A DNA stretch of 64,000 nucleotides from Alphaproteobacteria bacterium (GTDB lineage Bacteria; Pseudomonadota; Alphaproteobacteria; MPNO01; UBA830): positions 4,630,236 through 4,694,235 of the forward strand of contig OZ251539.1 of the NCBI GenBank assembly GCA_965243135.1, in the 5' to 3' direction. Every line of letters begins with the position of its first letter. The stretch's first letter is position 1. Below, piece after piece: positions 1 to 64,000 of this stretch. A program made the position numbers and the translations under genes. The notes under the pieces are model-generated. The model worked only from the letters and a program-made list of their open reading frames with translations. It was not told the origin of the DNA and did not search any database.

Positions 1-1
1 G

Positions 2-814
2 GCGGCCGAGAACTGGTTCCGCAGCCTCCGCGACGAGCTGTGCGCGGCTTTCGAGAAACTGGAGGACGACGCGGCTCCGGACGGCGCGCCGGGCCGCTTC
101 GTCCGCACCGCCTGGGAGCGGCCCGGCGGCGGCGGGGGCGCGATGTCGATCATGCGTGGCGGCGTGTTCGAGAAGGTCGGAGTCAACGTCTCGACCGTGC
201 ACGGCGCGTTTTCCGAAGAGTTCAGAAAGCAGATTCCCGGCGCGGAGGAGGATCCGCGCTTTTGGGCCTCGGGCGTTTCCGTGGTCGCGCACATGCGCTC
301 GCCGTTCGTGCCCGCGGCGCACATGAACACCCGTTTCATCGTCACGACGAAGTCGTGGTTCGGCGGCGGCGCGGACCTTACCCCCGCCTATCCCGAGCCG
401 GACGACGCGGCGGCGTTCCACGGAGCGCTCAAGGCCGCGTGCGACAAGCGCGACCCCGCCTATTACCCGCGCTTCAGCGAGTGGTGCGACGAGTACTTCG
501 ACCTGCCGCACCGCGGCGAGAAGCGCGGGGTCGGCGGCATCTTCTACGACAATCTCGACACCGGAGACTGGGAAGCGGACTTCGCGTTCACCCGCGACGT
601 CGGCAGCGCCTTCCTCGAAGCCTATCCCGGAATCGTGGCGCGGCGGATGCACGCTCCGTGGACCGCCGAACAACGCGAGCACCTCCTCGTCCGCCGCGGC
701 CGTTACGTCGAGTTCAACCTTCTCTACGACCGCGGCACGGCCTTCGGACTCAGGACCGGCGGAAATCCCGAGGCGATCCTGATGTCGCTGCCGCCCGAGG
801 CGAAATGGCCGTAA
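2..814 (+). CDS. hemF: oxygen-dependent coproporphyrinogen III oxidase, 5' end outside window
   Basis: Frame 2 is open from the first base and carries HemF hallmarks ([40 protein letters not shown]). The stop is at 814. Confidence 0.9.
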
Positions 815-827
815 ACCGGGCCCGCCG

Positions 828-2432
828 TCAGGAAGCCTCGATCGCGAACCAACCTTCGCCTCCATCGCGCGCGGCGACGGCCGTTTCCCGGAGTTCGCGG
901 CGCAACACCTTGTTCGCCGCGTTGCGCGGAAACTTTTCGACGAAGGCGTAGGCTTTCGGCCGCTTGAATCGGGCGAGCGCCGAGGCCCGGCAATGGGCGT
1001 CGATCCGCCGCGCAAGCTCGCGGTCCGGCGACGCGCCTTCGGCCGGAATCACGCAGGCGGCGACCATGCTTCCCCACCGCGCGTCCGGCATTCCGATAGC
1101 GCAGGCACCGGCGACCTCCGCGCAGCCGTCGAGAACGGCCTCGACCTCTTCCGGATGGACGCTTTCGCCGCCCGTGCGAATCATGTCGTCCACCCGCCCG
1201 ACCAGGGTGACGTCGCCGTCCGCTCCCTGCACGAACACATCGCCCGTGAAGTACCAACCGCCGCGCAGTTTCTCCGCCGTCGCGTCGGGACGGCCCAGAT
1301 ATTCCGTGAACGCGGTGTCCACGGTCGCATCCACGATCAGTTCGCCTTCCTCCCCGATTTCCGCGAGGTCGCCGGGCCCGTCCCCTCCGAGCCGCGCGAG
1401 GCGGGTGCGCGAGTAATAGCCCGGTCGCAACGCGGCGTGCCGACCGACCGGATCCGGATGGTATAGCGAACACATCGTTTCGGTCGTGCCGTAGATGTGA
1501 CGGACGACCCCGCCCCATTCCCGGTCGATGCGCTCGAGCAGGCCGGGATCGATCGCCGCGCCGCCGTAGAGCGTCAGCTCCATGGAAGCCATTTTCTCCG
1601 GAGCGTAGCCCGCGGACGACATCATCGCCTGAAACATCGTCGGTATGCAGAACGCATAGGTCAGCCGGTCGCGCGCGACCAGATCGACGGCGGCGGAAGG
1701 GTCGAACGCCGGCATGACGAAGTACGTTCCGTTGAACGCGAGCGTCACCAGGAAGAGGGCGTAGAACCCGATGGCGTGGCTGAGCGGCATGCAGCCGAGG
1801 GTCCGGTTGTGCCCGCCGTGACGCAGTCCGACCTGGGCGGCGAGCCAGAGCAATCGCGGTTCGGTGGTCCGGTGAGCGAGAACCACGCCCTTGGGCAGGC
1901 CGGTCGTGCCCGAAGTGTGGAACACGAACGCGACGTCTTCCGCGCCGGGCCGCCGATACGGGCCGAGCGCTGCGCGGTCGCCGCGGCACTCCGCGAAATC
2001 CGTCGCCTGCTCCGTCGCGCCGCCAGCGGACCACACGGGCGCGGCTTCCGGGAAAACGGCGGCGAGGCGCCCGGAAAGGCTCGGGTCCGGCAGGACGACG
2101 GCCGCCTCGACTTCCGCGGCGGCGCACAGCGCGCCGATTTCTTCCGGCTTCATGCGGAAATTGATCAGCACCGGCGCCGCGTTCAGCCGCATGAGGGCGA
2201 GCAGCGCGATGCAATGCTCCCGCGACCCCGGCAGGGCGGTCGCGACGCGGCTGCCGGGTCCGACGCCGCGGGCGGCGAAACCGGCCGCGACCGTCTCGAT
2301 CTCGTCCGCCAGCTCGCCGTAGGAAAGCTCGCGGCCCGCGCCGCGGTCGACGATCGCCGGACGGTTCGGCGTGCGCTCGGCCGCGAGCCGGAAGATTTCG
2401 AAACCGGAATGCATGCCGCCCTCCCCTGGCAT
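828..2432 (-). CDS. AMP-dependent synthetase/ligase, aryl- or acyl-CoA ligase family
   Basis: 534-aa ORF with the AMP-binding motif FHTSGTTGLPKGV and a C-terminal GWYFTGDV...RTGGESV region typical of adenylate-forming CoA ligases. Confidence 0.85.
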   Translation of the reverse strand: MPGEGGMHSGFEIFRLAAERTPNRPAIVDRGAGRELSYGELADEIETVAAGFAARGVGPGSRVATALPGSREHCIALLALMRLNAAPVLINFRMKPEEIGALCAAAEVEAAVVLPDPSLSGRLAAVFPEAAPVWSAGGATEQATDFAECRGDRAALGPYRRPGAEDVAFVFHTSGTTGLPKGVVLAHRTTEPRLLWLAAQVGLRHGGHNRTLGCMPLSHAIGFYALFLVTLAFNGTYFVMPAFDPSAAVDLVARDRLTYAFCIPTMFQAMMSSAGYAPEKMASMELTLYGGAAIDPGLLERIDREWGGVVRHIYGTTETMCSLYHPDPVGRHAALRPGYYSRTRLARLGGDGPGDLAEIGEEGELIVDATVDTAFTEYLGRPDATAEKLRGGWYFTGDVFVQGADGDVTLVGRVDDMIRTGGESVHPEEVEAVLDGCAEVAGACAIGMPDARWGSMVAACVIPAEGASPDRELARRIDAHCRASALARFKRPKAYAFVEKFPRNAANKVLRRELRETAVAARDGGEGWFAIEAS

Positions 2433-2689
2433 TCATGATTTGGCGGACAGGCGAACCGCGCCGCCGCCGCAAGCGGTCGTCGGTGCGCGATCATATGTTC
2501 TTGACGGCGAGAGACAACCGAACCTCGGCGCCGTCGGCCCGAGGCCGGAAATTCCCGGCGGCGGGCGCCGTCCGCGCCGCGGACGAGAGCGGACGCGGCG
2601 ACGCGAAATCCGGCGGCGAAACCTGTGCGGAGCGCCGCGCTTCCGGTCGCCGCCGGTAGAGGGTAGTCTGCCGCCCGGGAGGAACCGCC

Positions 2690-4243
2690 ATGACGCAATC
2701 GGAGACCGGCCTGCGGTCGTGGATTGCGGCGCTCGAAGCGGCCGGCGAATTGCGGCGGGTGAAGGCGCGCGTGGACTGGGACGGAGAAATCGGCGCCGTG
2801 ACGCGCGCCAATCTGGCTCTGGCCGGACCGGCGTTGCTGTTCGAGAACATCCGCGACCACGGCGACACGCTGTGCACCCGCCTGATGACCTGCGGCCTGT
2901 CGACCCGGAAACGCGTCGCCATGATGGCGGGCCTTCCGCCGGACGCGTCCGACAAGGATCTGGTTCGGCACTTCAGGAACCGGTATCGGTCGCCGACGGC
3001 CCCTGTCGTGGTCGACGACGGGCCCGTGAAGGCGCATACGCTGCGCGACAACCAGATCGACCTCGGCCAGTTCCCGGCGCCGCGATGGCACGGCTCCGAC
3101 GGCGGGCGCTACATCGATACGTTCTGCGGCGTCGTCACCCGCGACCCCGAGACCGGGCGCGAAAACGTCGGCCTCTACCGCGGCATGGTGGCGGGGCGCA
3201 ACCGGATCGCCAAGCTGATGGCGCCGACGCAGGGCTGGGGCGGGCATTTCGGAAAGCACCGCGACGCCGGCGAGAGGATGCCGGTCGCGGTGGTGCACGG
3301 CTGGCACGACGCGCTGCCGTTCTGCGCCGGCAGCCCCTTTCCCCGCCGCGTCTGCGAGTGGGACATGATGGGAGCGATTCTCGGAAAGCCCGTCGAGCTG
3401 GTGAAGTGCGAAACCGTCGATCTGCACGTCCCGGCGAGCGCCGAGTTCGTGATCGAGGGGCATATCGATCCGGAGACTTCGGCGATGGAAGGCCCGTTCG
3501 CCGACTACCCGGGCCATCAGGGAGGCAAGCCGGCGCCCAGGCCGGTCCTGGAAATCGACTGCGTCACCCATCGTGACGACCCGATCCTGCGGGGCGCGCT
3601 CGAGGGCGCGCGTCCGGGCCTTCCCAGCGAAGATTCGACCCTCTGCGCCTATTCGTGGTCGGCGATCGCCTGGAACATGCTCGACGACGCCGGCGTGGAC
3701 GGCGTCGTCGACGTCTGGATGCCGCCGGTCGTCACGGGCATGAGCGTCGTCGTCCAGGTTCGCAAGCGCTATCACGGGCATGCGCAGCAGGTCGCCTCCG
3801 CGTTGTGGGGATCGGCGGCCGGCCAGTGGTTTTTCAAGAACGTGACGGTCGTGGAGGAGGACATCGACCTCCGCGACCGCGAGGCGCTCGAATGGGCGAT
3901 GGCGTTCCGGGTCAATGCCGGCGAGGGAGGAATCCAGACCTTCGGCCCGACCTTCGGATCCGTTCTCGACCCTTCGGTCAGAGTCGAGCACGCCGACATC
4001 GCCAAGTACGGAACGGGGCGCTGGACCCGCCTCCTGATTGACGCGACCCGCAACTGGACTTTCGAGCGCAACCCGGATTGGGCCGGCCGGCGCATGGCGC
4101 CTATCGCGGCGATGGATCCGGCGCTCGAGAGCAAGATCGCGAAACGCTGGAAAGAATACGGCATCGGCGTCGACTATCTCGACGAGGACATGCGCGAGCG
4201 CCTCACCCTCGAGAAGCTGCGGATGCGCCTGCCCGAGGCTTGA
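2690..4243 (+). CDS. UbiD-family (prFMN-dependent) decarboxylase
   Basis: 517-aa ORF resembling the UbiD/3-octaprenyl-4-hydroxybenzoate carboxy-lyase family over its whole length. A GGGAGG RBS precedes the ATG. Confidence 0.85.
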   Translation: MTQSETGLRSWIAALEAAGELRRVKARVDWDGEIGAVTRANLALAGPALLFENIRDHGDTLCTRLMTCGLSTRKRVAMMAGLPPDASDKDLVRHFRNRYRSPTAPVVVDDGPVKAHTLRDNQIDLGQFPAPRWHGSDGGRYIDTFCGVVTRDPETGRENVGLYRGMVAGRNRIAKLMAPTQGWGGHFGKHRDAGERMPVAVVHGWHDALPFCAGSPFPRRVCEWDMMGAILGKPVELVKCETVDLHVPASAEFVIEGHIDPETSAMEGPFADYPGHQGGKPAPRPVLEIDCVTHRDDPILRGALEGARPGLPSEDSTLCAYSWSAIAWNMLDDAGVDGVVDVWMPPVVTGMSVVVQVRKRYHGHAQQVASALWGSAAGQWFFKNVTVVEEDIDLRDREALEWAMAFRVNAGEGGIQTFGPTFGSVLDPSVRVEHADIAKYGTGRWTRLLIDATRNWTFERNPDWAGRRMAPIAAMDPALESKIAKRWKEYGIGVDYLDEDMRERLTLEKLRMRLPEA

Positions 4244-4354
4244 CGCGCCGCGGCGGCGTCAGGCCGCCGAGCCGCCGCCTTCGCTTTGCCGGTTGAACGC
4301 CGCGGACGGCAAACGATATGATCAAGCGTCATTCGCAGGAGGGGCAGCTGCGTC

Positions 4355-4859
4355 ATGCACACTTTCGCTATCGCCTTGAACGAGGCGAACCCGGACATCG
4401 TCGAACGCATCGAGGGGAAATACCCGGATCACTACCGGATCACCGACACGTTGTTCTTGGTCGCCGACGACGCCATAGCCGAAAAGGTGGCGACAACGGT
4501 CGGAATCAAGGGCGACGACCGCATCGAGAACGCGCGAGGCGTCGTGTTCAAGCTGAATGGCGCCTATTCGGGCCATTCGTCGCGTTCTCTCTGGGTCTGG
4601 CTCACAGCCGCCGGAAAAAGGACCGCGACCTGGGAAGCGGGCAGCGATTTTCTGCCCAGACCCGACGCCTCGGCAAATTCCTGCGGGGATAGGGGGGGGG
4701 GGCAACGAGACTCGGCTGGCAAGACTGGAGACCCGCACAGAATACCTTGCGACAAAGGAAGACGTCCAAAAGATCAAGGTTTGGGTTTTGATGGGCGCGC
4801 TCGCCGCCGCGGCGATCTGCGCTACCCTTGCGGTCGGGATCTTGAAACTATTGGGGTAG
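4355..4859 (+). CDS. hypothetical small protein with a C-terminal coiled-coil and TM anchor, frame broken at a G11 tract (phase-variable or frameshifted)
   Basis: An ORF with GGAGGGG RBS starts at 4355 in frame 2. The membrane-anchored C-terminus (…KIKVWVLMGALAAAAICATLAVGILKLLG*) is in frame 0 and ends at 4859. The two frames meet at the G run 4692-4702, and a 10-G version fuses them into a 168-aa protein. Confidence 0.45.
4692..4702. repeat. homopolymeric G tract (11 G) inside a coding region
   Basis: ctgcggggat aggggggggg ggcaac. Long G runs are rare in coding DNA and prone to slippage. Confidence 0.9.
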
Positions 4860-6099
4860 CGGCGGCGCCCGCGCTCTTCCGTTCGACGATCTCGCGGAGC
4901 CGGCCGAGGCAGGCCTCGCGATCGGGACCGAAAGCCCGCGCGATCCACCAGTCCTCGACGGCTTCGAGAAACGCGCCCACGGCAGGCCCTTCGGAAACGC
5001 CCGCCTTCATCACGTCGCCGCCGAAGAGCGGAAACCGCGGCGGCGGATCGGCAGCCATGTCCGTCAGTTCCCGCCGGTCGCAGTCCGGCTCGGCGGCTCG
5101 TTCGAGCAACGCCACGTGGCGAAAGACCTCGGCGCCGAGCCGGTAAAGCAAACGCCGGGCGGACGCCGAAGGCATGCCGGGAAAAAGGACTCCCCGATGG
5201 GCGGCCAACGCATCGAGCAGATCCGCCTCGGCGCGCGACATGCGCATCCGCCTCGCGACCCATCGCGCGTCGCGCCGCGACAGCGGCGCCAGCGCCATAA
5301 GACGACGCACCGGTTCGGTTTCGAGGGACGCCGCGCGCTCGATCCGGGCAAGGTCGACGACCGTCCCCAAGCTGCGCGGACCCGGCAAAAGCCTGCCCAG
5401 CACGCCGGCCTCCTCCATAAGGTAGAGCGCCTGCCCGGGCGAAGGCGCCGCCAGGATCCGCCGCATCTCGTACCACGCGCGTTCGCCCGACAGCGCGTCG
5501 AGGCGATCGGCCGCCGCCGCGCACGCGGCGATCGCTCTCTCTTCCGGCGGGCCGCGACCGAACCGCCCGTAAAACCGGAAATACCTCAGGATCCTGAGAC
5601 AATCCTCCGCAATGCGGTCGGCCGGGTCGCCGACGAAACGCACCCGCCCTTTCTTGAGGTCCTCGACTCCCCCGAAGTAGTCGTAAACGCGGCCGGCGCG
5701 ATCGGCCGACAGCGCGTTGATGGTCAGATCGCGGCGCGCCGCATCTTCCTCCCAGTCCGCGGTGAAGCTCACCACCGCCCTGCGGCCGTCGGTCGCGACG
5801 TCTCGGCGCAGCGTCGTGATCTGAACGGCTTGCCCAAAACCCGGCGCCGCCGTGACGGTGCCGTGTTCGATGCCGGTCGGGATCGCCCTTATGCCCGCCT
5901 TCTTCAACAGGCCGAGAACGCGCGAAGGAACTGCGTTCGTGGCCAAATCGTAATCTTCGATCCGGCGGCCCGCTATGGCGTCGCGGACGCAGCCGCCGAC
6001 GAGGCGCACCGCTGCGCCCTCCGCTTCCAGCGCATCGAATACCCGATGGACATCGCCGTCGAACGTCCATTTCACCGGCTCCGCGGCTAGTTCCGCCAC
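4822..6099 (-). CDS. cca: CCA-adding tRNA nucleotidyltransferase / poly(A) polymerase family
   Basis: Polymerase-beta nucleotidyltransferase motifs (GGCVRD, DYDLAT, RRDLTINAL). The likely GTG start is at 6099 and the upstream ORF extension is GC-driven. Confidence 0.8.
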   Translation of the reverse strand: MAELAAEPVKWTFDGDVHRVFDALEAEGAAVRLVGGCVRDAIAGRRIEDYDLATNAVPSRVLGLLKKAGIRAIPTGIEHGTVTAAPGFGQAVQITTLRRDVATDGRRAVVSFTADWEEDAARRDLTINALSADRAGRVYDYFGGVEDLKKGRVRFVGDPADRIAEDCLRILRYFRFYGRFGRGPPEERAIAACAAAADRLDALSGERAWYEMRRILAAPSPGQALYLMEEAGVLGRLLPGPRSLGTVVDLARIERAASLETEPVRRLMALAPLSRRDARWVARRMRMSRAEADLLDALAAHRGVLFPGMPSASARRLLYRLGAEVFRHVALLERAAEPDCDRRELTDMAADPPPRFPLFGGDVMKAGVSEGPAVGAFLEAVEDWWIARAFGPDREACLGRLREIVERKSAGAAATPIVSRSRPQG

Positions 6100-6380
6100 T
6101 CGTGCGTCTCTACGTCGATCGGGCGATAGGGATCTTCCTTGAACATGTCGTGCACGAGCAGGAACGTTCCGATCACCGCCATCATGAGAAGAACGGCCGC
6201 AAGCAGCAGGCGGCCTTTCGGCGCTTCGTCGAAATCCGGCGGCAACTGGTCGCCCGTCGCGGGATCGATCCTGGGCGGCGCGACGAATATCCGCCAGAGA
6301 TACCATGCCGCGTAGGGCGCGATCAGCGGCAAGACCACCAGGAGCAGCAGCCTGATCACGGCGGATCCAGCGCGTCGCAC
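6087..6380 (-). CDS. small two-TM membrane protein (hypothetical)
   Basis: 97-aa ORF with two hydrophobic helices. It sits between the NUDIX gene and cca on the same strand. Confidence 0.5.
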   Translation of the reverse strand: MRRAGSAVIRLLLLVVLPLIAPYAAWYLWRIFVAPPRIDPATGDQLPPDFDEAPKGRLLLAAVLLMMAVIGTFLLVHDMFKEDPYRPIDVETHEWRN

Positions 6381-6946
6381 AGCGCGACGAGAAGCCGCGC
6401 CGTCAGGCCCCAGATATAGAAATCCCCGTAGGGCATCGCATGAAATCTCCTTTCGACGCCTTCCCGAAGCCGAACTTCGGTTCTGTGGTTGCCGCGATCG
6501 AGCACGAAGGCGAGGGGCACTTCGAACACGGCGTCCACCTCCCCGGCGGCCGGCCGCAGCTCGAACGGCGGCCGCGCCAGCCCGACGACCGGCGTGACCC
6601 GGAATCCGGTGCCGGTGACTCGCCGGGCGAGACGGCCAAGGATCTCGATCCGTTCGCGGGCCAGGCCGACCTCCTCCTCGGTCTCGCGCAGCGCGGCGGC
6701 CTCTGGAGAGCCGTCGCCCCGCTCGATCTTGCCGCCCGGAAACGAGATCTGGCCGGCATGCTTTTCCAGATTCCGGGTCCGGCGAGTCAGCAGAATCGTC
6801 GCGCCTTCCGGTCGCGGCACGAGCGGCACGAGCACCGCAGCTTCGACAACCGGCGCGAGACCCGCCTCCGGCGTCTCGTCGAGAGCGACGTCCGCGCAGC
6901 GCAGCGCGGACGCGATCCGCTCGCGAAAGACGCAGCCGTCAGGCAT
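6356..6946 (-). CDS. NUDIX hydrolase, CoA pyrophosphatase (NudL-like)
   Basis: Nudix box GGKIERGDGSPEAAALRETEEEVGL. The family and its position next to cca/DUF1285 match other alphaproteobacteria. Confidence 0.8.
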   Translation of the reverse strand: MPDGCVFRERIASALRCADVALDETPEAGLAPVVEAAVLVPLVPRPEGATILLTRRTRNLEKHAGQISFPGGKIERGDGSPEAAALRETEEEVGLARERIEILGRLARRVTGTGFRVTPVVGLARPPFELRPAAGEVDAVFEVPLAFVLDRGNHRTEVRLREGVERRFHAMPYGDFYIWGLTARLLVALCDALDPP

Positions 6947-7493
6947 CGTCGAGCGCTCCGATCTCGAAGAACGCGCCGCCGCTCCAAACGCCCAGCGTCC
7001 GGCCGGACGATCCGGCCCGCTCCGCGCCGATCTCCACCAGATCGTAGAAGACCGAACGCGAGATCAGCGCTTCGAGGCCGTCCCGGACATGGACGTAGGG
7101 CGACGGCTCTCCCGTCGCCGCGTCGGTTTCCACGCGAATCGGATGGTCGCGGCCCGCCGCGACTTCCTCGTCCAGATTAGTCAGAAAAGCGACGATCTGG
7201 TCCCGGCCGCTCCCCTTGACGGTCATGCCGACGGCCGTGAACGGCGCGTCCTCGACCCGTATCCGGCACATCTCGGCCGGCGTGATCAACCAGAATTCGC
7301 CGGATTCGTCGCGCCGCAGCACGGACGCGAACAGACGGACGAGAGATTTTCGACCGATGGGCGATCCCATGTAGTACCATGTCCCGTCGCGGGCGATCCG
7401 CATGTCGATGTCGCCGCACATCTGCGGACCGCCGGACCGCGGCCTGCGTTGTCCAAGCGAACGTTCGAGTTTATCAAGAGAGCCGACCTGCAT
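6939..7493 (-). CDS. DUF1285 family protein
   Basis: 184-aa ORF resembling the conserved DUF1285 proteins found beside CoA pyrophosphatase in alphaproteobacteria. Confidence 0.65.
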   Translation of the reverse strand: MQVGSLDKLERSLGQRRPRSGGPQMCGDIDMRIARDGTWYYMGSPIGRKSLVRLFASVLRRDESGEFWLITPAEMCRIRVEDAPFTAVGMTVKGSGRDQIVAFLTNLDEEVAAGRDHPIRVETDAATGEPSPYVHVRDGLEALISRSVFYDLVEIGAERAGSSGRTLGVWSGGAFFEIGALDDA

Positions 7494-7528
7494 GAGATCA
7501 AGTTACTACCCCTGCACGGAGGTTTGAA

Positions 7529-8536
7529 GTGACCGAAATCCCGAGCGCGGCAACGGACGCGGAACGACCGGTCGCCGAGATCGAGGCCCTCGGTCGAAGG
7601 ATGGACGCCGTCCGGCAGAACATCGGGCGCGTCATTTTCGGCCAGCGCGAGGCGGTCGACCAGACGCTCATCACCATCCTCGCGGGCGGGCACGCGCTGT
7701 TCGTGGGCTATCCGGGGCTCGGCAAGACGCGGCTCGTGGAAACGCTGGGCGCAGTGCTGGGCCTCCAGTCGCGCCGCATCCAGTTCACCCCCGACCTGAT
7801 GCCGCCGGATATCCTGGGATCCGAAGTTCTGGAAGAGGACGATTCCGGCCGCCGCTCGTTTCGTTTCATACGCGGCCCCGTGTTCAGCCAGCTTCTGATG
7901 GCCGACGAAATCAACCGCGCGAGCCCGCGCACCCAGTCGGCGCTCCTTCAGGCGATGCAGGAATACCGCGTATCCGTCGCCGGACAGGACCACGTTCTCG
8001 ACCCGCCGTTCCACGTGCTTGCAACCCAGAACCCCATCGAGCTCGAGGGAACCTATCCGCTGCCCGAGGCGCAGCTCGACCGTTTCCTGCTGCAGGTCGA
8101 CATCGGCTATCCGGACGAGTCGGCGGAAAAGCAGATGTTGATCGCCACGACCGGCGTCGAACAGGCGAGCGCCGACCAGGTTCTGTCCGCGGCGGATCTC
8201 GTCGCGGCCCAGCGCCTCGTCCGCATGGTTCCGGTCGGCGATTCCGTGGTGACGGCGATCCTCAAGCTGGTCCGCGCAGGGCGCCCCGACGAGTCCGACG
8301 ACCCGACGATTCGCGACAGCCTGTCCTGGGGTCCCGGACCGCGCGCAAGCCAGGCGTTGATGCTGGCGATCCGGGCGCGGGCGCTTCTGGACGGGAGATT
8401 CGCGCCCTCCGTCGACGACGTGATCGCCCTTGCCCCGTCCGTCCTGCGGCACCGCATGGCGTTGACGTTCTCGGCGCGCGCCGACGGAATCACCATCGAC
8501 CAAATCATCTCGCGCCTTTGCGGGCTGCTCGCGTGA
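7529..8536 (+). CDS. MoxR-family AAA+ ATPase
   Basis: Walker A GYPGLGKT, Walker B LLMADEINRA and a MoxR-like C-terminus. Confidence 0.9.
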   Translation: MTEIPSAATDAERPVAEIEALGRRMDAVRQNIGRVIFGQREAVDQTLITILAGGHALFVGYPGLGKTRLVETLGAVLGLQSRRIQFTPDLMPPDILGSEVLEEDDSGRRSFRFIRGPVFSQLLMADEINRASPRTQSALLQAMQEYRVSVAGQDHVLDPPFHVLATQNPIELEGTYPLPEAQLDRFLLQVDIGYPDESAEKQMLIATTGVEQASADQVLSAADLVAAQRLVRMVPVGDSVVTAILKLVRAGRPDESDDPTIRDSLSWGPGPRASQALMLAIRARALLDGRFAPSVDDVIALAPSVLRHRMALTFSARADGITIDQIISRLCGLLA

Positions 8537-9438
8537 AAACGCCCAGGCCCGCCGTCAACCCGACGTTGGCGCCGGCCAGGATCCGCCGCCGCGCCGAAGA
8601 AGCCGCATCTCATCTTCCGCCTCTGCTGGTCAAGGCGGAACGCGTCGCGACGATCGTCGCCCAAGGAGTCCACGGTCGCCGCCGGGCGGGAGTCGGCGAC
8701 GCCTTCTGGCAATACCGCCGCTATCAGCCGGGGGATCCGGTGCAGAGCATCGACTGGCGCCAGTCGGCCAAGGCGCAGGTGGCCTATGTCCGCGAAAACG
8801 AGTGGGAAGCCGCCCAGAACGTCTATCTTTGGGTCGACCGGTCGCGGTCCATGAGCTGGCATTCCCACCCCGACCTGCCGACCAAAGCGGCGCGCGCGGC
8901 GGTGCTGACGCTGGCGCTCGCGTCGCTGCTGGTCCGGGGCGGAGAACGGATCGCCTTGCTCGGCGGGGGACGGCCCGCCACCGGCCGCGCCGTGCTTTCG
9001 CGCCTGGCGGTCGAGTTGTCCCGGGAGACCGGCGGGCAGCCCGGCCTGCCGTCCGTCGAAGGCCTGCGCCGTCACGGCCGGCTTGTCCTGGTCGGCGACA
9101 TGCTGCATCCGGTGGAGGAAATAGAACCGGTCATTCGACGCTTTTCCGCGGACGGACACTGCGGCCACGTCGTTGAGATCCGCGATCCCGCGGAGGAAGC
9201 GCTCCCTTTCTCCGGACGCACGAGATTCGAAGGGCTCGAAGGGGAAGGAGCGGCGCTTCTCGGCCGCGTCGAATCCGTCCGCGGCGAATATGCCGGCCTC
9301 GTGGCGGCGAATCGCCGCGCGCTGGCCGACGCCTGCAGAGCGAACGGCTGGTCGTTTTCGCTCAACCGGACGGACCAGCCCGTCGAACCCTCGCTGCTCG
9401 CGCTGCACATGACGCTGTCGGAGATGGAGCGCATGTAG
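8518..9438 (+). CDS. DUF58 (VWA-like) protein partner of MoxR
   Basis: 306-aa ORF with a TTG start overlapping the MoxR stop, in the conserved MoxR-DUF58 order. Confidence 0.8.
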   Translation: MRAARVKTPRPAVNPTLAPARIRRRAEEAASHLPPLLVKAERVATIVAQGVHGRRRAGVGDAFWQYRRYQPGDPVQSIDWRQSAKAQVAYVRENEWEAAQNVYLWVDRSRSMSWHSHPDLPTKAARAAVLTLALASLLVRGGERIALLGGGRPATGRAVLSRLAVELSRETGGQPGLPSVEGLRRHGRLVLVGDMLHPVEEIEPVIRRFSADGHCGHVVEIRDPAEEALPFSGRTRFEGLEGEGAALLGRVESVRGEYAGLVAANRRALADACRANGWSFSLNRTDQPVEPSLLALHMTLSEMERM

Positions 9439-12150
9439 ATGCTGGAACTCGGCGGACTCGCCTTCTCCTCTCCATGGATGCTCGCGGCGCTGGCCGGGCT
9501 GCCGATCCTGTGGTGGCTGCTCCGCGTCACCCCGCCCTCGCCCCGTCTCGTCAGCTTCCCTCCCCTGCGCTTTCTCCTGGCGCTTCGTCCCGAAGAGGAA
9601 ACGCCGGCGGCGACCCCGTGGTGGCTCATTCTCCTCCGCATCCTCATCGCCGCGCTCGTCATCCTCGCGCTTTCCCATCCGCTGCTGAATCCCGGCGTCC
9701 GGCTTTACGGATCCGGACCGGTCATCCTCGTCGTCGACAACGGCTGGCCGGCCGCGGCGGACTGGCCCGCGCGCCAGCGCAAGATCGACGAGCTCCTGGA
9801 CCGGGCGGAACGCCAGAACAGGCCGGTTCATTTGATGGCGACGGCGGCCGAAGCGCCCGACGCGCCCATCGGCCCCAGCCGCCTGATGCGCGCCGCCGAG
9901 GCGAAGGCGCTAGCCGCGAACCTGTCGCCGAAGCCCTGGCCGACGGACCGGACCCAGGCGCTGACCGCGGCGCGCTCGATCCGCGCGGACGGCCCTGCCC
10001 ATGCGTTCTGGATCGCGGACGGCCTCGGCGGCGGCGAGTCGACGGAGAGGCTGGCGGAAGCGTTGCAATCCCTCGGCAACCTGACGGTGATCGAGCAACC
10101 CGCCGCGGCACGGGCGCGGCTGATCGGAACGCCGGTCGCGGAGGGCCAGGCGCTTTCCGTTCCCGTCTCGCGGGTGCCGTCGCCGGCCGAATCCCGGATC
10201 CGGTTGCGGGCCGTGTCGGAAGACGGACGGCTGATCGCCAGCGAAGACGCCCGGTTCGCCGAAAACGCCGGAACCGCGATCGTCCGGATGGCGTTGCCCG
10301 CAGAGCTTCGCAACGAGATCGGACGACTCGAAATCGAAGGCGGCCGCAATGCGGGCGAAGTGTTCCTGATGGACGAACGATGGCGCCGCAGGCCGGTCGG
10401 CATCGTGTCCGGCGACGCGTCGGAAGCGGAGCAGCCTTTGCTGTCCTCGATCTATTACCTGGAGCGCGCGCTCGGCCCGTTCGCCGAAACGCGCCTTGGG
10501 AGCGTCTCGAAGCTGCTCGAGCGGGAGATCTCCATGATCGTGCTCGCCGACATCGGCAAGGTTCTGGAAACCGACGCGCGGTCCCTGGAGGATTGGATGT
10601 CGAACGGCGGCGTGACGCTTCGCTTCGCCGGCCCCAGACTCGCCAGCGGCGGCGACGATCTGATCCCGGTCCGGCTGCGCCGCGGCGGACGCGTTCTCGG
10701 CGGCGCCATGTCCTGGGCGGAACCGGCCCGGCTGCTTCCGTTCGAGGAAGCCAGCCCCTTCGCCGGACTGCCGACGCCACGAGACGTCCGCATCCGCCGT
10801 CAAGTTCTCGCCGAACCGGGGATCGACCTCAACCGCAAGACCTGGGCGCGGCTGGCGGACGGGACGCCGCTGGTGACCGCGGAAGAGCGAGGAAGCGGCT
10901 GGCTCGTCCTCGTCCACACCACCGCGAACACTGATTGGTCGAACCTGCCGATCTCGGGCTTGTTCGTCGAGGTTCTGCGCCGCATCGTCGGCCTGAGCGC
11001 TGGCGTCGGCGGCGAAGACGGCGACGCCCTCCTGCCTCCTCTAATGACCCTGGACGGCTACGGGCGTCCCGGACCGCCTTCCGCCGACGCGATCAGCATT
11101 CCGGCGCGCGCGTTCGAGGATGCCCGGCCCTCGCCGGCCACGCCGCCGGGATACTACGGCCGCGACAACGGCCGGCGGGCGCTCAACCTGGGGTCCAGCG
11201 CGGCGGACCTGGCGCCGATCGGAGAGCTTCCTTCCGGCGTGGAGCGCCGCGGCTTCTCCTCCAAGCCGTCGGTGGATTTCAAGCCGTGGCTGTTGCTCGC
11301 CGCTTTCGTTCTGGCGATGGCGGATCTCGTCGTCGGCCTCGCCCTTCGCGGATTGCTTCGCTTCGGAGCGGCCGGACTGGCGCTGCTCGCCGTCCTGCCG
11401 GAGCCCGCGCAGGCGGATCCTTCGGACGCGCGGGCGCTGGAGGCGACGCTGACGACGCGGCTCGCCTACGTGCGAACCGGAGACGCCCAGCTCGACCGCA
11501 TGACGGTCGCCGGCCTCCGCGGGCTGTCGCGCGTCCTGGAGCGCCGGACTTCGGTCGAGCCGGGGGCGCCTCTGGCGGTCGACATCGAAACCGACGAGCT
11601 CGCCTTCTTCCCGTCGCTCTACTGGGCCGTCTCGCCGCGCCAGGCCGGACTGTCCGAGAACGCGCGCGACAAGTTGAACCAGTACCTCAAAGCCGGCGGT
11701 TCCGTTTTCTTCGACACCGGAGAGCAGGGCGGATTCCTGTCCGACGTTTCGGGAGGGGTCGGCTCGGCGGGGCTTCGTCTCCGGCAACTGCTGCAGGGAC
11801 TCGACATACCGCCGCTAATCCGCGTGCCGCCGGACCACGTGCTGACCCGGGCCTTCTATCTTCTCGACGACTTTCCGGGGCGATGGGCCGGAGGCGCGGT
11901 CTGGGTCGAGCGGCGGGGCGGCCGCCACAACGACGGCGTTTCGTCGATTCTCGTCGGCTCCAACGACTGGGCCGGGGCGTGGGCGGCGGACGAGGCGGGA
12001 CGCCCCCTCGCGGCCGCGGTCCCGGGGGGCGAGCGCCAGCGGGAGTTCGCGTACCGCTTCGGCGTGAACTGGATCATGTACGTGCTGACCGGAAACTACA
12101 AGACCGATCAGGTGCACGTGCCCGCCATCGTCGAGAGATTGGGGCAATAG
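9439..12150 (+). CDS. BatA-like membrane protein with N-terminal double-TM anchor and DUF4159-like region
   Basis: 903 aa with an N-terminal WWLLRVTPPSPRLVSFPPLRFLL two-TM segment, in the conserved MoxR/DUF58/Bat-like cluster. Confidence 0.7.
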   Translation: MLELGGLAFSSPWMLAALAGLPILWWLLRVTPPSPRLVSFPPLRFLLALRPEEETPAATPWWLILLRILIAALVILALSHPLLNPGVRLYGSGPVILVVDNGWPAAADWPARQRKIDELLDRAERQNRPVHLMATAAEAPDAPIGPSRLMRAAEAKALAANLSPKPWPTDRTQALTAARSIRADGPAHAFWIADGLGGGESTERLAEALQSLGNLTVIEQPAAARARLIGTPVAEGQALSVPVSRVPSPAESRIRLRAVSEDGRLIASEDARFAENAGTAIVRMALPAELRNEIGRLEIEGGRNAGEVFLMDERWRRRPVGIVSGDASEAEQPLLSSIYYLERALGPFAETRLGSVSKLLEREISMIVLADIGKVLETDARSLEDWMSNGGVTLRFAGPRLASGGDDLIPVRLRRGGRVLGGAMSWAEPARLLPFEEASPFAGLPTPRDVRIRRQVLAEPGIDLNRKTWARLADGTPLVTAEERGSGWLVLVHTTANTDWSNLPISGLFVEVLRRIVGLSAGVGGEDGDALLPPLMTLDGYGRPGPPSADAISIPARAFEDARPSPATPPGYYGRDNGRRALNLGSSAADLAPIGELPSGVERRGFSSKPSVDFKPWLLLAAFVLAMADLVVGLALRGLLRFGAAGLALLAVLPEPAQADPSDARALEATLTTRLAYVRTGDAQLDRMTVAGLRGLSRVLERRTSVEPGAPLAVDIETDELAFFPSLYWAVSPRQAGLSENARDKLNQYLKAGGSVFFDTGEQGGFLSDVSGGVGSAGLRLRQLLQGLDIPPLIRVPPDHVLTRAFYLLDDFPGRWAGGAVWVERRGGRHNDGVSSILVGSNDWAGAWAADEAGRPLAAAVPGGERQREFAYRFGVNWIMYVLTGNYKTDQVHVPAIVERLGQ

Positions 12151-12151
12151 G

Positions 12152-14155
12152 GTGCTGAGCGTCGCCTTCGCGCCGATGTTCCCCTGGCCGGCGATCGGCG
12201 TCCTGGCCGCCGTCGCCGCGCTGCTCTTCGGGCTCCGCCCGCGAGCGCGGGGCGCCGGATGGCGGCTGGCGGCGGCGGCTGTGCTGCTGGCCGCGCTCGC
12301 CAACCCTTCCCTCGTCGAAGAAGAGCGCGTCGAAAACCCCGACGTGGTCGCCGTCGTCGTCGACGCGAGCGCGTCGCAGCGCGTCGGCTCGCGCCGGGAA
12401 CAAACCGACGCCGCGCTGGCCGCGCTTGCGGAACGGCTTCGCGGCATGCGCGGGGTCGAGACGCGGATCGTCCGCGCCGGCAGCGGCCGGGACGGCACGA
12501 AGCTGTTCGACGCCGTGCAACGAACTTTCGCGAACGTGCCCCGGGACCGGATCGGCGGCACGTTCCTGATCACGGACGGCCAGGTGCACGACGCCGGCGA
12601 CCCGCCGGTCCCGGGACCGGTCCACGCCCTGCTCAGCGGCTCGCCCGGCGAAATCGACCGCCGGCTGGAAATCGAGAACGCGCCGCGTTTCGGCCTCGTC
12701 GGCAAGTCGGTCGAAATCGACGTCCTGATCCGCGGCGGCGCCGGCGCGGCGCGAATCGCATTGACCCAGGACGGAAAGCCGAAACGGACGGTTACCGCGC
12801 CTGTCGGACGCAGCCATCGGATTTCGCTCGATCTCGACCACGCAGGCGCGAACGTCCTTCAGCTGGAGGCCGAGCCCCTCGAGGGAGAGATCGCCCGCGT
12901 CAACAACCGCGCGGTGGTGCAGGTCAACGGCGTTCGCGAACGGCTTCGCGTTCTTCTCGTTTCCGGCGAACCTCACGCCGGAGAACGCGTGTGGCGCAAC
13001 TTCCTGAAGGCGGACCCGTCGGTCGACCTCATCCACTTCACCATCCTCCGCCCGCCCAGGAAGCAGGATTCCACGCCGGTGCGCGAGCTGTCGCTGATCG
13101 CGTTTCCCACCCGGGAACTGTTCGACGAAAAGATCGCGGAGTTCGACCTTATCATCTTCGACCGCTACCGCCGCCGCGGCGTGCTGCCCGATCTCTATCT
13201 GGAGAACATCGTCCGTTACGTGGAGAACGGCGGCGCGTTCCTGACCGCGGTCGGACCGTCGTTCGCGACCGAACTCAGCCTTTTCGAAACGCCGCTCGGA
13301 AACATCCTGCCCGGCCGTCCCACGGGCCGGATTCTCAAGCGAGGCCTGCGGCCGCGCCTGTCGGACTACGGCTTCCGCCACCCCGTCACCGCGGATCTGG
13401 CGGACGAAACGCGATGGGGCCGGTGGTTCCGTCAGATAGAAGCCGACGCTGGCCGCGGACGCGTGCTGATGAACGGCCCCGGCGACCGGCCCTTGCTGAT
13501 CCTGGACCGGGTCGGCGACGGGAGGGTGGCCCAGCTGCTCAGCGACCACATCTGGCTCTGGGCCCGCGGCTTCGAGAACGGCGGCCCGCATTCGGAAATT
13601 CTGCGCCGCCTTGCGCACTGGCTCATGAAGGAGCCCGACCTGGAGGAAGAAGCCATCGGCGGCAAGGCCGAGGGCGGAGAACTCGTCATCGTCCGGCGAA
13701 GCGCGGCCGGCGAGTTCTCGGAGGTCACCGTCACGACGCCCTCCGGCGCGGTGCGGAAGGTGACTCTGAAAGCGGACGGACGGGGCCGGGCGCAGGCGTC
13801 GATTCCCGCGGAAGAGACCGGGCTCTACAGGCTGGAAGACGAAAGCAGCAGCGCCGTCACCGCCGTCGGCAATCCCAACCCGCGGGAATTTTCCGACATG
13901 CGGGCCACCGCCGAACCGCTCGCCGCCACGACCGCCGCCTCCGGCGGCGGCCTGCATTGGTTGAAGGACGGCTTTCCGGATTTGAGAAGGGTCCGCCCGG
14001 GCGCGACGGCGTCCGGCGAGCGCTGGATGGGCGTGGTGGCGAATCGCGACTACAGGGTCGCGAACATCCGGGAGATCCCGCTCCTGCCCGCGATCGCGGT
14101 GCTGATCCTCGGCCTCGGCGCGCTGCTCTGGGCCTGGCGCCGCGAAGGCGATTGA
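12152..14155 (+). CDS. membrane protein of the MoxR/BatA cluster (hypothetical)
   Basis: 667-aa ORF with a GTG start 1 nt after the previous stop. It has an N-terminal TM segment and a C-terminal TM anchor. Confidence 0.6.
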   Translation: MLSVAFAPMFPWPAIGVLAAVAALLFGLRPRARGAGWRLAAAAVLLAALANPSLVEEERVENPDVVAVVVDASASQRVGSRREQTDAALAALAERLRGMRGVETRIVRAGSGRDGTKLFDAVQRTFANVPRDRIGGTFLITDGQVHDAGDPPVPGPVHALLSGSPGEIDRRLEIENAPRFGLVGKSVEIDVLIRGGAGAARIALTQDGKPKRTVTAPVGRSHRISLDLDHAGANVLQLEAEPLEGEIARVNNRAVVQVNGVRERLRVLLVSGEPHAGERVWRNFLKADPSVDLIHFTILRPPRKQDSTPVRELSLIAFPTRELFDEKIAEFDLIIFDRYRRRGVLPDLYLENIVRYVENGGAFLTAVGPSFATELSLFETPLGNILPGRPTGRILKRGLRPRLSDYGFRHPVTADLADETRWGRWFRQIEADAGRGRVLMNGPGDRPLLILDRVGDGRVAQLLSDHIWLWARGFENGGPHSEILRRLAHWLMKEPDLEEEAIGGKAEGGELVIVRRSAAGEFSEVTVTTPSGAVRKVTLKADGRGRAQASIPAEETGLYRLEDESSSAVTAVGNPNPREFSDMRATAEPLAATTAASGGGLHWLKDGFPDLRRVRPGATASGERWMGVVANRDYRVANIREIPLLPAIAVLILGLGALLWAWRREGD

Positions 14156-14175
14156 ACGCCGTCGGCGCCGGAGAC

Positions 14176-14331
14176 TTATTGGATGCCGAGACCGGCGCAG
14201 ATGGACAGCACGAAGGACTGAACCAGGTAGACGTCGGCCACCGCGGGGACGGCGAGCGCGCCGATCAGTAGCAAAGCTCCGATCAGCAGGTATTCCGGCC
14301 GCACGGTCGGCCTTTTGTCGTTTTCGGACAT
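14176..14331 (-). CDS. small hydrophobic protein (51 aa), hypothetical
   Basis: ATG...TAA ORF MSENDKRPTVRPEYLLIGALLLIGALAVPAVADVYLVQSFVLSICAGLGIQ in the intergenic gap. It is too short for the ORF track. Confidence 0.3.
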   Translation of the reverse strand: MSENDKRPTVRPEYLLIGALLLIGALAVPAVADVYLVQSFVLSICAGLGIQ

Positions 14332-14467
14332 GACGCGAGATTAGCGCGTTCGGCAAAGAATTCAATGACGGAATTCCGTCCGAGAACGACAGGAAACGGA
14401 CGGCGGTGTTGCTATCGGCCGAAATACGGAATACAGTCCAGACAACGGTCGGCACACTGATTTTTCC

Positions 14468-15121
14468 ATGGATTCTGGAACGCAGATCACGGGGGACCCG
14501 GCGGCTCGTCCCGCGACGAAGAGAGAGCGGCGAGCGGCCAGCATCGATGCGCTCCTGACGGCCGCGTTGCGCCTGTTCATCACGCAGGGCTACCACGCCA
14601 CCACGGTCGAGGAAATCGCGCAATCGGCCGGGCTGACGAAGGGCGCCGTGTATTTCTATTTCAGAAGCAAGGCGAACGTGCTTCGCGCGCTGCTCGACCG
14701 GACGGAGACGCTGACCGTCGCGCCGACCGTCGCCGCCATGGAGGCCGTCGGAAAGGAGCCGCGAGCGCGCCTCAACGCCTTCATCCGCACGCAGTCGGCG
14801 ATCGGCGCCGAGAAAACGGAATACATGCTGCTCGCGATCCTGATGAGCGCCGAGTTCAACGGCTCGGGCGACGAAACCGAAACGAGGCTGCGGGAACTCA
14901 TGGCGCGGATGGAGGACGCCCTGCGCGACACCGTGACGGCGGGACAGAAAAGTGGCATCTTCCGGCGCGGGATCGGAGCCGGCGAACTCGCCAGCGTCAT
15001 CATGGCGACCAACAAGGGTTGCTACGTGGAATGGTACATGCGCCGCGGCGATCTCGACGGTCACGACTTCGCGCGCGCCTTTCGGGATTTCGTGGTGAAC
15101 GGCATCGTGGCGGAACGTTAG
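14468..15121 (+). CDS. TetR-family transcriptional regulator
   Basis: N-terminal TetR HTH (AALRLFITQGYHATTVEEIAQSAGLTKGAVYFYF). Confidence 0.85.
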   Translation: MDSGTQITGDPAARPATKRERRAASIDALLTAALRLFITQGYHATTVEEIAQSAGLTKGAVYFYFRSKANVLRALLDRTETLTVAPTVAAMEAVGKEPRARLNAFIRTQSAIGAEKTEYMLLAILMSAEFNGSGDETETRLRELMARMEDALRDTVTAGQKSGIFRRGIGAGELASVIMATNKGCYVEWYMRRGDLDGHDFARAFRDFVVNGIVAER

Positions 15122-15137
15122 AGAAGATGGAGCGAAC

Positions 15138-16079
15138 ATGACGATTCAACGGGAAGATCCGCGCGAACGCGCGCTGCAGGAACGCATCGCGGCCGGGCAC
15201 GTGCTCGAAGACGCCGAGGAGATGACGCCGCGCTATCGGGACGTGCTGGTCAACACGATCCACATCGCGGCCGACCTCGAGGTCGTCACGCTGCCCACTT
15301 ACTCGCCCGCGATTCGCACGTCTCCCACCCTGGAAGACAAGATCGCCATCGCCGCCGCGTGCCAGGACGAACTCGGCCACGCCCAGATGATGTATCGGAT
15401 TCTGGAGGATTTCGGCTACGACACGCACAACTTCCTGTTCGAGCGCGACCCCGAGGAGTGGCGCACGTTTCAGATGCTCGAATTTCCGCACGAGGACTAC
15501 ATCGAATCGGTCGTGTCCATGTGCTACGGCGACCGCGCCGGCTACATAACGACCGTCGACCTCGAAGAGAACTGCTCCTACGCGCCGTTTTCGCGGTCGT
15601 TGCGCAAGGTGAACTACGAGGAGACGTTCCACGTCGGTCACGGCGAACGCTGGGTCCGCTTCTTCTGGAACCATTCGGAGGACGCGCGGCGGCGCGTCCA
15701 GGAAGCGGTCGATTTCTACTTTCCCCTGTGCGCCGCCTGGTTCGGACTGCCCGACGACCTCAAGACGCGCACCGACCAGATCAGATACCGCATCCGCGGC
15801 GCCTCGAACGACGAAATGCGCCAGAAATGGCTGTCGCGGATCGTGCCGTTCTCCGAGGGCGTCGGGATCAAGGTGCCCGCGCATTTCGACGAGGACCGGG
15901 GCAAGTACGTGCTGGACTACGAGCCGCCGATCGCGCTGGACGAGGAATCCCGGAAATGGGACTACGGAAAGCGGATATCCTGGGAGGAGCAGCTCCGGAT
16001 ATGGAAGAAGGGATCGAAGCACAAGGTGCCGTCGATCAACCGCGTGCTTTCCGAAGTCTGGGGCGACGAACTCTGGTGA
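15138..16079 (+). CDS. paaA: PaaA-like di-iron oxygenase subunit (1,2-phenylacetyl-CoA epoxidase subunit A family)
   Basis: 313 aa aligning along its length with PaaA (ferritin-like fold; EETFHVGHGERW and RYRIRGASNDEMRQKW resemble PaaA segments). Confidence 0.75.
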   Translation: MTIQREDPRERALQERIAAGHVLEDAEEMTPRYRDVLVNTIHIAADLEVVTLPTYSPAIRTSPTLEDKIAIAAACQDELGHAQMMYRILEDFGYDTHNFLFERDPEEWRTFQMLEFPHEDYIESVVSMCYGDRAGYITTVDLEENCSYAPFSRSLRKVNYEETFHVGHGERWVRFFWNHSEDARRRVQEAVDFYFPLCAAWFGLPDDLKTRTDQIRYRIRGASNDEMRQKWLSRIVPFSEGVGIKVPAHFDEDRGKYVLDYEPPIALDEESRKWDYGKRISWEEQLRIWKKGSKHKVPSINRVLSEVWGDELW

Positions 16080-16091
16080 GCCTCCGCCGCG

Positions 16092-18806
16092 TCAGCCGGC
16101 CGGCATTCCGGAAAGGCTTTCGAGGAAACGCCTGACGGCGACGACCGACGCCGGTCCGTCTCCGGACAGGATGCGCATCGCGTCGGGCGGCAGTTCCTCC
16201 GGCGCCTTCAACGTCAGGTACTCCGCCGCCGCGTCTGCGTCGTCGGGTTCCGCGTCGCCGCGCAAGGCCGCCAGCGCGGCGGTCGCGAGCCGGGCCGCCT
16301 CGACGATCGGAGCCCGCGCCTCCTCGGCGAAGCCTCCGCCTTCGAGAAGCGCGGCGGCCTTCAGCTTGCGCTCCGCGCTTTCGGCAAGCGTTTTCATCCG
16401 GAGGTCGCGTCCGTTGGGAGCTTCCGCCCCGCCGGCGCCCGGATAGATTTCCCGGAGGTTTTCGGCCGGCATCGACACCAGTCCCGACTCCGCCAGCCGG
16501 AGCATCGTTTCATGCGTGTCCGGATCGATCACGCTCACCCGCAGGCCCGTCGCCTCCGAAAGCCGGCGTTCTTCCGCGGCGCGGCGCGAAGGCGGCAGCG
16601 CGATCACGACGAGCACCGTATCCTCCCGCGCGAGAATGCGGCGCAACGCCGCGCCGTGCCCCGCCGCAAGATCGTCCCGAAGCTTGTCCAGGGGCGACGG
16701 CTCCACGACCGCCTTGTCCTTCTCCTCGCCGAGCACCGCTTCCAGGCGCTCCATGAAAGCCGTCCGGCTGCTCGGCAAACGGATCTCCGAAAGGTCGCCG
16801 CGACGGTCGAGCACGCCTTCCGCCAGCGCCCGCTTGGCGTCCAGCAAGGTGAGCATGCGGGATTCGATGCTGTTCTCGGTCACCAGGTTAATGACGTTGA
16901 CGGCGCGAGTCTGGTGCTTGCGCCAGGCGCGAGCCACCCGCTGCTCGAGCCGGGCCGGGTTCCAGGGCTGGTCCATGTTGACCACGGTGTCGGCCACCTG
17001 GAGGTTCAGGCCGACCCCCCCGGATTCGGAGGAGAGAAACAACCGGCAGTCGGGATCCTCGCGGAATCTGTGGATTTCGGCGCGGCGCCGTTGCTGCGGG
17101 ACCGACCCGGTGTGCCAGGCGAAATCGAAGCCGTTCTCCACCGCGTAGCTCCGCACCAGTTCCAGCATTCGCACCCACTCGGAGAAAACGATGATCTTCC
17201 GCTGCGGATCCTCCAGAAGATCGGGAAACAGGCGCTCGATCTCCTCCAGCTTGGGACAATCGACGTTCTCGTCCCCAAGGATGTACGTCGTGTCGCAGAT
17301 CATGCGCATGCAGGCGAGATACCGTTGCAGCCTTTCGAATTCTTCCTTCGCCAGCGGCCGCTTCCGCGCCTGCGCCGCAAGTTTTCTCACGCGATATTCG
17401 TAGTCCTCGTAGAGATCCGTCTGGGCTTTGGTCATGTGAACGAAGAAGGTCTTCGTGGCCCGGCCGGGAAGCTGGCCTTCGACGTCCTCCTTGCGCCGCC
17501 GCAGCATCACCGAAGAGATGCGGTTCGCCAGTTCGTCGAGATTTTGAAACCCTTCCGGCCTCCCCTTTTCGTCCAGGCTGTAGAACTCGCGGTTGAAGCG
17601 GAACAGGGGGCCAAGAAGTTCCGGATCCAGGAACTGGACGATCGAGTAGACTTCGTCGATCCGGTTCTCGAGCGGCGTTCCCGTAAGGACGAACGCGTAC
17701 TTGCTGCGCAGCTTCTTCACCGCGTTCGCGGTTTTGGTCTGCCAGTTCTTGATGCGCTGGGCCTCGTCGAGAATCACGATGTCGGGCCGCAGCGTGTCGA
17801 GAAGATCCTCGCCGTCGACCACTATCTGCTCGTAGTTGGCGAGCGTGAAAAACGCGGGATCGGCGTAGATCCTTCGCCGCGCCAGACGGTTGCCGTACAC
17901 GATCTTCGAGGACAGGTCCGAAAATTTGGCGATCTGCTCTTCCCACTCGGCCTTGAGCGACGCCGGCGAAATCACGAGCACGCGCGATATGCCGCGCGCC
18001 TGACGCAACAACGCGCAGGCAGCGATCGCCTGCACCGTCTTGCCGAGACCCATGTCGTCGGCGAGCAGCGCACGCTCCCCGAAGGCGAGATGGAGCGCGC
18101 CCTCGACCTGATACGGCAGCAACGGCATCTTGAGGAAATCGAGCGAGCGGCGTCCGCTCTCCAGGTCCGCCGCGAAACGCGCGCGCTCCCGATGCCTGCG
18201 ATTCGCGGCTTCGCGAGAGGCGACCCACCCGTTCAGCCGCCGGGATACCCGCAAACCGTCGACATTGGCCTGCGCCAGTTCGCGGAGTTCGCGAAGGGCT
18301 TTCGGCGATCCGCGGCCCACATGAGAGAACAGGCGCTCGACCTCCTGCAGCAGGTCCGAACCCGCGAACGCTTCCGGGGCCGTCATCTTCGGGAGCCGCT
18401 CGTCCGCCTCGTCGAGAAAGATCTCGATGCGGTCGTTCGCCTCCGCCGGCCGCGCGTTGCGGTTCCGAAGCCGGTGAAGCACGCCTTCGACATGCTTGCA
18501 GGTTCCGAGCCGATTGGTGCGGTAGTCCTGGCAATCGCAGGAGTTGACGCGCTCCCGGAGCGAGCGGATTTCCACCGTATAGCCGCCGCCGCTCGAAGAC
18601 ACGACCCGGTAATCCCCGAAAAGCCGGGAATCGAGCGCTTGCACCTCCTCGATTTCAGTGCGGCCCCGCCATTCCCGCCGCTTGATCTCGTCCTCGTCCG
18701 TGGATATCCAGCCCCGGAAAACGGGCGGACGTTCTTTGGCCTTCTTTTCTTTCTCGGTCACGTTGGAATCTCCATGCCAGCCGGTCGACAACCCGATCCG
18801 CGTCAA
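16092..18806 (-). CDS. SNF2-family helicase with N-terminal SWIM zinc finger
   Basis: SWIM CxC...CxH (CDCQDYRTNRLGTCKHVEGVLH), SNF2_N motifs (DDMGLGKT, DEAQRIKN) and a helicase C-terminal domain. 904 aa. Confidence 0.85.
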   Translation of the reverse strand: MTRIGLSTGWHGDSNVTEKEKKAKERPPVFRGWISTDEDEIKRREWRGRTEIEEVQALDSRLFGDYRVVSSSGGGYTVEIRSLRERVNSCDCQDYRTNRLGTCKHVEGVLHRLRNRNARPAEANDRIEIFLDEADERLPKMTAPEAFAGSDLLQEVERLFSHVGRGSPKALRELRELAQANVDGLRVSRRLNGWVASREAANRRHRERARFAADLESGRRSLDFLKMPLLPYQVEGALHLAFGERALLADDMGLGKTVQAIAACALLRQARGISRVLVISPASLKAEWEEQIAKFSDLSSKIVYGNRLARRRIYADPAFFTLANYEQIVVDGEDLLDTLRPDIVILDEAQRIKNWQTKTANAVKKLRSKYAFVLTGTPLENRIDEVYSIVQFLDPELLGPLFRFNREFYSLDEKGRPEGFQNLDELANRISSVMLRRRKEDVEGQLPGRATKTFFVHMTKAQTDLYEDYEYRVRKLAAQARKRPLAKEEFERLQRYLACMRMICDTTYILGDENVDCPKLEEIERLFPDLLEDPQRKIIVFSEWVRMLELVRSYAVENGFDFAWHTGSVPQQRRRAEIHRFREDPDCRLFLSSESGGVGLNLQVADTVVNMDQPWNPARLEQRVARAWRKHQTRAVNVINLVTENSIESRMLTLLDAKRALAEGVLDRRGDLSEIRLPSSRTAFMERLEAVLGEEKDKAVVEPSPLDKLRDDLAAGHGAALRRILAREDTVLVVIALPPSRRAAEERRLSEATGLRVSVIDPDTHETMLRLAESGLVSMPAENLREIYPGAGGAEAPNGRDLRMKTLAESAERKLKAAALLEGGGFAEEARAPIVEAARLATAALAALRGDAEPDDADAAAEYLTLKAPEELPPDAMRILSGDGPASVVAVRRFLESLSGMPAG

Positions 18807-18995
18807 ACTATCACAATGTCGAGAATCGCCGAGCCGGCCGGACGCGCCGAAGATGCCTTGACGACGGCGGAAGATGCGGCCACAATCGCCTCTTGAAGAT
18901 TGGCGTCACGCTTCCGGGCGAGCGCGGAAAGGACTTCTGAAAGATGCGGCACTCGCGGCGTCCCCTCCGGACGCGGGCAATTCTTGCGCTACGGC

Positions 18996-19322
18996 ATGAG
19001 CGGCGGACCTCCGACGCGCGATGACGTCGCCGCTGCGCTCGAAGCGGTCAACGATCCCCATGTGCCCGCCAGCCTCCGGAGGATGGGGATGCTCCGCGAA
19101 ATCGAGGTTTCCGGCGACGGCGTCGTCGTCGTTCGCCTTTGCATTCCTTGCATGGGCTGCCCCGGCACGGGCCTTCTGCGCGACGCCGTGCGCGACGCCG
19201 TCATGTCCCTCGACGGCGTCGCCGACGTGATCGTGGAGGAAGGGTGGCATCTCCCGTGGTCGCGGGAAATGGTGGATCCCGAGGTCCGGAGCATGATGCG
19301 CGCCAACGGCATACAGGTTTGA
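18996..19322 (+). CDS. DUF59 / PaaD N-terminal-like Fe-S assembly domain protein
   Basis: The MIP18/DUF59-like sequence (DDVAAALEAVNDPHVP...VVVVRL) matches the N-terminal domain of PaaD. Confidence 0.6.
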   Translation: MSGGPPTRDDVAAALEAVNDPHVPASLRRMGMLREIEVSGDGVVVVRLCIPCMGCPGTGLLRDAVRDAVMSLDGVADVIVEEGWHLPWSREMVDPEVRSMMRANGIQV

Positions 19323-19323
19323 A

Positions 19324-19584
19324 ATGACGATCAGAAAGACGATAGACCAGAAACGCGAGCGCGGCGGGGAGACGCCGAAATATTACGAGGTCTTCGCGCG
19401 CAGGAATTCCGGATCCGACCTTTCCCATGTCGGATCGGTGGAGGCGCCGAACGACGATCTCGCGAAAGTTCGCGCCTGGTACATCTACGATCAGCACCAG
19501 TGGCGCGAGATGTGCATCGTGCCGCTCGACGCGATCGTTACCGTCACCGAAGAAGGCAAATCCGCCAAAATCAAGATGGGATGA
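19324..19584 (+). CDS. paaB: PaaB-like subunit of phenylacetyl-CoA epoxidase-type oxygenase
   Basis: 86 aa. YYEVFARRNSGSDLSHVGSVEAPNDDLAKVRAWYIY matches the PaaB core. The start is 2 nt after the previous stop. Confidence 0.75.
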   Translation: MTIRKTIDQKRERGGETPKYYEVFARRNSGSDLSHVGSVEAPNDDLAKVRAWYIYDQHQWREMCIVPLDAIVTVTEEGKSAKIKMG

Positions 19585-19600
19585 GCGGGGAAGCGGGAGA

Positions 19601-20371
19601 ATGACTTACATACCGGGCGATCCGGGCAGCAGGCTCAACGCGCGTTTCGAGAACGATCTGCTGGCGATCGCCGACACCAAGCTGGTGCTCGGCAACTGGT
19701 ACGCCGAATGCGTGATGAACGGTCGCTCGCTGCCCGACTTCGCGGCGATTCTGGGCATGTGCACCGCCAACTACGGACATACCCGCGCGATCTATCAGTA
19801 TCTCGCCGCCCACGGCCGCGACTACGTTCACCTCGAACGCGGGCGCGGGCCCGACGACATTCGTTCCATGAACCTTCTCGACGAAGCGCCCGCGAACTGG
19901 GAAGATTTCATCGTCAGCACATGGCTGGCCGAACTCGCGACCTGGATGTTGACGTCCGGGTTTCTCAAACAGCGAGACCGCGTCGTCGCCGGCTTCGCCA
20001 AGAAGATCGGCGAGGAAACCTACTTCCACCTCAAGTACGCGCATGGATGGTTTCGCGTCATCGGCGAAGGCGAGAAGGAAACCCGGCGATTTCAGGATTC
20101 CTACGCTCGCCGCTTTCCTTTGGCGCTGGAGTGGTTCGGCCCGGAGGAAGAGGATCCGGCGGCGGAGATGCGCGACGCGCCCATCTCCGAACTCCGGCAG
20201 GCGTTCGTCAAGCAGGCCGCCGAGGCCGGCGATCTGCTCGGAGCTTCCCTCGAACGGAACGCGGCCGTCCGGATTCCCGAGAGCTGGCGGACCGACGCCC
20301 GCCGGACCGGGCCGATGCCGGATCGGTTGTTCGAAGTCGTAAGGTTCAAGGATTCCGCGCTTGCCCATTGA
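19601..20371 (+). CDS. paaC: PaaC-like subunit of phenylacetyl-CoA epoxidase-type oxygenase
   Basis: 256-aa PaaC-like protein starting at the internal ATG MTYIPGDPGS with a GGGAGA RBS. The ORF-track upstream extension is rejected. Confidence 0.7.
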   Translation: MTYIPGDPGSRLNARFENDLLAIADTKLVLGNWYAECVMNGRSLPDFAAILGMCTANYGHTRAIYQYLAAHGRDYVHLERGRGPDDIRSMNLLDEAPANWEDFIVSTWLAELATWMLTSGFLKQRDRVVAGFAKKIGEETYFHLKYAHGWFRVIGEGEKETRRFQDSYARRFPLALEWFGPEEEDPAAEMRDAPISELRQAFVKQAAEAGDLLGASLERNAAVRIPESWRTDARRTGPMPDRLFEVVRFKDSALAH

Positions 20372-20594
20372 GGGCGTTTCCCGGCGCGGCGCGGCGCGGC
20401 GGCACCGGGAACTTCATTCGGACGATCCGGACTTCGGAAACGTAACCTGCCCGGATTGCGGCGGCGGCGATCTGGAAGTGATTTCCCTGTTCGGCGGCGC
20501 GGCGTCCGAGGTCATGTTCCGCTGCAATGCGTGCCGTTCCGCCTTCAACTGGATCAAGTGGGACGGACGGCTTCCGCCGACCGTCGGAGACTGA
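20361..20594 (+). CDS. zinc-ribbon protein resembling the C-terminal Cys4 segment of PaaD
   Basis: 77 aa with CPDCGG...FRCNACRSAF, which matches the PaaD C-terminal zinc ribbon. It overlaps the paaC end. Confidence 0.45.
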   Translation: MPIEGVSRRGAARRHRELHSDDPDFGNVTCPDCGGGDLEVISLFGGAASEVMFRCNACRSAFNWIKWDGRLPPTVGD

Positions 20595-20654
20595 GCGCCG
20601 CAGCGCGTCCGCCGCTCCCGGAAGCGCCCGCTCCCGGGCATGTTCTAGCCGAAC

Positions 20655-21368
20655 CTATTCCGCATGCGCTTCCTCGCGACGCAGCCACAACGGATTCTTC
20701 AATGTCGCAACGAACGCTTCATGGGCGGCCAACTCATCATCCGTAGGGGCGTGCGGGCGCGGCGGTCGGGCGATCGTCGCCTCCGGTTCGGCTTTCGCGG
20801 CTTCCGCCTTCGCAGAGCCCAGATCGAAACCGGGCTGGCGGCCTCCCCGCAACTCAAGATAAACGCTGGCCAGCAATTCCGCGTCAAGCAAGGCTCCATG
20901 CCTCTCGCGGACCGAAATGTCTATTCCGAAACGGCGGCATAAGGCGTCGAGGTTCGCAGGTGCTCCGGGAAACCGCCTTCTCGCCATCGACACCGTATCG
21001 GTCGCCCGGTCCGACGGGATCGGAGGCCGTCCGATTCTGTACAGTTCCTCGTTGAGAAAGCCGAGATCGAACGCAGCGTTGTGAATGACCAGCCGGGCGT
21101 CGCCGATAAACGAAAAGAAATCTTCGACGACGCCGTCGAAGGTCGGAAAGCCGGAAAGGAACTCAGCGCTCAGACCATGCACCTCGAACGCTTCGCGCGG
21201 AACGTCGCGTTGCGGATTTACGTACCGATGCCAAGTGTTTCCAGTCGCCACGTGATTGAATAGCTCGACGCAGCCGATTTCGACGAGGCGATGGCCGTCC
21301 TTCGGGTCAAGGCCGGTGGTTTCCGTGTCGAGGACGATTTCGCGCATTTCGGACGGCGCCTTCCGCAT
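20655..21368 (-). CDS. dnaQ: DNA polymerase III epsilon subunit (3'-5' exonuclease)
   Basis: Exo I motif IVLDTETTGL and DEDDh exonuclease domain. The start is taken at MRKAPSEMREIV. Confidence 0.85.
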   Translation of the reverse strand: MRKAPSEMREIVLDTETTGLDPKDGHRLVEIGCVELFNHVATGNTWHRYVNPQRDVPREAFEVHGLSAEFLSGFPTFDGVVEDFFSFIGDARLVIHNAAFDLGFLNEELYRIGRPPIPSDRATDTVSMARRRFPGAPANLDALCRRFGIDISVRERHGALLDAELLASVYLELRGGRQPGFDLGSAKAEAAKAEPEATIARPPRPHAPTDDELAAHEAFVATLKNPLWLRREEAHAE

Positions 21369-21984
21369 GGACGTTCGGCGGCCAGCGGCCTGCCGGGAGA
21401 GCTCGCGCAAACCTGACGACTCGGACGAGTCGACGCAAGGCATTTCGCTTGCCCGCGCCGCTCGGCACCACGAAATCCGCGCGGCGGCGTTTTTCGGCGT
21501 CGGAAAGCTGCCGCGCCAGAATTCCCCTGAATTTTTCGCCGGTCATGCCCGGCCGTCCCAGAACCCTGGCGGCCTGAACGAACGGAGGCGCGGACACCAC
21601 GACCGTAACGTCGCAGCGGGCATCGAGTCCGATCTCGAACAGAAGCGGCACGTCCAGCGCCGCGACGGGAACGCGCCGCGCGGCGCAACGTTTTAGAAAT
21701 CCGTCCTGAATCCCGCGCACCAAGGGGTGAACGATCGCCTCCAGCCGGGCAAGCGCTTCGTCGTCGCGGAACACGCGTTTGCCGAGCAGATTCCGATCGA
21801 CGGCTCCGGCCGCGACGACCCCGGGAAACGCCGCGGCAATCGCGGGAACTGCCGCTCCTCCCTTTCCCAGAACGCGATGAACTGCCGCATCGGAATCGTA
21901 GACGGGAACGCCTTCGCGAAGAAGCATGGCCGCCGCCGTCGACTTGCCCATGCCGACGGAACCGGTCAGGCCCAATACGATCAT
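21307..21984 (-). CDS. coaE: dephospho-CoA kinase
   Basis: N-terminal P-loop GLTGSVGMGKST, and the conserved aroE-coaE-dnaQ order. Confidence 0.85.
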   Translation of the reverse strand: MIVLGLTGSVGMGKSTAAAMLLREGVPVYDSDAAVHRVLGKGGAAVPAIAAAFPGVVAAGAVDRNLLGKRVFRDDEALARLEAIVHPLVRGIQDGFLKRCAARRVPVAALDVPLLFEIGLDARCDVTVVVSAPPFVQAARVLGRPGMTGEKFRGILARQLSDAEKRRRADFVVPSGAGKRNALRRLVRVVRFARALPAGRWPPNVHAEGAVRNARNRPRHGNHRP

Positions 21985-22832
21985 CGGTCCCGCAGATCCG
22001 CCAGGACGTGATTTCTCAGCGCCTGGTCGACCGCGGGATCCCGGCCGAACCAGGATCGGAATCCCGGCCTCGCCTGGTGCAGCAGCATGCCAAGTCCGTC
22101 GATCGTCGCGTTGCCGCGCGACCGGGCAGCTTTCAGCAGAGGCGTTTCCAAGGGCGCGTATACGATGTCGTAAACGATCGCGGCGGCGGAAAGCGAGGAG
22201 AGGTCCATCTCCAAAGCGGCGGCGCCCCGCATCCCGAGCGACGTAGCGTTAACAAGCAGTGCGGCGTCGTCCAGAATCTCCGTCCGGCTTCGCCACTGCG
22301 CGGCGCGAACCGGCTCCCCGAGTTCTCTTTCCAACGCCTCCGCGCGCTCGCGGGTCCGATTTATCACCCGAATGTCGAGCGCGCCGGCATCCTGAAGGCT
22401 CGCGACGATCGCCCGCGCAGCCCCGCCGGCGCCGATGACGACGGCAGGACCGCTCTCGGCGCGCCATTCCGGACAGCTCTCGGCAAGCGCTTCCATGAAG
22501 CCGAATCCGTCCGTATTTTCGCCATAGAGGGATCCATCGTCGCGCACGGTCACCGTATTGACGGCCTGCATTCGTTCCGCCCGGGAATCGACGGCGTTCA
22601 TGGACGCGAACGCCGCCTGCTTGTGAGGAACGGTAACGTTCACCCCTGCCATTCCCATGGCAGGCAACGCTCGCAATGCGTCGCCGATCCGATCGGGCGG
22701 TATGGATAGCGGAACGTAGACCCCGTCGATTTCGTACTTTTCGAGCCAGAAGTTATGGATTCGCGGCGAACGCGAATGCTTTACCGGCCAACCCGCGACC
22801 CCGGCAACGACGGCGGCTCCCGTAAAGTTCAT
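21981..22832 (-). CDS. aroE: shikimate dehydrogenase
   Basis: 283 aa starting at the internal Met MNFTGAAVVAG, with an ATGA overlap with maf. It has AroE substrate and NADP motifs. Confidence 0.85.
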   Translation of the reverse strand: MNFTGAAVVAGVAGWPVKHSRSPRIHNFWLEKYEIDGVYVPLSIPPDRIGDALRALPAMGMAGVNVTVPHKQAAFASMNAVDSRAERMQAVNTVTVRDDGSLYGENTDGFGFMEALAESCPEWRAESGPAVVIGAGGAARAIVASLQDAGALDIRVINRTRERAEALERELGEPVRAAQWRSRTEILDDAALLVNATSLGMRGAAALEMDLSSLSAAAIVYDIVYAPLETPLLKAARSRGNATIDGLGMLLHQARPGFRSWFGRDPAVDQALRNHVLADLRDR

Positions 22833-23440
22833 GCTGCGAGGATTCCGATCTGGCGCAGATATTCCAGCAACGGCAGCATAGGAAGCCCCATAACGGTAAA
22901 ATGACTTCCTTCGATCCGGCTGAAAAGCTGGACGCCGATTCCCTCTATTCTGTAGGCGCCCGGCCCGTTCAGAAAATCGTCCCCGATGGCGTCGAGATAG
23001 GATTCCAGAAAATCGTCGCTGACGCGGCGCATTTCGAGTTGCGCGCGATCCACCGCATGCCAAGTCCGCAGGCCATCCTTCACCGCGACCGCGCAGCTGA
23101 CGAGTTCGTGGCGCAGACCGCGAAGCGCCTTCAGTTGCGAAAGGGCATCCACCCTGTCGACCGGTTTGTCGTAGCGCCGGTCGCCGCACTGGAGAACCTG
23201 ATCCGCGCCTACGACCGTCAGACCCGGCCTCCGCCGCGATACTCCGACGGCCTTCGCTTCGGCAAGCACTTCGGCGATTCGGGCCGCGGACGCGCCTTCC
23301 TCCTCCAGACCAAGCTTGAATTCGCGCTCGTCGACCCTCGGCGCTTCGACGACGAACGACACGCCGCTCGCTCGCAACAAGCGCTGCCGCGTCGAGCTCG
23401 TCGATGCGAGAACGATTTCTTCGCTACCCGCCGGACTCAT
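22829..23440 (-). CDS. maf: Maf-like nucleoside triphosphate pyrophosphatase
   Basis: 203-aa Maf family protein (LASTSSTRQRLL, GADQV). Confidence 0.85.
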   Translation of the reverse strand: MSPAGSEEIVLASTSSTRQRLLRASGVSFVVEAPRVDEREFKLGLEEEGASAARIAEVLAEAKAVGVSRRRPGLTVVGADQVLQCGDRRYDKPVDRVDALSQLKALRGLRHELVSCAVAVKDGLRTWHAVDRAQLEMRRVSDDFLESYLDAIGDDFLNGPGAYRIEGIGVQLFSRIEGSHFTVMGLPMLPLLEYLRQIGILAA

Positions 23441-24377
23441 CGCCGCGTCCTGCCTGCAACTTCGTGTAAAGCTGGAATATCGCCGCGGCCGTTTCCTCGA
23501 TCGAGCGCCTCGTCACGTCGATCACCGGCCACGCGTTCCTCAGGAACACCCTTCTAGCATCCCTGATCTCGTTCTTCACGTTGCCCATGTCGACATACGC
23601 CGTCTTGGGATCCTGGCCAAGCATCAGAAGACGATTGCGCCGAATCTGGACGAGCCGATCCACCGAGGCCGTCAACCCGACTACCAGCGCGCCCCCGGAA
23701 TCGAACAGCTCGTCCGGCAGGGGCGAACCGGGAACGAACGGTATGTTCGCCGTCTTCAGCCCGTAATGGTTGGCGAGATAGATGGAGGTCGGAGTTTTCG
23801 ACGTTCGGGATACCCCGACGAGAACGAGATCGGCCTCCGAAAGGCTGTCGGCCGCCTGACCGTCATCATGCGCCATGACGTAATGAAGCGCATCGATCCG
23901 ATCGAAATAGTCGGAGTTCAGAATGTACTGGCCGCCAGGACGGTTGACGGTTTTCCGGTTGAAGTGTCCGGCGAAGACGTCGATGACCGGATCGAGCACC
24001 GACACGCAAGGAATGTTCAAACGCTGGCATTCCTCGCGAAGCTCGCGGCTCGTCAGAGCGCTGATCAACGTGAATATGACGATTCCCGGATTTTCGCGAA
24101 TGCCCTCGATCACGGGCTCGAGCTGGCCGGTGGAAAGAATCATCGGCCAAAGGTGCTCAATCGCGGCAACGCCTTCGAACTGGGCCAAGCAGGCGCGCAC
24201 GACGCCCTGAGTCGTTTCGCCCGTGGCGTCCGAAACCAAATGTATATGGAAAACCTCGCTCAAACCGATTCGCCCACAATTCCGCCGATTCGCTCCCGCA
24301 GCGGGGATAACCCCGTTCTCCCGCCGAAGCAGCCGAAATCCCTCCCGTTCATTCAATGGATGCTCAGAGGTTATCAT
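23424..24377 (-). CDS. pyruvate phosphate dikinase / PEP synthase regulatory protein (DUF299 kinase-pyrophosphorylase)
   Basis: HIHLVSDATGET N-terminal motif and a GVSRTSKTPTS P-loop. Confidence 0.8.
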   Translation of the reverse strand: MITSEHPLNEREGFRLLRRENGVIPAAGANRRNCGRIGLSEVFHIHLVSDATGETTQGVVRACLAQFEGVAAIEHLWPMILSTGQLEPVIEGIRENPGIVIFTLISALTSRELREECQRLNIPCVSVLDPVIDVFAGHFNRKTVNRPGGQYILNSDYFDRIDALHYVMAHDDGQAADSLSEADLVLVGVSRTSKTPTSIYLANHYGLKTANIPFVPGSPLPDELFDSGGALVVGLTASVDRLVQIRRNRLLMLGQDPKTAYVDMGNVKNEIRDARRVFLRNAWPVIDVTRRSIEETAAAIFQLYTKLQAGRGDESGG

Positions 24378-24628
24378 GGATTTCCAAGCAAGGCCACATG
24401 TAGCTGAAAAAAGGCGCCATGCACGGAATTCACAATTCCGCGGCTCCCTCTAAATTCAAACCCATAAACGATTTTTCCGCGTTATGCACATGAACTTCCG
24501 CCCGTATCGCTCCTGAATTGTTTCGTGGATTATCTGTGAACGGAATTTTATCCTCATATTTCATGCATCAATCTAGATCGAACGAATCTATAAATTATAA
24601 TTATTTAAATCAAATATATTGTTATTGA
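24378..24628. promoter_or_regulatory. strongly AT-rich divergent intergenic region, probably the hemE promoter
   Basis: About 250 nt including tctataaattataattatttaaatcaaatatattgttattgaatgg, which contrasts sharply with the GC-rich flanks. It lies between divergent genes. Confidence 0.5.
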
Positions 24629-25675
24629 ATGGAATTCTGCCATACTAGGCTCATGGACGTTCGCAAACCAACGATTGCCGCCTTGCTGGGACGGCGGGTG
24701 GATCCGCCTCCTGTCTGGTTGATGAGGCAGGCCGGCCGATACCTTCCGGAATATCTTCAGGTACGAAAACAAGTTCCGGAGTTCCTCGATCTTTGTTTCG
24801 ATCCTTTCAAAGCCGCGCAAGTGACGCTACAACCGATCGAAAGATTTAATTTCGATGCAGCCATTCTTTTTTCCGATATTTTGGTCGTTCCGTACGTTCT
24901 TGGACAAAAGGTGGAGTTTGCGGAAGGCCCCTGTCTCGATCCCGTGCGCGATGCCGCTGCGCTTGCGGCTCTGTCCGTCGATCTGACTCAAGACAGGTTT
25001 TCCCCGATCTACGAGACGATCGACAGGGTCAAGGAAAAATTATCGAGCGGCGTCGCTCTGGTCGGTTTCGCGGGCGCGCCATGGACGGTGGCTACCTATA
25101 TGGTCGAAGGAGGCGGCAGCCGGGATTACGTGAACGTGAAGCGGTGGGCTCTGGGCGACCCCTCCGGATTTCAGTCCTTGGTCGATCTTCTGGTCGACGT
25201 TACGGCGGATTACCTCAAGGGGCAGATCGCCGCCGGCGCGGATGCCGTCCAGCTATTCGACACTTGGGCGGGAGTCTTGCCGAAGTCGGCGTTCGACAGA
25301 TTCTGCGCCGCTCCCGTCCTCGATATTGCGCGGCAGGTGAAATCCGGGCATCCGGATACGCCGGTGGTGGTCTTTCTTCGCGGATCGGCCGTGAATTTGC
25401 CGGAGTTGGCGTCGGCTCCCGAGATTGACGCGATCGGAATCGACCATGCGGTCGATCCCGTTTGGGCGGCGAAGGAAATCCAGCCGCGAGCGGCGGTCCA
25501 GGGAAACCTCGATCCGGTTTTGCTGCTAGCCGGAGGTCCCGAACTGGAGCGCGGGGCGCGAGAGATCGTTGATTCGTTGTCCGGAGGAGCTCATGTCTTC
25601 AATCTGGGACATGGCATTCTGCCCCAGACGCCGGTGGAGCACGTCAAATTCTTGGTCGACCTGATCCGATCATGA
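24629..25675 (+). CDS. hemE: uroporphyrinogen decarboxylase
   Basis: PPVWLMRQAGRYLPEY signature. An alternative start is the ATG at 24653. Confidence 0.9.
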   Translation: MEFCHTRLMDVRKPTIAALLGRRVDPPPVWLMRQAGRYLPEYLQVRKQVPEFLDLCFDPFKAAQVTLQPIERFNFDAAILFSDILVVPYVLGQKVEFAEGPCLDPVRDAAALAALSVDLTQDRFSPIYETIDRVKEKLSSGVALVGFAGAPWTVATYMVEGGGSRDYVNVKRWALGDPSGFQSLVDLLVDVTADYLKGQIAAGADAVQLFDTWAGVLPKSAFDRFCAAPVLDIARQVKSGHPDTPVVVFLRGSAVNLPELASAPEIDAIGIDHAVDPVWAAKEIQPRAAVQGNLDPVLLLAGGPELERGAREIVDSLSGGAHVFNLGHGILPQTPVEHVKFLVDLIRS

Positions 25676-26691
25676 CCAGAATCGCGGTGGTCGTGTTCAA
25701 CCTCGGAGGCCCGGACTCGCTCGGAGCGGTTCGTCCATTTCTTAAAAATTTGTTTTCGGATCCGATGATCTTGCGCGTGCCCGGCGTTTTGCGCAAGGCG
25801 CTGGCAGCTCTGATTTCCCGGCGCCGCGCGCCCGTGGCTCGCGCAAATTACGAAAAAATCGGCGGTCGTTCGCCCATTCTTTCGGAAACTCGTAAGCAAG
25901 CCGTCGCGCTGCAGAACGCCTTGTCGGAAGAAAAGGAAACGTATCGCGTTTTCGTTTCCATGCGTTATTGGCATCCTTTTGCGGAAGAAACGGTCGCGGA
26001 AGTCGCTCGGTGGAAACCCGACCGCGTTTTGCTGCTTCCGCTCTATCCGCAGTTTTCCACCACGACGACGGAATCTTTCCTTCGCGTATGGAAGCGGGCT
26101 GAGCAAGGAAACGACTTCGATACGCATTTTGTCTGTTGCTGGCCCGATCTCGATGGCTTCGTCCGTTCCGTCGCGAGCGGCGTCGCAAGCGCCATCGAAC
26201 GGCTTCCTGCCGGAATTCGGTTTCGAGTGTTGTTCTCCGCGCACGGATTGCCGCAGAAATTCGTCGATGGCGGAGATCCTTACGAAGCGCAGATTCGCAG
26301 AAGCGTGGACGCGGTGGCGAGGAGATTGTCCCTTTGCGGTTCGGATTACGCGATCTGCTATCAGAGCCGGGTGGGAAGGATGGAGTGGTTGCGACCCTAC
26401 GCGGAAGACGAGATTCGGCGCGCGGGGGCGGAAGGCGTTGCCCTGGTCGTCGTTCCCATAGCCTTCGTCAGCGAACATTCGGAAACGCTCGTCGAACTCG
26501 ATATGGATTATGCCGAACTGGCCGCCTCTTCCGGCGTGCCCAGTTACGAGAGGGTAAGAACCGTCGGCGACGATCCGAGCTTCATAACGGATCTGGCGGA
26601 ACTGGTTCGAAGAACCGAATCCAGCGGCCCGGGCGGAAAGGCGTGCGACCCCGCTCTGTCCGAATGCCCCTGCCGGGGAAAAGCCGGTTGA
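25672..26691 (+). CDS. hemH: ferrochelatase
   Basis: 339-aa ferrochelatase family protein with an ATGA overlap with hemE. Confidence 0.9.
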   Translation: MTRIAVVVFNLGGPDSLGAVRPFLKNLFSDPMILRVPGVLRKALAALISRRRAPVARANYEKIGGRSPILSETRKQAVALQNALSEEKETYRVFVSMRYWHPFAEETVAEVARWKPDRVLLLPLYPQFSTTTTESFLRVWKRAEQGNDFDTHFVCCWPDLDGFVRSVASGVASAIERLPAGIRFRVLFSAHGLPQKFVDGGDPYEAQIRRSVDAVARRLSLCGSDYAICYQSRVGRMEWLRPYAEDEIRRAGAEGVALVVVPIAFVSEHSETLVELDMDYAELAASSGVPSYERVRTVGDDPSFITDLAELVRRTESSGPGGKACDPALSECPCRGKAG

Positions 26692-27125
26692 CCGATCTGT
26701 ATTTTTGGCTGAAGGCCTGTCACGTCGTCAGCGTGATCGCTTGGATGGCGGCCCTTCTCTATCTGCCGAGGCTTTACGCGTACCACGCAGACGCGGAGCC
26801 GGGGTCCGCCACGTCGGAAACGTTCAAGACCATGGAGCGCCGATTGCAGAAAGCGATCATGACGCCGGCCATGCTTGCGAGCGTCGCGTTCGGGGCGGCC
26901 TTGGCAGCGCTGCCGGGGGTAGTCGACTGGACCGCCGGATGGGTCTGGCTCAAGGTCGCCGCGCTTGCGGCCCTTTTTGCGTATCACGGTCTTCTGATGC
27001 GCTGGCGCGGGGATTTCGAGAAGGATGCCAATCCGCGCTCCTCGCGGTTTTACCGGATCGTCAACGAGGTTCCTGCGGCGCTGATGATCGTGATCGTGGT
27101 TTCGGCGGTCGCGAAGCCGTTCTGA
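26664..27125 (+). CDS. hemJ: protoporphyrinogen IX oxidase HemJ (UPF0093 membrane protein)
   Basis: LYFWLKACHVVSVIAWMAALLYLPRLYAYHA is typical of HemJ. It overlaps the hemH 3' end, and an alternative TTG at 26688 gives a TTGA overlap with the hemH stop. Confidence 0.75.
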   Translation: MPLPGKSRLTDLYFWLKACHVVSVIAWMAALLYLPRLYAYHADAEPGSATSETFKTMERRLQKAIMTPAMLASVAFGAALAALPGVVDWTAGWVWLKVAALAALFAYHGLLMRWRGDFEKDANPRSSRFYRIVNEVPAALMIVIVVSAVAKPF

Positions 27126-27288
27126 AAATCTGTGTACCGTCGCGAAATTCTTGCTTGACATGGCATCCGAAGATCTCCATATTGCGGAGACTAGCCGTCC
27201 GGCGAAATCCGCGTAAAGCCGACTTTTCCGCATGTCCGCAGCGCGGACGCGCAGTCTTTGCGTCACCCGCAACATTCCAGTCGACGCC
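27126..27288 (+). promoter_or_regulatory. rho leader region
   Basis: Untranslated stretch between the hemJ stop and the rho start codon. Rho genes commonly carry an autoregulatory leader. Confidence 0.3.
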
Positions 27289-28545
27289 ATGAATCTTCAA
27301 GAACTGAAAAAGAAGACGCCTGCCGACTTGATCGCGTATGCCGAGGAACTCGAAATCGAGAACGCCTCGAACCTGCGCAAGCAGGACATCATGTTCGCGA
27401 TCCTCAAGCAGCTTGCCGAAAACGACGTGTCTATCTTCGGCGACGGCGTTCTCGAAATTCTGCAGGACGGTTTCGGTTTCCTGCGTTCTCCGGAAGCGAA
27501 CTACCTTCCCGGGCCGGACGACATCTACGTGTCGCCGAATCAGATTCGCCGTTTCGGCCTCCGCACCGGCGATACGGTCGAAGGCGAAATAAGGGCGCCC
27601 CGAGACGGAGAGCGGTACTTCGCTCTTCTCAAGGTCGGTCAAATCAATTTCGACGGACCCGACAAGGTTCGCCATCGGATAAACTTCGACAACCTGACGC
27701 CTCTCTATCCCGACGAGAAGCTGGGACTCGAGTCGATGAACCCGGCGTCGAAGGACATGACGTCGCGCATCGTCGATCTGATCGCGCCGCTCGGCAAGGG
27801 CCAGCGAGCGCTGATCGTCGCGCCTCCGCGCACCGGCAAGACGATGATGCTGCAGGCCATCGCGGCCGCGATCACCTCGAACCACCCCGAAGTCTATCTG
27901 ATCGTGCTGCTGATCGACGAACGTCCGGAGGAAGTCACCGACATGCAGCGTTCGGTCGACGGCGAAGTGGTCAGTTCGACGTTCGACGAGCCCGCGCTGC
28001 GTCACGTGCAGGTTTCCGACATGGTGATCGAGAAGGCGAAGCGCCTCGTGGAGCACAAGCACGACGTCGTCATCCTGCTCGATTCGATCACGCGCCTGGC
28101 GCGCGCTTACAACACGGTGGTGCCGTCGTCCGGCAAGGTGTTGACCGGCGGCGTCGACGCGAACGCCCTTCAGCGCCCGAAACGTTTCTTCGGAGCGGCG
28201 CGCAATATCGAAGAGGGAGGATCGCTGACCATCATCGGCACCGCGTTGATCGATACGGGCTCGCGCATGGACGAGGTCATATTCGAAGAGTTCAAGGGCA
28301 CGGGCAATTCGGAGCTCGTGCTCGACAGGAAGCTGGCCGACAAGCGCACTTTTCCGGCGATGGACATCACGAAATCGGGCACCCGCAAAGAAGAGCTTCT
28401 GGTCGACAAGGGAGTGCTCGCCAAGATGTGGGTTCTGCGGCGGATCCTCACTCCGATGGGCGTCGTCGATTCGATGGAATTTCTGCTCGACAAGCTCAAG
28501 GGCACGAAGTCGAACACGGACTTCTTCGAAGCGATGAATCAGTAG
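27289..28545 (+). CDS. rho: transcription termination factor Rho
   Basis: Rho N-terminal domain [23 protein letters not shown] and a RecA-like ATPase with Walker A APPRTGKT. Confidence 0.9.
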
Positions 28546-28577
28546 GTTCCGCGCCGGCGGCGCGAAATTCGGTCCGC

Positions 28578-29552
28578 TTACGGCTCCAGCACGATGGATC
28601 CCATGGTTTTGCGGTTGGCGAGGTCGCGATGGGCGCGCGACGCCTCCCGAAGCGAATATTTGTGATTCACCTGGACTTTCACGACGCCCGCCTTGATGAC
28701 CTTCATGACGTCGCCGGCCATTCTCTTTAGATCTTCGGGCGTTTTCGCGAAGTCGAAGAGCGTCGGCCGGGTCATCATCAACGATCCCTTTTGCGACAGG
28801 ATGGCCGGCTCCATCGGAGGAATGGGTCCGGACGCATTGCCAAACGTCACGAAGAGGCCCCGCGGCCGCAGACAGTCGAGGGAAGCCGGCCAGGTCGCCT
28901 TGCCTATGGAGTCGTACACCACGGGAAGCATCTCGCCCTTGGTGATTTTTCTTATCCGGTCGACGAAATTCTCGCGGGTGTAGATGATCGGGTAGTCGCA
29001 GCCGTGCGCTTTCGCGAGGCGCGCTTTCGCCGGCGAACTGACGGTGCCGATCACCGTAGCGCCGAGATGTTTGGCCCATTGGCAAAGGATCAGTCCGACT
29101 CCGCCGGCGGCGGCGTGGATCAAGATCGTGTCGCCCTTGCCGACCTTGTAGACTTGCCGGATCAGATACTGGACGGTCATGCCTTGCAGCATCATCGACG
29201 CCGCGACGTCGTCGGAGATTTCGCGCGGAACCTTGACCAGTTTGGCGGCCGGCATGTTCAGCACCTCCGCGTAACATCCCTTGCCGGCGGTGCCGGTCGC
29301 GACCCGGTCGCCGATGCGGAAGCCGGTAACGCCGGATCCGATCGCTTCGATTTCGCCGCACATCTCTCCGCCGGGCGTGAAGGGAGTCGGCATCGGATAG
29401 AGCCCCGAGCGCTGGTAGATGTCGATAAAGTTGACGCCTATGGCGCGGGTGCGCACCGTAACTTCGTCGTTTTTGGGTCGTCCGATCTCGATTTCCCGCC
29501 ATTTCATGGCGGAGGGAGGCCCTGGCTGTTCGACGAGAATTGATTTCGGCAT
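28578..29552 (-). CDS. qor: NADPH:quinone oxidoreductase (zinc-binding dehydrogenase family)
   Basis: 324-aa MDR/Qor-like protein with an AAAGGVG nucleotide-binding motif. Confidence 0.85.
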   Translation of the reverse strand: MPKSILVEQPGPPSAMKWREIEIGRPKNDEVTVRTRAIGVNFIDIYQRSGLYPMPTPFTPGGEMCGEIEAIGSGVTGFRIGDRVATGTAGKGCYAEVLNMPAAKLVKVPREISDDVAASMMLQGMTVQYLIRQVYKVGKGDTILIHAAAGGVGLILCQWAKHLGATVIGTVSSPAKARLAKAHGCDYPIIYTRENFVDRIRKITKGEMLPVVYDSIGKATWPASLDCLRPRGLFVTFGNASGPIPPMEPAILSQKGSLMMTRPTLFDFAKTPEDLKRMAGDVMKVIKAGVVKVQVNHKYSLREASRAHRDLANRKTMGSIVLEP

Positions 29553-29579
29553 GAGAAGTACCCTTTCTGGACTTGATCT

Positions 29580-30284
29580 TCAGGCAAGACGCGTGCGGAA
29601 AAGTTCCGAGGTGCGCGCATTGGCTTTCGCCGCCGCCGCTTCGTCGTAGTTCGCGCCGCCGGTTCTGGCGAACGCGTGATCGACGTCCGGGTAGGAATAA
29701 ACCGTCACGAGTTCGTTCTTTCCGAGCTCCCGGCCGATCTTTTCCTGCGCTTCGGGCGGGCAGAAGTGGTCCTTTTCGGCGATATGCAGGATCAGGGGGT
29801 TGCGAATGCCCGAGGCGGCATCGAGCGAATTCTCGATCTGAACCGGGTAATAGCCGGACGCGGCATCCACGTCCGTATGGCAAGCCGAAGCGTAGGCGAG
29901 ACTGCCGCCGAGGCAGTATCCGACCGCGCCGACCTTGCCGGCGCAGCTTTGATGGGAGCGAACGGCCGAGACCGTCGCCTGGATATCGGCGACTCCTTGT
30001 TCGAACATAGGCAAAAAGGCGTTCATCAGTTCGAACGCCCGATCCCACTCCGCTTGCGTGCCGTCGGTCAGTTCGACCCCCGGTTCGATGCGCCAGAAAA
30101 GATCGGGACACGCGGCGACGTAGCCTTCGGCGGCCAAGCCGTCGCAGACTTCGCGCATGAAGCCGTTGACGCCGAAGATTTCCTGAAGGACTACGACGCC
30201 GGGGCCGGATCCGGATTCCGGCACTGCGCAGTAGGCGGAAAATTCGCCGCTGCCGTCCGTCGCGGGAATGGTCAGCTTGGACAT
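29580..30284 (-). CDS. dienelactone hydrolase family protein
   Basis: DLH fold with a GYCLGG nucleophile elbow. The start is the internal Met MSKLTIPATDG. Confidence 0.8.
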   Translation of the reverse strand: MSKLTIPATDGSGEFSAYCAVPESGSGPGVVVLQEIFGVNGFMREVCDGLAAEGYVAACPDLFWRIEPGVELTDGTQAEWDRAFELMNAFLPMFEQGVADIQATVSAVRSHQSCAGKVGAVGYCLGGSLAYASACHTDVDAASGYYPVQIENSLDAASGIRNPLILHIAEKDHFCPPEAQEKIGRELGKNELVTVYSYPDVDHAFARTGGANYDEAAAAKANARTSELFRTRLA

Positions 30285-30968
30285 GTCGTTTTCCTTTCTG
30301 TCTTCGACTCCGTTTCGCCAGCGGAGGGATGCGGAAGAAAAGGTCGACCGCTCGCCTCGATGCCACCGTCGGCGAACAACCACCGCGTCACGATAGCGGC
30401 TAGGTTGAAAAACGTCAAGAACGGTGCGCAAGGGGCCCCACGACGTTTCGCTTTCCGGGGCCGCCGAGCGCCATTGCCGCGAATTGAGAATTTTTCGTGG
30501 CGAGGCACTCTCCGGCAGTCAGGGAGCAAGAGGCCGAGGGCCTCCTCTCCTCAGAGATGACGAGACGGGTCAGGCGCACCGCTCGGATCCGCGCCAGCTC
30601 GGCAAGACAGCGGACCACGAGGCCCGTTGCGCGAGCGCCATCACCGCTCCTTTCTGATGCGCGGCGCCGGTCGAGAGGGACAGCGGCAGCCTCGCCGTGG
30701 CGCTTGGAGGCGCCGGGCAGGCCGCCTCCGAAAGCCAACCCCGGAGCGCGACCGCGAACCGCGGCCGGAAGAGCGTCTGAATCCCGGCATTGGTTCCGTC
30801 GAACGAGAACGTTCCGCTTGATGCGCTCGCCCGGTTCGAACGAAGCGGCCTCCCGCCTCTTCGGAGAACGATTCTCGGGGCGGAAATTTCCTCCGAAGCC
30901 GTGGCCAACGATTTGCCGAATCGGCTCGCGAAGGCGAAATTCGGCGCAAAAAATACGGAAAGTCGCCG

Positions 30969-31439
30969 TCAAGGGCGGCGTTGGACAGCCTTGACGCGGG
31001 AGCCTTCCAAGCCAAGCAGAAAGGACTTGGTGGAGAGGCCTCCCTTTCCCGAGTACCCGCCGCCCTTGCCGTCGGCGCCCACCACCCTGTGGCAGGGCAC
31101 GATGATCGGAAGCGGATTCGCGCGGCAGGCGCCGCCGACAGGACGCGCCGCCGTCTCCAGGCGCCGCGCAAGCGATCCATAGGTCGCCGTTTCGCCGTAG
31201 GGGATTTCCGCCATGGCTGCCCAGACCCGTTTCCGGAACGGACTGCCGACCGGATCGAGCGGCAAACCGAACTCGGTCAGCGCGCCGTTGAAATAAGCTT
31301 CGAGCTGGCGCGCCGCTTCGCGAAGGAGCGGGGTCGCCGCGCCGCGGGACGCGCAATCCCATCCGATGCGGACGATAGCGCCGTCCCGTTCCTCGACGGT
31401 CAACGCTCCGACAGGCGATGCAAGCGCAAGGCAAGGCAT
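30969..31439 (-). CDS. ogt: methylated-DNA-protein-cysteine methyltransferase
   Basis: C-terminal active site IVPCHRVV and a helix-turn-wing domain. About 156 aa. Confidence 0.85.
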   Translation of the reverse strand: MPCLALASPVGALTVEERDGAIVRIGWDCASRGAATPLLREAARQLEAYFNGALTEFGLPLDPVGSPFRKRVWAAMAEIPYGETATYGSLARRLETAARPVGGACRANPLPIIVPCHRVVGADGKGGGYSGKGGLSTKSFLLGLEGSRVKAVQRRP

Positions 31440-31541
31440 GCCGCATTGTAATGCGCCGCCGGTTCGGCCGCACGATCCTGCGGCGACCGTTGCGCCGTTG
31501 GTTCCGATGGTGCAGGATCGCCGGGCTCGGGGGAGGCGCCG

Positions 31542-32360
31542 ATGGGAATCCGCGTGACGGAAGAGGAAACTCGCAAGTTTCATGAGGAAGGCGTCGTGCG
31601 GCTGCAGGGCGTCGTCGACGGCGAATGGCTCGACGTTCTGGCTGCAGGCTTCGAGGAAGCGGTCGCGTCGCCGAGCCCCCACGCCAAGAACTATTCGCCC
31701 GAAGGCGCTCCCCGCTATTTTACCGATCACCGGCTGTTCAACAGGTTCGGCGCGTTCCGGGAGTTTCTGTTCGAGGGACCTCTGGCGGAGATCGCCGCCG
31801 AAATCCTCGGGGCGTCGCGCATAGATCTCTACGACGAGCATCTCCTGATCAAGGAACCCGGGTCGCCGACGCCCACCTACTGGCATCACGACATGCCGTA
31901 TTTTTCCATAGACGGTTACGATCTGGCGAGCGTCTGGTTTTCGCTGGATCCGGTCACCGAGGAGACGGGCGCCCTGCGTTTCGCTCTGGGTTCTCACAAG
32001 TGGGGAAAACTCTACCGGCCGGTGAAGATCGGCCTCAACGAACCTGTCGAGACTTTCGACAGGGACGATCTGGTGGAGGAGGTGCCCGACATCGACGGCA
32101 ATCCCGGCGAGTATCCGACGGCGCTGATGGAAACCGACCCGGGCGACATCGTCGTTTTTCACGGATGCGCGCTGCACGCTTCGGGACCCAACGCGCGCCC
32201 CGACGTGAGCCGGCGGGCGCTTTCCTATCGTTTTGCGGGAGACGATATTCGTTGGAGGAACCGGTCGGACAAGCCGCTGATATTCGACAGTTGTCTCGAG
32301 GATGGCGATCCGCTCAGCCTGATCGCGGATCAATGCCCGCGCGTATGGCCGAGAGCCTGA
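31542..32360 (+). CDS. phytanoyl-CoA dioxygenase (PhyH) family Fe(II)/2OG oxygenase
   Basis: 272-aa PhyH-like protein (HHDMPYF...D metal-binding region). Confidence 0.8.
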   Translation: MGIRVTEEETRKFHEEGVVRLQGVVDGEWLDVLAAGFEEAVASPSPHAKNYSPEGAPRYFTDHRLFNRFGAFREFLFEGPLAEIAAEILGASRIDLYDEHLLIKEPGSPTPTYWHHDMPYFSIDGYDLASVWFSLDPVTEETGALRFALGSHKWGKLYRPVKIGLNEPVETFDRDDLVEEVPDIDGNPGEYPTALMETDPGDIVVFHGCALHASGPNARPDVSRRALSYRFAGDDIRWRNRSDKPLIFDSCLEDGDPLSLIADQCPRVWPRA

Positions 32361-32572
32361 AACGCCCGCTGCGCGAAATCCGCGGAGAAACGCCCGCGAA
32401 TCCCCGTCCCGGGAAATTCGAGCTGCCGTCGGAAGGAGAGGCGAAGACGGCTCGGAATTTCGCCGATTTCCGTCGGGAGCGAGACGAGGTCCTGCGGCGA
32501 CGTTGCGATAAAAGCGTGCGGCCTGGAACCTCCCGAACCCCCGGACGGGCGTCGATTCTCGCTCGCCGGGCG

Positions 32573-34063
32573 ATGGAACGACGCCACGGGATCCTGCGGG
32601 CCTTCGGGAAATTTTCGGGCCGGCGGGCAAGGGGAGTTCTTCTGGCCGCCGCGTTGTCCCTGGGAGTTTCCGGAAGCGTTGGTTGGGCTGCGGAAGGCAA
32701 GACCGGAAGAGGGTTCGGCGAGGGCGGGGGAACGGCTTCCGATTCGCGCGCGGCATCGTCCGAGGGACCGGCGGAACGCTACCTCGAAGCCGTATCGGCG
32801 TATCTGACGCAATTTTCAGGCCGGGTGTTGGGCGGCCTTTCCATGACCGGTTCGGTCACGGCCGCGAATCTCGGAGACGCGGTGGAAATCCTTTTCCCGG
32901 GCGTCGCGGTCGGCGGCGGTCGAATCCGGCTGGGCGACGTCGCGGCTCGCCCGAGGCCGTTGGAGGAACCTCTGTACGATGTCGATTTTTCATGGGACGG
33001 ACGAGCGGGGATTTACGCGAACGGCGTCAGAACCGGTGCCATCGGCGTTGCCGATCCCCGGCTGAAGGGACGGTGGGATTCCGAGCTGAAGGCCCTCGTC
33101 CGGTTCGATGTCGAAACCGGACCGATCGTCTGGACGAAGGGAGCCGAAAGAGTCCTTTCGGCCAAGGCGTCGAGCGCGAACCGCAGGCTTCTCCCGAACG
33201 GGAAGGGAGGATGGGAAGAAGATTCGATCTTGCGCGTGACCGGCCTGGACCTGGGCGGACGGGAAGGAAACGGATACGCGAGAATAGGAGACGGAAGGAT
33301 CGAACTCCGTCGAACGAGTTTCGATCCCGCGGCATGGTTGTTCTTTCCGGATGTCTTCGGGGTCTCGCGCGCGAGCGGCAAGACGAACGAAGCCGTCGCG
33401 GCGCTGGCCAGGGAACCGGAAACGGCCGGAGAAAGCCATGGCGAGATGCGGTTCGCCGACATCGAGATCGCGAACGACGACGGGATGCGGCTCGCGCTCG
33501 GGGAGTTGGCGCTCCGCGTGGATTACAAGGAAAATACGGGAAGCTTTTTCGTCGATATCGGCGCCCCGCGCGTGCCGGGAACGCCGTTTCGTTTCCTGCC
33601 GGAACGCGTTGCCGCGGAGGTCGAAGTCCTCGGATTTCCGTTGAAAAGGCTCTTCGCGGAGATGGGCGACGAGCGGTTTTGGAGAGCCCATGGCGAGGAT
33701 GCGCTTGTCGAAGCGGGACGCCGGTTTTGGTCCCGCGCGGGACGGGATTCGGAATTCCGCATTTCCGGATTCAAGGTTGGACTTCCGCCCGCGGAAGCGA
33801 ACGCGCATGGAACGTTGCGGCCGGACGGCGCGGGCTGGGTCGTCGGCGAGCTCCGCGTCCGAATAACCGGCCTGGACGAATACCTCGGAGCGCTGCCGAA
33901 GTCCGAGTCGCCTGCGGCCATGATGGTTGTCGCGCCCCTCAAGGGTCTGGGCCGGCCGGTCGCCGGGAAAGATGGACGCATCGCTTATGCGTACGATATC
34001 GACTTTTCTCCCGGCGGACTGATCTCCGTCAACGGAATGCCGCTGGCTCCTCTGGCCGAATAG
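32573..34063 (+). CDS. hypothetical exported protein
   Basis: Signal-peptide-like N-terminus (RRARGVLLAAALSLGVSGSVGWAAE). I found no recognisable domain and the start is uncertain. Confidence 0.45.
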   Translation: MERRHGILRAFGKFSGRRARGVLLAAALSLGVSGSVGWAAEGKTGRGFGEGGGTASDSRAASSEGPAERYLEAVSAYLTQFSGRVLGGLSMTGSVTAANLGDAVEILFPGVAVGGGRIRLGDVAARPRPLEEPLYDVDFSWDGRAGIYANGVRTGAIGVADPRLKGRWDSELKALVRFDVETGPIVWTKGAERVLSAKASSANRRLLPNGKGGWEEDSILRVTGLDLGGREGNGYARIGDGRIELRRTSFDPAAWLFFPDVFGVSRASGKTNEAVAALAREPETAGESHGEMRFADIEIANDDGMRLALGELALRVDYKENTGSFFVDIGAPRVPGTPFRFLPERVAAEVEVLGFPLKRLFAEMGDERFWRAHGEDALVEAGRRFWSRAGRDSEFRISGFKVGLPPAEANAHGTLRPDGAGWVVGELRVRITGLDEYLGALPKSESPAAMMVVAPLKGLGRPVAGKDGRIAYAYDIDFSPGGLISVNGMPLAPLAE

Positions 34064-34191
34064 TCGCTTTCGGAACCTGCGACCGTCGGCGCGCTTCCGC
34101 GGCCTTCGCGCCGGCAGTGGCGAACTTGCGCGGCGGCGGAAAAATCCCGCTTGATCTCCATCGTCGGGCGTTCTATTCTTCCCTCGTAAGC

Positions 34192-34267
34192 GTCCCCTTC
34201 GTCTAGCGGCCTAGGACATCGGCCTCTCACGCCGAAAACAGGGGTTCGAGTCCCCTAGGGGACGCCA
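34192..34267 (+). tRNA. tRNA-Glu (anticodon CUC)
   Basis: Clean cloverleaf: acceptor GTCCCCT/AGGGGAC, D arm GTCT/GGAC, anticodon stem TCGGC/GCCGA with loop CTCTCAC, T arm AGGGG-TTCGAGT-CCCCT, discriminator G and an encoded CCA. The 5' half is nearly identical to E. coli tRNA-Glu. Confidence 0.85.
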
Positions 34268-34301
34268 ATCCGGCGTTCGAACGATTCGACGGCCCGCCGG
34301 G

Positions 34302-34317
34302 GCAGGGGGCCCCCTGC
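34302..34317. terminator. GC-rich perfect palindrome between convergent tRNA-Glu and CDGSH-cupin gene
   Basis: gcagggggccccctgc lies immediately after the tRNA 3' end and before the minus-strand stop at 34324. There is no U-tract. Confidence 0.3.
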
Positions 34318-34323
34318 GGACTC

Positions 34324-35376
34324 TCAGTAGCTGATGGCCGGATTGTCGCCGGGGCAGATGGCGCCGACGACGAGCATGCCGTCCTCGCCGAACGCCTCGA
34401 GGGAATGGGATTGCTTGCGCGGCAGGAAGATCGCGTCGCCCGCCGCGACGGGCGCCCTCAGATTCTCGGTCCACATGCGCCCCCGTCCGCTCAGGACGAT
34501 CAGCGATTCCTCGTAGAGGTGCCGGTGCGGCTCCGCCCTGGATCGCGGGATGTGGCCGATGAACTGCGCGACTGTCTCCGAACCCGCCGCCTTGTCGACG
34601 AGCATCTGGAAGTAACGGTTCGCCATGCCGTGCCGCTGCGACGGATCGAGAGGCACGACGCGTTCGCGATACGCTTCGTCGAAGCCGGCCGGCATGGCGT
34701 CGGCGAATTCCGGAGCCGCCGTTCTTGGGCAGACCGTGACCTGGAACCTGACCTCGCGGCCGTCGGCGTTCGAGACGCGGAAAGCCTCTCCCGCCCTGAC
34801 GCAAACGCCCGAATGGCGCGCCGCGAGGAAGCGTCGGCCCGAGATCTCGATGTCGAGTTCTCCCTCGAAGACGAACAGCACGGCGGCCCTGTCGCCAAAG
34901 GAAACCACCGGGGAAACGCCCTCCGCCGCCTCGAAATCGAACAGCGATTGATGGATCGAACCGTATTCCGGCCCGATCAGGGCGCGGTAATTCAGGGATC
35001 CCGCCGAGGTTTTCGGCGCCGCGCCGGGCGAAACGACGTAGCACCCTCCGTTCAGGATCGTTCGTCCGTCTCCTTGGGGAAACGCGTCCTCGGCTTCGCG
35101 ATCTTCCGCGCCGCCGGCCTCCGGCAATCCATTGTGCGAGCCGTCGCAGAACGGCGGGGTTTCCGTGCGCTTGCAACCGCAGAAGACGACCTCCTCTTCT
35201 TTGGCGCCGGCCCCGTAGCGAACCGGGCGAAACCCGGTGCCGGCGTGAGAGCCGTCGCAGAACGGCTGGACGCCGCTGCGTCCGCAACTGCACCATGCGT
35301 AGACGCGGCCTCGTTCGAGTTCGGCGTAGTAGCCCTTGCCGCGGGCGATCCGCGGAGGTTCGACGGCGTTCGGCAT
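34324..35376 (-). CDS. CDGSH iron-sulfur domain (x2) fused to a cupin domain protein
   Basis: Two CDGSH-type motifs (CSCGRSGVQPFCDGSH and CGCKRTETPPFCDGSH) are followed by a cupin-like C-terminal half. Confidence 0.7.
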   Translation of the reverse strand: MPNAVEPPRIARGKGYYAELERGRVYAWCSCGRSGVQPFCDGSHAGTGFRPVRYGAGAKEEEVVFCGCKRTETPPFCDGSHNGLPEAGGAEDREAEDAFPQGDGRTILNGGCYVVSPGAAPKTSAGSLNYRALIGPEYGSIHQSLFDFEAAEGVSPVVSFGDRAAVLFVFEGELDIEISGRRFLAARHSGVCVRAGEAFRVSNADGREVRFQVTVCPRTAAPEFADAMPAGFDEAYRERVVPLDPSQRHGMANRYFQMLVDKAAGSETVAQFIGHIPRSRAEPHRHLYEESLIVLSGRGRMWTENLRAPVAAGDAIFLPRKQSHSLEAFGEDGMLVVGAICPGDNPAISY

Positions 35377-35386
35377 TCTCTCCTTC

Positions 35387-36634
35387 CTATATCGAGACGT
35401 TCCTGTATTCGGGCGCGCGCCAGCGTTCCGAAGCCAGAACGCTCTTGACGGTCTGCACGGCGTGCCAGACGTCTTCGTGGCTGTGATAGAGCGGACTCAT
35501 GCCGAAACGGATGGAATCCGGACGGCGAAACGACGAAACCAGTCCGCAATCCGCCAGCGCTTCGCACACCGAGCCGCCGCCGGGATGGCTGAAAGACACG
35601 TGGCCGCCGCGTTCCGCGTAATCGCGGGGAGAGGTCACGGCGACGCCGAGCGCGCCGCAGTCGGCGTCGAGCAGCGCGATGAGCGTTTCGGTGAGGGATT
35701 GGTGCTTGGCGGCGACGGTCCGGCGATCGGCGTCGCGCCAGATGTCCGCGGCCGCCGAGAACACCTCGTTGGCGACGACCTGGGGCGTGCCGGTGAGATG
35801 GCCGGCGATTCCGGCGGCCGGCTCGAATTCCGGGAGGAAGGCGTCCCGCTTCGCATGCCCCATCCATCCCGCGATGGCGGGCCACGCGGCGCCCTGATGC
35901 GCCGGGTTGACGAACAGGAAGGCGGGACCGCCCGGGCCGCCGCAGAGATACTTGTAGCCGCACCCCACCGCGAAATCCGCCCCCGACAGGTCGATGTCCA
36001 GAGCGCCCGCCGAATGGGAAAGATCCCAGACGGTCAGCGCGTCGACCGCCCTGGCGCAGGCGTTGACCTCCTGGATGTTCCAGCGTTCGCTCGATCGGTA
36101 ATCGGTCTGGGTGAGGTAGAGGATCGCCACGTCGCGATCCAGCATGTCGAGAAGCTGCGAGCGGTTCTCCGCCGTTCGGACGGCGCCCTCGGCGCCGAGA
36201 TCCCGGAGCAGGCGCAAGAACCCCTGCGCGACGTGCAGGTCGGTCGGGAAATTGTGCGTTTCCGTGAGGATCGCGTTGCCGCTGCCGCGTCGTTTCCAGG
36301 CGTAGCTGATGGCCTTGAACAGGTTGACCGTCGTGTTGTCGCAGACGATGACGTCGTCCGGGTCGGCGCCCAGCATGTGGGCGATGTTCGCGCCGAGGAT
36401 GCGCGGCTTCTCCATCCAGTCCTCGGTCGCCCAGCAACGCCGTCCCTTGTTCCGCCAGCAATCCGTGAGGAGACGCGTCGTCCGGTCCGGCGCGTCCGCC
36501 GGCATGGCGCCCATGGAATTGGCGTCGAAGTGGATGTTTCCGGATTCGGGGAGCGCGAATTTCTCGCGAAGGCCGGCCAGAGGATCGCGGCGGTCCAGTT
36601 CGCGGCAGCCTTCGAGGGTGAGCGGAACGTCCAC
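35387..36634 (-). CDS. kynU: kynureninase
   Basis: PLP aminotransferase class V fold (FAVGCGYKYLCGGPG, WDLSHSAG). The GTG start is inferred by frame. The long upstream ORF extension is GC-driven. Confidence 0.8.
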   Translation of the reverse strand: MDVPLTLEGCRELDRRDPLAGLREKFALPESGNIHFDANSMGAMPADAPDRTTRLLTDCWRNKGRRCWATEDWMEKPRILGANIAHMLGADPDDVIVCDNTTVNLFKAISYAWKRRGSGNAILTETHNFPTDLHVAQGFLRLLRDLGAEGAVRTAENRSQLLDMLDRDVAILYLTQTDYRSSERWNIQEVNACARAVDALTVWDLSHSAGALDIDLSGADFAVGCGYKYLCGGPGGPAFLFVNPAHQGAAWPAIAGWMGHAKRDAFLPEFEPAAGIAGHLTGTPQVVANEVFSAAADIWRDADRRTVAAKHQSLTETLIALLDADCGALGVAVTSPRDYAERGGHVSFSHPGGGSVCEALADCGLVSSFRRPDSIRFGMSPLYHSHEDVWHAVQTVKSVLASERWRAPEYRNVSI

Positions 36635-36745
36635 GAGTCCGCCTCGCTTGATGTCGACGCCGCGAATTTTCCATATCTGCAACTTTCTTGCAACGCGCCG
36701 CGGTCGCTTCGTATGATGCGGCTCCGTCACCGGAGAAACGGGACC

Positions 36746-38824
36746 ATGGACCGGGAAGCGAGACTGGCCGCCGACATCGGCGGGACCTTCACGGACGTCG
36801 TTCTCGACGCGCCGGCGGGACGTTTCGCGACCAAGGTGCTGACGACGCCGGGCGCGCCGGAACGCGGCGTCGTCGAGGGCGTCGAACGGGTTCTGCGGGA
36901 AAGCGGCGTCGCGGCGCGGGACGCGCGCATCTTCGTTCATGGAACGACGCTGGCGACCAATGCCCTGATCGAGCGCAAGGGAGCGAAAACGGCGTTCCTG
37001 ACGACGGAAGGATTCCGGGACGTCCTCGAGACCGGTTTCGAGAAGCGGTTCGAACAGTACGACGTCTTCATGGACAAGCCGCCTCCGCTGGTGCCCCGCC
37101 CGCTGCGGCTTCCGGTCAGGGAGCGCGTCTCGGCGCGCGGGCGCGTCCTCGTGCCGCTGGACCGCGCTCAGGTGCGCGGCGTCGCCGCCGACCTCAGGGA
37201 GCGGGGCGTCGAGGCCGTAGCGGTCGGGCTGCTTCATGCCTACGCGTTCCCCGCCCACGAAAACCGCGTTCGAGAAATCCTTTCCGAAGAGCTTCCGGAC
37301 GCGACGGTCTGCCTGTCGAGCGAGGTGTGTCCCGAAATCCGCGAGTACGAGCGGTTTTCCACGACTTGCGCGAACGCCTACGTGCGCCCTCTCGTGTCCG
37401 GCTATCTGATCCGGTTGCGCGACATGCTGCGGGAACGCGGGATCGCCTGTCCGTTTTTCGCCATGGTGTCGGAGGGCGGCCTCACGACGCTCGAGAACGC
37501 GGCGCGGTTTCCGGTGCGCCTGGTCGAATCGGGCCCGGCCGGGGGAGCGATCATGGCCGGCCGCGTCGCGGAGGAATGCGGACTGGACGAGGCGCTCTCC
37601 TTCGATATGGGCGGAACGACGGCGAAGATCTGCTTCGTCGAAAACGGTCGTCCGCACCGCTCGCGATCCCTCGAGGTCGCGCGGGCGTATCGCGGCCTGA
37701 AGGGGAGCGGCCTGCCGCTTCGCGTGCCGACGGTCGAACTGACGGAGATCGGCGCTGGCGGCGGGTCGATCGCCGGCGTGGACGGGACCGGCCGGATCCG
37801 CGTCGGACCCGAGAGCTCCGGCTCCGATCCGGGCCCGGCCTGCTACGGCCGCGGAGGCCGGCGGGCGACCGTAACCGACGCCAATCTGGTTTTGGGGAAG
37901 CTCGATCCGGATCGTTTCGCGGACGGAGCGATCGCGCTGAAGACGGACCTGGCGCGGGCCGCTCTGTCGCGCGACGTCGGCGAGCGCCTCGGACTCGAAG
38001 AGCTCTGGCCGGCCGCCGGGGTCGTCGAGATCGTGGAAGAGAACATGGCCAACGCCGCGCGCATCCACGCGATCGAACGGGGCAGGATCGTCGGACGCCA
38101 CGCGATGGTGGCGTTCGGCGGCGCCGCGCCGCTTCATGCGGGACGGCTTGCCGAGAAACTGGGAATCGCGCGCGTCGTCGTCCCGAAAGGAGCGGGCGTC
38201 GGATCGGCCATCGGATTCCTTCTGGCGCCGGTTTCCTACGAAGTCGCGCGCTCCCTTTCCGTCGACCTGTCCCGGTTCGAGGCCGACCGCGTCAATGCGA
38301 TGCTCGACGACATGCGAAGCGAAGCGGCGGCCGTCGTGGCCGGAGGCGCCGCGCCGGGAACCCGCTTTCTGACGGCCCGAAGCGTCGACCTGCGATACGC
38401 CGGGCAGGGGCACGAACTTGCGGTCGCGCTGGAGGACGGGCCGCTGGACGAACGGGAAGTCCGGACGCTCAGGAACAGGTTCGAAACCCTCTACGCCGAG
38501 CTTTACGGACAGGCCATCCCGGACATGGACGTCAGGAGCGTGTCGTGGTCGGTCACCGTGTCTACGGAGGCTCCGCTCGCGCCGGAGGCCGGAACGGAGA
38601 CGGAAGTTCCGGCGGCGCCGAACGGCGTCCGCCGCGACCTCTACGACGCCGCGCAGGGAGAGATCGTCTCCTGCCGGGTTTACCCGAGGTCGAAACTGCC
38701 GGCCGGCGTCCGGATCGACGGTCCCGCGATCATTGCCGAAGAGCAGACCTCGACGGTCGTTCCGGCGAACTTCCACGCTTTCGTCAACGCGCCGGGCCAC
38801 ATCGTGATGGAAAGCAAGCGGTGA
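36746..38824 (+). CDS. hyuA: hydantoinase A / N-methylhydantoinase (ATP-hydrolysing) subunit A
   Basis: N-terminal ADIGGTFTDVV and hydantoinase_A domain, with a GTGA-overlapped downstream partner. Confidence 0.85.
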   Translation: MDREARLAADIGGTFTDVVLDAPAGRFATKVLTTPGAPERGVVEGVERVLRESGVAARDARIFVHGTTLATNALIERKGAKTAFLTTEGFRDVLETGFEKRFEQYDVFMDKPPPLVPRPLRLPVRERVSARGRVLVPLDRAQVRGVAADLRERGVEAVAVGLLHAYAFPAHENRVREILSEELPDATVCLSSEVCPEIREYERFSTTCANAYVRPLVSGYLIRLRDMLRERGIACPFFAMVSEGGLTTLENAARFPVRLVESGPAGGAIMAGRVAEECGLDEALSFDMGGTTAKICFVENGRPHRSRSLEVARAYRGLKGSGLPLRVPTVELTEIGAGGGSIAGVDGTGRIRVGPESSGSDPGPACYGRGGRRATVTDANLVLGKLDPDRFADGAIALKTDLARAALSRDVGERLGLEELWPAAGVVEIVEENMANAARIHAIERGRIVGRHAMVAFGGAAPLHAGRLAEKLGIARVVVPKGAGVGSAIGFLLAPVSYEVARSLSVDLSRFEADRVNAMLDDMRSEAAAVVAGGAAPGTRFLTARSVDLRYAGQGHELAVALEDGPLDEREVRTLRNRFETLYAELYGQAIPDMDVRSVSWSVTVSTEAPLAPEAGTETEVPAAPNGVRRDLYDAAQGEIVSCRVYPRSKLPAGVRIDGPAIIAEEQTSTVVPANFHAFVNAPGHIVMESKR

Positions 38825-40473
38825 CGGCCCTCGACGCCATTCGCCGGCAGGTGATGTGGAACCGGCTCGTCGCCGTGGTCGAGGAGCAGGCGCAGACCAT
38901 TCTGCATACCGCCTTCGGCGCGGTGGTGCGCGAGGCGGGAGACCTCTCGGCCGGCATCTACGATCGGCGCGGCCGCATGATCGCGCAAGCGGTTACCGGA
39001 ACGCCCGGGCACGTCAACACGATGGCGCGGGCCGTGGGGCATTTTCTCGAGCGCTTCCCGCTCCCGGAAATGGAGCCCGGCGACGCGTTCGTCACCAACG
39101 ATCCATGGCTCGGAACCGGGCATCTGTTCGACTTCGTCGTCGTCTCGCCGGCATTCCATCAGGGGCGCGCCGTCGCCCTGTTCGCTTCGACCTGCCATGT
39201 CGTCGACGTGGGCGGCCGCGGCTTCACCGCCGAAGCGAGGTCGGTCTACGAAGAAGGGATCGCCGTCCCGCATATGAAGCTGCGGGATCGCGGCCGCCTC
39301 AACGAAGATCTGATGGCGATCCTGTCGGCGAACAGCCGGAATCCCGTCGAGGTCAGGGGCGACGTCCTGTCGCTGGTCGCCTGCAACGACAAGGGCCAGG
39401 AGCGGCTCCGCGACATGATGTCGGAGTTCGGGCTGACGGGGATCGACGCGCTCGCCGACCATATCGTCGACAGTTCGCGGGAGGCGATGATCGAAGCGAT
39501 CCGCGCCGTTCCCAACGGCCGGTATCGGACGGAGATGGAGCTCGACGGCTACGAAGAACCGCTGTTCGTCAAGGCGGAAATGACGGTTTCGGACGCGGAA
39601 ATCGCGGTCGACTACGCCGGCACTTCCAGGGCGTCCCGCTTCGGGATCAATTCTCCGTTCTGCTACACGGAGGCGTATACCTGTTTCGGCATCAAATGCA
39701 TCGTCGCTCCCGCCGTTCCGAACAACCACGGTTCGTTGAGCGCGTTGAGCGCGGTCGCGGAGGAAGGTTCGGCCGTCAATCCCGTCCGCCCGAGTCCCGT
39801 CACCGCCCGCCACGTCATCGGCCAGATGCTGCCGGACGTGGCGTTCGGCTGCCTTTCCCAGGCGCTGCCGGACGGGGTGCCGGCGGAGAGCGCGGGCAGC
39901 ATATGGGTCCTGCCCTTCGCGGACGCAGGCGAAGGTCCGCGGTTCAACGTCATGAACGTCGGCATGGGCGGCGTCGGCGCCCGGCCCGGCAAGGACGGAT
40001 TGTCGGTGACGGCGTTTCCGAGCGGCGTCGGCGCGATACCGATCGAGGTGACGGAAGACGAGTCCCCTCTCGTCTTCAGGCGCAAGGAGCTTCTTCCGGA
40101 TTCCGGAGGCCCCGGCAAGCATCGCGGAGGCCTGGGGCAAATCATCGAGATCGCGAACGCCGAGGGCTTTCCCTTCACCGTTTCGGCCGCCACGTTCGAC
40201 CGCATGCGGAATCCGGCGCGCGGCCGCGACGGCGGCCGTCCGGGCGCGCGGGGAACCGCGCGCCTGGCGTCGGGGCGGGAATTCGCCGACAAGGCGGTTC
40301 ATGCCGTTCCGCGAGGGGACAGCCTCGTCGTCACGTTGCCGGGCGGCGGCGGTTTGGGGGACCCTTGGGAAAGATCGGAGGACCTTGTGGCCTCGGATCT
40401 GCGCTCCGGCTACGTTTCGGCGGAAGGAGCGGAAAGGGATTACGGGCAACTTCAACGGGGAGAAAAACGATGA
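38821..40473 (+). CDS. hyuB: hydantoinase B / N-methylhydantoinase subunit B
   Basis: 550-aa Hydantoinase_B family protein. It is translationally coupled to hyuA and dctP. Confidence 0.85.
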   Translation: MTALDAIRRQVMWNRLVAVVEEQAQTILHTAFGAVVREAGDLSAGIYDRRGRMIAQAVTGTPGHVNTMARAVGHFLERFPLPEMEPGDAFVTNDPWLGTGHLFDFVVVSPAFHQGRAVALFASTCHVVDVGGRGFTAEARSVYEEGIAVPHMKLRDRGRLNEDLMAILSANSRNPVEVRGDVLSLVACNDKGQERLRDMMSEFGLTGIDALADHIVDSSREAMIEAIRAVPNGRYRTEMELDGYEEPLFVKAEMTVSDAEIAVDYAGTSRASRFGINSPFCYTEAYTCFGIKCIVAPAVPNNHGSLSALSAVAEEGSAVNPVRPSPVTARHVIGQMLPDVAFGCLSQALPDGVPAESAGSIWVLPFADAGEGPRFNVMNVGMGGVGARPGKDGLSVTAFPSGVGAIPIEVTEDESPLVFRRKELLPDSGGPGKHRGGLGQIIEIANAEGFPFTVSAATFDRMRNPARGRDGGRPGARGTARLASGREFADKAVHAVPRGDSLVVTLPGGGGLGDPWERSEDLVASDLRSGYVSAEGAERDYGQLQRGEKR

Positions 40474-41489
40474 AGACCGGATTGGTTACCGCGGTCGCCG
40501 CTGCCGCGGCCATAGCGGCGGGCGTTTCGGCCGGCGCGCAGGCGCAGAGTCTCAAGGCCGGACTCATGCTCAAGAAGGGCTTTCCCGGCGCGGAGCCGGT
40601 GAACGGCATGTACGAATTCTTCGAAGCCGAGGTGGAAAAGGGCTCCGGCGGCAAGATCGGCATGGAGATCGTCTACGGCGGGGCCTTGGGGAAGCCCAAC
40701 GAACGCCTGAACCAGGTCCGGCGCGGCATCATTCAGATGTCCGACGCTTCGGACGGGAATTACGCCTCCATCTACAAGGACATCCAGGTTCTCTCGATGC
40801 CCTATCTGTTTCCCGACGAGCGGACCGCATGGAATCTTCTGGACGGCTCCATCGGGAGCCGCATCGCCGAAGATCTGCGCAAGAAGACCGGCATTCGCGT
40901 TCTCGGATGGTGGGAGTCGGGCGGCTTCAAGCACTACAGCGCGAACCGCGCCATTCGGAAGCCCGACGACATGAAGGGATTGAAGATGCGGGTGATGGCG
41001 CCGATCTTCGGCATCCCCGTCCTGACGCTGGGCGGGTCGGCGACGCCGATCGCGTTTCCCGAGCTGTACACCTCTTTGAGGACGGGCGTGGTCGACGGTC
41101 AGGACAATGCGGTCTGGGTCTTCAACCTGATCAAGCTGCACGAGGTTCAAAAGTTTCTGATGCTGGACGGCCACATTTATTCCTTCGGCCCTCTCGGCAT
41201 CAACGATCGCTGGTTCAGCGGCCTGTCCGCCGACCTTCAGGCCGTCGTTCTCGACGCCGGGAAAAAGGCCGTGGCGTACAACCGCAGGGAGTCGCGGGCG
41301 GCCGAAGCCAGGAACGTCGCGCTGGCGAAGGAGAAAGGCGTGACGGTCATTCCCTTCACGGCGGAGATGAAGAAGGAGTTCGCCGACCGCGTCAGGCCCG
41401 CGGCGGTGAAGTGGCTGAAGGAAAACGTCGATACCCCTGCGCTCGTCGACGAGGTGATCGCGGAAGTCGCGAAGCTCTCGCGGCAATAG
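40470..41489 (+). CDS. dctP: TRAP transporter substrate-binding protein
   Basis: Signal peptide plus a DctP-family fold, with an ATGA overlap with hyuB. Confidence 0.85.
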   Translation: MKTGLVTAVAAAAAIAAGVSAGAQAQSLKAGLMLKKGFPGAEPVNGMYEFFEAEVEKGSGGKIGMEIVYGGALGKPNERLNQVRRGIIQMSDASDGNYASIYKDIQVLSMPYLFPDERTAWNLLDGSIGSRIAEDLRKKTGIRVLGWWESGGFKHYSANRAIRKPDDMKGLKMRVMAPIFGIPVLTLGGSATPIAFPELYTSLRTGVVDGQDNAVWVFNLIKLHEVQKFLMLDGHIYSFGPLGINDRWFSGLSADLQAVVLDAGKKAVAYNRRESRAAEARNVALAKEKGVTVIPFTAEMKKEFADRVRPAAVKWLKENVDTPALVDEVIAEVAKLSRQ

Positions 41490-41510
41490 CCGCGGGCGCG
41501 TCGCCCGGCC

Positions 41511-41966
41511 ATGACGGGCCGTCTGGAACGCGGCCTGCGCGCGGTCTGCGCGGCGGCGCTTCTCGCGCTGTTCGCGCTCGTCGTCGCGCAGGTCGCGCTC
41601 CGATACGGTTTCGGCTACACGCCGTTCTTCACGGAAGAGGTGGCCCGCTACATGCTCGTCTGGTCGGTGCTGGCGGGCGCCGCGGCGTCGGTCGACGCCC
41701 ATATCCGGGTTCCGTTCGTGCCGGATCTTCTGAGGCCCGCCGCGCGGCGGGCCTGGATGCTGGCGCTGGACGTCGCGACGCTCCTGCTGCTGGCCGTGTT
41801 GACCTTCGCCGCGGTTCGGTCGTTCGAGTTCGCCGCCGGCCAGACCAGCGACGGGCTCCAGATCCCGCTTCAGTACCCTTACGCGGTTCTCCCGCTCGCT
41901 TTCGGGGCGGCGCTGCTTCTTCTCGCCGTCCGCCTCAAACGCGGATTCAGGAAGGAGCGGGAGTGA
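41511..41966 (+). CDS. dctQ: TRAP transporter small permease
   Basis: 151-aa four-TM DctQ-like protein. Confidence 0.8.
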   Translation: MTGRLERGLRAVCAAALLALFALVVAQVALRYGFGYTPFFTEEVARYMLVWSVLAGAAASVDAHIRVPFVPDLLRPAARRAWMLALDVATLLLLAVLTFAAVRSFEFAAGQTSDGLQIPLQYPYAVLPLAFGAALLLLAVRLKRGFRKERE

Positions 41967-43249
41967 GCCTCGCTCTCTTCGTCGCGTCTTTTCTGTTTCT
42001 CCTGTTCGCGGGCCTGCCGGTCGCGTGGACCATGGTCGCCTCCTCCGTCGTATGGCTGGCCGCGAGCGGGCAGATGGCGTTTCTCGCGGTTCTGCCGGAG
42101 CGCATCTTCCAGGGAATCGACGTATTCGTCCTGATGGCGATCCCGCTGTTCGTGCTGGCGGGCGAACTCGTCAACGAGGGCCGCATCACGGACAGGCTGG
42201 TCGCGTTCGCGAACGTGCTGTTCGGCTGGATGCCGGGCGGACTGGCGCAAGTGAACATCGGCACGTCCATCCTGTTTTCCGGCATCACGGGCGTCGCGCT
42301 GGGCGATATCGCGGCGCTCGGCAAGGTGTTCATTCCGTCGATGGCGAAAAACGGCTATTCGCCGGCCTACGCCGCGGCCGTGACGGCTTCCTCGTCGATA
42401 ATCGGACCCATGGTCCCGCCGTCGCTGATCGTCGTGATCTACGGCTCGATAACGGGCGTGTCCATCGGCGCGCTGTTCGCCGCCTGCGTGGTTCCGGGCC
42501 TCCTGATCGGGTTCTGTCAGATGGCGCTCGTCTGGTTTCAGGCGCGAAGGCGAGGCTTCGTCGGCGTGGAGGTCGACCGTTCCCTGCCCGCGGTCGCGAC
42601 GTCGGCCCGGCGGGCGCTGCCTCCCCTGCTGGTCCCGGTCATCGTATTGGCCGGCATTCTGGGCGGCGTCATGACTCCGACCGAAGCGGGCGGGCTCGCC
42701 GCCTTTTACGCCTTGGCGATCGCGGTCCTTCTTTATCGCTCGATAGGCTTGCGGCAGTTCCTGTCGGCGCTCGAGCGGTCCGCCGTCTTCTCGTCCCAGC
42801 TGCTGATCATCGTCGGATGCGGCGCCGTTTTCACCTGGGTGATGGGCATGGAAAACGTGCCGTCGCTGGTCGAGCGGACGGTGAAGGAATTCGACGTCCA
42901 TCCCGTTCTGCTGCTGTTGACGCTGAATCTCGTCATGCTCGTCCTCGGAATGTTCGTCGATCCGACTGCCGCCATCATCCTGTTCGTGCCGATTCTGGGG
43001 GCGATGGCGCAAGCCGCGGGCGTCGACCCGGTTCATTTCGGCGCCATCGCCATCCTGAATCTCAATATCGGCCTCCTGACGCCGCCGCTGGGCGTCTGCC
43101 TTTTCGCGGCTGAGCGCATCGCCGGCTGCGGCCTCGCGGCGCTGCTGCGCGAGACCTGGCCTTTTTTGACCGTCAGCCTGGTCGCGTTGGTCCTCGTGAC
43201 CTGCCTGCCGCAGCTCAGCCTGTGGCTGCCGCGCGCGATCGGGCTGTGA
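41963..43249 (+). CDS. dctM: TRAP transporter large permease
   Basis: 428-aa polytopic DctM-like protein, with a GTGA overlap with dctQ. Confidence 0.85.
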   Translation: MSLALFVASFLFLLFAGLPVAWTMVASSVVWLAASGQMAFLAVLPERIFQGIDVFVLMAIPLFVLAGELVNEGRITDRLVAFANVLFGWMPGGLAQVNIGTSILFSGITGVALGDIAALGKVFIPSMAKNGYSPAYAAAVTASSSIIGPMVPPSLIVVIYGSITGVSIGALFAACVVPGLLIGFCQMALVWFQARRRGFVGVEVDRSLPAVATSARRALPPLLVPVIVLAGILGGVMTPTEAGGLAAFYALAIAVLLYRSIGLRQFLSALERSAVFSSQLLIIVGCGAVFTWVMGMENVPSLVERTVKEFDVHPVLLLLTLNLVMLVLGMFVDPTAAIILFVPILGAMAQAAGVDPVHFGAIAILNLNIGLLTPPLGVCLFAAERIAGCGLAALLRETWPFLTVSLVALVLVTCLPQLSLWLPRAIGL

Positions 43250-43257
43250 GCGGCGGA

Positions 43258-43854
43258 ATGCGGAAGCGCGCGGATCTCGCCGGCGAAGCGAAGGGCCTGC
43301 GCATCGGCGAACGCCTGTCGCAGATCAGGAAAGCCAAGGGGCTTACCCTCGCCCGGCTGAGCGAGACGACGGCGATTTCGGAAGCCACGCTGTCGCGCGC
43401 CGAAAACGGCATCTCGCCCCTCAACGCGCACAACTTGTACATCCTCGCCAGGGTGCTGGACGTCGACGTGGTGTCTTTCTTCCGGTCGGACGCCGAGACT
43501 TTCGCGAGAGGGAAGCGCGCGATAACGAAAGCCGGCGAAGGGGAGCGCGGGTCGACGCAGCGCTACGACCTCGAACTGCTGTGCGCCGAATTGTCGGCGA
43601 AGAGGATGGTGCCCAGCCGGAACCGGATCACCGCCCGCTCCCTGGAGGAAGCCGGCGGCCTGCGCGCTCACGAGGGGGAGGAATTCCTGTACGTTCTGTC
43701 GGGCGAGGTGGCGATCTACACGGATCTGTACGCGCCCGCGATCATGGAAACGGGGGACAGCATGTATTTCGACGGAAACACGGCGCACGCTTACGTAGCG
43801 ACGGGCGACGGCCCGGCCGAGATACTCGTGGTCACGACGGTCGATCATGGATGA
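43258..43854 (+). CDS. XRE-family HTH plus cupin domain transcriptional regulator
   Basis: HTH_3 (LSQIRKAKGLTLARLSETTAISEATLSRAENG) and a C-terminal cupin. Confidence 0.75.
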   Translation: MRKRADLAGEAKGLRIGERLSQIRKAKGLTLARLSETTAISEATLSRAENGISPLNAHNLYILARVLDVDVVSFFRSDAETFARGKRAITKAGEGERGSTQRYDLELLCAELSAKRMVPSRNRITARSLEEAGGLRAHEGEEFLYVLSGEVAIYTDLYAPAIMETGDSMYFDGNTAHAYVATGDGPAEILVVTTVDHG

Positions 43855-44305
43855 CGGGTACGCCCACGTCTGCTCGATACGGATCGCCCGTCCCGCGGAG
43901 ACCGTTCTGGCGTTTCTGAGCGCGCCCGAGCTGTTGTCGAGCTGGGCGGCGGGCATGGGGCGCGCAAAGATCCACGACGATGGGCTTGTCGAGGGCGCGT
44001 TTCCGGATACGGGCGAACCGATCTGGGCGCGGATCGACGCGGATCCGAAGCGCAATGCGATTCATTACCATCTCGGCCCGGAACCCTCGTCTCTGGCGCC
44101 GCGAATCGAGATACGAATCGTTCCCGGACCGGTCCTGGAGTCCGATGCCGACTCCTGCGTCGTCTCGATGATCGCGTGGCGGCAGAACGGCATGGACGAC
44201 GTTCGTTGGCGAAGCCTCAAATCCGGCCACGAAGCCGAAATCCTCGAAATCAAGAGGCTGATCGAAAGCCAAAAATACCGGGTACAAAAAGGGTGCTTCT
44301 GCTAG
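43847..44305 (+). CDS. hypothetical protein
   Basis: 152-aa ORF with backbone-like GC content and no recognisable motif. It is the last native gene before island 1. Confidence 0.45.
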   Translation: MDDGYAHVCSIRIARPAETVLAFLSAPELLSSWAAGMGRAKIHDDGLVEGAFPDTGEPIWARIDADPKRNAIHYHLGPEPSSLAPRIEIRIVPGPVLESDADSCVVSMIAWRQNGMDDVRWRSLKSGHEAEILEIKRLIESQKYRVQKGCFC

Positions 44306-44507
44306 TGGAGCTGCTAGAAATAAAAGTACCCCATCCATGGGAACAAACGATCTATTGCTCACCTGACCATGCTTCTTGACAGTACCATCGAGACCGTGCT
44401 ATGAACATTCAAGTAATCCATTTTGAGGAAATTCTGACTGAATTTTCGCACGACAAATTTGGATGTTATGGTATCCTGAATGGATTAGGGATGAGGATCA
44501 AGAAATC

Positions 44508-45953
44508 ATGAAGGATCAAACATATCAATTGTTGCATAATTTTTCCAACTTTGTCGCAGTTGGCGATTGTTGGGATGCTGCGCGAGAATTAATGGCTACG
44601 CATCAGATAATTGAGGTTTCTGAGACCGAAGAATTTATTTTAGGAATCAAGAAATTATCAGAAATTGCGAGAAAAGGTGATGACATTGATCGTCTCATTG
44701 CAATCGATCTAATCGTTCGCATTTCTAAATTTGTAAAAAAATTGCGCCCGAAATCGGAGGAAGCGCTTCGTCAAATTCTAACGGATAATATACCGCCTTC
44801 TTCATTGTTATCAAACACAAAAAAAATCCCAGAGGGAGCGAAGCCAGCAGAACTACGCGAGAATTTGGCAATAGCGCTGAGCTATGCATCAGGAAATTGG
44901 GTCGTTCCATATGTTGTGCGTTCCTTGTTGGAGGAAGATCGTTCACAAAGATGTCGTATGGAATTAGCTCGCCAACTAGCCACACGAGAAAAATCTATTG
45001 ACAAATGGTTGCTTTCAGTAATTAATTTTCTTATGAAAGGCGTAAACGAAAAGGAAAGAAATGTCGAAATCGCCGTGACAAGACTGCGCGATACTACAAC
45101 AGCGCTTCTTGGTGCCGCGAGAGAAAACCGGAATAATCTCGGGATATCGGGAAACTCCGGCGTTAATTTTTCTAAGATGTGTTCCCTTTTCACGCCAAAT
45201 TCGTCGTTTGCTAAACGCCCAAAATCTCTAGAGTCTTGTTCAATTGAAGTAGCGCGCTTTCTGGATGAAATATTTGCTAATAAACTCATGCTTATCGTGG
45301 AACCAGAAGCGTACTCTGTGTTGGATATAATTCAAAAATGGTGGCAACCACTTTCTTATCCACAACGATTGCGAAATGCATTAGATCCAATAAAGGATAA
45401 AATACTTACTGGTATCACATTAAGAGCCCGCTGGGGGCAGAAATCTGATAAGCTTCGATCTCGTCTCGGACAGGCATATGGCGATCAACGGTTAGCATTT
45501 AATCGTCTTGAACAAATTGCAACGGAGGAAACAGGTCTTCCTTCAGATATTGATGATTGGTTGAGGGGGCGTCGTCGAAAGACGAGCGGCGTAGAAAATG
45601 CGACTCTCGCTCTTCAATCAGTGGAAGAAGATAGTTTAATTGATGCTTTTGCACCGCTGCTTCTTGAAGCGGAAGTCGTACTGAAATCTAGACTCGATCC
45701 TTCGTTGTCTAATGAAAATCGAACCAGTCTTCGACTCGCAGAAAATGTAAGATCTTTGGCGATAAGACATGGATTAGAAGTTGTTGGAGAACGAGATGAA
45801 ATAGTGGAATATCTGCCAGTATGTCATCAGACTTCTTCGGGTGAAATACCACCGGATCCGTCTGTTAAAATCGTTCGTCCCATGGTGGTGCGCAAGCGAT
45901 ACGATGGAAGTGAAGACGTTGTTGTTAAGGCAATTGTAACCGCGGTATCATGA
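44508..45953 (+). CDS. hypothetical all-helical protein (about 481 aa), island 1 gene A
   Basis: AT-rich ORF with a GAGGA RBS before the ATG at 44508 (an alternative ATG is at 44463). It has HEAT/ARM-like helical repeats and no catalytic motif I can recognise. Confidence 0.55.
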   Translation: MKDQTYQLLHNFSNFVAVGDCWDAARELMATHQIIEVSETEEFILGIKKLSEIARKGDDIDRLIAIDLIVRISKFVKKLRPKSEEALRQILTDNIPPSSLLSNTKKIPEGAKPAELRENLAIALSYASGNWVVPYVVRSLLEEDRSQRCRMELARQLATREKSIDKWLLSVINFLMKGVNEKERNVEIAVTRLRDTTTALLGAARENRNNLGISGNSGVNFSKMCSLFTPNSSFAKRPKSLESCSIEVARFLDEIFANKLMLIVEPEAYSVLDIIQKWWQPLSYPQRLRNALDPIKDKILTGITLRARWGQKSDKLRSRLGQAYGDQRLAFNRLEQIATEETGLPSDIDDWLRGRRRKTSGVENATLALQSVEEDSLIDAFAPLLLEAEVVLKSRLDPSLSNENRTSLRLAENVRSLAIRHGLEVVGERDEIVEYLPVCHQTSSGEIPPDPSVKIVRPMVVRKRYDGSEDVVVKAIVTAVS

Positions 45954-45984
45954 TGCCAACGCGCTAACCGAAAAAGGGGGTGTC

Positions 45985-46773
45985 CATGGAAAATATGATC
46001 GGGTTGGATAGGCCAGCGCTTCTTTCAAGTGTACTAGATGAACGGTCAAGAAACCCCTTAGGTTGCGGCGTGATCAGGTAGTGTCTTTTTTCGAGTCGTT
46101 GCCGTATGTGGCGATGGAGACCTGCGTCAGCGCTCATCACTGGGGTCGGCGTCTGAGAGATACGAGGTAGAACTTTTCCGGCCCAGATCCTTACCTCAAA
46201 TAGAACAAGAACGACGCACTGACAGCGAGGCGGTACAACGCCCGCAATTGCCGTCCCGAGGAGCAAGGACGTACACGGCGTGCTGTCGTTTCACAGGACG
46301 CCGAAAATGTTGGCTAAGTAGGGTGCCTAGAACTCCGACGAGTGCGCGGAGTTCGGCGTGGTCGCATTCCAGAACTGTGCCGATGTGAACCAGCCGGTTC
46401 ATCCGGGACGACAGCCTGCTGCCTGAAGAAGCTCGCTTGGCGACGTCGGTCAACCTTTTCGATCAGATCTGGAAGACCGCCGAGATGCAGGAGGCTCCGC
46501 GGAGTTGCACAGCGAGTTAGGCGACAATTCGAAAAAACTCCAGACGTCAGCGTGGCCACCGCGCTGACGGCATCGCTCGGGCTAGTGCCGCGGCAGAACG
46601 GTCCCGGTTCACCGTATCTGAAGGTGCTCATGGAAACAGTGAACTAGGTCGCCGTGGCGATTGCCAACCGAAACGTACGAATCGCTCGGGTGATGGTCCA
46701 CAGCGTCCAATCTTATAGACCAAGGATTGCCGAGTCTCCAACCATACAGGCGCAGGCCGAAGTTCACCCGTAA
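45985..46773 (+). pseudogene. degraded IS110-family transposase remnant
   Basis: IS110 N-terminal and C-terminal signatures are scattered over three frames with multiple stops (MENMIGLD, FFESLPYVAMETCVSAHHWGRRL, TASLGLVPRQNGPG, VAIANRNVRIARVM). It is too short for an intact element. Confidence 0.6.
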
Positions 46774-46855
46774 GTTGCATCCGAAAAATGCTTGCAACCC
46801 GTGGACGTCCATGCAAGTATGTGATGCATCCATTGAATCAGCAGAGGCGATAACC

Positions 46856-48436
46856 ATGCCGGATATTAATCGCGCGGCTTTTGATATTCTGGGACCAAAC
46901 GAGGACGAATTAAGAATTTGTTTGGATTTTGGTACTGCCATGTCGAAAGCATGGGCATCAAGATATTCTGATGACAGTACCATACCCCTTGTATTGGGAA
47001 GGGCGGCCGGCGAGGGTAATGAGTTGGCGGTCCCTTCGTCTATATTTATTTCTCAATCTGGAAAGATTTTCTTTGGAAGGCAAGCGGAAATTCAACATAG
47101 AAAGGAAATAGGAAATCGGCGCCGAAGATTTGATAACTTGAAATCAGTTCTTTGCGAATCAAAAGTTGATCGAGAACTTGACGAGATAGGAGTATCGCGA
47201 GAAATTGATCCAACGGGTTCTCTTACAATAGGTGGTTTGTTAACTCTATATATTGCTTGGTTAACTGATCTTTCTCTTGTAGAATTGGAACGGCAGATAC
47301 ATGCAGCAAATGAACCCAACTCTAGCGGACAAAATCCGAACAATCTTCGCTATGTTCGTAGGAGATTTGCTATCCCATGCTTTGAAAATTCTTATGACGA
47401 ATCTGTTGGTGGGGATCGACGGGCTCGATGGGCAAGAAAAATAATGAGGAAAGCATTGCTTCGGGCTCAAATTATCGCCGATACATTGAATGGGCATTGG
47501 GACGATCTAACAGTATACGATGCTTTGAGATTATTTGAAACCGTCCGGGGCATGGAAATTTCTAGGTGTGATCGATTGCTAGCAAGGGACGCCTCAGTTC
47601 GGGAGCCAGTTGCTGCAGGAGCATCGCGATTTGAAGAAATGATTACCGAAGGTAAGGCTAGGAGGATGCTGCTAGTAATCGATGCGGGCGCAGGGACCAC
47701 GGATTTTGCTATTTTTCAGGTTTTTTCTGATCAAGAAACGCGGTACGCATTAATTTCATCCGGGGTTTCTATGTGTCTAATTGCAGGAAATAGAGTCGAT
47801 CAGGTTTTAATGGAAGTCATTCTTGATGAATGTGGCGTTGATTTAGCTCAAAATAACAAGGAGGATAGAGAATCTTTCAAATGGGAACTGGAATCAAATC
47901 TCCGAAACATAAAGCAAATCCTGTTTCAGGAAAAGCGAGCAAGAATAGATTTTTTGTCAGATGTCACGGGGGAATTGCATATTGACACTCTTCTCGAAGA
48001 TCATAGATATATGAAATTAGGAGAGGAATTGTGCACAATCCGCGATAGGCTAATTGATGACCTTTTTCGAAAAAATCCTAAAGAATTGGATGATCTAAAA
48101 AAGCATATGCAAATGCTAAGTAAACCGTTTCCTATACATGTATTGCTGACGGGAGGTAGTGGTGAGCAGCCAATAATAAAAGATTTAGCCAAAGGTCATA
48201 TTGTAGTTGACGGATTAAATATTGAATTTAAGGAGGTTCGGGCTCTGCCAAATTGGATCAATGATCTACAGCGTGATCAGGCGGAATTAGTTGCTAGGGC
48301 ATATCCGCAATGTGCGGTCTCTATAGGTGGTTCGGCTCGCGAAGTTCCCCAAGAACGAAACGATTTAGTTTCCATGGTGAATCCCGCAGCGCCAGGAGAG
48401 AGACGACTTGAAGGCAATTACATGAAGGGCGTATAA
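46856..48436 (+). CDS. Hsp70-like (ASKHA superfamily) ATPase, island 1 gene B
   Basis: Phosphate-1 (ICLDFGTAMSKAW), phosphate-2 (LLVIDAGAGTTDFAIF) and adenosine (VLLTGGSGEQPIIKDL) motifs arranged as in the Hsp70 nucleotide-binding domain. It has no peptide-binding-domain-like C-terminus. Confidence 0.65.
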   Translation: MPDINRAAFDILGPNEDELRICLDFGTAMSKAWASRYSDDSTIPLVLGRAAGEGNELAVPSSIFISQSGKIFFGRQAEIQHRKEIGNRRRRFDNLKSVLCESKVDRELDEIGVSREIDPTGSLTIGGLLTLYIAWLTDLSLVELERQIHAANEPNSSGQNPNNLRYVRRRFAIPCFENSYDESVGGDRRARWARKIMRKALLRAQIIADTLNGHWDDLTVYDALRLFETVRGMEISRCDRLLARDASVREPVAAGASRFEEMITEGKARRMLLVIDAGAGTTDFAIFQVFSDQETRYALISSGVSMCLIAGNRVDQVLMEVILDECGVDLAQNNKEDRESFKWELESNLRNIKQILFQEKRARIDFLSDVTGELHIDTLLEDHRYMKLGEELCTIRDRLIDDLFRKNPKELDDLKKHMQMLSKPFPIHVLLTGGSGEQPIIKDLAKGHIVVDGLNIEFKEVRALPNWINDLQRDQAELVARAYPQCAVSIGGSAREVPQERNDLVSMVNPAAPGERRLEGNYMKGV

Positions 48437-48540
48437 AGTATTAGTCAGGGAACAAGGCTGTTGGCCGGACTGCTTCACTCGGGATGGGCGGGAGAGCTTG
48501 TTGTTGCAATGACTTCCAATCGCGAGACCTTGGAACAAAG

Positions 48541-49797
48541 TCAGTCCGCAGCGTCGGCGAGACCGACGAGCGTTTCAGCGAGTACCCGTGCCCCGTCCGC
48601 GAGATCTTCCGGCGCGGCATTTTCCGCTTCGTTGTGACTGATGCCTTTCTCGCAGGGGACGAATATCATCCCGGTCGGGCACACGAAATGCAGTTGGCGC
48701 GCATCGTGCCCCGCTCCGGAGAACATTCGCATGGCCGGGAGGCCGAGACGGTCGGCGGCGGCCTCGACGGCGTCCACCACCAGCGGTTCGAACTCGATGG
48801 AATCCGCCTCGGCGATGCGCCATGCCTCGACGTCGCACGCAACCGACCGGTCGCGGCAGATCCCGTCGACTTCCGAGGCGAGCCGTTCGAGCAGCGCCGA
48901 ATCGGGGTGGCGAATGTCGATCGAAAACACGGCGCCGCTCGCCACCACGGAGGGCACGTTGGGCTCGGGCAGCATCATGCCTACGGTGAACCGCACGTCT
49001 TCGTCGGCATGAAGCTGGTCGTGCAGGGCGGACACCATGCGGGCGGCCTCCCAGAGAGCGTCCTTGCGCGCCGCGCGCGGGGTCGTTCCTGCGTGCGCTT
49101 CCTCTCCCGTCACCCTGACGCGCATTCGCCTTACGCCTTGAATGCCGGTCACGATGCCGATGGTCTTTCCCAGCCTTTCGAGTTCCGGCCCCTGCTCGAT
49201 ATGGGCTTCGACGAACGCGGCGACAGGGCGGCCGAGCGGAAGTTCCCCGGCATCCGGCGTTGCGGCTAGCGCCGCCGGCAGCGCGTCGCGGACGGGCGTG
49301 CCGTCCCGATCCCTTACCGTGAGGATCTCCTCCATGCCGCGCAACCCGGCGAAGGCTTCGGAGCCCATCATGCCCGGCGCGAAACGCGACCCTTCCTCGT
49401 TCATCCAGGCGGCGACCTCGATGGACCGCCGGGTCGCGACGCCCGCGTCGTTCAGGGCTTCGACCGCTTCGATCCCGGCGAGCACGCCGTATGCGCCGTC
49501 GAACTTGCCGCCGGTCGGCTGGCTGTCGATATGCGACCCGGTCATGACGGGCGGCAAGCCGGGGTCGCTGCCGTCCCGCCGCAGGAACAGGTTGCCTGCC
49601 GCGTCGACGAAAACGCCGAGGCCGAGTTCCGCGGCCCAGGAGGCCAGTCGGCCTCGCGCCTCGATTTCTTCCGTGGAAAGCGCCTGCCGGTTGACGCCGC
49701 CCTTTCCGGTCGCGCCGAACTGCGCGAGCTCCATATGACGCCGCCACAGACGGGCCTCGTCGACGAAGCCGGAGACGATGCGCGGGCTTTCCGGCAC
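48541..49797 (-). CDS. hyuC: N-carbamoyl-L-amino acid amidohydrolase / allantoate amidohydrolase (peptidase M20 family)
   Basis: 418-aa M20/AmaB-like protein. Functionally it matches the hyuAB genes upstream of the island. Confidence 0.85.
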   Translation of the reverse strand: MPESPRIVSGFVDEARLWRRHMELAQFGATGKGGVNRQALSTEEIEARGRLASWAAELGLGVFVDAAGNLFLRRDGSDPGLPPVMTGSHIDSQPTGGKFDGAYGVLAGIEAVEALNDAGVATRRSIEVAAWMNEEGSRFAPGMMGSEAFAGLRGMEEILTVRDRDGTPVRDALPAALAATPDAGELPLGRPVAAFVEAHIEQGPELERLGKTIGIVTGIQGVRRMRVRVTGEEAHAGTTPRAARKDALWEAARMVSALHDQLHADEDVRFTVGMMLPEPNVPSVVASGAVFSIDIRHPDSALLERLASEVDGICRDRSVACDVEAWRIAEADSIEFEPLVVDAVEAAADRLGLPAMRMFSGAGHDARQLHFVCPTGMIFVPCEKGISHNEAENAAPEDLADGARVLAETLVGLADAAD

Positions 49798-49798
49798 G

Positions 49799-50683
49799 TC
49801 AGTCTTTCAAGCCGGACAACAGAGCGGACGCGCCCGCGTAAGGTTTCTTTTCGGTCCAGCGGCCCGCTTCGACCGTCGCGAAGAACTCGGAGAGAACGGC
49901 GTTGAACATGCCGGGTTCTTCGAGATTGATCGTATGGCCGGTCCTGGGAACGACCCAAAGCCCGGCCGCCGGAATGGTCCGCTTCAGAAAGAGGCCAGGT
50001 TCGAGGCACCAGTCGTCTTCGTCGCCGTTCACGATCAGCGTCGGGACCTTCATTTCCCTGAGCCGGTCTTCGAGGTCGTAAAGCGAAGGACGCAGTTTCT
50101 GCACGCCCCGCATGGTGAGCGCCGCGCCTCTGGCGGAATGCTTCGCGAGCGTGTCGCGGAATTCCGCCCATCCCCGGGGATCCTTCTCCCTGAACTGCAG
50201 GCGATACGCGCCGCCTGCGTACATCTGCGCCATGGCTTCCGCGCCCGCCTTGTCGTATTCCGCCGCCAGCGTCTCCGAATCCGCCGCGTATCGTTCGCGC
50301 TGGTCGCGGGCGGCGCCGTAACCGCAGGCGGCGACCGTCAGCGACCGCGCCATCGCGGCGTATCGAAGCCCGAAATGAAGCGCGGCGAAGCCGCCCATGG
50401 ACATACCCACGACATGGGCGCGGTCGACATCCGCCGCCCGAAGCACGGCCGCGATGTCGTCGGTCGCGTGATCCTGGGAATAGAGAGCCTGATCTTCAGG
50501 CACGTCCGACGGCGGATAGCCGCGCGCATTGAAGGCGATGCAACGGTAGCGGCGCGAGAAATACCGGATCTGGGGTTCCCAGCTCAGAAGATCGTCGGCG
50601 AATTCGTGGACGAAGATAATCGGAATCCCGGCGCCGGCGTCTTCGTAATACAGGCGGACGCCGCCGCTGTCGGCGTACGGCAT
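49799..50683 (-). CDS. alpha/beta hydrolase fold protein
   Basis: GMSMGG nucleophile elbow. 294 aa. Confidence 0.8.
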   Translation of the reverse strand: MPYADSGGVRLYYEDAGAGIPIIFVHEFADDLLSWEPQIRYFSRRYRCIAFNARGYPPSDVPEDQALYSQDHATDDIAAVLRAADVDRAHVVGMSMGGFAALHFGLRYAAMARSLTVAACGYGAARDQRERYAADSETLAAEYDKAGAEAMAQMYAGGAYRLQFREKDPRGWAEFRDTLAKHSARGAALTMRGVQKLRPSLYDLEDRLREMKVPTLIVNGDEDDWCLEPGLFLKRTIPAAGLWVVPRTGHTINLEEPGMFNAVLSEFFATVEAGRWTEKKPYAGASALLSGLKD

Positions 50684-50684
50684 C

Positions 50685-51476
50685 CTAAAGCGCCTTTACC
50701 TGTCCGCCGTCGATATCGAACATCGCGCCGGTCGCGTAGCTTGCCCGCGCAGAAGCCAGAAAGACTACGAAAGAAGCCAGCTCCCGGGGCTGGCCGTAGC
50801 GCTTCAGAACCGTTTCGCCGGCAAGAACGGCCGTTGCTTCCTCCACCGATACGCCGTCTTCCTTCGCTTTCTCCTCCGCGAGATAGACCATTCGTTGCGT
50901 CGCGAAAGGGCCGGGATTGACGACGTTGGACAGAATTCCGTGCGGCCCGCCCTCTTCCGCGAGCGCCTTGCTGACGTTCTGGAGCGCCGCGTTGCAGAAG
51001 CCGGCCGTGATCGCGTGCGCATGCGGCTGCCGGCCGTGGGTGCCCGCGATGAACAGGATTCGTCCGCCGTTCCCGCGCTTCGCCATTCCCAAGAAGACCT
51101 CACGGGCGAGGCGGATCTGGGCGAGAATCTTCACTTCGACCGCGTCCCGCCACTGCCGGTCCGTCATTTCCGCGAAGGGAGCCGTCGCCGCGCCGCCCGA
51201 ATTGGCCACCACGATGTCGATGCCGCCGAACCGAGTTTCCGCTTCGCGGACCATTCGAACGACAGCGTCGGCGTCGGTCATGTCGGCGACGATGCCGTGG
51301 ACCTCGCCGCCGGTCGCCGACCTCAAGCGCTCGACGGCGCCGGCTAGACGGTCGGCGTTTCGGGCGGAGACGACAACCCGCGCGCCCTCGGCCGCGAATT
51401 CCTCGGCGACGAAGACGCCGAGGCCGCCGCTGGCCGCCGATACCAAGGCCGTCTTGCCCTTCAGTTCCAAGTCCAT
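50685..51476 (-). CDS. SDR-family oxidoreductase
   Basis: TALVSAASGGLG Rossmann motif. The start is the internal Met MDLELKGK. Confidence 0.85.
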   Translation of the reverse strand: MDLELKGKTALVSAASGGLGVFVAEEFAAEGARVVVSARNADRLAGAVERLRSATGGEVHGIVADMTDADAVVRMVREAETRFGGIDIVVANSGGAATAPFAEMTDRQWRDAVEVKILAQIRLAREVFLGMAKRGNGGRILFIAGTHGRQPHAHAITAGFCNAALQNVSKALAEEGGPHGILSNVVNPGPFATQRMVYLAEEKAKEDGVSVEEATAVLAGETVLKRYGQPRELASFVVFLASARASYATGAMFDIDGGQVKAL

Positions 51477-51814
51477 GGCCTTCCGCTCCGCATCTTCGAT
51501 ACAGGCATTTTTCACTTTCCCCCGGAAGCCGTCCGAAAGCAACAGCGGGAAGAGGGAACCTTGCAGGGCCGCCCGGGCCGGCTTTCCGTCCCGCGCGACG
51601 TTCGGGCGCGGTTGGAACGGCCGGTAGTATTTTGCGACGATGGTGGCGGCCGAGCGGGAAAAAGCCGTATTGTGAACAAGGCCGTAACACTCGGAACCGT
51701 GAGGGATCGAACCGCAGTTTGGCGGTTATCTGCGGGCGATAGGGCAGTATTGTTGCCGTGCGGGTCGTCGGCACCGTCCTGCCGGGACCGAATGAGCACG
51801 CGGAGGAGAAACGG

Positions 51815-53053
51815 ATGATCGAACTGGCTCGTCGCATTCGACTGGGCGAGGATTCGATGCTCAAGTTGAAGAGCGTTCGCTCGATGGCGGGCCGCGATAC
51901 CGGTCCGCAACGTAGTGAATTCGCGGACGAGCTGGCCGCCATGGCCAACGGCCGGGGCGGCACTCTGGTCCTCGGCGTGGACGACGACACTCGTCGGATC
52001 GAAGGCATTCCGCTTGCCGAGCTTGACGCGGTCGAAGGCTGGGTCCGCGAAATTTGCGACGACTTCGTGAAACCCGCGCTCGATGTCGACATTTTGAAAC
52101 AGGAACTGAAAGACGGCAGCGGAGAACTCGTCCCGATTATTGTCGTGGAGACCCCTCGGAGCCTGTTCGTGCACGAGAGTCCCGGCGGATACTTCCGCAG
52201 GATCGGCGGCTCGAAGCGCAAGATGGAGCCGGAGGCTCTCGCCCGTCTGTTTCAGGAGCGGAGCCAGACCCGGCAGATCCGCTTCGACGAATTGATCGTG
52301 CCCGGCACCGGTCCGTCCGACTTGCAGTATTCGCTGACGCACCGGTTCATGCGATCAAACGAAGGACTTCCCGCCAATTCCCGCTTCTCCGGCGAAGTTC
52401 TCGATACATTGCGGAAGCTTTGCATCGTGGCCGACGAGGATGGACAAGCGCGGCTTACGCTCTCGGGCGCGCTTCTTTGCACAGCGGAACCGCAGCGGTG
52501 GCTGCGCCACGCGTACATTCAGGCCGTCAACTACGCAGGCGACCGGATCGACACCAAGTACCAAACCGACGCAAGGGATATCGGCGGACCTCTGGACGAG
52601 CAGGTGGCCGGAACACTGGACTTCGTGCGGCGCAACATGCTGGTGCGCGCCGCCAAGACAAACGCGCGGATGGACCGCCCGCAGTTCAGCGAGCGCGCCG
52701 TGTTCGAGGCGCTTGTGAACGCGGTCGCGCATCGCGACTACTCGCTGGCGGGCGCTCGGATTCGCCTCCACATGTTCGGCGACCGGCTTGAGCTCTACGT
52801 TCCCGGCGGGTTGGCCAGCACGCTTGCCCCGGACAGCCTCCATCTGCGGCAGTCGAACCGGAACAACGTTATCGTGTCCCTGCTTGCCCGATGCGCCGCG
52901 CCATCCGGGATCGGGCGCATGCGTCTGATGGACGTACGCGGCGACGGAGTGCCGATCATTCGCGCAGAGTGCGAAAAATTGTCGGGGAGATTGCCGGAGT
53001 ACAGACTGATCGACGAAAACGAGCTGCGACTCGTAATTCCGGCCGCTGGATAG
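51815..53053 (+). CDS. Schlafen-like AlbA_2 plus HATPase_c_4 domain protein (putative ATP-binding transcriptional regulator)
   Basis: N-terminal AlbA_2 pattern (ELAAMANGRGGTLVLGVDDDTRRIEG) and C-terminal HATPase_c_4 pattern (EALVNAVAHRDYSLAGARIRLHMFGDRLELYVPGGL). It is the first gene of island 2. Confidence 0.7.
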   Translation: MIELARRIRLGEDSMLKLKSVRSMAGRDTGPQRSEFADELAAMANGRGGTLVLGVDDDTRRIEGIPLAELDAVEGWVREICDDFVKPALDVDILKQELKDGSGELVPIIVVETPRSLFVHESPGGYFRRIGGSKRKMEPEALARLFQERSQTRQIRFDELIVPGTGPSDLQYSLTHRFMRSNEGLPANSRFSGEVLDTLRKLCIVADEDGQARLTLSGALLCTAEPQRWLRHAYIQAVNYAGDRIDTKYQTDARDIGGPLDEQVAGTLDFVRRNMLVRAAKTNARMDRPQFSERAVFEALVNAVAHRDYSLAGARIRLHMFGDRLELYVPGGLASTLAPDSLHLRQSNRNNVIVSLLARCAAPSGIGRMRLMDVRGDGVPIIRAECEKLSGRLPEYRLIDENELRLVIPAAG

Positions 53054-53070
53054 TCCGTTCACCGGCGGCC

Positions 53071-53424
53071 GTCTGGAAGCAAATCGTCTGCCTCGCGAAC
53101 TCCCGAAAGCGGTCGGGTCGTTACGTTGCGGGCCGCGAATGGTCGGAGACGGACGGCGCGGGGGCATGGGTCCGACCCGTCAGCAAGCGGGACGGCCAGG
53201 AAGTATCGGAACACGAGCAGCGGTACGAGGACGGTGCCGACCCGCGGTTGCTCGACATTATCGGCTTGCCTCTTCTGAAAGCCTGCCCTGAAGATTGGCA
53301 GACCGAAAACTGGTTGCTCGATCCGGAACGGTACTGGCAGAAGAACGGAAAATACTCGCGCTTCGATCTGGCGAAGCTCGCCGACGCGCTTGAACCGCTC
53401 TGGATCGACGGGTACGGCACCTAA
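53071..53424 (+). CDS. small hypothetical protein with no canonical start codon (possible N-terminal half of a frameshifted gene)
   Basis: Conserved-looking N-terminus (KQIVCLANSRKRSGRYVAGREWS...GAWVRPVS) begins right after the upstream stop. There is no ATG, GTG or TTG before the conserved segment. Confidence 0.3.
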   Translation, partial: VWKQIVCLANSRKRSGRYVAGREWSETDGAGAWVRPVSKRDGQEVSEHEQRYEDGADPRLLDIIGLPLLKACPEDWQTENWLLDPERYWQKNGKYSRFDLAKLADALEPLWIDGYGT

Positions 53425-53752
53425 TAACGGCCAAAACGACAAGGTTCCGCTCGGGCTGATCTCGTCGATTTCCGATTCGCTGCGGCTGATCAGGGTCGAG
53501 CGGCTTGAACTGGCCGTGTTCAGCTCGGGCGAGGCGTTCGGCAACGCCAAGCGGCGCGTGCAGGGGCGCTTCGAATTTTCGGGCCAGGAGTACGCGTTAT
53601 GGGTGACGGATCCTGCCTGCGAAAAGAAGTACTTTGCTAAGCTGGACGGCACCTATGCGACAGGCGGGAGCTATCTGACGATCAGCCTTGGAGAGGGGTA
53701 TAAGGGCGCTTGCTACAAGCTCGTTGCCGCCGTCATCGGGGTGGATGAATAA
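53390..53752 (+). CDS. small hypothetical protein overlapping the previous ORF in another frame (possible C-terminal half of the same gene)
   Basis: It overlaps the previous ORF by 35 nt in a different frame (a one-nucleotide shift). The ...YALWVTDPACEKKYFAKLDG...GACYKLVAAVIGVDE segment has no internal start codon near its beginning. Confidence 0.3.
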   Translation: MNRSGSTGTAPNNGQNDKVPLGLISSISDSLRLIRVERLELAVFSSGEAFGNAKRRVQGRFEFSGQEYALWVTDPACEKKYFAKLDGTYATGGSYLTISLGEGYKGACYKLVAAVIGVDE

Positions 53753-53756
53753 AGAT

Positions 53757-54374
53757 ATGGAAAACAGCGTTCTTACTATCGGCCACTCCAATCATTCTTG
53801 GGAAGCCTTCGCGGCTCTCCTCGAACTGCACGGCATCGGGGCCGTGGCGGATGTGCGCTCGGCACCGTACAGCCGCTTCAACCCGCAGTTTGATCGCGAA
53901 ACCTTCGCGGCCGCTCTCAAGGGGCGAGGCATAGCTTACGTCTATCTCGGGAGCGAACTCGGCGGCCGCTCCGAAGATCCTGGATGTTACGAGGGCGGCC
54001 GCATCCGTTATGACCGCATCGCGCTGACGGATCGTTTCCGGGACGGTATCGAACGCGTGGTTCGAGGGGCCGGAAAACACCGCATCGCTCTCATGTGCGC
54101 AGAGAAAGAGCCTCTCGATTGCCACCGAACCCTTCTCGTCGCGCCCGCTCTTGAACGGGAGGGTATAGACGTCATGCATGTTCACGCGGACGGCGTTCTT
54201 GAACCGAATGCCGAAGCGATGGACGGGTTGCTGGATAAATTCGACCTCCGCCCGGACGGCGATCTGTTCCAGCGGTCCCGCGAGGAGTTGGTCGCGGAAG
54301 CGATAGCGCTGCAAGCCAGGCGCGTCGCCCATGCTGACGACAGACCTGCGGGAGGGCGGGAGCGAAGCCGATGA
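53757..54374 (+). CDS. DUF488 family protein (paralog 1)
   Basis: LTIGHSNHS...AVADVRSAPYSRFNPQF...GIAYVYLGSELGG matches the DUF488 signature. Confidence 0.75.
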   Translation: MENSVLTIGHSNHSWEAFAALLELHGIGAVADVRSAPYSRFNPQFDRETFAAALKGRGIAYVYLGSELGGRSEDPGCYEGGRIRYDRIALTDRFRDGIERVVRGAGKHRIALMCAEKEPLDCHRTLLVAPALEREGIDVMHVHADGVLEPNAEAMDGLLDKFDLRPDGDLFQRSREELVAEAIALQARRVAHADDRPAGGRERSR

Positions 54375-54859
54375 GAGTGCTGACCATAGGATTCACGAAG
54401 AAGCCGGCGCAGCGGTTTTTCGGGCTGCTGCGCGAGTCCGGCGCCAGAAGAGTTGTCGACGTGAGGCTCAACACCGGATCGCAACTCGCCGGGTTCGCGA
54501 AAAAGCGGGATCTCGCGTGGTTCCTCGAAGAAATTTGCGGGATCGAATACGTCCATGCGCCGGATCTGGCGCCTTCGAAGGAACTGCAGGACGACTACCG
54601 GAAGAAGAGGATCGACTGGAGCGCTTACGAAGACCGGTTTGTGGATCTGATGCGCGAACGGCGGATCGAGGATACGGTTTCGAAGGAGATGGTGGACAGC
54701 GGCTGCCTGCTGTGCAGCGAGGATCAGCCCCATCATTGTCACCGGCGGCTGGTTGCCGAATATCTGACGACTTGTTGGGGCAATATCGAGGTCGAGCATT
54801 TGGGAATGTCGGGACCCGACGCGCGGTGGCCGCAGCCCGGGAAACCTCTTTCGGAGTAG
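54371..54859 (+). CDS. DUF488 family protein (paralog 2, divergent)
   Basis: LTIGFTKKPAQRFFGLLRESGARRVVDVRLNTGSQLAGF...GIEYVHAPDLAPS shows the same architecture. It has an ATGA overlap with paralog 1. Confidence 0.7.
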   Translation: MRVLTIGFTKKPAQRFFGLLRESGARRVVDVRLNTGSQLAGFAKKRDLAWFLEEICGIEYVHAPDLAPSKELQDDYRKKRIDWSAYEDRFVDLMRERRIEDTVSKEMVDSGCLLCSEDQPHHCHRRLVAEYLTTCWGNIEVEHLGMSGPDARWPQPGKPLSE

Positions 54860-55043
54860 CGGGTCGTCCGGAAAGGAAGCGTTTCCTGCCGAGCTTCTCC
54901 GCAAATTATCTGTGTCGGCCTCAAATCGCGTGTGGTTTCTTCGTGACCGGGCGGGCTGGTTGAGCGGTATTTCGGCTGAAGCTTGCCGGATGCGGGGCGG
55001 AGACGCGGTTGCCGCATTCCGCCGAGATCTGCGGCAAGCTGTT

Positions 55044-55069
55044 TGCTCCTGCGAAACGCGACTATAATG
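55044..55069 (+). promoter_or_regulatory. candidate sigma70-type promoter for the TIR-SLOG-TIR genes
   Basis: TTGCTC-N14-TATAAT sits about 83 nt upstream of the TIR gene start, in the only sizeable gap of the island (54860-55151). Confidence 0.3.
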
Positions 55070-55151
55070 CAGGCGTGCGGAAAGGCGCGGCGGCGGACCT
55101 CGCGCCTCGGCATGATCAAGCACTGCTAAGGGTGCCAAACGGGTATCTGAC

Positions 55152-56318
55152 ATGGATTCGTCCACTCGTCCGCTTTTTGCACTGTATGTGATTTGGCACC
55201 CTACATTTGCGTTTGGTCGAGAGATCGCGGATCGGCTCCGGTCGCATTTTGTCCGCAATCTCTACAAGACCGTTGGCGGAGATAATGGGGTGAGCGTTCT
55301 TGAGCGCAGCGAACCTTTGCCGGGTAAGCGCACGCCTTTGCCGATCGACTGGGACGAAGCGGAGATGACGGCAGCCGTTGTGATCGCGGAGTCCGGGCTC
55401 GTCGATGATCGCGATTGGACCGACTACATCCGCAGCGTCTCCCGAAGCGCGAGGACGAGAGGGGATTCCGCCGGTTTCTTTCCCGTCACGGTGGATTCCC
55501 GCGGAACCGAGTTCGGGTTCGAGGAACAGGCGCTGCGCTGGGACCGCTGGGGCGAACCCGACGCTGAGCGATGTCGACGCATGACCATCGACCTGACCCA
55601 CGAGTTTTGCCGTATGCTGCGACACCAGCTCGGGCGACCAGACAGCGGGCAGATGCCGCTCGAACAGCGTCTGGAGAAGATCCAGATTTTCATCAGCCAC
55701 ACCAAGCATGACGACGATGGCGAAATCGTGGCTCGCGGCATCCGCGACTGGATCCATGAACGCAGTCCGCTTTCGAGCTTCTTTGATGTCCACGATATTC
55801 CGCCTGGGCAGTCGGTCGAGGAGGTCTTGCTGCATCAGCTTGGCAAAGGAGCGGTCATGGTGGTGCACTCCGATTCCTATTCGTCGCGCGAATGGTGTCG
55901 TCGCGAGGTAATTGAGGCAAAGCGTCGCTTGGTGCCGATGGTCGTTGTCGATTGCGTGCGCGATATCGATTTCCGCGGAATGCCGTATCTCGGCAACGTA
56001 CCGATCATCCGCATGGATCCGGACCGGAGAGATCGGATAGAGACCGTTGCAGGTTGCCTCCTCGACGAAGTCTTCCGCACTTGGTTGTGGCTTTATCGCA
56101 TTGAGCGTTATCGGGCAGAGGCTTCCGGCGTATTGTTTACGGCTCGACCGCCCGAATTGATTGTCTTGGCGGCGATGTCTTTTCGTCGCGGAGAAGTCGA
56201 CCCAGTGATCGTCTATCCTGATCCCCTGTTGAGCGCCGAGGAAGGACATTTGTTCTCGAAGGTTGCTCCAAACGTGCGCGTTCAAACTTTGACGGAATGG
56301 CTGGAGGAACGACAATGA
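55152..56318 (+). CDS. TIR-domain protein (388 aa) with an additional N-terminal domain
   Basis: Central TIR signature IFISHTKHDDDGEIVARGIRDWIHE...VMVVHSDSYSSREWCRREVIEA. The N-terminal 170 aa (LFALYVIWHP...) may be a second degenerate TIR-like domain. About 90 aa extend C-terminally. Confidence 0.7.
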   Translation: MDSSTRPLFALYVIWHPTFAFGREIADRLRSHFVRNLYKTVGGDNGVSVLERSEPLPGKRTPLPIDWDEAEMTAAVVIAESGLVDDRDWTDYIRSVSRSARTRGDSAGFFPVTVDSRGTEFGFEEQALRWDRWGEPDAERCRRMTIDLTHEFCRMLRHQLGRPDSGQMPLEQRLEKIQIFISHTKHDDDGEIVARGIRDWIHERSPLSSFFDVHDIPPGQSVEEVLLHQLGKGAVMVVHSDSYSSREWCRREVIEAKRRLVPMVVVDCVRDIDFRGMPYLGNVPIIRMDPDRRDRIETVAGCLLDEVFRTWLWLYRIERYRAEASGVLFTARPPELIVLAAMSFRRGEVDPVIVYPDPLLSAEEGHLFSKVAPNVRVQTLTEWLEERQ

Positions 56319-57148
56319 CTCCAAGCAATGCACCATCCGCCATCGGAATTTCGATTTCAGAGAGTCCCGACATGCAGGCGCTCGGGTTAAGCGATGGCCA
56401 CTTGCGCGACGCCATGGCCGAGGTCGCGCTGCACTTGCTTGCCTCGGGAAGGAGCCTAGCCTATGGCGGAGATTTACGGCGCCATGGATTCACCGAGCTT
56501 TTGTTCGAGCTGGTCGGACGCTATCGAAACCATCCGCGACATCGCGGCACGATATCCGTAACCGATTATCTGGCTTGGCCCGTTCATATTAAAATGACCT
56601 CGAACGAGCTCGCTGCGTTCGCCGCCGAACACGATGCGGCTGTTTCTCTCGTTTTCCTTGCGCGAGACGGCGTGCGCCTCGAACGGGAACAGCGAATGAG
56701 GCTTTCTGAACGCGAACCGGATGACGACGAGTGGACGGAAGGACTAACGTCCATGCGGACCGCCATGCGCCGAGAAATTCAGGCTCGAGTAGTGTTGGGC
56801 GGCAGGGTCGAGGGCTACAAGGGAACCATGCCGGGGATCGCCGAAGAGGCCTATCTTTCTCTCGAAGCCAGTCAGCCGATCTTCCTGCTTGGCGGTTTCG
56901 GCGGGTGCGCCCGCGACATTGCCGAGACAATCGGGCTTGTCGACCGTTGGGCCGGCTCTAGGGGCGATTGGGACGGTCGCGGTCGCTTTCGTTCGTATTC
57001 CCCGAACGAACTCCGCAACGGCTTGTCCCGGGAGGAGAACGTCGTTCTCGCACGGACGCCGCACATCCAGGAGGCGGTCGCCTTGGTATTGCGAGGCCTC
57101 CGCCGGATCCTCAGCTGGAGAGATAGCGATGCACAAGGTATTCATTAG
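56315..57148 (+). CDS. standalone SLOG (LOG/ThsA-STALD-like Rossmann) domain protein
   Basis: LAYGGDLRRHGFTELL and PIFLLGGFGGCARDIAE match the SLOG/LOG GGxG...PGGxGTxxE pattern. It has ATGA coupling to the TIR gene and no SIR2, Macro or TM module. Confidence 0.6.
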   Translation: MTPSNAPSAIGISISESPDMQALGLSDGHLRDAMAEVALHLLASGRSLAYGGDLRRHGFTELLFELVGRYRNHPRHRGTISVTDYLAWPVHIKMTSNELAAFAAEHDAAVSLVFLARDGVRLEREQRMRLSEREPDDDEWTEGLTSMRTAMRREIQARVVLGGRVEGYKGTMPGIAEEAYLSLEASQPIFLLGGFGGCARDIAETIGLVDRWAGSRGDWDGRGRFRSYSPNELRNGLSREENVVLARTPHIQEAVALVLRGLRRILSWRDSDAQGIH

Positions 57149-57728
57149 TTATCACCATGAGAGGGATCAGGGGTACAAGGATTCCTTGATCGAGTTTGGC
57201 GTGAAGAATTCCGTATTCGTGGACAGGTCTGTCGATCCTGGCGACATTTCGGAGGAATTGAGCGACGAGCGGATCCGTCACATAATCAGAGACAAGTATC
57301 TTAGGGATTCCACGGTTACCATTGTGTTGGTTGGAAAAGAGACGAAACACCGGAAACACGTCGACTGGGAGATTCACACCAGCATGTACGACGGGACCGC
57401 GAGCAGAAGATCGGGAATAGTGGTCATCAACCTGCCGGGAACCTCCGATTACTTTGGCGCTCCTTATGGAGAGGCCGAGAAAAAACTCTTGTATCCAGAC
57501 GTTACGAACTGGATGAGTATAGATTCACGAGCGGAGTACGAACGCAGATATCCCTACATGCCTGATCGCATCGTGGACAATCTCGTGAAATCCGACGTAA
57601 AAATTTCGGTCGTTCCTTGGGGCAGGCTAAATGCGGAAAGACTCGAATTTCTGATAGAAGCGGCCTTTAGCAATCGTTTTGAGTGCGGATACGATCTGAG
57701 CAGACGAATGAGGCGGGCAAACTCGTAA
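57129..57728 (+). CDS. ThsB-like TIR protein (DUF1863-type)
   Basis: MHKVFISYHHERD...VTIVLVGKETKHRKHVDWEI closely parallels the Thoeris ThsB/DUF1863 TIR layout. Its GC content is markedly lower than the backbone. Confidence 0.75.
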   Translation: MHKVFISYHHERDQGYKDSLIEFGVKNSVFVDRSVDPGDISEELSDERIRHIIRDKYLRDSTVTIVLVGKETKHRKHVDWEIHTSMYDGTASRRSGIVVINLPGTSDYFGAPYGEAEKKLLYPDVTNWMSIDSRAEYERRYPYMPDRIVDNLVKSDVKISVVPWGRLNAERLEFLIEAAFSNRFECGYDLSRRMRRANS

Positions 57729-57897
57729 TACAGGGTTGCGTCGAAGCCGGAGGCCTGCGCCGACGCTCATCAATGGGGCGGGCCTTGCACGGCCGCAAAG
57801 CGAAGCTCGCGGACGAAACCGTTCGTCGACAAGAACGACCTTGCCGGTGCCGGTGCGATCTGCGAGGCGGCGGCCGTCGCGAGGCCGGTCGAAGAGG

Positions 57898-58371
57898 CTA
57901 CTCCGCGTCCGTGAACGACTGCAGGAAATTCTGCATCCCGACCTGATCGATCAGCGCGATCTGCGTTTCGAGCCAGTCGATGTGCTCCTCTTCGCTTTCC
58001 ATGATTTCGACGAACAGCTCGCGAGATACGTAATCGTTGACGCGCTCGCAATCGGCGACCGCGGCGATCAGATCCTTGCGCGACTCCATTTCGAGCAGCA
58101 GGTCGCATTCCAGCGCTTCCTTGACGTTCTCGCCGATCCTTAGACGGCCCAGATCCTGAAGGTTGGGAAGGCCCTCCAGATAGAGGATCCGGTTTATCAG
58201 CCGGTCCGCATGCTTCATCTCGTCGACCGATTCCCGGTATTCCATCTCGTCGAGCTTCCCGAAGCCCCAGTTCTTGAACATCCGGGCATGCAGGAAATAC
58301 TGGTTGATCGCCGTCAGCTCGTTCTTGAGCACCAGGTTCAGGTGCCGGATGACGTCCTTGTCGCCTTTCAT
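57898..58371 (-). CDS. bfr: bacterioferritin
   Basis: 157-aa Bfr with ferroxidase-centre residues ([23 protein letters not shown]). Confidence 0.9.
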
Positions 58372-58537
58372 GTCCTTATCTCCTTCGCCCGCGCAGGGCT
58401 TGCCTCGACCGAGGGTCCGATGTTACTCGAATTCGTCCGGCTTGTGGAGCGTTGCGGGCGGCGTCCGGGGAAGCGGCAAGTCCGGATCCGGGCGAGCCGC
58501 CGCAGCCTGCGCCGGTCTGCGCTTCGGAGAAACCGCC

Positions 58538-58918
58538 ATGTTTCCAATACAGCGCGTTCCCGGCAACGTGCCGACGAGAAGCTGGGGATCCGCCTATCGC
58601 GACTTGGTCTGGGCGCTCGGGATGTCCGACGATTTCACGCTCGATTTCGAAGGGCAGGCGGCCAGGGCGTTCGCCAATCTCGACGCGGTGCTCGACGCCG
58701 CGGGAGCCGACCGCACCTGCCTTCTGTCGGTGCAGGTCTATCTCCACGACGTGAACGCCTGCAAGCCGGCGTTCGACGAGATGTGGGCCGCGTGGATCGG
58801 CGGCGATCCGCAAAACTGGCCCATGCGCTCCTGCGTGCAAGTCGCGTTCGCCGGCGGAAACAAGATCGAACTCATCGTCGTCGCGGCGCGGCGGGAGGCG
58901 GCCGCTCCGACCGCCTGA
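58538..58918 (+). CDS. RidA/YjgF-family protein
   Basis: 126-aa Rid fold. The start is the internal ATG MFPIQR. Confidence 0.75.
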   Translation: MFPIQRVPGNVPTRSWGSAYRDLVWALGMSDDFTLDFEGQAARAFANLDAVLDAAGADRTCLLSVQVYLHDVNACKPAFDEMWAAWIGGDPQNWPMRSCVQVAFAGGNKIELIVVAARREAAAPTA

Positions 58919-58948
58919 TGCGCGTTTTTCCGGCTCCGAGCTCTGCGG

Positions 58949-59317
58949 TCAATCCCGTTTGCGGCGGATCATGGGGCCGAGCGGTTCGCCGGCGAGGATG
59001 TGGGTATGGAGATGGGGCACCTCCTGGTGGGCGTCGTTTCCGTGGTTGGCGATCAGGCGGTAGCCGGTTTCGTGGACTCCCAGAATGCGGGCGGTCTCGC
59101 CGATCGCCGCGGCGTAGCCGGCTTGCGCTTCGGGCGGCGCTCCGGCCGAAAAGTCGTCCCACGAAACGTAAGAACCTTTCGGAACGACGAGAACGTGCAC
59201 CGGCGCCTGCGGGTTGATGTCCCTGAAGGCGAGCGCGTGCTCGGTCTCGTGCACCTTGTCGCAAGGGATCTCGCCCCGCAGGATCTTCGCGAACAGGTTT
59301 CCGTCGTCGTAAGTCAT
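58949..59317 (-). CDS. HIT-family protein
   Basis: Histidine triad HLHTHIL. 122 aa. Confidence 0.85.
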   Translation of the reverse strand: MTYDDGNLFAKILRGEIPCDKVHETEHALAFRDINPQAPVHVLVVPKGSYVSWDDFSAGAPPEAQAGYAAAIGETARILGVHETGYRLIANHGNDAHQEVPHLHTHILAGEPLGPMIRRKRD

Positions 59318-59970
59318 CCGTCATCTCCCCGCGCCGCCTTTTCCTTGAGGCCGGAAACGCCGCTTCGGCGCGCCAGCTCGGCGGCGATCTCCCTCGGCGC
59401 GATCTCCGCGTCGACCCATGCCGCCAGCAGGTGGCAGAGGAGGCCGTCGCTTTCCGCGACCAGCGCTCCCCTGTTCCTGGCGGCTGCCGCGATAACGACC
59501 TCGAGCGCCTCTTCTCCCAGTTTCAGGGCAATCTTTTCGGTTCCGCGCTCGAACAGTTGCGCTATTTTTGGCGCGGCAGCCGCGTTTCCTCTGCCGGATT
59601 CGATCTCGGCATAAAGCCGTTCGACGACGTTTCCGAAGCCGTTCGTCGTGCCGGTTCGCCCGGAGGCCGTGTGGCGGCGGCGGCTCTGGCGCGCCAGCCC
59701 GGAGGAGACCTCCGCTAGAGCGATTTCCGCATCGGCCCACGCCACCAGCAGATGGTAGAGAAGGTCGGCGCTCTCCGCGACCAGCGCCTCCCTGTCTTTC
59801 ATGACCGCCGCGATCACGGCTTCCACTGCTTCTTCGCCGAGTTTCTGCGCAATCTTCGCGGTTCCGCGTTCGAACAACTGCGCTGTGTACGACGCCGCGG
59901 GATCGCCGCCCCTGCGGGATTCGATCACGGCGTGAAGCCGTTCGACGGCTTCTCCGAAGCCGTTCGTCAC
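59314..59970 (-). CDS. hisE: tandem fused phosphoribosyl-ATP pyrophosphatase (HisE-HisE)
   Basis: One 218-aa ORF contains two complete HisE-like domains ([15 protein letters not shown]...LLYHLLV and [15 protein letters not shown]...LLCHLLA). It has a GTGA overlap with the hisF stop and an ATGA overlap with the HIT gene. Confidence 0.75.
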
Positions 59971-60740
59971 GGTGCTTCCCCGGACGGCCGCACCGCGACG
60001 CCGGAGGCGGCCATGCGCCTCTTGGCTTCGGCGATCGTGTATTCGCCGAAGTGAAAGATCGACGCCGCGAGCACGGCGGAAGCGCGGCCCTCGAGAATCC
60101 CCTCGGCAAGGTGGTCGAGAGTGCCCGCGCCGCCCGACGCGATCACGGGCACCGTAACCGCGTCCGCGATCGTCCGCGTTAGCTCGATGTCGAATCCCCG
60201 CCGCGTGCCGTCCCGATCCATTGAGGTCAGCAGAATTTCGCCCGCCCCGAGCGCGGCCATGCGGGCAGCCCAGGCGACGGCGTCGATGCCCGTCGCCTTG
60301 CGCCCGCCGTGGGTGAAGATTTCCCATCCGCCGCCGGCCCTCGCCCTGGCGTCGATCGCGACGACGATGCACTGGGTTCCGAACTTTTCCGCCGCCTTGG
60401 CGACGAACTCGGGCTCGCGCACGGCCGCGGTGTTGATCGACGCCTTGTCGGCGCCCGCCAGCAGCAGCCTGCGGATGTCGTCGATCCGGCGGACGCCGCC
60501 GCCGACGGTGAGGGGCATGAAGCATTCCTCGGCCGTTCGCCGGACGACGTCGTAGATCGTGTCGCGGTTTTCGTGGCTCGCCGTGATGTCGAGGAAGCAT
60601 AGCTCGTCGGCTCCCTCGGCATCGTAGACGCGGGCCTGTTCGACCGGATCGCCGGCATCGACCAGATCCACGAAGTTGACGCCCTTGACGGTGCGCCCGT
60701 CCTTCACGTCGAGGCAGGGAATGACGCGCGCCTTGAGCAT
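59967..60740 (-). CDS. hisF: imidazole glycerol phosphate synthase cyclase subunit
   Basis: 257-aa HisF family protein. Confidence 0.9.
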
Positions 60741-60743
60741 GGA

Positions 60744-61472
60744 TCACGAATCCCGCAGCAGCGCCAGCGCCTCGGCGGAGTCGATCCTGCCGTCGTAGAT
60801 CGCTCGGCCCGAAATTACGCCCTCGATTCCGGCGCTTTCCTTTTCCTTGAGTTCCGCCAGATCGGAAAGCCCGCGCACGCCGCCCGACGCGATCACCGGC
60901 GTGGTCAGGGCGAAGGCGAGATCCACGGTCGCGTCGATGTTCAGGCCCTGCATCGCGCCGTCGCGGTCGATGTCCGTGTAGACGATCGCGGCGGCGCCCG
61001 CGTCCTCGAAGCGAAGCGCGAGGTCCAGCGCGCGCACTCCGGAGGTTTCGGCCCAGCCCTCGACGGCGACGCGGCCGTCCCGGGCGTCGATGCCGATCAC
61101 GATCCGCCCGGGAAACCGGGCGCACGCGTCGTTCACCAGCGACGGGTTCTTGACGGCGGCGGTGCCGAGGATCACCCGCCGCGCGCCGATCTCGAGCCAT
61201 TTCTCGATCGTCGCGAGATCGCGGATCCCGCCGCCGAGCTGAACCGGCAGATCGACCGCGGCTACGATCGCGGCGACGGCTCCGCCGTTCATCGGACGGC
61301 CCTCGACGGCTCCGTCGAGATCGACGATGTGCAGCCATTCGAAGCCCGTTTTCTCGAAATCCCGCGCCTGGGCGACCGGGTCGTCGTTGAATCTGGTCGC
61401 CGCCGCCATGTCTCCGCGCACCAGCCGGACGCAGGCGCCCTCCTTCAGGTCGATGGCGGGAAAGAGGATCAT
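60744..61472 (-). CDS. hisA: ProFAR isomerase
   Basis: 242-aa HisA starting at [12 protein letters not shown]. Confidence 0.9.
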
Positions 61473-62023
61473 TTTTTCTTGCGCGCCTGTTTCCGCCGGG
61501 GAAACTCCCGGAGCCGCTTCGTGTAGTAATGGCCCGTCACCAGCTTGCCGTCGACCAGCGCGTAATCGGGATTCGTGCCCCAGCGCTGGAAACCGAGCTG
61601 TTCGTATAGATGGATGGCGGCGTGCTGCGTTTCCCGGATGTCGAGCTGCAGCATGAGATATCCCAGCTTGTTCGCCGCGTTTTCCACGGTACGGACGAGA
61701 TCGGGCGAGATGCCGAGACCGCGGGCCCATGGCGCGACGAACAGCGCCGTGAGCGTGGCCGCGTGCGCCTGCGCTTCGTTGTTCCGCGCCGGTTCCTGCA
61801 GCTGCGCCGACGCGACGATGCGGCCGTCCAGCCGCCCGACGAAAAGATGGCGCTCCGGAACCAGAACGACCCCGCGGAAATACCGGCCGAGAACGGCGCG
61901 CGGCGGCGGCGTCAACCAGCCGAAGCCGCCGCCGTCGTGAATCGCCGCCTCGGCGGCGTTGCACAGATCCTCGAGTTCCTCGTCCGAGATTTCTTCGAGC
62001 GGCTCGACGCTGGTTTTCGTCAC
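61469..62023 (-). CDS. GNAT-family N-acetyltransferase
   Basis: Acetyl-CoA binding motif ([11 protein letters not shown]). It is inserted between hisH and hisA. Confidence 0.8.
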
Positions 62024-62033
62024 TTCGACGCCC

Positions 62034-62684
62034 CTACGCGTTCCAGGCGAGGAAGTCGCCCAGCAGCCTGAGGCCGGTTCGCTGGCTCTTCTCCGGATGG
62101 AACTGGGTTCCGATCATGTTGTCGCGCCCCACGACCGCGGCGAAGCGGCCGCCGTGGTCGGCGGTGGCCAGCACGTCGTCCTCCCGTTCGCAACGCATCG
62201 CGTAGCTGTGCACGAAATACGCATGGTCGCCGTCGGCGAGGTTTCCGGCGACGCCGTGCCGCCGCCCGGCGTCCGAAGGGGCGACGACGTTCCAGCCCAT
62301 GTGGGGAATCTTGAGCGCTTCGCCGTTCGGCGCCAGCGGGCCGACCTCGCCCGGGATCCACCCGAGTCCTTCGTGCGTTCCGTGCTCAATGCCGCGGCGC
62401 GCCATCAGCTGCATGCCGACGCATATGCCGAGAAACGCTTTCCCGGACTCGCGGACGTTGCGCTCCAGCGCGTCGATCATTCCCGGCAGCCTGCGCAGGC
62501 CGGCGGCGCAATCGCCGAAGGCCCCGACCCCCGGCAGGACGATCCGGTCGGCGCCGTCCAGCGCGGCGGCGCTGTCGGAGACGGCGATGCGGGCGTCGAT
62601 TTCGCGCTCGCGCGCGGCGCGTTCCAGCGCCTTGGCGGCGGACCGGAGATTGCCCGAGCCGTAGTCGATCACCACCACTTCCAT
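62034..62684 (-). CDS. hisH: imidazole glycerol phosphate synthase glutaminase subunit
   Basis: 216-aa class I glutamine amidotransferase (GICVGMQ, HSY). Confidence 0.9.
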   Translation of the reverse strand: MEVVVIDYGSGNLRSAAKALERAAREREIDARIAVSDSAAALDGADRIVLPGVGAFGDCAAGLRRLPGMIDALERNVRESGKAFLGICVGMQLMARRGIEHGTHEGLGWIPGEVGPLAPNGEALKIPHMGWNVVAPSDAGRRHGVAGNLADGDHAYFVHSYAMRCEREDDVLATADHGGRFAAVVGRDNMIGTQFHPEKSQRTGLRLLGDFLAWNA

Positions 62685-62695
62685 CGTCGCGCCCC

Positions 62696-63070
62696 TCAGC
62701 GGTCGGCCGGCGGATTCAGGTCGAAATACCGTTGCATCGCGCCGTCGCGGTCGGGCGCGACCGCCAGCCCCGCCATCCGCCATCCGCGCAGTTCGGCGGC
62801 CGCTCGGCGCCAGTCGTTGCCGCCGAACCCCGCGAGCAGGACGACGGCCGCGGCCGCGGCGGCGAGAACGACGCCGTCGGATCGCAGGAACCAGTCGGCG
62901 GCCAGCAGCGCGGCGAGCGTCGCGCACAGAGCGGCGAACGGCGCCCAAAGCCGGTGCCGCAGCGCCCACAAGGGACCGAAGGCGAAGGCCGGCCAGCAGA
63001 AGCCTTCCCGAATCACGAGGATCTCGGGATCCCCGGCCTCCCGCCTGAGGTGTATCGTGTAGACGTTCAT
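62696..63070 (-). CDS. small membrane protein (DUF2628-like) within the his operon
   Basis: 124 aa with two TM segments. It sits between hisB and hisH. Confidence 0.55.
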
Positions 63071-63660
63071 CCGCCGAGCGTCCCCTTGGTGGAAGGCACC
63101 GCTTCGCCCGCGCGGGCGTCCGTTTCGACGGCGGCCCTGAGCGCGCGCGCCAGCGCCTTGAAGCAGGATTCGACGATGTGATGGTTGTTGGCGCCGTAGA
63201 CGTTCTCCACGTGCAGGGTCAGGCGGGCGTTTTGCGCGAAGGCCTGGAACCACTCCCGGAAGAGCTCGGTGTCCATCTCGCCGAGCTTGTGCCTCGTGAA
63301 ATCGACCTTCCAGATCAGGTAGGGGCGGTCCGAAACGTCGATCGCGACGCGGCTGAGGGTTTCGTCCATCGGGATCGTCGCCGACGCGAAGCGGACGATG
63401 CCCTTGCGGTCGCCGAGCGCCTGGTGCACCGCCTGGCCGATCGCGATGCCGGTGTCTTCCGTGGTGTGGTGGAAGTCGATATGAAGATCGCCCGCCGCCC
63501 GGACCGCGAGGTCGATCAGGCTGTGCCGCGACAGTTGCTCCAGCATGTGGTCGAGAAAGCCGATCCCGGTGCTCACGTCGTATTCGCCGCTGCCGTCGAG
63601 GTTCAGGTTGACCTCGATCTCGGTTTCCCGGGTCTTTCTGACTACGGTGGCAAGGCGCAT
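63067..63660 (-). CDS. hisB: imidazoleglycerol-phosphate dehydratase
   Basis: 197-aa IGPD family protein. Confidence 0.9.
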
Positions 63661-63846
63661 TCCGCCGCTCCGTTCGGCTGGTTTCCGCGTTGCGGAACGG
63701 CGTTCCTTGTATCAGGATCGCGGACGGCAGTGAAGGCGGCCGGCGCCGCGTCTCCCCGCGGCACTTGACGACGCCCGGCGAACGGGCGATTTAGGAAGCG
63801 AACCAGTCTGGCCGGCGTTCCTTCTGCGCCGGGAATGCGGAGCGAG

Positions 63847-64000
63847 ATGACCAAGCCGGAAACTTGGCACGGGACCACCGTTCTTTCGGTGCGCAAGGGC
63901 GACAAGGTCGTGGTGGCCGGTGACGGACAGGTCACCTTCGGGAACACGGTGATGAAGTCGAACGCGCGGAAGGTGCGCCGTCTCGGCGGCGAGTCCGTCG
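63847..64000 (+). CDS. hslV: ATP-dependent protease subunit HslV, 3' end outside window
   Basis: N-terminus [46 protein letters not shown]. It is divergent from hisB. Confidence 0.8.

What the first reader, a model, noticed from the sequence alone, without database searches (positions are those of the whole stretch)
55152..57728. Thoeris-related TIR - standalone SLOG - TIR(ThsB-like) core with no recognisable effector module
Three translationally coupled genes with visibly lower GC than the backbone encode a 388-aa TIR protein carrying an extra N-terminal domain, a 283-aa SLOG-only protein and a DUF1863/ThsB-like TIR protein. In described Thoeris systems the SLOG sensor is fused to a SIR2 NADase, or a Macro/TM module replaces it. 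Here the SLOG protein stands alone, so either the large TIR protein is the effector or the SLOG domain itself processes the signal nucleotide as a LOG-type phosphoribohydrolase would. The DUF488 pair and the Schlafen-like regulator upstream suggest a larger composite system.
Basis: partly seen in the sequence, partly recalled or inferred. Interest (0 to 1): 0.9.

Follow-up and report, generated by a model that had tools for sequence, protein, structure and literature searches.

The report
Split TIR–SLOG Thoeris-like defence cassette
Three overlapping genes (a large TIR protein, a stand-alone SLOG nucleotide-binding protein and a ThsB-type TIR protein) form a conserved, horizontally spread, probably anti-phage signalling cassette that resembles the poorly understood type III Thoeris system but uses different protein families, and in which the large TIR protein is most likely the cell-killing NAD-degrading effector.

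Summary
Three co-directional, overlapping genes at 55152-57728 encode a 388-aa TIR protein (TIR1), a 277/283-aa SLOG-only protein (Pfam PF18163) and a 199-aa ThsB-type TIR (TIR2). Their GC (0.57) is below the flanks (0.67).

Stand-alone SLOG plus several TIR proteins is the described architecture of type III Thoeris (ThcA/ThcB1-4). The window proteins fail the ThcA/ThcB4 equivalog models, and the SLOG has no PADLOC v2 hit. It is therefore a new variant, not a member.

Of 61 related genome loci, 26 keep all three genes intact, across at least 7 phyla, many apparently sponge-associated. About 10 sit inside type I R-M operons. One copy lies alone between IS elements on a Klebsiella plasmid.

In 25 of the 150 best family representatives, SLOG sits at the C-terminus of a 650-735-aa protein. 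All six examined are TIR-SLOG fusions, and the two compared residue by residue contain full-length TIR1. Other relatives fuse SLOG to patatin.

Best model: TIR2 senses infection and makes a cADPR-type signal, SLOG binds it, and the partner TIR1 (SARM1-like, invariant catalytic Glu) depletes NAD+.

The DUF488/Schlafen genes upstream are a separate candidate system (PDC-M45).

The parts
55152..56318 (+). TIR1: 388-aa three-module protein (N-terminal alpha/beta domain of unknown family, central TIR domain, C-terminal alpha/beta domain); proposed NADase effector
55152..55646 (+). N-terminal domain of TIR1 (aa 1-165), conserved (W15, G22, A26, S48, V49, R52 invariant); function unknown
   Evidence: Alignment A1. 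No Pfam hit. No hhalign similarity to the TIR module. Beta-alpha-beta order in the AF2 model. The public annotation starts 46 codons later (P0121), but the conservation supports the long form.
55683..56021 (+). TIR domain of TIR1 (aa 178-290) with FISH(S/T) strand and W248-x3-E252 catalytic motif (E252 codon 55905-55907)
   Evidence: Pfam. F180, S182, H183, W248, C249 and E252 invariant in 50 sequences. Codons checked.
56022..56315 (+). C-terminal domain of TIR1 (aa 291-388); function unknown; immediately precedes SLOG in the fused relatives
56315..57148 (+). Stand-alone SLOG cluster-2 protein (277 aa; alternative ATG at 56297 gives 283 aa); proposed receptor of the TIR-made nucleotide signal. 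Conserved pocket residues: S13, Y50-G-G-D53, R148, G162-G163, G170, P173-G174, E177-E178, G193-G-F-G-G197.
56315..56318 (+). ATGA start/stop overlap of TIR1 and SLOG (translational coupling), GGAGGA 8 nt upstream
   Evidence: Sequence read directly.
57129..57728 (+). TIR2: 199-aa ThsB-family TIR protein (TIR domain aa 1-110 plus C-terminal region); proposed infection sensor and signal synthase. Catalytic Glu E81 (codon 57369-57371).
   Evidence: Pfam ThsB_TIR E 4.5e-21. PADLOC ThsB models. 45-50% identity to type VI Thoeris ThsB TIR domains. D79, W80 and E81 invariant in 23 sequences.
57129..57148 (+). 20-nt overlap of the SLOG 3' end with the TIR2 start, GGAGAG upstream

Best explanation
This is a self-contained, horizontally mobile, Thoeris-like anti-phage signalling cassette whose effector is split over two polypeptides.

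TIR2 (ThsB family) is the infection sensor and signal synthase. On phage infection it converts NAD+ into an ADP-ribose-derived messenger. A cyclic ADPR isomer is most likely. 2'cADPR is a lead only, because the closest TIR domains listed in the literature table belong to type VI Thoeris systems, and 2'cADPR is the type VI signal.

The SLOG cluster-2 protein binds this messenger in its glycine-rich Arg/Glu pocket.

SLOG works as one unit with TIR1, whose SARM1-like TIR domain with an invariant WxxxE glutamate is then switched on, probably through oligomerisation. TIR1 degrades NAD+, arresting or killing the infected cell. TIR1+SLOG would thus be the functional analogue of ThsA (SIR2-SLOG), TIR-SAVED and TIR-STING: a ligand-binding domain gating an NADase.

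Shown: the domain identities, the folds, the conserved catalytic and pocket residues, the gene order and overlaps, the TIR1-SLOG fusions, the defence-island and R-M contexts, and the absence of any other conserved gene.

Inferred: the defence function itself, which TIR makes the signal and which one executes, the identity of the signal, NAD+ depletion, and physical TIR1-SLOG interaction in the split form.
For: 1. Domains and folds.

2. Rosetta-stone fusions. Full-length TIR1 (28% identity, E 1e-46 to 1e-48, covering N-domain, TIR and C-domain) is joined to SLOG cluster 2 in single 686-689-aa proteins on Gloeothece PCC 7424 and Priestia megaterium plasmids, each with further separate TIR genes nearby. 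In 25 of the 150 best family representatives SLOG is C-terminal in a 650-735-aa protein, and the four of these scanned carry a TIR domain at about aa 180-290.

3. SLOG cluster 2 is also fused to a patatin phospholipase (P0260; also the K. variicola plasmid protein). It therefore behaves as a sensor module attached to interchangeable effectors.

4. TIR1 E252 is invariant in 50 sequences. TIR2 E81 is invariant in 23.

5. SLOG residues S13, R148, G170/G174 and E178 are invariant or nearly so across a 34%-identity alignment. They recall the S290/R371/G399/E403 3'cADPR contacts of BcThsA (bioRxiv 10.1101/2022.05.07.491051). R148-E178 are spaced by 30 residues, R371-E403 by 32.

6. The trio is conserved. 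26 of 61 related genome loci have all three genes intact, and 20 of 22 scored under a stricter filter are colinear with gaps under 80 nt. No fourth conserved gene exists. On K. pneumoniae plasmid pKpnB199 the trio lies alone between IS elements.

7. Defence context. The cassette is inserted between hsdM-hsdS and hsdR in about 10 loci. In the window it lies next to PADLOC candidates PDC-M45 and PDC-M61.

8. The ThsB-type partner varies (28-72% identity, different position or strand) while the TIR1-SLOG pair is constant, as ThsB varies around ThsA in Thoeris.

9. TIR2 is 45-50% identical to type VI Thoeris ThsB TIR domains (signal reported).

10. No phage-borne homologues were found.
Against: No experiment exists for this family. 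The only paper in the library that uses the term 'TIR-SLOG' is a computational survey.

The N- and C-terminal domains of TIR1 are unassigned and could be sensors, making TIR1 a second signal generator.

In type III Thoeris, the closest validated system, the SLOG protein is currently called the effector, and no abortive-infection phenotype was reported.

Many copies in MAGs are truncated or frameshifted. The SLOG model is only moderately confident (pLDDT 74, C-terminal 40 residues below 50).

Several SLOG-containing candidates tested by Yirmiya et al. (SLOG-patatin, SLOG-4TM) were not verified as defensive in E. coli.
Confidence: 0.5

Rival explanations
1. Both TIR proteins are sensors/signal synthases (as assumed for ThcB1-4 of type III Thoeris), and the SLOG protein is itself the effector or a signal-processing enzyme. 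It would be a LOG-like N-glycosidase/phosphoribohydrolase that either depletes a nucleotide pool or converts the TIR product into the active molecule.
Against: In relatives the same SLOG family is fused to recognised effectors (TIR, patatin), the pattern of a sensor rather than an effector. Foldseek's best matches are ligand-binding SLOGs (TRPM MHR1/2, ThsA). It does not explain why full-length TIR1, and not the ThsB-type TIR, is the fusion partner.
Confidence: 0.2
2. TIR1-SLOG is a regulated signal generator or amplifier rather than the executioner. The true effector is TIR2, or is encoded elsewhere (in trans, or in variable neighbouring genes).
For: The N- and C-domains of TIR1 are unassigned. 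Type IX Thoeris shows that TIR-only operons exist in which signal and effector roles are unclear. SLOG-only remnants occur next to other defence genes, for example a 600-aa ORF in L041 that looks AIPR-like by eye only and was not scanned.
Against: No other gene is conserved with the trio in 61 loci. The plasmid copy is bounded by IS elements. TIR2 belongs to the ThsB family, whose characterised members are signal synthases.
Confidence: 0.12
3. The cassette is not an anti-phage system. It would be a host-interaction or NAD-metabolism module of animal-associated bacteria, for example TIR proteins manipulating sponge innate immunity.
For: Most close homologues come from MAGs of taxa whose names point to sponge or coral holobionts (Entotheonella, Poriferihabitaceae, 'Porisulfidus', Binatia, Latescibacterota and others). 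Bacterial TIR proteins that interfere with eukaryotic TLR signalling are known (own knowledge).
Against: By eye the sequences show no obvious signal peptide or secretion-associated genes, though no predictor was run. The cassette is embedded in type I R-M operons and defence islands. It is also present on Klebsiella, Rhizobium and Pseudomonas plasmids and in free-living Pseudomonas and Pollutimonas. The ThsB/SLOG logic is that of intracellular nucleotide signalling.
Confidence: 0.06
4. The trio is only the core of a larger composite system that also needs the upstream Schlafen-like regulator, the DuOB gene and the two DUF488 genes.
For: All lie on the same strand in one low-GC block, 51.7-57.7 kb. 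Schlafen-like homologues lie within a few kb of the trio or of a lone SLOG gene in L017, L023, L041 and L056.
Against: DuOB plus DUF488 x2 is PADLOC candidate PDC-M45 in its own right (E 1e-41 to 1e-77). The DuOB gene is frameshifted in the window. A 292-bp gap separates the two blocks. Most of the 61 loci lack these genes. In L041 the four-gene block is on the opposite strand of a different operon.
Confidence: 0.03

Closest known systems
Type III Thoeris (ThcA + ThcB1-4; van den Berg et al., Cell Host Microbe 2024, as cited; NCBIfam NF058525/NF058526)
   Same: Both have several TIR-domain proteins plus a small stand-alone SLOG protein and no other recognisable effector. In both, a roughly 380-aa TIR protein with extra N- and C-terminal regions (ThcB4 / TIR1) is encoded immediately upstream of the SLOG gene, and ThsB-type TIRs accompany them. 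ThcB4 and ThcA each hit 29 plasmid records with the same genus distribution. Both are plasmid- and island-borne.
   Different: The SLOG belongs to another family (PF18163 cluster 2, 277 aa, versus PF18180 cluster 3, 184 aa). The window SLOG gives no ThcA hit. TIR1 scores 36.5 bits against a ThcB4 cut-off of 220, and only the TIR domain aligns (24% identity). There are two TIR genes instead of four. TIR-SLOG fusions were found for cluster 2, while none of the 29 plasmid hits listed for ThcA was an evident fusion (names only, plasmids only). The mechanism of type III is itself unknown.
Type I Thoeris (ThsA SIR2-SLOG + ThsB)
   Different: There is no SIR2 domain. The proposed NADase is a TIR domain on a separate polypeptide (fused in some relatives). 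The SLOG family is PF18163, not STALD/PF18185.
Type VI Thoeris (ThsB + DUF6650 effector ThsG; signal 2'cADPR; bioRxiv 10.64898/2025.12.03.692087)
   Same: TIR2 is 45-50% identical over about 100 residues to type VI ThsB TIR domains of cluster 2741407742.
   Different: None of the proteins scanned between 51.7 and 57.7 kb is DUF6650. The partners here are SLOG and TIR1. The paper does not say which of the listed type VI TIRs were the 2'cADPR producers.
Ligand-gated TIR NADase effectors: TIR-SAVED (CBASS/type III CRISPR), TIR-STING, Cat1 (CARF-TIR), SARM1
   Different: The sensor is a SLOG domain, here on a separate protein. The upstream signal would come from another TIR rather than from a cyclase. 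TIR1 carries two additional unassigned domains.
Computationally predicted TIR-SLOG conflict systems (Burroughs et al., NAR 2015; source of Pfam 'SLOG cluster 2'; mentioned in PMC9503650)
   Same: The protein family is the same (PF18163). The association of SLOG with TIR domains was already noted as a predicted nucleotide-signalling conflict system (the content of the 2015 paper is recalled from memory because it could not be read).
   Different: That work is prediction only. No role assignment for a split TIR1/SLOG/ThsB trio and no experimental test was found in the searchable library.

Membership tests
Thoeris type III | ThcA equivalog (NCBIfam NF058525, cut-off 110 bits; Pfam PF18180 SLOG cluster 3) | tested here: not met
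   The window SLOG has no NCBIfam hit at E<=0.1. Its Klebsiella homologue scores 19.1 bits. Pfam assigns PF18163, not PF18180. A genuine ThcA from the K. variicola plasmid scores 248.6 bits and is PF18180.
Thoeris type III | ThcB4 equivalog (NF058526, cut-off 220 bits) | tested here: not met
   TIR1 scores 36.5 bits, TIR domain only. BLASTP against a real ThcB4 gives 24% identity over 89 residues.
Thoeris type III | Architecture: several TIR proteins plus a stand-alone SLOG protein, with the large TIR gene directly upstream of the SLOG gene | tested here: met
   Window compared with L063.
Thoeris type III | Experimentally shown anti-phage protection | not testable with these tools
   Needs plaque assays.
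Thoeris type I | ThsB-type TIR protein (PF08937) | tested here: met
   TIR2 scores 75.5 bits against a cut-off of 21.2.
Thoeris type I | ThsA with SIR2 domain fused to a SLOG (STALD) domain | tested here: not met
   No SIR2 in any of the eight proteins scanned between 51.7 and 57.7 kb. SLOG homologues end at about 275-290 aa.
Thoeris type II | Macro-domain effector with transmembrane helices | tested here: not met
   No Macro hit in the scanned genes. TM helices were not predicted explicitly.
Thoeris type VI | DUF6650 (PF20355) effector next to the TIR gene | tested here: not met
   No DUF6650 among the scanned neighbours. Only the TIR2 domain resembles type VI ThsB.
Thoeris type IX (TIR effector) | Homology to ThsJ / type IX TIR proteins | tested here: inconclusive
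   Only the TIR-domain sequences from Table S1 were available. TIR1 shows no significant match (E>3). TIR2 is 29% identical to one of them.
Pfam PF18163 SLOG cluster 2 | Score above the gathering threshold (25.3 bits) | tested here: met
   244.8 bits, profile positions 5-211 of 264.
SLOG superfamily | Rossmannoid SLOG fold with glycine-rich loops and a PGxxxE-type motif | tested here: met
Catalytic TIR NADases / signal synthases | Conserved catalytic glutamate (WxxxE in the alpha-C region) | tested here: met
   TIR1 W248-x3-E252 invariant in 50 sequences. TIR2 E81 invariant in 23 sequences and aligned by eye with the E of the BcThsB 'RWVRYEI' motif.
Catalytic TIR NADases / signal synthases | NAD+ cleavage or cyclisation activity | not testable with these tools
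   Needs an enzymatic assay.
Any system defined in PADLOC-DB v2.0.0 | All component genes match the models of one system | tested here: not met
   SLOG has 0 hits. TIR1 has only weak TIR-domain hits (E>=8e-5). TIR2 hits generic ThsB and PDC-M50B models. DefenseFinder and newer PADLOC releases could not be run.

The most novel reading that the evidence does not exclude
The stand-alone SLOG protein is not a passive receptor but an enzyme. The two TIR proteins and the SLOG would form a multi-step nucleotide pathway. For example, TIR2 makes a cADPR-type precursor, and SLOG (LOG-like N-glycosidase chemistry), together with TIR1, converts it or cellular nucleotides into the toxic or active product. 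That would be an effector principle not yet described for Thoeris. It would also explain the unresolved type III system, whose ThcB4-ThcA gene pair has the same layout.
Probability: 0.15. Interest if true: 0.8.

Novelty: new variant of a known kind. Interest (0 to 1): 0.55.

Why it matters
Thoeris-type TIR signalling links bacterial, plant and animal immunity. Type III Thoeris, the only validated system with a stand-alone SLOG protein, has no known signal or killing mechanism.

This cassette is a second, independent family with the same 'large TIR + SLOG-only + ThsB' layout. Unlike type III, it has natural TIR-SLOG fusion proteins. These make a concrete, testable prediction: a SLOG-gated TIR NADase, that is, a ThsA analogue in which TIR replaces SIR2.

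The SLOG family is common (2261 clusters at 50% identity match its profile). The SLOG protein has no model in PADLOC v2 or NCBIfam. Close copies occur at 49-76% protein identity across at least 7 phyla of apparently sponge-associated bacteria. The cassette may therefore also be a marker of intense horizontal exchange of defence genes inside animal holobionts.

Tractable versions exist on Klebsiella, Rhizobium and Pseudomonas plasmids.

Tried and rejected
1. Hidden SIR2/Macro continuation of the SLOG ORF: rejected. The ORF ends in TAG inside the TIR2 start, and all listed homologues are about 275-290 aa.

2. Membership of Thoeris I, II, III or VI: tested with Pfam, NCBIfam and PADLOC and not met.

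3. Composite system with DUF488/Schlafen: rejected.

5. Sequence search of the PDB with the SLOG profile (A2, A3) and with a fusion protein: no ThsA hit, only a 24-residue motif match to MoCo carrier protein. The mapping onto ThsA ligand contacts is therefore by motif and spacing, not by alignment.

6. Phage-borne copies: none in IMG/VR (two scans) or INPHARED.

7. Island boundaries: no flanking direct repeats. No convincing promoter or terminator was predicted.

8. Source genome: the exact TIR1/283-aa SLOG look-ups failed. The 277-aa SLOG was found only on a 2.9-kb metagenome contig.

9. Literature: Burroughs et al. 2015 and van den Berg et al. 2024 are not held. What is said about them comes from citing papers or from memory. 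Table S1 of Yirmiya et al. is truncated in the library, so a 'SLOG-only' category there cannot be fully excluded.
Full report
**Observation**

- TIR1 is 55152-56318 (388 aa).
- The SLOG protein is 56297-57148 (283 aa). The better start is ATG 56315 (277 aa). It overlaps the TIR1 stop as ATGA, follows a GGAGGA Shine-Dalgarno, and is the product called on a public metagenome contig.
- TIR2 starts at ATG 57129, after GGAGAG, 20 nt before the SLOG stop, and ends at 57728 (199 aa).

Pfam gives TIR_2 for TIR1 residues 179-268 (E 2.5e-10), LD_cluster2 'SLOG cluster 2' for the middle protein (E 1.5e-72, 244.8 bits) and ThsB_TIR for TIR2 (E 4.5e-21).

GC of the core is 0.569 (GC3 0.60-0.66) against 0.665-0.678 (GC3 0.78-0.89) in the flanking genes.

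There is no SIR2, Macro or TM module. The SLOG ORF ends inside the TIR2 start. The next downstream ORF is a convergent 157-aa reading frame at 57898-58371, which looks bacterioferritin-like by eye but was not scanned.

**The three proteins**

*TIR1.* The family has 1147 database hits, and the best 120 are mostly 340-410 aa. In a 50-sequence alignment the F180/S182/H183 strand motif and W248, C249 and E252 (a WxxxE catalytic motif) are invariant. The first 46 residues, which the public annotation omits (P0121, 342 aa), are also conserved, so the 388-aa form is right.

Across a diverse alignment (34% mean identity) S13, R148, G162-G163, G170, P173-G174, E178 and G196-G197 are invariant. This pattern recalls the S290/R371/G399/E403 contacts of BcThsA with 3'cADPR. 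That mapping is by motif and spacing only, because no sequence alignment to ThsA could be obtained.

*TIR2.* TIR2 has an invariant D79-W80-E81. It is 45-50% identical over about 100 residues to the ThsB TIR domains listed under type VI Thoeris in Table S1 of Yirmiya et al.. The reported type VI signal is 2'cADPR.

**Conservation and context**

A scan of one genome per species found 61 related loci.
- All three genes are intact in 26.
- Most of the rest hold two genes or visibly decayed copies.
- Among 22 loci scored under a stricter filter, 20 are colinear TIR1-SLOG-TIR2 with gaps under 80 nt.
- No fourth gene is conserved.

In about 10 loci the cassette sits between hsdM-hsdS and hsdR of a type I restriction-modification operon. 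On K. pneumoniae plasmid pKpnB199 the trio, with TIR2 divergent, lies alone between IS elements. Further copies are on Rhizobium and Pseudomonas plasmids. No copy was found in IMG/VR or in GenBank phages.

In the window the cassette lies in a block of candidate defence genes. Upstream are a Schlafen/AlbA_2-HATPase_c_4 protein and PADLOC candidate PDC-M45 (DuOB, here frameshifted, plus two DUF488 proteins). A 4-kb island at GC 0.45-0.49 carries PDC-M61. These neighbours are absent from most related loci. They are separate systems, not part of a composite.

The hosts of the close homologues span Pseudomonadota, Acidobacteriota, Chloroflexota, Actinomycetota, Latescibacterota, Tectimicrobiota, Binatia and Rhodothermales. 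Many of the names point to sponge holobionts (Entotheonella, Poriferihabitaceae, 'Porisulfidus'). SLOG identities are 49-76% across these phyla, which implies horizontal transfer. The sponge association is inferred from names only.

**The key evidence for mechanism**

On plasmids of Gloeothece citriformis PCC 7424 and Priestia megaterium, a single 686-689-aa protein consists of full-length TIR1 (N-domain, TIR and C-domain; 28% identity, E 1e-46 to 1e-48) followed by SLOG cluster 2. Separate TIR genes lie nearby.

An exhaustive profile search found 2261 family representatives. Of the best 150, 25 are 650-735 aa with SLOG at the C-terminus. The four of these scanned with Pfam carry a TIR domain at about aa 180-290. 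One of them, P0257, ranks third overall. Others fuse SLOG to a patatin phospholipase or to TPR repeats. A SLOG(cluster 2-like)-patatin protein also sits beside ThsB-type TIRs on a K. variicola plasmid.

SLOG cluster 2 thus behaves as a sensor module attached to interchangeable effectors. TIR1 is its effector partner here, split off as a separate, translationally coupled polypeptide. The ThsB-type gene, by contrast, varies in sequence (28-72%), position and strand, as ThsB genes do around ThsA.

**Most likely mechanism (confidence about 0.5)**

TIR2 senses infection and makes an ADPR-derived messenger. SLOG binds it. TIR1, in complex with SLOG, becomes an active NADase and depletes NAD+.

Shown: domains, folds, conserved residues, operon structure, fusions, contexts.

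Inferred: the defence function, the assignment of roles, the ligand, NAD+ depletion and the TIR1-SLOG complex.

The main rival (0.2) is that SLOG is itself catalytic (LOG-like chemistry) and both TIRs are signal generators. Lesser rivals are an effector elsewhere (0.12), a host-interaction role (0.06) and a composite with the upstream genes (0.03).

**Comparison with known systems**

Type III Thoeris combines several TIR proteins with a SLOG-containing protein whose signalling is uncharacterised.

Using the published TIR-domain sequence I located type III loci on plasmids. There, ThcA (NCBIfam NF058525) is a 189-aa SLOG-only protein of Pfam cluster 3. It is encoded 2 nt after ThcB4, a 380-aa TIR protein with extra N- and C-terminal regions. 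ThcA and ThcB4 each hit 29 plasmid records with the same genus distribution. The layout is therefore the same as here.

Membership fails, however. The window SLOG has no ThcA hit. TIR1 scores 36.5 bits against a cut-off of 220, and only the TIR domains align. PADLOC v2 has no model for the SLOG protein. Types I, II and VI are excluded by the missing SIR2, Macro and DUF6650 partners.

TIR-SLOG systems were predicted computationally by Aravind's group (mentioned; the 2015 paper could not be read). I found no experimental work.

**Verdict**

This is a real, conserved, probably defensive cassette. It is a new variant of a known kind: Thoeris-like, closest in design to type III.

It still has a useful twist. 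The natural TIR1-SLOG fusions point to a SLOG-gated TIR NADase. They may also suggest how type III works. Interest 0.55.

Noticed in passing
window 44463-45953 and 46727-48436 (+): Two large ORFs (496 and 569 aa) in a very low-GC island (0.45-0.49 against a 0.66-0.70 backbone). They have no Pfam hits but match PADLOC candidate system PDC-M61 (A: E 1.6e-24; B: E 5e-81). This is another candidate defence system 7 kb upstream of the trio.
   Followed up: partly
window 51758-54859 (+): A Schlafen/AlbA_2 + HATPase_c_4 protein (431 aa), DuOB and two DUF488 proteins together make up PADLOC candidate PDC-M45 plus a regulator-like gene. The same four-gene block occurs at 60-73% identity in locus L041.
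   Followed up: partly
window 53071-53752: The DuOB gene (PDC-M45A) is split into two reading frames (Pfam DuOB positions 1-107 and 111-210 lie on different ORFs, overlapping around 53390-53424). In L041 the two HSPs share a frame by coordinate arithmetic, so that homologue appears to be one continuous ORF. The window copy is a frameshift pseudogene or a sequencing error.
   Followed up: partly
window 41746-41842: ARAGORN calls a tRNA-Arg(CCT) of 97 nt, unusually long for a bacterial tRNA-Arg. It lies just upstream of the low-GC islands and could be an integration site or a false or intron-containing call.
   Followed up: no
loci L019, L021, L024, L026, L031, L035, L036, L041, L043, L054: The cassette (or its SLOG remnant) is inserted between hsdM-hsdS and hsdR of a type I restriction-modification operon, a recurrent insertion hotspot.
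   Followed up: partly
61 genome loci L001-L061: Only 26 of 61 loci have all three genes intact. Many show truncations, internal stops or lone SLOG genes, which suggests frequent decay of the cassette in these MAGs.
   Followed up: partly
L001-L061 record titles: Close homologues come overwhelmingly from MAGs of taxa typical of marine sponge (and coral) holobionts, across at least 7 phyla, at 49-76% SLOG identity. This suggests holobiont-wide horizontal spread. The ecology is inferred from names only.
   Followed up: partly
L063 (K. variicola plasmid pKLVA-1) 3672-9159: A type III Thoeris ThcB4-ThcA pair sits directly beside two small TIR genes and a SLOG(cluster 2-like)-patatin protein that NCBI annotates as 'CBASS cGAMP-activated phospholipase'. 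This may be two TIR/SLOG systems in tandem or one larger one.
   Followed up: partly
window 55152-55289: The public annotation of TIR1 (P0121, 342 aa) starts 46 codons downstream of the ATG at 55152. The conserved N-terminus (W15, G22, A26 invariant) shows that the longer ORF is the real one.
   Followed up: yes
window 24001-26000: A further GC dip (0.555) lies in an otherwise 0.63-0.70 backbone. It was not examined.
   Followed up: no
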